Under the pieces are notes generated by a model. That model had not been told where the DNA came from. It searched no databases and saw only the letters and a program-made list of their open reading frames with translations. This document shows, one piece after another, positions 1 to 33,355 of a DNA stretch of 33,355 bases; the first letter of the stretch is position 1, and the number at the start of each line of letters is the position of its first letter. Source of the stretch: Geosiphon pyriformis uo1 (lineage: Eukaryota > Fungi > Glomeromycota); assembly GCA_016748015.1 (NCBI GenBank), contig JAAOMT010000588.1, positions 1 to 33,355 on the forward strand, in the 5' to 3' direction. A program made the position numbers and the translations under genes.

Positions 1-1255
1 GAAGGGGAAAAAAAAAAAAAAAAAAAAAAGCATTTGAACTCTATTCAAAAGCAACAGAGGCGGGGTATTTAGATGCACAATACAATCTTGCAGTTTGTTA
101 TGCTAATGGAGAAGGAACGACAAAAAATTCAGAAAAAGCATTTGAACTCTATTCAAAAGCAGCAGAGGCGGGAGATCTAGATGCACTATATAATCTTGCA
201 GTTTGTTATAATAATGGAGAAGGAACGATAAAAAATTTAGAAAAAGCATTTGAACTCTATTTAAAAGCAGCAGAGGCGGGACATTTAAAGGCACAATACA
301 ATCTTGAATTTTGTTATGCTAGTGGAGAAGGAACGACAAAAAATTCAGAAATAGCATTTGAACTCTATTTAAAGCAACAGAGGCGGGACATTTAAATGCA
401 CAATATAACCTTGCACTTTGTAATAATGGAGAAGGAAAGATGAGAAATTCAGTTGAGGTATTTCCTTTTAAGAAATCTATGTGATTCTTATTATTCCTAG
501 TTCTTATCTAACACTAAAAACTATATTTGTATAGTTCATGGACATCATAAAAGCGCCACATGCAAATACATCCTTGAATGCTATGGAACCACAAAAAACG
601 TTACAACTGATGAATTTTCTATGGTTCTACCATTTGCCGAACATGGGGACCTTAGAACTTTTCTCGAGAACAACGAAAACACTCTTATTAGGGCATGTTT
701 CTTCATATTCTTTTTCAAATCGCCAGAAGCCTAAGATTTATACATGCATCAAAACTGGTGCGTGGGGACTTGCATCCTGAAAATATCTTTGTATTGAAAA
801 CGAACCCCTTAATAGTTGTCATTTCTGATCTTGTACTCTGTCGTCCTGCAGATGACACTCCACAGTCTGGAAAAATTTACAGTGTTCTTGAGTATCTTGC
901 GCCCAAAATTTGCAAAGGGGGTTTCGGACTAAGTATAGCGATATATACAACTTTGCCATCATTTCCAGTGAAATTATTTCGGAAGAAAGACCTTTGAATA
1001 ATACGGATTCTATTTACGTGCGATTTGATGTGATTTATGAAGGCGTCCTATAATCAAAAAACATACACCTCAATGTATTCACGTATTCTCGTGATACTGC
1101 AAACAGCTTCAACATAGAGTTATTGCTGCTCGTGATAATTGTAACTTAAATCAACCCATCCGTGAAAAAATACTTTATTCTGACGAGACACAAGATGCGA
1201 TGCGAGACAAGATACAGAAGCCGGTTAACCTCAAAACCAGAATTTTCTACAAATG
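1..1255 (+). pseudogene. 3' part of a Sel1-like repeat (SLR) + protein kinase (TKL-like) gene, disrupted; 5' end lies outside the window
   Basis: 30-450 reads [34 protein letters not shown] about 4 times, with a frameshift at ~370. There is a GT..AG intron at 458-534. The kinase remnant reads IARSLRFIHASKLVRGDLHPENIFV...ISDLVLCRP...YSVLEYLAPKI (HGDLH, DLG and APE motifs degenerate) across several frameshifts, with a GTAAG donor at 1256. Confidence 0.85.
30..450 (+). repeat. 108-bp tandem repeat encoding 36-aa Sel1 repeats (~4 copies)
   Basis: GCATTTGAACTCTATT recurs at 30, 138, 246 and 354. Confidence 0.9.
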
Positions 1256-1449
1256 GTAAGCGTTTCATTTATTATTATTGAAATAAGTTTAGTTTTGGTA
1301 AACTCTTTCTTAAACTTTTTGGTAAACTTTGCATGGACTTTAATCTTTCAAAACAAAAAGTTACTATTAGTATTTATTTATTTCCCAGAATGTATTAGAT
1401 TTTTATCATTAAGCTATTTTTTTATTGGAGTTTTTCATTAATTCTTTTT

Positions 1450-4400
1450 TAATTTTTAAAGCAATAATGAGTATGAATATATAAATTAAGATAAATGAAG
1501 AATTATTTTCTTAATTAACACTTAACAGCATTATATATGTTATTGATTTCTTTATATATTTACTAATTAATTTTTGTATATATTATTAATTTCTAGTTAT
1601 TTAATAAAGAAAATTTTTAAATTGATTTTTAATAATTGTTTAATATACTTGAAAAAAATAGACTTTAAACAATAATCTAGAATTCTTAACAACATTATTA
1701 TTGTAAAGTAAATTTAAAATATTGGTAGTATTTTAATGTTGCTAATTTAATGATTGCCATTTTGGATACATTTCAACATATTAATTCTTAAAAAAACATT
1801 AATTATTAATAAATGTATTTTTCTACCTTGAATAACTTAATCCAAACCGTTTATAAATGTTGTATACCCAATTTTACTTTCTAAATTATAGTTGTAGTTT
1901 AAAAAAGTCAAATTTTTTTAAAGAAATTATTAATAGTATTTTATTCTGTGTTTTAGAAGATATATCTTGATTTTCGTATTAAAACTACTTTTTAAAAGGT
2001 TGTAAACAATCTATATTTTTTATTTTTTATTAATAATGAAATAAAATAATTAAAAAATTATTAAAAATAAGTTAATTAATTTTAAAGCTATTAGTTTATA
2101 GAAAAAAATAATATTTTAAAGAAATAATTGATTTTTGTTTTTTCAAAATAAGAATTTTTTATATATGTTTGAGTAACATTAATTTAAATTATATATTGTA
2201 CAAATTGAATTATTAATTAAATAAAAATTATAAAAATAACTTAATGCTAATTTGACCCAAATTTTAATTAGTAATACTGGTGTTTGATTTGCTTAGAAAA
2301 TTTATAAAAGTTCAAGAATATAATATGTATCTTTTAGACGTTAATTAAAATAAATGATAATATTGAATTTTTTATAAGTAAAGAGATTTTAAATAAGCTA
2401 TTAGTTCTATCAAAATTTAGATAAGGTGAATTTTTTGGAAAAATACAACTTTATAAATAAAATGGATGCAAAAGAACTATTTCTAGTACTAACTTAGTAT
2501 AACTGGCTACGAGTTATTAAAATGCAATCTACATTTAATATGTAATATTTGGATTTTAAAAAAATAGTTAAAGCATAAAAAATAAAAACTTAATCAAAAT
2601 AAATCATATTTTTTAATAAATTTTTCTTTGAATTTTAAGAATCATATATAAGTATTGGTTATATAGAACAGTACATGTTTACAAGTTATAAATAAACTTC
2701 ACTTTTCAAAAAATTTCTTATTTTTGGATATCAAAAAAATGTTTTTTTGCATTTAGCTCAAATTTTTTTAACATAAAACTTGCTTTTACAATATAATTAA
2801 GAACCTTAATGCTTTATTTAAAAAAAAATATTCCAAACCGTTCAAACAAACAAAACTAAAATGTATTTTCTTAAAAACACACAAAATACTATGATAAACA
2901 TTGAAAATATTAAACAAGTATTAAAAAAAGCTAAGATCAAATATAAAAAATATATGGAGAAACTAAATAGATTAAAAAAAAACTTAGACTGATATTGATA
3001 AGAAAAAGACATAAATAAAAAAAAAGCTGAAAAAAGAACTAAAGAATTTAAAAATAGACAAAAATAAGTAGAAAGTACAGATATAAAACCTACAAAATGG
3101 TTTAAAAGAAAAACAGACAGTTAATAACTTTATTAACCAAGATTAAGAAATAAAATAAAGTAAAAAATTTACAGAAATTACTTTTTTATCTATTATTTTT
3201 TGTTTATTTGATTAATTCATTTCTGTTTCTTGCTTTTAAAATCATTTTGCATTTAACTTTACAAAAAAAATTTTTGATCTATCTTAACTTAAGTTTTATT
3301 AAGTAAAATTTATATTATATTATCTTAGCATATTGTGTGTTTTTATACACTATATTCTTTTTATTAATATAATTTTAACTTAATTATCAGTATAAATATT
3401 AAATAATCAAACCAAATAATTCTAAGTTTATTTGAAACTTTATAAACAAGAATTAAAAAATATTATAAAAACTATAGCACAAAATCTTAAAACAAGATAC
3501 ATATTTTTTTATTTTTTTTCTTAAAAAAATTGAAAATACTTAAGTATTCTATATTAGTTTAAAATAGTATTATCTAAAAAAAAGCATTTTAATCAAATTT
3601 TTATTTAGTTATTAATATTTAAATGTTTTTACAACTTCTTTATAAAAAAGTAAATTTAGATAATATTATTGTAAAATATGAATATTTATTTTTATAAAAA
3701 TTCTGAAATTAATTATTAAACAACACATATTATACTTAAAAAATATAATAGTTTTTTTGGTTATTAATAGTTTACAAAAGACTATTAAATTATTAAATGA
3801 TAAATTAAAACAGCTTTTTTAGTTTTCATATATCTTATTTAGTATTATAGATTTTGTATTATAAAGTATTTTTTTTTTTATGCTGTACTGGTTTTATTAA
3901 ATAATTTTCAATAATTTTCTTTAATTTAACATATATCTACCTATTTTTTTTCTTTATTTTTCTAGTATTCTCAAAGACAAAACTAATAAAAATAATTTTC
4001 AAGATAATTATATTTTGAACATTTTTATAAATAATAAAAAATTCGAAGTATTAAAAACATTTTTGAATAAGTATAATATTAAATGTTGTAATATAAATAA
4101 TTTTATAAATAATTTTTGTTATAATTTTTTTATCAATACATTAATGTTTTTTATCAATACATTAATGTTTTTTATCTTAGTAATAAAGAAGTTTAGATTA
4201 TTATATTTTGACATGTTTCTTTCTAATACAATTAAAACATTCTTATAAGTTATTTAATATAAACTAATTTTGATTAAATAGATTATCTACAAAAAAATAT
4301 CTTATTGTTTTATATATTTGAATCTGAATATTAGTACAGCAAGTTTTCAAAAAAGATAACTTATTATTTTGAGATTTGTAGTTAAATAACTATAGAAAAT

Positions 4401-5000
4401 ACAATGTAATTATAAAGTCTATTTACCATTAAAGTTTCAATTTTGGAAGAAATTTAAATATTTTATTGCAATATTTTGTTGTTTAAAATTACAGTTATTA
4501 AATAAAAATAAATAAACAACAATCAAAAAAATTCATGTTTAAACAGCTTTTGAAAATAATAGTAATATAAAATTTGTAATTCATTATATGAACTTACAAA
4601 TTGCCCAACATTAACAAAAAACAAATTTTAAGTTGTATTTATTTAATCTATAAAATATTAATTATAAAGACAAAACAACAATTAATGTTTGATAATACAA
4701 ATACTTTATTATTAATAAATCAAGTACAGAAGCTAATAATATTTTTCAATATTTAGACCAGCTACATACATCTTATGTTATTGCTATTGAAATCAATAAA
4801 TGCAAAAATGGGCAAAAACAACTTGTATTAATTTTATAGTGCAATATGAAAAAGAACGAAATAAAATAATATCTAAAAAGCCATTTAAAAATATTGAAAA
4901 AGTAATAACAAGAACAAATATATCTAAAGAACTAATAGAAAATATTACAACAAGATATTTTATGTAAATAGCTTTTATGTTTCAAAAAACAATAAATAAT
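1450..5000. mobile_element. Block of heavily C>T/G>A-decayed, apparently intronless reading frames on both strands; origin unknown (possibly a large DNA transposon or virus-like element)
   Basis: Long protein-like frames broken by scattered stops at about 1620-1990 (-), 2245-2695 (+), 2861-3100 (+, coiled-coil-like), 3230-4200 (-) and 4405-4968 (+). No recognisable motif. Confidence 0.35.
4127..4176. repeat. 21-bp tandem repeat (~2.3 copies), heptad DKKH*CI on the minus strand
   Basis: TTTTTATCAATACATTAATGT repeated directly. Confidence 0.8.
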
Positions 5001-6274
5001 ATTAACATAGTTTCAGAATGGCTTATTTTATTTGTTATAAAATAATTTAGAGCTTGCAAAATTACATTATTTGGAGTGTTTCGAATTTTTAAAATTTCAT
5101 TTTATTGACAATTTACTAATGCCAAGTCGGAGTTGTATTTAAATTATATCATAGATATTTTAGCAACCCTATTTTCAGTCATATGTTTATTGGCTTAAAC
5201 AGTATTCACAGTAAATATTACTAACCAATTATCAGGTTATAAAGCAATTTACAAATAAATAAGTTAAGTAAATGATTAGCAGAAAGCCAATAATTAATAT
5301 ACATATAAAAAAATAGTTACTTGATATTTTTAAGTTTTTAAAAATAGTATTTAAATAATTATTTTATTATATTATTAAATTTTAAAAAACCAAATAAATT
5401 CTACATAAAAATATAAATACATGACAAATAAAAAATTATGAGCAAATATTAAAAAATTCTGTATTTTTTAGAACTAGACTATTGCTGTAGTTGTTTGATC
5501 AAAATGTCTAAAAAAGAATTTGCCAAATTGCAAGAAGCTTTTAAAGCTCTGGTAAAAAAAAACTTTTTTTTAAGTAGATGGTAGTATAAAAAGAATGCCA
5601 TAATAAAAACATGGCTACTACACATACTGGAATCAACGCTCCACAAAAAATCTTTTGATATAATTAATTTAAATTTTTGGGACCAGCTATTATATTTTAT
5701 TTTATAGCGTTCACCGTTCAAATTATCAAACAATTAAAAATTCGATGAAAGTACTAATTCTAGCAACTCTGATGTAATTTTCAGAAAGTTTATGAATTCT
5801 TAGTGAGAGTAATGTGTTTTTAAAAGTTGGCTTGAGCTTAATTTGATAATAAAAGCATTATATCAAGCAATTTTTTTTTACCCAAACTAATTTTTCAATA
5901 TGCACATTTTTTTTTAGCTCTGAATAATTATCTCAAAATTAAAGATTATCAAAGGTGACCTAATATCATTTATAGTGAATAAAGTTTGATGAATAAGGAC
6001 ATTTTTTGTAAGAGAAACAATATAAATACAAACTTTGATTTTAAGAAGTTACTTTCTAAATTTAAAATTAACAAACATTTAAAAAAAGCCTCTTTTACTA
6101 TATATTATTCAGTTTTATCATTTATCCGGATTTATTCATATTTATCCAAACAATCGATAAAAAATTATTGGAGGGAGGGGGGGGTAAGGAACTAATGAAA
6201 TGATTTCAGATTGTAATTCAAGAAATTTGTTCACAGTAACATAAATCCTGTAAACAAATGACGAGTGTTTTAAA

Positions 6275-6883
6275 TTAACGTAGAGCTTTTTCCTCGTTTT
6301 TCATTGTTCCTAATCCTTTTTGATAGCACCCTCCAAGATTGTTTTGTGCCATTATATTACCCGCCTCTGCTGCTTTTGAATATAGTTTGAATGCTTTACT
6401 CCCGTTTTTCATTGTTCCTAATCCTTTTTGATAGCACCATCCAAGATTGTTTTGTGCCTTTAAATGTCCCACCTCTGCTGCTTTTGAATAGAGTTCGAAC
6501 GCTTTTCCTCTATTTTGTGAGACACCAATTCCATTGCTGTAACAATCACCTAAAAATAATTGTCCAAAAGAATCCTCTGCATTTGCTGCTTTCTGAAATT
6601 CTAAAAATGCTTTTGTTAAATTAGAGATAGTTCCAATCCTATGTTCTAAAAAAAAGCCGAGCAAAACATAGTCTATCGAATGCTTTAAACTTTTATTTTT
6701 CAAATGATTGAATAAGTTTTCAGGTTTTTTCTGATTGCGTTCAAGATATTTTTTCACCAAGTTAGCAACTTTTGAATATTCATCAGCTGGAAAACTAGCC
6801 AAATTTTCTTTGATAACAATCAATACTCCTTCAAGCCAGTCGAGGGGTGAAGTTGCATTTTCAATTGATGATTTTGAAGACAT
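6275..6883 (-). CDS. Sel1-like repeat protein, 202 aa, probably C-terminally truncated
   Basis: ATG-initiated ORF with a helical N-terminus followed by ~4 SLRs ([33 protein letters not shown]). It stops mid-repeat (NEEKALR*). Confidence 0.8.
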   Translation of the reverse strand: MSSKSSIENATSPLDWLEGVLIVIKENLASFPADEYSKVANLVKKYLERNQKKPENLFNHLKNKSLKHSIDYVLLGFFLEHRIGTISNLTKAFLEFQKAANAEDSFGQLFLGDCYSNGIGVSQNRGKAFELYSKAAEVGHLKAQNNLGWCYQKGLGTMKNGSKAFKLYSKAAEAGNIMAQNNLGGCYQKGLGTMKNEEKALR

Positions 6884-9800
6884 GATTGAATATTTTGTAT
6901 GTGTAAGGAAGAATTATTGAAGAGTTTGTCTTGCTATTAAATTAGGATTTCAATCTATAATCACATTCCCGAAAAGGCTGGCCCTGAAGAAATCTGAAAC
7001 GCTAGAAAGTTCATTCCATCATTTACATTCTTAAACAGGTAGAAATCAAAGCCGCAAAAAGGCTAACTAGGCTTATCATTATCTTATTGCTATTTTAATT
7101 ACACTCTGTTTGGTGATTGCCGATTTCAATACAAGGTTGGAGATGGTTTTTGCTAGCCCTAGCTGCCTTCTTTAATATAATTTCTTTGTAATGCTTATCT
7201 TAGATTTCAGTCGATAAAACCAATTTAATTAAACGAATATTTAGGAAACTGCTTTGTGAATTTTATTAATAGATTAACATGAAAAATTCTAAAGTTGGGT
7301 TAACTCAAGATTGTTATCTGTTTTAACCATCTTTTACCTCAATTAGTACATGAATATATAATGCTAATGCACGCATATCTACTAACTCAAGATTTCCGAC
7401 CACTTGCATATAAACTTTTAAGATTTTGTCAATTAATGTATGCTAGATGAAATCTACTTATAGAAGCTAACCCGTATACATCTTTGCTTTAAGATGATGT
7501 ATTTTTGAAATGTAAAATTTGGCAGAATAAAGAACATTTTAGCTTCAATAAAACAATTATTTAAAGAAAAATATTTTCCCCACGTATATTAATATTCAAA
7601 TTCCAGAATATTAATAAAGCTTGGTTCCATTCATTGACATTTAGGAATGTCACAATATTATACATATATCTTTACATAAAGATATTGAAACTCTTAATTC
7701 AAACGCATTTTTAAATAAAAAATTCTTTATCAGGTTATGTTATTATAGGTTTTATAAATAAATTGATCCTTGCCAGTCAAAGCGACTGATGACAAAAGTG
7801 ATATTATCACGAGGGATCTGATGTCCAATCAGGTAAGTGCGATATGTACTTTGATAGGATTTATTGTTGGGGTTGCATCTGACAACTACAAAAGATGGTT
7901 AGCACCTTCTTTGTGTTCCACTTGGCTTTGTTGTAATCTATGCATACAGTCTGATACTTTATTTTATATACCACATTTGTAAAGAAAACATATGAAACTC
8001 ATATGACACGCATGTGCATGTGACAAGCAGCATACCTCTTTCATAGTCTTTCAATAAAAGTTATACATCTCGAGCGAAAATAATTTTTTTTTTAATTGAT
8101 TAATGTTTAAATGAAGTTGATTCAATTATTAGAACAAATTTCTTTTAAACTACTTTGGATTCTTAAAAACAAACTCTTGCTGGCATTAAAATTAAAGAGA
8201 ATCTCAAACATGAAGGCTTTTTTATGTATTTCCAGCCAAAAAGCATATTCATGTTGTGATACCACTTTTTTTCTTTCACTCCATAGCAAACATGATCTGC
8301 TTATTTTTAAAGGTTGGAAAAGATGCCTTACTGTGAGAAGGTTCTAAAACTTTTTATTATACAAACATGCTATTTTATGATTTTCTTATTAAGATTTATC
8401 AATTAATATGTGAGGAAGAGTCCCAAGAAATCTCGAATTAATTAAAAGTGAAAGTACTGAGAGTAGTTGTCTACTAAAAATTTTCAAGTTCAACTAGTCT
8501 CCAAACATCAATTACTAATAAAAAAAAAGGTTTAGTATTGCTTTGTTTCGTCGTTTTATAGAATCGGACCTGTCTTAATTGAATCTAAGCAGTCTTTCAC
8601 AAATGAAGTTCCAACCCTAATCCTTATAATATTCAAATCATTCGAACGTTTTAAATAATAAAAACTTTGAGTTTTTTGCCTATTAAAAAATGTTATTAAG
8701 CCTAAAATACATTTTACTAAATAGTCATTTATTTTAATCGTGGTTTCTTGTTACTTTTTTGTTTTAAATTAAAATTTTACAGGCTTTTTAAAATATCATA
8801 AATTCATCAAGGAGATTTTAGTAGATGCTTTTTTACTTATTGTAGCAAATATATTTTTAATATATTCTTAAAGATGATGGTTACATCTTTAAAATAAGAC
8901 TCAGAAAATAGTTTTGTCAAAGTTTTTTTTTTTAACTATCAAAGTCCTCATGAGCAGTTTTATTTTTGTAAAGAATAAATAAATAACTATTTAACGCATA
9001 TAAAATACTAATCAAACTGCTTCTAATTAAAAAGATTTCTGAATTTTGAATATTGATTACAGATTCCCAATAAAAAAACTGTCATCATAGCTCATTATTA
9101 TGTTTGGTTAAATTAATACAGAATTCTTTTTGTCTAAACTATTCCAAAAAGTATTGATATAAAACTATATAGCTGCTGTTATTATGTTATCATATTTTTT
9201 TTATTAAATGATAAATTATGCTCAATTTAAAAAATTAGCAGTCAAATTCTTTGAAAATTTTCAAAAAGGGCAAATTGGGCACTCAAATTTTGCCTTTTTT
9301 TCATAAAATACTTTAGAAATTGAATAAAGTTGTACAAAATTCAAAGAGATGATTTAATAATGCTAAAAATATGAATTTATTTGTGAAACTCAAAAGAGGC
9401 ATCTTGGATATTTAGCAAGAAAAAAATCCTTGTTTAGGACATAAGGTTTGTTCAATTTTTTCAAATAATGGCACATTATGCAAAGCAGTGTATTTTGCTA
9501 AAGTACATGAAATTAATGGTATAAAACTTTATAGGGGCAAATTTTTGAAATTATGAAAAAAGCTCAATTTCTACTGATTTTCAGCTAGGTTGTCAGCGAA
9601 AACAGCACAGAAGAAATCCAAAACTGAATTACTGTGTATATTAAAAGTGAATAACTTTATAGTGAGCTTTGCAACTCTGACTATTCAGTTTCTTATGGAG
9701 AAATAAAAACATTTAAGTTGGAATCAAAAATTTAAGTGACACAAAACAAAAAATGAGTAGGCGATGCAAAAGGTTCAATACATGAAATTAGTGGTGGTAG

Positions 9801-11595
9801 GTTTCTAAAGAAGCTCTTTTATCAATTTTATATTTTTAGATTTTAAATGTAAACTTAAATTAATTAATAAATATCTATTTTACGCTATGTTACTAGTCTT
9901 AACTTATAAAAGAGATAACCTTAGAGCATTAATTATTATTATTATATTTGGTCAACCATGTATAAACAATTAAGTATTTGTTTTCTATATTGATAAAAAA
10001 TTCCCCAAATCTATCGAATCACAAATTATAATGATTTCAACCACATATTACAACTGATAAAGAATTATATATATATATATGTCCAAATATGGAGTTTTGG
10101 ATTCTCAAATTTTGATTGTAACAATTGCTTAGATAAATGGCCTAGAAGGAAGGAAAATTTTCAAAGTTTTGGTTTATTGCAATGAAGAAAATTTGGTTTT
10201 TTTTTAAAAATAGGTGGCTTCAATCTTTAGATCAGGATAGGGATGATATGATAACATGATAACATATGACATGTGATATTAGTATTGATTCTTTGCAACA
10301 CGTGTCATATTATAAAAACGCTTATAAAAAACTGCTAGATTTAAAATCAATTTAGAGAAAAAAACAAAATTTAATTTTATTGTAAATATAAGAATATTAT
10401 CCATAGATTAGAAGATTTTTAGATGTAAAGGATTTGTTATTTAACCATCAGATATTTTTTAGGACAAGAAAGTATTTTGAGCTTTGAATTCTTATGAAAT
10501 AAACTTTTGCATTTATGGTTAATTTTTATATTCTCTATTTGTGAATATAACAAATAATATTAAATCAATAATATATTAATTATTGATATATTAAAATGTT
10601 TAATCAAAATTGAATTAGCTTTAGAATATATTTTTAGTTTTGAAAATTTAAATATTCATATATTCATTACCTTTGAATTAATTAATTTTGTTAATTTGTT
10701 TTAGCTCATTGCAAAATATTTTGTTTTAATTTTTTCTGAAAAATTTGTAAAATAATAATAATAATTTTTATTCGTAAATACTATTGTGAAAATTTCTAGA
10801 CAAATAAATTTAATATCTTTACAAGCAAGAAATTTTTAAAACCAAAAAACCAAATTTAATTGTACATATATAAAATAAACAAAAAGAATTTTTAAATATT
10901 GATAATTTATTCTTCACCCTAAATTTTTAGAAATTAATAGGTAAATTTTTAAGATAAAATTTTTTTATTAATTTGATCAAGTTGATAACAACTTTTTATT
11001 AACCATTTATTTTTTTATTATAGATAGCTATTTAATAAAACTTTATTTTTATTTTGTTTTTAATTCATAAATAACCAGTCTTATTATAATATTAACCGTT
11101 TTTGAATCATTTGTAAGTTTTATTGTTATTATTATTTAAAGTTGTATTTTCTTTCTAATTTAGTTAAAATTTATCTTTTTCAATTATGTAGATTCCACTA
11201 ACAGCCCTTTTAAATTTAACCAAAAAAGCTAAAAAATCATTATTATGTTTTATAAACCAATATTATCCCAAATAACATTAATATTTTTTTATTAGCTATT
11301 TTTAAGATGTTCACTTTCACATTTTTGTATTTAAATACACATATATATTAAGTTTAGTATTAATATTTTATTCTTAAATTCTCCAATTTATGTTTTTAAT
11401 TGAAATATAATCCATATTTATAAATTTAAAATACAACCAAGTAATAGGATCATTGACATTAATGAAAAATAATATACGTCATTGATACACAAACTGCATT
11501 TCTGCATGAGGCTTTTATTTGTGAATAAAAAAGAATAGGTGCCTGTTGATCGTTCCATTGAATAATCAATATTTTTGACTTTATATATCTTACTA

Positions 11596-13076
11596 ATGGC
11601 ATCTAAACAACTCTTTCTCGCTTTATCTCACGATTTCGAGAACTTAATAATGGAATTTCTCTGACTTAGAATTCTCGTCGGTAAAGCGGCTAATGCTAGA
11701 ACCTTTCATGCTCATACGCAAATTTTAGCAGCGCGATCATTATATTTTGCTAAAGCTCTCTCTAATGATAGTGTTAAGAGAGAAAATAATATTATTATCC
11801 TCGCTAACACTAATATATCAGCCAGAATTTTCGAGGTGATTCTTAGGTAAGTGTATTAGTTTCTTTAAAAGTTTTTAATAGTAATGGTCACTTATTTTAT
11901 TTTTTGGATAGATATATTTATAATGGCGAAATTTCACTTAAAGAACATGGAATACTTACAATCTTGGAATTGCTGATTGCTGCTGACGAGCTTATTTTGA
12001 AAAATCTTATTGACTATCTCGAAGAATATTTAATTGAAAATCATACAAAAGAGCTAGAAGAAAACTTTGCCTCTTTGCATGAAACATCATTTACCCATGA
12101 TTCGTTCAAAAAGCTACAAGAGTTCTGCTCCCAAATAGCTGCTACCAATCCAACTTTAATCTTTAAATCCCAAGATTTCACCTCCCTCAATAAAAGTTTT
12201 CTTTCTTCGATTTTATCACGAGATGATTTTAAGATGGATGAATCAGAAATATGGGAAAAGGTTGTGGAATGGGGAGTTGCTAAATTGGGTAACAATATTA
12301 AGCCAGAAGAAATTGTAAAATGGACAGATGAAAATTTTGACATCTTTAAGGAATCAATCAAAGAGCTTCTACCTTTGATCCGGTTCTTTCATATATCTTC
12401 AGTTGACTTCTATAACAAAGTGAAGCCATTTGGGAGAATTCTACCCGGAACTTTGTATGAAGATCTTTACATATTATCTAGTACCGGGGAGTCATCAAAA
12501 ATTAGGAGACGCTCAGCCATTCCGAAAAATTGCGTCAAAGCTTCTTCAGTTGCATAATATGAGGCAGCTTGATCACTGGATTCAGTGCAAAGATGAAAAT
12601 ACTCCTTTTCAAGACCAATTTGGAAATAGTTTTAATTTGTTACTTCAAGGCAGTCGAGACGGATTCACTCCAGCTGATTTTCATCGATTATGCGATAATA
12701 AAGGAGCAACAATTAGTGTTATTAAAGTGAAAGAAACCGGTCAACTGATTGGCAGGTATAAACCAGAATCTTGGCATTCTCTCATGATTATTTAGATGGA
12801 AAAGGAAGTTTTATATTTTCACTTGGAGATGGCAAACCTAAAAATGCTAAACTTAGCAAATTTATTGGCAGCCATGGACCTTTTGGTGGCTTACGTTATG
12901 GACCTGAATTTGGCTGGTATAATCTTCATACGGAAAGTAATGATTTTCAAAATGCGCCCGGATGCTATTGTGTAAATAATGCAGAATATGAGCATGCTAT
13001 AATGCCTAATTCAGAAAATGGAAAAGTAGACTTCTTTGTCGAAGAGTATGAAGTTTTTCAAATCAGAAAACTTTAA
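11596..13076 (+). pseudogene. BTB/POZ-BACK-TLDc protein pseudogene
   Basis: ATG at 11596 (MASKQLFLALSHDFENL). BTB motifs FHAHTQILAARSLYF and FEVILR|YIYNG, with an intron at 11847-11911. BACK motif ESEIWEKVVEWG; TLDc motifs GSRDGF..FHRLCDNKG and EEYEVFQI. Frameshifts near 11655, 12470, 12525 and 12780 split it across the ORF-track pieces. Confidence 0.9.
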
Positions 13077-14699
13077 ACTTAGTTTATATAATCAGTCTAA
13101 TGAATCCTTATATTTTTCAAAGTTTATATCAAATGGGGCTTTTAATTTTGGAAATTTGCACGAGCAAAGTATTGTATAGCCTATTACTCTAAGTATAAAT
13201 AAATAACCAAATGGATATTGAATCTTATTCATGATCAAAACATTCTGAATCTGTGAAGCCTTTTTTTAAAGAACATTTCTTGGTGCTTGTAAAAAAAATA
13301 AAAATATTGCTCATTTAACACACTTGAGTTCACTTTTTGAAGGTTAGATATTTTCATATTTTACCACAAGTTAAACAATAAAACGCTTCAAGATCTTTTT
13401 CTTTATCGTGTGATTAATCAAATGGCATTTGAAAAATCACTTCTAGAGTTTCATTATAGTTTTTCGCTATTCAAAGTGTAAAATTAGAATAAAGAAACTT
13501 GAAAGATTTAATCACGGTTAAAAAAATAGATATATTTTTATAGCTGCATATTTCATTATAATAAAGCCAATCCGGAACCATGATTGAAAGGTTAATAGGT
13601 AATTCTTTTAAAAGTTTTTTTAAATCAAAGCTTAAACATTTATTAACTATTTGAATAAAATTTTGGATAAAAAGAGCTTTTTCTTTTACTTGCAAGAAAT
13701 GATTTTTAAGCAATCAACATGCTATTCAATCAATCCTTATAATGGTTTTTATTAATCAGATTTAAAATAAGTTTACTGAAGATTTATGGTATTCAAAAAT
13801 AGCTATTTACGATGATAAGTTCAATTTCTAAAATATCTAGCATTTGAAAAGCAATAGTATTTTTAAGATTCAATTCAAGTTTATATATATAAAAAATATA
13901 TTGTCAGTTTAATATTTTAGACTAAAAATACATTCAATCATGATAGGCTTAGATTATAACAAATTATTTCACCAAAAAAAAATGGTATTTTGCTGATTTT
14001 ATGAATAAACCCAAGTTAACCTGAAATCAAGAATTTAAGTTAATTTAGGACGTGTAGTTTTAACAAAGCTTTCAAAGTTTTAGTTCAATAAATCAAGAAT
14101 ATTTTTATTTTAAAATCAACAAAAATAACCTCAATATTGTAAATTAGTAAATGGATAAAAATTAAAGAAACTAGCTTTTAAATAAGATTTTAAGACAAAA
14201 TTGAGCGTTTTATTCTGTTTTAAAAGTTTATTAGCAATTCAGAGTTTTCAAGATGGGAAATATCTTACTTGTAAATAAGAAATTAATTTAAAACACATAA
14301 GTCGCACTGCAAAACTTTCAAAAACATCCCTTCACTGATAGACTGCTTAAAAAAGATGCCATATTTATTTCAATTAAAAAATAATCTATTAAAAAACATT
14401 GTTCCCTAAGAATATTAATCGATCATTTTTTAAGTTGATATTTCTTACATAAATATATTTTATTCTTGCACGTATAATTTTTAAGGTTATTCATTACGAC
14501 TAAAAATTATTTTTGAATTAAATAATAACGAGCACAATGATAAATTTAAATGCTTATGATTTTTTCACTGCTCGAATGAAAACTTAAAATAATCTATTCA
14601 GCCATTTTTCTCCTATTATTGGCTTAATTATTGGTCTATGACCTTAATCGTTTAAATAATTTTAAATTCATTCTAATCAAGATTGATTTTTAAATCAAT

Positions 14700-14990
14700 T
14701 ATGGTTAATGGTTTTGGTAATGAAACAAAAAATTGGTTTTTTAAATAATTAAGATTAAATGTTGCACCAATTTTATGTGGTTTTGGTAATATTAAAGATT
14801 CTATTAAAATTTTACATACCAATATTATTTTTGGTGATTTATGTAATTGTAACAAGAATTGATGGAAAGTTACATAAAATGTTTATAAACTTTAACAGAT
14901 TAGGAACATCTGTAAAAAATTGTGATATATATAGAATGGATTTAGGCCAAATAGGGTTAAAGAAAATATTTTAATGGAAACTTTTAAATT
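14700..14990 (+). pseudogene. Small degenerate protein-kinase-like fragment
   Basis: APILCGF...IKILHTNIIFGDL then, after a frameshift, VIVTRIDGKLHKMFINFN. This matches the order LH..xxFGDLR..N...IDFD seen in fungal atypical kinases. Confidence 0.4.
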
Positions 14991-15871
14991 ATTTCATAGA
15001 AATTCCATTATGATAAAATATTTTAAATAAATAATAATAGTAATAATAATAATAATACAATTTTTTCAAAAACATAATGTAAGTTTAAATGAAAAACTTT
15101 TATAAAATTTTATTCACAAAAATAAATATTTACTTTAAACATAAATTGTTTGTTTATTTATATTAAAATCATCTACAAATTGTCAATGTTGCAATAAATT
15201 TCTATTTAAATGTTTAATTATCTTAACAAAGGTATATTATTGCCACGCAATATTATCTTTTGGATACAATGGATATTTTTTTCTTTCATGTCTCAGAATA
15301 TAATATATAAAAAATATTTTACCTTTAGCCATAAAAATTGAAAAGATTCTCCATTTCGAGTGCAATATTATAAAATAGATTGGATTAATTAAATATATTA
15401 AGATAACCTCCGAGTTTTGAGAACTTTTACTAGTAGATTTGTATGAGGAATTTATTTTTGTAAAATGCGAACTCAAGGTTTTGAGAGAACAGAGCAAAAA
15501 GTAATTTCAATTACACTTTTTTAAATATACGAAAAACAAGAAGAAATTTTCTGTCCAGTAAGAAACTAAACCCCCATTTAAAGGTTGTAATTTTGAATAA
15601 CGGGAAAAAGCAACTATGCATTGAAAAGTCATATTTCTAAAGCTATTTAGCTAAAAGTGTTTTATTGTTCTAGCCTGTGATAAGGCCTAAAAATCAAAAG
15701 ATCAATTTTTATCAATATAACATTTAAGTTCTAAAGTATTTTTGATGTTTAAGATAAATCAAATTATATTTATTTTGAACTCAAAATAATAGGCTATAGA
15801 ATATTCTGCCAGTGAAAATTTCTAAGAGTGTTGAGTCAATAAATATATACTCAAATTGAATAAAAGCGAAT

Positions 15872-17377
15872 TTATCTTTTTATAATTTGAAAAACTTCAT
15901 AATCCTCGAAAAAGAAATTCACCTCCTCATTTTCTGATCCAGGCATTATAGTATGCTCATAAGCTGTTGTCTTTTGACAATAGCACCCTGGACTATTTTT
16001 AAAATCATTGCTGGACACACGAAGATCGACACTAAATTGGGGTCCGGTATTTAGCCCACCATAAGGTCCATATCTGCCAACAAATTTGCTAAGTTTAGCA
16101 TCTATAGCATTGCCATCTCCAAGGGAAAAAATAAAACTTCCTTTTCCCTCCAACCAATCATTCCTAGAATGCCACGATTGTGGGTTATAGCCGCCAATTA
16201 TCTGACCAGTTCCTTTCACTTTGATTACACTAACTGTCGCTCCTTTATCATCACATAATCGATGAAAATCGGCTGGAGTGAATCCGTCTCGACTGCCTCG
16301 AAGTAACAATTTAAAATCGTTGCCAAATTGATATTCTAAAGGAGTATTTTCGTCTTTGCCTTGAATCCAATGATCAAGCTGTTTTACATTATGCCATTGA
16401 AGAAGCTTTGAATCAATATTTAATCGAGAACAACGCAATGGCTGAGCGTCTACAGACTCTTGATGACTACCCGGTACGAGATAATGATGTAAAAGATCTT
16501 CATATAAAGTTCCAGGTAAGATTCTCGCAAATGGTTTTACTTTGTGATAAAAGTCAACTGAAGATATATTAAAGAAGCGGATTAAAGGTAGAAGCCTTTC
16601 GATGGATTCCTTAAAGGCGTTAAAGTTTTCATCTGTCCAGTAAAGAACTTTTTTCGTCTGAATATTGCTATCCAATTTAGCAACTCCCCATTCTACAATC
16701 TTTTCCCATATTTCAGATTCTTCTATATTTATTTCATCCTGGGTTAAAATTGAGGAAAGAGCATTTTCACTAAGGGAAGTAAAATCTTGAGAGTTGAAGA
16801 CTATTGCTGGATTGTTAGCAGCTATTTCGGTGCAGAATTTTTGTAACTTTTTGAAAGAATCATGCATAAATGAAGTTTTCTGCAAAATGGCGAAATTTTT
16901 TTCTAGCTCTTTTGCATGATGTTTAATCAAATAGTCTTCAAGGAGATCAATAAGATTCTCTAGAATAAGTTCGTCAGCGGTAACAAGAAATTCTAAAATG
17001 GTAGACACTCCATGTTTATCAAGAGAGATCTCACCGTTATAAATATATCTGTACAGAAAAATAAAATATATGAATTTATATTGGCCAAAATACTTTGAAG
17101 CAAATAAAAACCCTTACCTAAGAATTATTTCAAAAATTTTAGGTGAAAAATTAGGTTTAGTGAAGATAATAGCATTGTTTTCCCTTTCAACTAAATTATT
17201 AGAAAGTACTATGGCAAAATATGGTGATCTTGCTGCTAAAATTTGTGAATGAGCATGAAAAATTTTGATATTGGGGGCCTTTCCAACAACAATCCTAACA
17301 TCAGAGAATTTCTGACTATCTAGTAAATTCCCGAAATCATTGGATAAAACGTGAAAGTGTTGTTGTTGAAGTGACAT
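15872..17377 (-). CDS. BTB/POZ-BACK-TLDc protein, intact, 2 exons (17377-17118, 17048-15872), 478 aa
   Basis: MSLQQQHF...FSDVRIVVG...FHAHSQILAARSPYF...FEIILR|YIYNG. GTAAG..CAG intron at 17117-17049. Exon lengths 260+1177=1437 nt, in frame. BACK and TLDc (RGSRDGF, FHRLCDDKG, IIGGYNP, EDYEVFQI) motifs present. Confidence 0.93.
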
Positions 17378-17927
17378 TGATAAAGTAAGAGAAATCTGAG
17401 TGAGATCTTTTCCCACGTATCAGTATTTATGCATATTATCAATTGTTCAATTAATTCAATATATTGTCGAGATCTTCTGCGACTTGCCGTCTTCGAAGTA
17501 TTTGAAAACCATAAAATATCTAAACAGCCGAATTATTAGTTTTTTTTGATCAAGTATAACACTTGAGGTAAATTTTCTTTATTTCTGGGCAGATTATTAC
17601 ATATTTATTGTTTATTTCATTTAATTTCATTATGAAAAAAATATTGCATCTCTAATATTATAATGATACCTTAATATAAAAGTAATCACTATTCAAATAA
17701 TTCACTCATTACATGTTATAAAATTTTTATTAATTGTCCTTCTTTGTTTTGAATACTGAGATAAGGCAGAGTATAACTTCAGAACATAATTTTATATTAA
17801 ACTTGAAATTTATTTTTATTATCATAAAAATAAGTTTGAACAGCAAATATGATAACATCATATTTGCTCATATATTAATCAAATAAATATGATAATATCC
17901 ATAAACAAATACCTGAAAATTTTGCAT

Positions 17928-18871
17928 TTATGTGGAACTTGATTCATTATTTTCCTCCCGTTTAACTGGTAGCCAAACGGTTTGAACACGAAACCAAATC
18001 AAAACTCCATAAAATTGAGTAATTAAACGAATTGTTAAAATTTTTGAGCTCATAACGAGACTTATTAGAGGAATAATATCATAAGCGAAGGTGTTCTTAT
18101 GATAAATGACCTAATTAAAAATCATCATTATGTAAGTTACGTGATTTAATCAAGGGTAAAAATTTTGAAAGTATACATCTTTGTAATCAAACCTGAATCG
18201 CGAATTGCGGGATATCTTCAATTAAAATATTGATAGTGCTACCCCAGAACATTAAATCTTCAACTCTTTTTGATAATGGGACATTAAAAATATAAAAAAA
18301 AGCATAGTTTGAATATAAAAGATTTATAGCGTCGATATTTGCGGCAGAAAGTAGCGTAAATAAGGCAGCGGACATTGCATATTGCTTAAACCATAATAAA
18401 TATTCATCGTTGATAGTAATTTCTGTGATCATAATATATACTGCAAGTCCACTATTTGAAAGAAAAGATATATCTAAAAAAATAATACTAATCATAAAAA
18501 AATATTAATAATCAATTATCTTTTGCTTTTTTTTCTTATATCTTTGCAAAATCAAAAGTTAAAAATTAATATATAAAAATCTCACATATTTCCCGTTTTT
18601 TATGACGAATATGATATCAAATATGATATCGAGTAGAATTAATGTGATAGAAACGATGGCAAAGTTTTTACTCTAGATTAATAAAAGTTAACAAAAAATT
18701 TGTTTAATTTTAAAATAAAAATAATTATTGTCATGTAATATAAGTACCTGAAAAAAAGATAGATAAATACCGTAGGGTTTTTCTTTTTTCTTATAAAATA
18801 TAGAGCAAATAATATTGCTATGATAATAGGAGTTAAAATTAGATAAATTTCATTTTCTTGCCAAATATTTG
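17928..18871 (-). pseudogene. 3' exons of a multi-pass membrane protein with an IEDIPQFAIQ (ExxPQxxxQ) motif; 5' part missing
   Basis: Four exons: 18871-18771 (NIWQENEIYLILTPIIIAILFALYFIRKKKNPT), 18672-~18586 (SKNFAIVSITLILLDIIFDIIFVIKNGKY), ~18487-18193 (..FWGSTINILIEDIPQFAIQ) and 18110-17928 (VIYHKNTFAYDIIPLISL..stop). The first exon begins at a splice acceptor with no ATG. The exon 2/3 phases do not match. Confidence 0.75.
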
Positions 18872-18914
18872 CTAAAAAAAAAAATTTTTTTTATTCATTA
18901 AAAAAAGTATTAAA

Positions 18915-19745
18915 CTATGATATATCATCTTATAGAAATCATATAATAATAAACAAAGTAAATAAAAGCATCTTAAACCAGTTTTTAAATATTCAACATT
19001 ACAATTTTTTAGTCTTTATTATATGTATTAAATCTTTTTTGATTAAGGATAACCACTTTACTGCTAATTAATTTGCTTAAACTAATTTGATAAACTCTGT
19101 TACAGCCTTTTGTTATAGTCCAATTAATTATAATTGAATTAACTTAATTTGATTAAACTTAGATACTGCAGTAATAATTATTTTTTTTAATATATTTATA
19201 AGAATATTTTGATTATTATAGCCTAATCTGATCTAATTTCTTGTTTTTTAACATTACTGTTTACAATAATTCTTTTTTTCTTAATCAATAATATGACTTT
19301 TTTCATGCTCTTCTTTGATGTAAACATATATTTAATTATCTTTCAAATTTTGAAGGAGTAGTGGTCCTTTCAAAATTATTGATTATTGAAAAAAATTTTC
19401 AAATTTTTTGAGTTTTGGTTATTGCTAATTTGTTTTTTACTGTTAATAGATTAATATATAAGGCAAAAAATTTTTTAATAACCACTTCTACTTAAATTTT
19501 AACAATTTTAAGATTAATCTATTTCTTGTTTAAAAATATATTAAAAAAAGGTAGGAGAAATTTGATCTTTTTTACTATGTTAAAGTTAAAAAAACCAAGA
19601 AAAGTATCATAAATTATGTTAATACTTATTTTATTGGCTTTAAAAATAGTTGTTGTTAAACTTAAAAAAGATTCACTATTAATATTTTCCATAACTTTGG
19701 GTATTTTCTTTTTAAATATACTATTGCTTAAACAGTTTTTAAGTT
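18915..19745 (-). mobile_element. Decayed non-LTR retrotransposon (LINE) ORF1 fragment
   Basis: Minus strand reads KKFFALYINL..NNFERTTTPSKFE..IVNSNVKKQEIRSD*AIIIK..QL*LIGL*QKAV..KWLSLIKKD..MLLFTL. This is collinear with the ORF1 of the LINE at 27.2-27.8 kb. Confidence 0.7.
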
Positions 19746-20279
19746 TACAATAAAAAAATTATTGAATTAAGAAATATTGATAAATAAATAACAAAAAAAA
19801 CAAAAAACTTTTTTTACAAAATTATGATCTTTGGGAAATTTAAAACATAGAAAAGAAAGAAGTTTTTTAATAATTTTGTAAAAAATATATAAAAGTTATT
19901 AAACTTAAATATATAAATATATTTAAAATAAAAAATTAAATAAGTCTTTAAATAAAAAATAAAATAAAATAAAAATAAATAGTTTTTTTAATTTATATAA
20001 ATAATATTATTAAATTTGTTTTTTTTATAAGTTAAATATATAAATTTTTATTTAATAAGTTTAAAATTAATATAAAGTTACATATATATATATAAAATAT
20101 TAATAAAAATATATTTAATATTGGTTTAATTTTTTCTAATTTTAAAATTTATAATTATTTTTATTTTAAAACAATAAAATAAAATTAATTTAATATTAAA
20201 ATATATAAAACAATAATTATTAATTAAAAATTTAAAATATTATTAAATAAAAATTTAAAATATTATTAATACAAACTAA

Positions 20280-22340
20280 AAATATGTTAAATTATATCTT
20301 CCTAAATTATAATAAATATGTAAAATACTATGACTAGAGTTAAAAATTTAAATATTAATTCAAAATTTCTATAATTTATTAAAAGATATATAAAAAAGCT
20401 AAAAAAATTTAAAAAAAATAAAAAAAAAGATAAATTAAAAGAGTTTAAAAAAATATAAATAAAAAACAAAACAACAAGTAGATAAAAAAAAAATATCTGA
20501 AAAAACAAAAAAAAAAGTTAAAAATAAAAAAAAACAAATAGAAAATACAAATACAAAAATTACAAGATATATTAATAAATAATAATTTTGTAACTTGTAA
20601 CTTAAATATTGGAAACAAAGTTTATGATTTTGAATAATAATTAATTTATGTATATTATACTTGTAATTTGAATATTTTTAAATATTATTTTACTTGTAGA
20701 ACTTAAGTGTTTTCCAAAAAAATTACATAATAATATTGTATATTTTAATACAAATTTATACATTAATATTAATAATTTTTTAGTTTTTAACAATTTAAAT
20801 AATTGAATTTAATAAGACTAAATTTTTATATAAAAATTTTATTCAATTATTTAATACTTTGCCAATTCATGTTAATCAATTAGTAAACTATATTAATATA
20901 TCTTTTTTTGTAAAGCTTTTCATAATTAATTACTTAAACTTAGAAAAAAAATTTTGATTTTTATATTAGTTATTTTTATTCTATTTATAATTAATAATAT
21001 TATTTTATTTTGACAATTGTCAGTTTGTACAACTTGGTAACTTTATTTATTTTAATAAAATAAATAAAAAGAATAAATTAGTATTAGTAGTCAAAAATAC
21101 TCTTTTTAAAATAAAATTTACCCAAATTAAAACCAAAATAAAGCTGATTATATGTTTTCTAGAATTATTTTGCAGTAACTTTAATTTTTAAATTAAATTT
21201 TTTTATAATATGACTAAAAAGTGTATTTTTATTTTATATACTGTTTTTGGTGTTTATTAGTTGTTGTTTTTATATTTAATATTAATTTTATACTTTGTTT
21301 TTTAAGAAAATATACAACAAAATCAAAAAACACTTTAGTAATAATAAAAAATACTAGATTTAATCTTCTTAAATATATTAAAAATATAGTAATAATAAAA
21401 AATAAAGAGAAAACTACATAAATTAATTTTGAAACTGCCAAAAAAAAAGCTTATATCTAAGTTTAATAAGCTTAATCTATTTTATTTCGAAAATATTTAA
21501 TTTTTTATTTGTTTTACTATAATAAAAAACATTATGTGTTTTTATATAATTAATAATTTTAACAAGATATTGGTTTTACTATCCATAAAATTTTATTTGT
21601 ATAATCTTAAAGTTTAATATACAGCTGTCAAAATATGTATTAATATTGTTTATATTCCTAAAATTATAATCACAAAAAATGTTTGTTTACTAAAATAATT
21701 TTTTTTGGTAAGTCACTAAAACTTGAATATTTTATAATTATTTTTTTAAAAAATTATATTAAAAAAATTGTTTAAGAGAGTAAATTTTATGGCTTAAAAA
21801 AAATTGCAAATGTATTAATATATTAAAAGTTATGTATAAGTTTGCCAAAAATTATTATAGATTTATTTAGATTTTTAAAATACCATTTTTTAAAGCTAAT
21901 TAAAAAAGTCTAAGGAAATATACAATGAAATTAAAGACATATAGTCTTAAACACTCATTGAAAAATAAAAAAACAATATAAATAATAATATGTAGTTTGC
22001 TAACTAAACTAAAAACACTTTATGAAAAAGATTTTATATATTATAATATTTATTTATTAAATATTATTTATAATTTAAATAATTCTTAAGATTATAAATA
22101 GTGTTTTTATTAATTTTAAATATAAAAATAAAATAAATAAAAAATTCAACAGCTTATTGACAAATTAAAATAATAGTATATTTGATAAAAATAATATCTA
22201 TATATTTTTTTCAAATAGTATTAATAAATAAATTATAAAAAAAACTTAATATAATGTTTTTTAATAATAATAAAAACTTTATAAGTAAATTAAAAATAAA
22301 TATTAAGAGCAGATACAACACTTTAACACTTATAGATTAT
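20280..22340 (+). pseudogene. Hypermutated Crinkler (CRN)-type gene: coiled coil + PD-(D/E)xK REase + protein kinase
   Basis: RFN (21356) ...KNKEK (21398) = RPD...KGEEK. SKFNKLNLFYFENI*FFICF follows. LYEKDFIYYNIYLLNI (22039 YYN = HRD), VFINFKY (22103 = VLIDFEH) and a terminal L*HL*I (= LQHPWI). Key motif changes are explicable by C>T/G>A. The 5' boundary is approximate. Confidence 0.75.
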
Positions 22341-25139
22341 TTTAACTATAAATAATATATTTAGTAACTTGATTTTTATTTATTAATATATATATATATA
22401 GCTTTAAAATATTATAATATTATTAATAAAAATAAAATATAAACAAATAAAACTTTTTTGTATTTTAATTAATAAATAGTTTTATTTTATTATTAAAATA
22501 TTTTGACAAAAGTAAAAAAACTGGCTAAATTTAGAATTAATAAAATATAAAATATTTAAAAAAATATGTTAGTTTTTGACTTTTTGTTTAATAAAAATAT
22601 TAATTAATATAGAGAATGGCTAAATTAATTTATCTACAATATATTATTACTAACTAAAAAATAAATGAAAATTAACATAAAATTAATTTTATAATTCTTA
22701 TTATTTACTATTATATATTAATCAAATTATATTTTATTATTATTTCATAAAATTATCAATTATTTATATTTTAATTAATAATTCAAATTATATAAATACA
22801 CAAATATAACTAAATATATAATCTAATTTTAATTTTAATTAAACTAATATAATATTATATTATTACTAATAGTTTTTTTTACTTCTTTTGTTGTTGTTAT
22901 TTTGTTAATATGTTAATAATAAAACTTTTAATAAGTTAATAAATTTTTTTTAAAGTATTTTTTATATTTTAAAACTATTTATATTGTTAAACTTATGATA
23001 TAGATTAATTTTATACCAATTATTTTTTGTAATTACTTTGTATTAAAAGTTAATTTTTTTGTAAAAATCTTTCTATTACAGACTTTTTTAATAAATATGT
23101 AATTATTTTGCTATAAAAATCAAATTTTCTACAGTATTTTTTATTATAAAGTTTTAATAATTTATAATAAATTAAAAAAATAAAAAACATAATTTTAATA
23201 ATAATTAAAAATAATTTGTTGCATAAATTCTGTTTAAAATTAAGTAAAAACTAAATAAACTATTGAAATTAGTAGTTAGTTAATTTAAAATATTAATTTT
23301 AAATGTTATAAAATTTGAGTTTAATTTTTATTATATTTTAAGTAATTTATAATATTTTATAATTAAAAAATATTTTATTGTAAACAAATTCGAATATTAT
23401 GGTCTTGTTTTTTATAAAATTTATATTTATATACTTAAATTTAAAAAAAATATTTTTAATAATTTAAAATTGAAATAAATTTTGTCAAATAGATTATTTT
23501 AATAAGTAGAACTTTATTAAAAATACTTTAAAACACTAAAAAATATTCTCAAGTTTGTTTATTAAAAAAATTTTTAATTACAAAAAATATAATTAAAATT
23601 TGAATTAATTAAGTACATATTGTTTCTTGTTAATATAATATTAAAAGTTAATAGGTTTAATTTATATTTTTAAACAATAAATTTAAACTTAAAATAATTA
23701 TTAAAATATTAACTTTAGAATTAATTATTGTAAAAATATAATTTATTAAATATTAAATAATATAAAACTAATTTATAGAAAATTTTTTTTAATAATAAGC
23801 TTATTTCGAATTTAATATTTATATAAAAGACTTGTTATTATTAAAAAAACATTAAAACAAAATATTATATTATTATTTAATAGTTTTTGTGCAAGAAAAT
23901 ACTTTTTATAAACTGTTTTTAAGATAAAAATTAAGATATATTATATAATATTTTGAAAAAAAAGATGTTATATTTATAATAAATTTGAATATATTTAATA
24001 TTTTATTGTATTTTATTTCTTTAATCATATTTTTAAAAACATATAATATTTATAATTAAACATTTTATAAATTTTTTATTAAAACTTTAAAATAGTATTT
24101 TAATTAAGCATATTAAATTTTTTACTTATAATTCATTAATATATATTCTTATTTTATAATAATAGTAATTAGTTTGATATATATATAAAATTTTATAACT
24201 TGTTTTAAAACTTATTAATAATATATCTGTGTTTTTTTATAAATAAAAACAATAGTAATATAAAATATATATTGAAATTATTTATGCTGTTATTTATAGA
24301 AATAAAAATCATATTAAATAGAAAAATAGCCAATTAAAAAGAAATATAATAAAAAAAAAAATTGATAATTTTCAAGAATCTTGTATAACACAAATTATAT
24401 ATATATAGTAAGAGTATAAAAAGCAGAAAATTCAAAACAGTTAGCAAAAACAGTAGTTAGCAATAAGCAATTATCAAATACTTTTCCCTTTAAAAAATAG
24501 TTTTTTATAACTTGAAATAGAATTATATCTATATTAATAAAAATATCTACCATTATCTAATTTATATTGTTACTGCTTAATTAAAAAAATATTAATTACT
24601 TCTATATTATTAACAATCTATGTTGATAAAATTTAATACTTAACTATATTAAACCAATAGCTTTTAATTATGGCTATTAATAAGATACTAATTTTTTATT
24701 TTCTTTTATTCCTTTTATTTTATTTTATTTTATTTTTTTATTGTTTATTAATTAATTAAAAAAATTAAGTATTAAGTAATTAATATTAAAAATAATTTGG
24801 TAAAAAACTCATAAAACAAGAATAAAAAACTTAAAAATAGCTTATTAAAAGAATATAATTGCCAGAATAAACCAATTACTATGTTAAAAAAATATTTATA
24901 GAAAAAAACTATTAATTAAATCTCTGTTTATTATACAAAGAATTCAACCAAAATTTTCAGACTTCAAAATCTTTAGAGATTACTATCATTAACAGCTATT
25001 AAGCATTAAGTTACAAATTTGTTATTTGTTTTAATACCCTAAATAATCACTTATAATATTTAGTGCTTTTTGTAAAGTATAATTTAACAAAAAATTAACA
25101 CCAATAATAATCATTCAAAAAAGTGGCAAAATCAGAAAT

Positions 25140-26480
25140 AATAAAAACAAATTATTTAGAATTTACCAAATTTTTATTTTAATAATATTAACAATAGTTA
25201 GAATTAATTAACAACTATTTTTTAGCTGAATTAGCTTTCAATTTTTATGTTAATAAAAAAATTGTATATTTTCTAAGAAAACAAACAAATTTTGAATCAA
25301 CAAGAAAAAATTTTTATAATAAATTACAATTTTGTTCTAGTCATTACCAAAATTAATTGTGAAATTGAAAGATACACTTAGCAAAAATTTCCAATGATAT
25401 TTGTAAACAAAGACAAAAACAAAATATAAACATCAGCAAATATACTTAAACCAATACAACTACTTAAATAAAAAAAACTTCGAGTTATTTTCTTATTATA
25501 TTTATCTTATCACTATATATTAAGAAGTATTATTTACATATTTTCTGAATTCATATTACTATTAACTACAAAAACACTATTATTATAAGTACTATTCTAA
25601 AATAACCAGAAAAAAACCAAATTATTAGAAACTTATAACAATTTCTTTAAAAAATTGAAATCACAACCAATAATCTTATTAGAACTTTAATTATTGTTAT
25701 TTTAACCAAATTTTGGATTTATCAGTAATTGGACAAACACCAATTTAAAAAAAAAAACAGTGATTAGAAAAATAATAATCAAAACCTAATTCTAAATAAT
25801 CTGAAAGTTAAAACTTTGATTGTTCAAACTCAACAAAACTGAACAATCTAAAACTCATTTCTATTTTTTAATAATATCTATTTTTAGTTATTTTAATTAA
25901 TTAATTACCAATAGTACTAATTGTCACTTTTCAATAACAACTTATATAAATAATATATATACCAATTACCAAACTTAAAAAATTTACCAATAAAGAAAAC
26001 AACACTTAAATATAGCTAAACAATATAAAAAAAACTATTATAGCCAATGAATAAAACAATATTAAAGCTTTTTAAGCCATTTTATACTTTTTGCAAAATA
26101 TTGTAAACTTGTAATATTAAAGTTTTATAAACAAATTCTAAGATTTTAACATGTTTAAAACTGTATTTCTACAATATTTTAGCAATTATAACAGCATTAA
26201 TTAGTTATTAACTGAATTTACTATCATCAAACAAAGCAATATTAAAACAGTTACCATATATTTAGAATGTTTTCATTAAAATTTGTGCTAAATCTAAGCA
26301 ATTAAAGCTGATTATTTTATAGTATCAAAAATTTTGAATCAATTTATTTATAAATTATACAGTAATTTTTTGTAATAAATACACTTATTGCATCCAAATA
26401 CTTTTTAAGACACAATTATATATGCCAAAAATTATGAATTAACTAAACTTAAAGCGAATTATGCTCAAGTTATTAACCAA
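25140..26480 (+). mobile_element. Hypermutated Ty3/Gypsy-like gag (retrotransposon capsid) region, truncated by the following LINE
   Basis: 25971-26480 is a single frame with no indels and 14 stops: KLKKFTNKENNT*I*LNNIKKTIIANE*NN..N L*Y*S..DFNMFKTVFLQYFS..IKQSNIKTVTIYLECF..ILNQFIYKL..LHPNTF*DTI. This fits the capsid pattern F.G...WL...W.D...WY...F..FK..FL..F...Q...E.V..Y..RF...QFIRGL...P.TL..A. Confidence 0.75.
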
Positions 26481-29135
26481 TATTAAATTTTATGAAATCT
26501 TATTTAGTAATATTAATAGTAATTATGTTCTAATTTTAAGTATTTGTGCTATTAATATTGGTTTATTATAATATAATTTTAGTTAAATACTATGTATTGC
26601 TTTTTTTAATATTTTTATCTAATTTTAATTTGTATAATTTATATATTAAACAACTTTTTTTTTTTTATGTTCCAAATTTTTAAAAAATTATATTATTTTT
26701 AAAAAAAATATTTTTATTTTTTATTATTTAGTTAGATATATTTAAATTTTTTTTGTTCAAATATATAGAGCTATTAATATAAATAGCAGTTTAAGTATAA
26801 AAAAAACCAAAAAAAGACTGGTTTTGATTTAGTTATTATGAATTTATTAATTAAAAAAATGTAAAAATAGAATACTAAAGAAACTTATTATGATTATTGG
26901 TATTAGTACTTCTAAAAATGACTTATTACTTAGAAAAACAATTAATTTTAAGACTAAAAACATCACTAAAACATAAAATATAAACATAAAAAAGAAAATT
27001 TTAATTAAAAAAATGAGTTTTTAGCTTGAAAATAGTAATAAATTTATCAAAAAAATGTTAATATAACTTTCAAAATGTCAAAAAAAATTGATATAAAACA
27101 AATATTAAAAAAATTTCTGAATATAATTAATTTCAATAATAATAATAACAGTAACAATAATATTTTAAATAATTTTCTCTTATTTTTATTTTTTTATTAA
27201 AACTACTAACAAATATTCTGATTTATAAATTTTTTGTTTTAAATATAAATTTGTTGACTGTTAGTAAGAAGTTTTTTTAAAATAAATTAAAAATCATTAA
27301 AAAATTTTTTTAATGTAAATTATTTTAAAAGAACTTCTACTTTTTTAAATTTAGTAAAATAATTTAGACATTTTTTATTTTTTAAAAAAAAATATTATAG
27401 CAAATTTGGCAAATAATTGAGATATTATAATAAACACTAATCTTAAAAAACGAATAAATAATTATATAAATTAGATAATTATTATAAAAAAATTTCTATA
27501 AGAATATTTATAAAAACTATACAAGTTAATCAAAATATAATTAGTAAAATTATAACAAAAAATAATCATTAAATTATATAATTAAAATTAAACAGATTTT
27601 TTAATCTGAATAATTTATTTTTATTAGAAAAAATACAGTTTTTATAGTCAGAGTCAATATTAATAAACAATTATAGAATTCTTAAAATAAGTTTTAAGCT
27701 TTGCTTTATATATTTCTTATAAAAACAAATACTTATAATTTTTAAAATTTTATTGATTTAATTAATAAAAAATTTTGTTTAATTAATTATAATTTAGTTA
27801 ACTATATTTATATTAGAAATACAACTGTGTATTTTAATTTAAAAAAAATTAATTAAAGTATTAATTATAGTTTTTATTATATAAAGTATTACTTTTTATT
27901 AATTTTATTTGTCTTTGATTCTTTGTTTAGTTTGTAATAAATTGGTCATATTTTTTTTGAATGCAGTTTAATTAATAATAAACTAATACTAAAAAAAAGT
28001 CTTTTTTTAGCTTTAGATTAGTTTAAATTGGCTTAAATTTATGCAAAAAAATCTGTTTTTATTGTTTATTTAATAGTTTTAGTGACAAATTTTAGACATC
28101 TTTTATTAGTAAAACTTTTTTTAAATGCTTTTTAGTGTTTTTTAGTTTGTTTTTTGAATAAAGTTAAATTTTTTTTAATAGTTATTAGTAATTTGAATTT
28201 ATATTTTAACAAAATTGAAAACAATTTTATCAGTTTTGTAGAACAAATTGGTAAATTGGTTAAAATATTAAATATATTTATATTAGTAATTTTTTAATTT
28301 AACTCTAAATATTAACTGCTAATAATTTTTTTATTACAAAATTAATAGATAATATAATAATATAAAAAAATTTAAATACATTTATTAATAACAAAACTGC
28401 TATAAAACTAAGTTTTTTAGTACTTTAATATATAATTAAGTTAAAAACTTAATTAAAAAAATTGTTTAGTTTAGTTTAGTTATAAATTTGGTTATAAAGT
28501 TTAATAGTTTGACTTTAACTTAAAATAATTTTTTTTTTAATATTTTAATAACCAATTTTATTTAAAAAATTATTACATATAATATAAAAAATATTATTTA
28601 TTAACATAAAAAAATAATCAATTTAATTTCTATTGTTACTAAAACTAAATTAAAAGATAAAATATATCTATAAATAATTAACAAATTTGAAGATATTTGA
28701 GTTTTTATTTTTGGTTTAAATTTTAATTATTTTAATTTTGGTATTATAATTATTATAAATAATATATTAATTAGATATATATATAAAGTTACTAAAATTA
28801 CTAATTTATTTTGGTCTGTTAAATTACTTTTTAAAAATAAGCTTTTTGTTTTAATTTTAGAATTATATACTAATATTACTTTGGTAATATGTTTAATTCA
28901 AACCGAAAAATTAACTTTTTAATTACAAAAACTGTAAATAAATTTTTTTTTATAATTTTAAATAGTAATTTTAATAAAAATAGTTTTTATAAGTATACAA
29001 ATTTTAAAAAATGTTTTGATTTAAAACAGATTAATTTTTTAATAAAAATCTTAATCATTAATACTTTAATAAAAATTTTAAAGATATAAAAAAAACAATT
29101 AATTATGTGTTTGTTTTTTTGAATTTTATTAATAG

Positions 29136-29825
29136 TGTTATAATTAAAACTCAGACTTTTTATAAGTTATCATATGTATTAGCCTCTGATATTATATAAT
29201 TAGCCACCCTATTTTTAAATAATGATCATTAATCTGATCAATAACTTGACTGTTGACCTAATTATTAACTTGATCAATAATCTGATTATTAACTACTTTT
29301 GATAGCTATATAAGCAATAAATTTCTTAGCTGTAAAAAAGCATGTAAGAATCAAAGAAAAAAAAGAAATAAAATAACAACTTTATCTTAATCCTTCTTTT
29401 TTTGTTAATTTTTCTTTTTTTACCTTTAAGTATTTAAACATCTTGGAATAAAAAATTACTTGTTGAAATTTACCTACCCTTTTTTTGACTCATATAATTA
29501 TAATATTTGAAGATTATTAAATAAAACATGACTGAAAAGTATATCTGATACCTGATATTGAATTCTAAAAGTGCTGATATGAGATATAGAATTATATTAG
29601 TGTGTAATTATTTGTTGACAATATAAATTATTTCTTTACTTTCAGATTCTCTGGTTATCTTTTAAAAAGTATAATGATTGAGATATTTTATGAGACTAAT
29701 TTCACATATTAAATCCATACTTATTCAATTTGCTTTTTAAAGTTAAATTTCTTTTGATTTTTATTATTATTCTATAATCTTGTTTTTCTTTGCTATTCAT
29801 TAGTTTGTTATTTTTATCTGTAATA
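29136..29825. mobile_element. Solo-LTR-like insert 1 (690 bp)
   Basis: Ends TGTTATAA...CTGTAATA (decayed TGTTACAG/CTGTAACA). Flanks ATAG/ATAT. It splits the APE domain between its IDY and TDH motifs. Confidence 0.7.
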
Positions 29826-30329
29826 ATATAATAATAAATTATAAATTTTGAAAGTTAATAAATACTTTAATACTGATTATTAAGCTGTTTTTGTTTTTAT
29901 GAATTTAAATAATTTGCTAAATATATAAATAAACTTTTTTTACAAACAAAACAAGAAAAATTATTGAAAGTTTAATTTTAAAAATATTGATAATATTAAA
30001 TAAAACTAGTTTAAAAGTATTATACTTATTAATATTGTAATATATTTTGAGAAATTTGTTGTTTTCAAAAGATATATAAATTTAAATATAATATAAAATA
30101 TTAAAAAAATAGTTCAAAAAATTTAATAGTGTTTTTACTAAAAAATTTTGATGTTTAAAATTTTTTAATTTTTTTAAATAAGATCTAATTATAAATTAGT
30201 TTTTTTAATAAGCTGCTAAATGTTTTTGAAAAGTAATAAGACTTTAAGTATTTAAATTTTATTGAATTTTAATATTGGTTTTAATAGTATAAGATTTGTT
30301 TTATCTAATATAAAAAACATTTATTATAT

Positions 30330-30788
30330 TGTTATAAAATAGTTTTTTACTTATTTTAATTGCTAATATTTTCTTTTAATTATATTTAGTTTTTTATAAG
30401 TTTTTTAATTTATTTATATAAAAAACTTTTTTTTTAATATTATAATATAAATTATTTTTTAATTTTTAATTATTATATATATTTATATACTTTTTTTTAA
30501 ATTTTAAAAGTAAAATTGTTATATAAATTGATGGATCATTTATTGTTTTCTTAATAATAAAGCTATTATATATATATATTTGTAATTTTACAAAAAATAC
30601 ATTGTAAATTTTTTTTAATATTTTAATTTAGTGTTTGCTGTTATTATTAATTAATATTAACTATTATTACAAGTTGATATTTATAATTTTACTAATTAAT
30701 ATTTTTTTAAGATTATTATTATATTTTATTATAATTAAATAATTTATATTATTTTATAATTTTTTTAATAAATTTTTGAATTATAATA
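30330..30788 (-). mobile_element. Solo-LTR-like insert 2 (459 bp), inverted and more decayed relative of insert 3
   Basis: TGTTATAA...TTATAATA with a 4-bp TSD ATAT (30326-30329 and 30789-30792). Removal restores the frame YYIFKLAE. Both ends align to the reverse complement of insert 3. Confidence 0.8.
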
Positions 30789-31225
30789 ATATTTTTAAGC
30801 TTGCTGAATTATTGAGAACTAAAAAATTAAATATTAAATTTTTTATTATTAATAAAAGTTATATAATTAAATATGTTTTAAAGTATTTATTTTTAATTAT
30901 GTAGTTATTAATAATAAATTAATATTAAGTTTTAGTAAATTTAAGTATAAGATTAATATAATTATAAAAAATTGAATAAAAAAAGAGATTAATATTAAAT
31001 AATATTCTTAATTTATAAAGTTATTAGTATAAGTCTTTAATTTATATTGATAATAATATTTTTTCGAGTATTATAAATATTATTTATAATAAAATATTAT
31101 ATATAAATAAAGTTTTACTTAATCAAAAAGCTGTAAGTTTGTTTGATATTACTAATAAATTATAAAACATTATAATAATTTTGTTTTAAAGATGTTTTTA
31201 AATTTGTTAAATTTTTGTTTAGTAT

Positions 31226-32049
31226 TGTTACAGTTCAAGAATTTAATAAGAATTATAAATAATATAAATTAGCCAATTATGAAATAATACAGCAACAATT
31301 TATAAAAAAAAATAATTTATAAATAACAACAAACACTATTTTACAATAGTAATAAGCACTATTGTACAATAACAATAAGTACTATCATGTAAAAACAGCA
31401 AACACTATTTTATAATAGTAGCAAGCACTATTTAGAAATAATAAAAATAAAGTATTACAAGACATTATTTTGTAAAACAATAATTATATATATATATAAT
31501 AGTTTTTAATGATGAAAAAAAAACAGCTTTAACTAAAAGCAACAAATATCTAAATAAAATCTTATTTAAAAATAATAAATTAAATAAACATTACAATTAT
31601 GAAATTAATAATAGAATTTACATACCCTTTCTAGTAAATAAAACTATCATTCTATCTCTAAACCCTTTAGAAGAATAATTTCTGATCAAGATTATTTATG
31701 TAATTATTTATTAAATTGAAAAAACTTTATTATATACTTAGGAAAATTACAAAAAGACCATTAATATTCTGTGTTTTTAGATTAGAGAACACATCAGACA
31801 ATTGCAAAAATAGTCTCAGAGAAGACTCCAGACAGCAGGTAGATTTTAAATTAGTCTCTAGAAAAGAGTACTCAATATACAAAAACAACTAGAATTAAAA
31901 AAAAGACTTATATTACAATATCAAGAGAAAATCTTCAGTATATTATCATTATTATCTAATACATAAAATCAAAGAACTTACAAGAGACTGATTACAATTA
32001 AAATAGAAAATCAACAATTAAAATATACCAAAAAAACACTTTTATAACA
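31226..32049 (+). mobile_element. Solo-LTR-like insert 3 (824 bp)
   Basis: TGTTACAG...TTATAACA with a perfect 4-bp TSD GTAT (31222-31225 and 32050-32053). Removal restores the frame FCLVYKFV. Strand is given only relative to insert 2. Confidence 0.85.
31325..31432. repeat. ~21-bp degenerate tandem repeat (5 copies) inside insert 3
   Basis: AA(A/G)(C/T)ACTAT core recurs about every 21 bp. Confidence 0.7.
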
Positions 32050-32194
32050 GTATATAAGTTTGTTTTTTTAATTTTGAAAAAGAGTTTAAATAGTTATAAT
32101 TTTTATGTTATATAAATAAAAAAAAGTTTTAATTAATATTAAATTTATTGTTTTGATTAAAATTATTTAGAAAAAAAATTATATATATATTTAA

Positions 32195-33115
32195 ATAGAA
32201 ATAAAAAATAGGAAATAGAAAATAGAAAATAAAAAATAAAAAATAAAAAATAAAAAATAAAAAATAGAATTAAAATAAAAATTAAGAATAGAATAGAAAT
32301 AAAAAATAAAAAATAAGATAAATATAAAAATTAGAATATAAATAAAAATAGGAATAAGAATAAAAATAAAAACAGAAATAAAAATAAAAATAAAATAAAA
32401 ATAGAAATAAAAATAAGAATAAAGATAGAAATAAAAATAAAAATTAGAATAAGGATAAAAATAGTAATAAATATAAAGAATAAGTATAATAAGAATAAAA
32501 ATAAGAATAAGAATAAAAATTTAGATAAAAATAACAATAGATATAACAATAGATATAAAAATAGGAATAAAGATAAAAAAGAATAAATATAATAAGAATA
32601 AAAATAAGAATAGTAATAAAAATATAGATAGAGATAGGAATAAAAATAAAAATAATAATAAAAATAAAGAATAAGTATATAAAAATAATATAGGTAAAGA
32701 TAAAAATAAAAATAAAAATAAGAATAAGAATAAAAATAGGGATAGAAATAAAAATAGTAATAAGAAAAAGAATATAGATAAGAATAAAGATAAAGATAGG
32801 AATAAGAATAAGAATAGAAATAAAAATAGGGATAAAACTAAGAATAAAGATAAAGATAAAGATAAAAATAGAAATAAAGATAGAGATTGAGATAAAAATA
32901 AAAATAAGAATAAGAATAGAGATTAGAATAGAGATAAAAATAAAGATAAAGATAGAGATAAGAATAGAAATAAGGATAGAGGATATTTATAGGGATAGGG
33001 ATATTTATAGGGATAGGGATATTTATAGGGATAGGGATAGAGATATTTATAGGGATAGGGATAGAGATAAGGATAGGGATAGGGATAAGGATAGGGATAA
33101 GGATAGGGATAAGGG
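32195..33115 (+). repeat. Degenerate telomere-derived array (ATARRR), with G content rising toward the end
   Basis: 6-bp period is largely retained. ATAAAA/ATAAGA dominate proximally; ATAGAG/ATAAGG/ATAGGG dominate distally. Confidence 0.85.
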
Positions 33116-33355
33116 TTAGGGATAGGGATAGGGTTAGGGATAGGGATAGGGATAGGGTTAGGGATAGGGATAGGGATAGGGATAGGGATAGGGTTAGGGA
33201 TAGGGATAGGGTTAGGGATAGGGATAGGGATAGGGATAGGGATAGGGTTAGGGTTAGGGATAGGGATAGGGATAGGGATAGGGATAGGGATAGGGTTAGG
33301 GTTAGGGTTAGGGTTAGGGATAGGGATAGGGATAGGGATAGGGTTAGGGATAGGG
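33116..33355 (+). repeat. Telomere: mixed ATAGGG/TTAGGG array to the end of the window
   Basis: 40 perfect hexamers, 28 ATAGGG and 12 TTAGGG, with the G-rich strand running 5'->3' toward the end. Confidence 0.95.

What the first reader, a model, noticed from the sequence alone, without database searches (positions are those of the whole stretch)
33116..33355. Non-canonical dual-repeat telomere (A/T)TAGGG with ATAGGG in the majority
Seen: 40 in-phase hexamers, 28 ATAGGG and 12 TTAGGG, in aperiodic order (T AA T AAA T AAAAA T AA T AAAAA TT AAAAAA TTTT AAAA T A) with no other variant. Established: TTAGGG is the common fungal repeat, and single-position mixed telomeres are known in Paramecium and Plasmodium. 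Inference: telomerase itself makes both units, via two telomerase-RNA paralogs, a long template holding both units, or stereotyped misincorporation at one template base. I am not aware of ATAGGG-dominant telomeres being described in this fungal group.
Basis: partly seen in the sequence, partly recalled or inferred. Interest (0 to 1): 0.9.

Follow-up and report, generated by a model that had tools for sequence, protein, structure and literature searches.

The report
Two-layer telomere in Geosiphon fungus
The window ends in a real chromosome-end telomere of the fungus Geosiphon pyriformis, in which an unusual unit (ATAGGG) fills the inner half and the ordinary unit (TTAGGG) the outer half, a layout seen at all 41 assembled chromosome ends.

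Summary
Window 33116-33355 holds 40 in-phase hexamers, 28 ATAGGG and 12 TTAGGG, with no other variant, and it runs to the contig end.

It is not a local oddity or an artefact. The window is a whole contig of a 128 Mb genome whose proteins match Geosiphon pyriformis. 41 contig ends carry the same two units with the G-rich strand pointing outward.

ATAGGG is not the majority genome-wide (917 against 1113 TTAGGG, 45%). The arrays are polar. The ATAGGG share falls from 0.75 in the inner fifth to 0.29 in the outer fifth, and 19 of 41 tips are pure TTAGGG runs of up to 56 units. This window simply stops in the mixed zone.

- **Best reading (about 0.5):** telomerase adds canonical TTAGGG, and an inner ATAGGG/ATATTTATAGGG array is copied between chromosome ends by recombination.
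- **Rival (about 0.33):** telomerase itself writes ATAGGG. Ends seeded on broken retrotransposons start with one TTAGGG and then up to 33 perfect ATAGGG.

No telomerase RNA was identified. Other first readers noted the same mixed telomere on other pieces of this genome (s1-486317, s1-495588, s1-505754).

The parts
33116..33355 (+). Perfect two-unit telomere array of 40 hexamers (28 ATAGGG, 12 TTAGGG), G-rich strand running 5'->3' to the contig end. This is the mixed zone of the layered telomere; no long TTAGGG tip is assembled here.
32951..33115 (+). Imperfect inner zone in the same hexamer register: ATAGGG units mixed with G>A decayed units (ATAAGG, ATAGAG) and four copies of the 12-mer ATATTTATAGGG. 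That 12-mer recurs at most other chromosome ends.
32193..32950 (+). Decayed hexamer tract (consensus AAATAA, about 128 copies, 72% matches, almost free of C). It derives from ATAGGG-type rather than TTAGGG-type units.

Best explanation
The 240 bases are the inner, mixed part of a real chromosome-end telomere of Geosiphon pyriformis. Every assembled end has the same layers from inside to outside. (1) Hexamers decayed by G>A. (2) A mosaic of ATAGGG and the 12-mer ATATTTATAGGG. (3) Long perfect ATAGGG runs. (4) A short mixed zone. (5) Usually a pure TTAGGG run at the tip. I take TTAGGG to be what telomerase adds in steady state (inferred). I take ATAGGG to be a position-1 variant that has been amplified and kept alike at all ends by copying between ends, that is break-induced replication or unequal exchange primed from a short TTAGGG-like seed (inferred). 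Contig C35 either stops before its TTAGGG tip or carries a short one. Shown: the layout, the polarity, the blockiness and duplication inside the arrays. Inferred: which enzyme lays down each layer.
For: Orientation and spread: (ATAGGG)4 occurs 254+308 times, on the minus strand at contig starts and the plus strand at contig ends. Mixed-unit probes give 18+16 and 19+29 hits against 0 for the reversed control. Polarity: over 41 ends the ATAGGG share falls 0.75, 0.53, 0.36, 0.31, 0.29 from the inner to the outer fifth, and 19 tips are TTAGGG runs of 5-56 units against 7 ATAGGG tips. Blockiness: runs tests reach z = -7.7; runs of 15 or more units number 28 (T) and 7 (A) against 11 and 1.2 expected if geometric. 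Non-telomerase dynamics: alternating TTAGGG-ATAGGG stretches of 6 or more units occur 8 times against 0.25 expected. At C346 a 14-mer from the unique flank is repeated three times inside the array. The 12-mer ATATTTATAGGG, which differs from two ATAGGG units by GGG>TTT, is shared by most ends with unrelated flanks. It sits directly after the first unit at C42, C499 and C28, so copying between ends reaches position 2 of the array. An interstitial fossil at C514:111.5 kb keeps the same ATAGGG-then-TTAGGG order. Away from contig ends, TTAGGG dimers occur at about 21 sites (a few on small ~50% GC contigs), while ATAGGG dimers occur only in the C514 fossil and on one small 45% GC contig, C318. TERT is present. 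The relative R. irregularis uses TTAGGG. Humans show the same principle of inner variant repeats and an outer canonical array.
Against: None of the 41 ends is TTAGGG-only. Ends seeded on unrelated unique DNA, two of them retrotransposon sequence (C530 RVT_1, C336 RT_RNaseH), start with one TTAGGG-like unit and then 11 to 33 perfect ATAGGG. Thirteen independent flanks keep exactly one T-type unit, which is tighter than homology-dependent copying would predict. About 11 ends have ATAGGG runs outside long TTAGGG runs, and 7 tips end in ATAGGG. Only one variant is amplified: other units make up 3%. All of this rests on one draft assembly. No reads could be laid.
Confidence: 0.5

Rival explanations
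1. Telomerase itself writes ATAGGG as well as TTAGGG, now or in a recent epoch. One version: a telomerase RNA whose alignment part pairs with TTAGGG and whose copied part encodes ATAGGG gives one T unit on a new primer and then only A units, beside a canonical RNA that makes the outer TTAGGG runs. Other versions: two template alleles in different nuclei of this multinucleate fungus, or heavy position-1 misincorporation.
For: Junction rule: 13 independent flanks read G/T-rich microhomology, exactly one TTAGGG-like unit, then ATAGGG-type units. Flanks that already end in GGG go straight to ATAGGG. Of 80 places where four or more perfect units follow a non-G base, 77 start with ATAGGG; most of these follow an ATATTTATAGGG 12-mer or a decayed unit inside an array, not unique flank. 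Healed breaks in retrotransposon sequence carry 11 and 33 perfect ATAGGG. The ATAGGG runs are free of the G>A decay seen further in, so they are young. There is no TTAGGG-only end. ATAGGG runs and tips lie outside TTAGGG runs. Human telomerase is reported to make position-1 variants, ATAGGG among them (PMC3919612). Two TERT-like loci exist.
Against: A constant-rate mixture would be random and non-polar, as in Paramecium or Plasmodium, whereas these arrays are polar and blocky. The 12-mer ATATTTATAGGG obeys the same junction rule but cannot come from a hexamer template. No internal locus with a CCCTAT-containing 12-mer survived inspection: C656 lies in coding-like sequence and C73 is an odd ~50% GC contig. 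The search was limited to templates of 12 or more bases in some registers.
Confidence: 0.33
2. One-off historic template switch. The lineage used ATAGGG for a long time and reverted to TTAGGG recently, so the inner layer is simply older telomere.
For: The polarity. The decayed inner tract descends from ATAGGG-type units.
Against: The decayed interstitial fossil at C514 already has both layers in the same order, so the layout is old and stable rather than a recent switch. ATAGGG runs lie outside long TTAGGG runs at about 11 ends. The long ATAGGG runs show no decay.
Confidence: 0.1
3. Assembly or base-calling artefact, or an interstitial satellite rather than a telomere.
For: There is only one assembly and no reads were laid. 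Several apparent internal arrays exist.
Against: The same two units appear at 41 ends, always with the G-rich strand outward. ATAGGG has mutated derivatives and a fixed 12-mer derivative, which an artefact would not have. The apparent internal arrays end at runs of N, that is at scaffold joins. A 2020 run of the same organism holds 58% of the sampled words of window 30500-33355, but it may be the source data.
Confidence: 0.03

Closest known systems
Variant-repeat zone of human (vertebrate) telomeres: TTGGGG, TGAGGG and TCAGGG in the inner 1-2 kb, pure TTAGGG outside (PMC3919612 and my own knowledge)
   Same: Single-base variants of TTAGGG are concentrated at the inner end, interspersed and in blocks, with a different map at every end. 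The canonical unit lies outside. Recombination spreads the variants.
   Different: Here one variant (position 1, T>A) plus one 12-mer derivative dominates. It makes up 45% of a telomere only 0.1-0.7 kb long, is present at every end, and appears even on freshly healed breaks.
Telomerase-made mixed telomeres: Paramecium TTGGG(T/G), Plasmodium GGGTT(T/C)A, tomato TT(T/A)AGGG (own knowledge)
   Same: Two units that differ at one position share one array.
   Different: In those organisms the units are, as far as I know, interspersed along the whole array from one ambiguous template position. Here the array is polar and blocky (runs to 33 and 56 units), although this window taken alone looks random.
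Position-1 variants made by human telomerase (GTAGGG, ATAGGG, CTAGGG; PMC3919612)
   Same: The same position and even the same variant. The paper reports the GTAGGG variant clustering in blocks among canonical repeats.
   Different: In human cells they are a small minority and are inferred to lie distally. Here ATAGGG is nearly half of all units and mostly proximal.
Canonical fungal telomere, e.g. Rhizophagus irregularis (TTAGGG)n (PMC10234402)
   Same: Same phylum. TTAGGG sits at the tips, and TERT is present.
   Different: No ATAGGG layer is reported there. I could not check that genome myself.
Template-mutant telomerase RNA experiments in yeasts, ciliates and human cells (own knowledge)
   Same: Two templates give blocks of two perfect units, ordered by time of synthesis.
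   Different: Those are engineered. No second template was found here.

Membership tests
Telomere (terminal telomerase-type repeat array) | Array lies at the physical end of the sequence with the G-rich strand running 5'->3' outward | tested here: met
   Window array ends at the last base of contig C35. All 41 ends have the same orientation.
Telomere (terminal telomerase-type repeat array) | Same repeat at many chromosome ends, rare inside chromosomes | tested here: met
   41 ends carry it. Internal arrays end at scaffold gaps, and one short fossil lies at C514.
Telomere (terminal telomerase-type repeat array) | Genome encodes telomerase reverse transcriptase | tested here: met
   Telomerase_RBD at C608 and C572, TERT_C at C572.
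Telomere (terminal telomerase-type repeat array) | Terminal in the DNA molecule (Bal31 sensitivity, reads ending in the array) | not testable with these tools
Telomerase-made mixed telomere (Paramecium/Plasmodium type) | Both units interspersed along the whole array without polarity | tested here: not met
   ATAGGG share falls from 0.75 to 0.29. Runs tests reach z = -7.7. Only this window's 40 units look random.
Telomerase-made mixed telomere (Paramecium/Plasmodium type) | Telomerase RNA template accounts for both units | tested here: inconclusive
   Rfam found nothing on 15 candidate loci and the whole-genome Rfam search failed. The 12-mer census found canonical-type sites only, plus two A-T-T sites (C371, C646) of unknown nature.
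Telomerase-made mixed telomere (Paramecium/Plasmodium type) | Newly healed ends carry both units | tested here: met
   C336 and C530 abut retrotransposon sequence and carry one T-type unit, then 11 or 33 ATAGGG, then TTAGGG runs. Copying from another end could give the same result.
Proximal variant-repeat zone (human type) | Variants enriched at the inner end, canonical unit at the tip | tested here: met
Proximal variant-repeat zone (human type) | End-specific interspersion maps shaped by slippage or unequal exchange | tested here: met
   Every end has its own map. There are 12-mer higher-order stretches, and the flank marker is triplicated at C346.
Proximal variant-repeat zone (human type) | Variants are old mutated repeats, absent from new telomeres | tested here: not met
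   Perfect ATAGGG runs sit on healed breaks, and no TTAGGG-only end exists.

The most novel reading that the evidence does not exclude
Geosiphon has a telomerase activity that writes ATAGGG onto new or short ends. It could come from a composite template (alignment part TTAGGG-type, copied part ATAGGG-type) or from a second telomerase RNA or allele. A canonical activity then adds the TTAGGG tip. This would be a natural two-template telomere with a built-in inner and outer layer.
Probability: 0.3. Interest if true: 0.85.

Novelty: new variant of a known kind. Interest (0 to 1): 0.58.

Why it matters
Telomere repeats are among the most conserved sequences in eukaryotes. This early-branching symbiotic fungus has short telomeres (about 0.1-0.7 kb) in which nearly half of all units are a single-base variant, laid out in a fixed inner/outer order at every assembled end, including ends healed on broken transposons.

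- If the inner layer is installed by copying between ends, then recombination-based end building works alongside telomerase in a normal organism.
- If telomerase writes the inner layer, this is a natural two-template system.

Either way the double-strand telomere-binding proteins must cope with ATAGGG. One long-read data set plus identification of the telomerase RNA would settle the question. There is also a practical point: telomere finders that look only for TTAGGG will under-call ends in this genome.

Tried and rejected
1. **Whole-genome Rfam search** for fungal telomerase RNA (RF02462): the machine gave no answer.
2. **Rfam on 15 candidate loci:** only chance-level matches.
3. **Template hunt with 12- to 14-mers** whose flanks break the repeat.
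   - The composite CCCTATCCCTAA occurs at only two internal sites. C656 lies in coding-like sequence: on the opposite strand the motif reads Leu-Gly-Ile-Gly inside a hydrophobic stretch (my own reading), and the longest open frame across it has no Pfam match. C73 is a ~50% GC contig with homopolymer runs and no long open frame. I rejected both.
   - C82, C116 and C318 are also small ~45-50% GC contigs, probably not fungal.
   - C638 and C653 are copies of one repeat.
4. **Folding three remaining candidates** (C713, C371, C646): z = +0.4, -0.1, -2.1, which decides nothing.
5. **Apparent TTAGGG runs followed by inner-type arrays** (C646, C681, C549, C44, C731): I first took these for recombination products. 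They are separated by runs of N, that is scaffold joins, so I dropped them as evidence.
6. **Reads.** I sent no piece of those places to any tool afterwards.
7. **Metagenome scan for (ATAGGG)5.** More than 119 contigs came back. Those carrying many TTAGGG units are about 60-70% GC, and in the 16 contigs I coded the arrays also carry CTAGGG, TCAGGG, TGAGGG and TTGGGG. That variant set is the human/vertebrate one, and one record is from a human gut sample. I therefore stopped: I compared nothing further, searched for no more of them, and draw nothing from them.
9. **The Geosiphon genome paper** is not in the held library, so the sequencing technology is unknown to me.
10. **TERT.** The exons were searched one by one by reference. 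The joined protein was not built.

Full report
**What is in the window.** There is no other unit, and the array runs up to the last base.
- Just inside (32951-33115) the same register continues with ATAGGG, G>A decayed units and four copies of the 12-mer ATATTTATAGGG.
- Further in (32193-32950) lies a C-free tract of about 128 decayed hexamers with consensus AAATAA.
- The window is 20% G+C overall, and 10-18% in its last 13 kb.
- A runs test on the 40 units gives 16 runs against 17.8 expected (z = -0.69). Within this array the order is compatible with random.

**Which organism.** The window is the whole of contig C35 of a 128.3 Mb assembly in 792 contigs. Its open frames carry BACK/TLDc and Sel1 domains. 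The best 81 database relatives of one of them are all Geosiphon pyriformis proteins, followed by other Glomeromycota. The organism is therefore G. pyriformis (Glomeromycota, Archaeosporales). In the held library ATAGGG appears only as a minor human variant repeat. R. irregularis telomeres are plain TTAGGG. No held paper discusses Geosiphon telomeres.

**Genome-wide survey.**
- (ATAGGG)4 occurs 562 times, on the minus strand at contig starts and on the plus strand at contig ends. The tool's reversed control is meaningless for that probe, because the reverse of this repeat is a rotation of itself.
- Probes with an asymmetric unit order give 34 and 48 hits against 0 for the control.
- I fetched and tokenised 41 contig ends.
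- All places where four or more perfect units follow a non-G base fall on contigs I examined, so the set is close to complete.
- Arrays that looked internal (C731, C646, C681, C549, C44) stop at runs of N, that is at scaffold joins.

**The layout.** Writing A for ATAGGG, T for TTAGGG and d for ATATTTATAGGG, the terminal arrays hold 917 A, 1113 T, 139 d and 66 other units. ATAGGG is therefore 45% of the two perfect units, not the majority.
- The A share falls 0.75, 0.53, 0.36, 0.31, 0.29 from the inner to the outer fifth.
- 19 tips are T runs of 5-56 units. 7 tips are A runs of 3-29 units. The rest are mixed.
- Most arrays are strongly blocky: runs-test z goes down to -7.7, with far more singletons and far more runs of 15 or more units than a geometric law allows.
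- Alternating T-A stretches of six or more units occur 8 times against 0.25 expected under a first-order chain. This amounts to a 12-base higher-order unit.
- The typical end reads, from inside to outside: decayed hexamers, d/A mosaic, A runs, mixed zone, T run.
- C35 ends in the mixed zone. C36, C37 and C634 have similarly long mixed zones.

**Evidence that arrays are reshaped without telomerase.**
- At C346 a 14-mer from the unique flank is present three times inside the array, each time followed by a similar T-A-T module.
- The d unit differs from two A units by GGG>TTT, so it cannot arise repeatedly and cannot come from a hexamer template. It is nevertheless shared by most ends with unrelated flanks, and at C42, C499 and C28 it sits directly after the first unit. 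Copying between ends therefore reaches position 2 of the array.
- An interstitial fossil at C514:111490-111590 has about 11 A-type units (many decayed), then 7 T-type units, then unique DNA. The A-then-T order is old and stable.

**Evidence that ATAGGG is not just an old fossil.**
- No end is T-only. No run of four T units anywhere follows a non-G base.
- In 13 independent flanks the array begins, after a short G/T-rich stretch, with exactly one T-type unit followed by A or d units. Where the flank already ends in GGG, the first unit is A. C346 (five T) and C581 (two T-type) are the exceptions.
- Two such flanks are retrotransposon sequence: RVT_1 near C530 and RT_RNaseH near C336. This agrees with other readers' notes of telomeres seeded on broken Gypsy copies. 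Their arrays begin with one T-type unit and then 33 or 11 perfect A units.
- About 11 ends have A runs outside T runs of 10 or more units.
- The long A runs are free of the G>A decay that marks the inner zone.

**Weighing the two readings.** Copying between ends is needed in any case, because of the d units and the C346 module. It can also explain the A runs, the polarity, the blocks and the higher-order units. I therefore rank 'TTAGGG-only telomerase plus copying of an inner variant array between ends' first, at about 0.5.

Its weak point is the one-T rule. Homology-dependent copying should leave a variable number of T units, often more than one.

A telomerase RNA whose alignment part pairs with TTAGGG and whose copied part encodes ATAGGG would give exactly one T and then A runs. 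Human telomerase is reported to make position-1 variants, ATAGGG among them. That model needs a second, canonical template for the T runs and does not explain d. I give telomerase-written ATAGGG about 0.33, a single historic template switch about 0.1, and an artefact about 0.03.

**Search for the telomerase parts.**
- Two TERT-like loci exist, C572:~755.7 kb and C608:~679.5 kb. Both have Telomerase_RBD pieces. C572 also has TERT_C and longer open frames, while C608 is more broken.
- For the RNA, a census of unit dimers whose flanks break the repeat found about 21 TTAGGG-dimer sites away from contig ends, a few of them on small ~50% GC contigs.
- ATAGGG dimers away from ends occur only in the C514 fossil and on C318, a small 45% GC contig.
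- Two composite T-A sites were both rejected (C656, C73).
- Two A-T-T sites (C371:390502, C646:651133) are of unknown nature.
- Rfam and folding decided nothing. The telomerase RNA remains unidentified.

**Reads and other collections.**
- One 2020 run of the same organism holds 58% of the sampled words of window 30500-33355. It may be the source data, so it is not independent support.
- A metagenome scan for (ATAGGG)5 returned more than 119 contigs. Those rich in TTAGGG are about 60-70% GC, and the 16 I coded carry the human/vertebrate variant set. I take them as possibly human or vertebrate. I stopped there, compared nothing further, and draw nothing from them.

**Verdict.** It is a real telomere, and a genome-wide property of G. 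pyriformis. How the inner layer is made is open, and one long-read data set plus the telomerase RNA would settle it. I class it as a new variant of a known kind, with interest 0.58.

Noticed in passing
G000 C572:750800-760799 (L064) and C608:674500-684499 (L063): Two TERT-like loci share motifs in the RNA-binding and reverse-transcriptase parts. C572 has longer open frames and a TERT_C match. C608 is more fragmented and lies next to a Vps54-like gene, so it may be a pseudogene, as another reader noted.
   Followed up: partly
G000 C514:111490-111590 (L107): Interstitial fossil telomere: about 11 ATAGGG-type units (many G>A decayed), then about 7 TTAGGG-type units, then unique DNA. It looks like the trace of an old end-to-end fusion or telomere capture.
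   Followed up: partly
G000 C346 end (L046:1230-1680): The 14-mer TTATTGGTTGAGGG from the unique flank recurs three times inside the telomere array, each time followed by a similar TTAGGG-ATAGGG-TTAGGG module. This is a tandem duplication of junction plus telomere.
   Followed up: partly
Contig tips of C42, C334, C778, C565, C634, C391, C771, C775, C578; also C468 and C581: Nine tips end with the same short non-telomeric tail after GG (AGA, once AGATG). Two ATAGGG-tipped contigs end with the same 8-mer, ATATGTAT. The first may be adapter remnants at true molecule ends and the second a shared continuation. Neither is explained.
   Followed up: no
G000 C73, C82, C116, C318 (L085, L089, L090, L106): These small contigs (5-9 kb) have about 45-55% G+C in a genome where the stretches I sampled run from about 10 to 45%. 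C73 has long C and G homopolymer runs and no long open frame. They are probably foreign or low-quality sequence.
   Followed up: partly
About 21 sites away from contig ends, e.g. G000 C718:1273572, C645:216925, C713:16224, C701:1029578, C692:874902: Isolated TTAGGG dimers are several times more frequent than the reversed control, while ATAGGG dimers are essentially absent there. At least one sits just upstream of a TATA-like box. They may be binding sites for a TTAGGG-reading Myb factor.
   Followed up: partly
window 32500-33115 and G000 C9 end (L001): C35 and the 5.6 kb contig C9 have near-identical sequence at the start of the decayed hexamer tract but different unit maps further out. Similar pairs are C36/C391, C334/C634, C384/C732 and C549/C669. 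These are either duplicated chromosome ends or the same end assembled from different nuclei.
   Followed up: partly
window 6275-6883 (-), 11904-12557 (+), 15872-17008 (-): Open frames with Sel1 repeats and BACK/TLDc domains. They belong to gene families that are hugely expanded in Geosiphon and other Glomeromycota, here within 17-27 kb of the chromosome end.
   Followed up: partly
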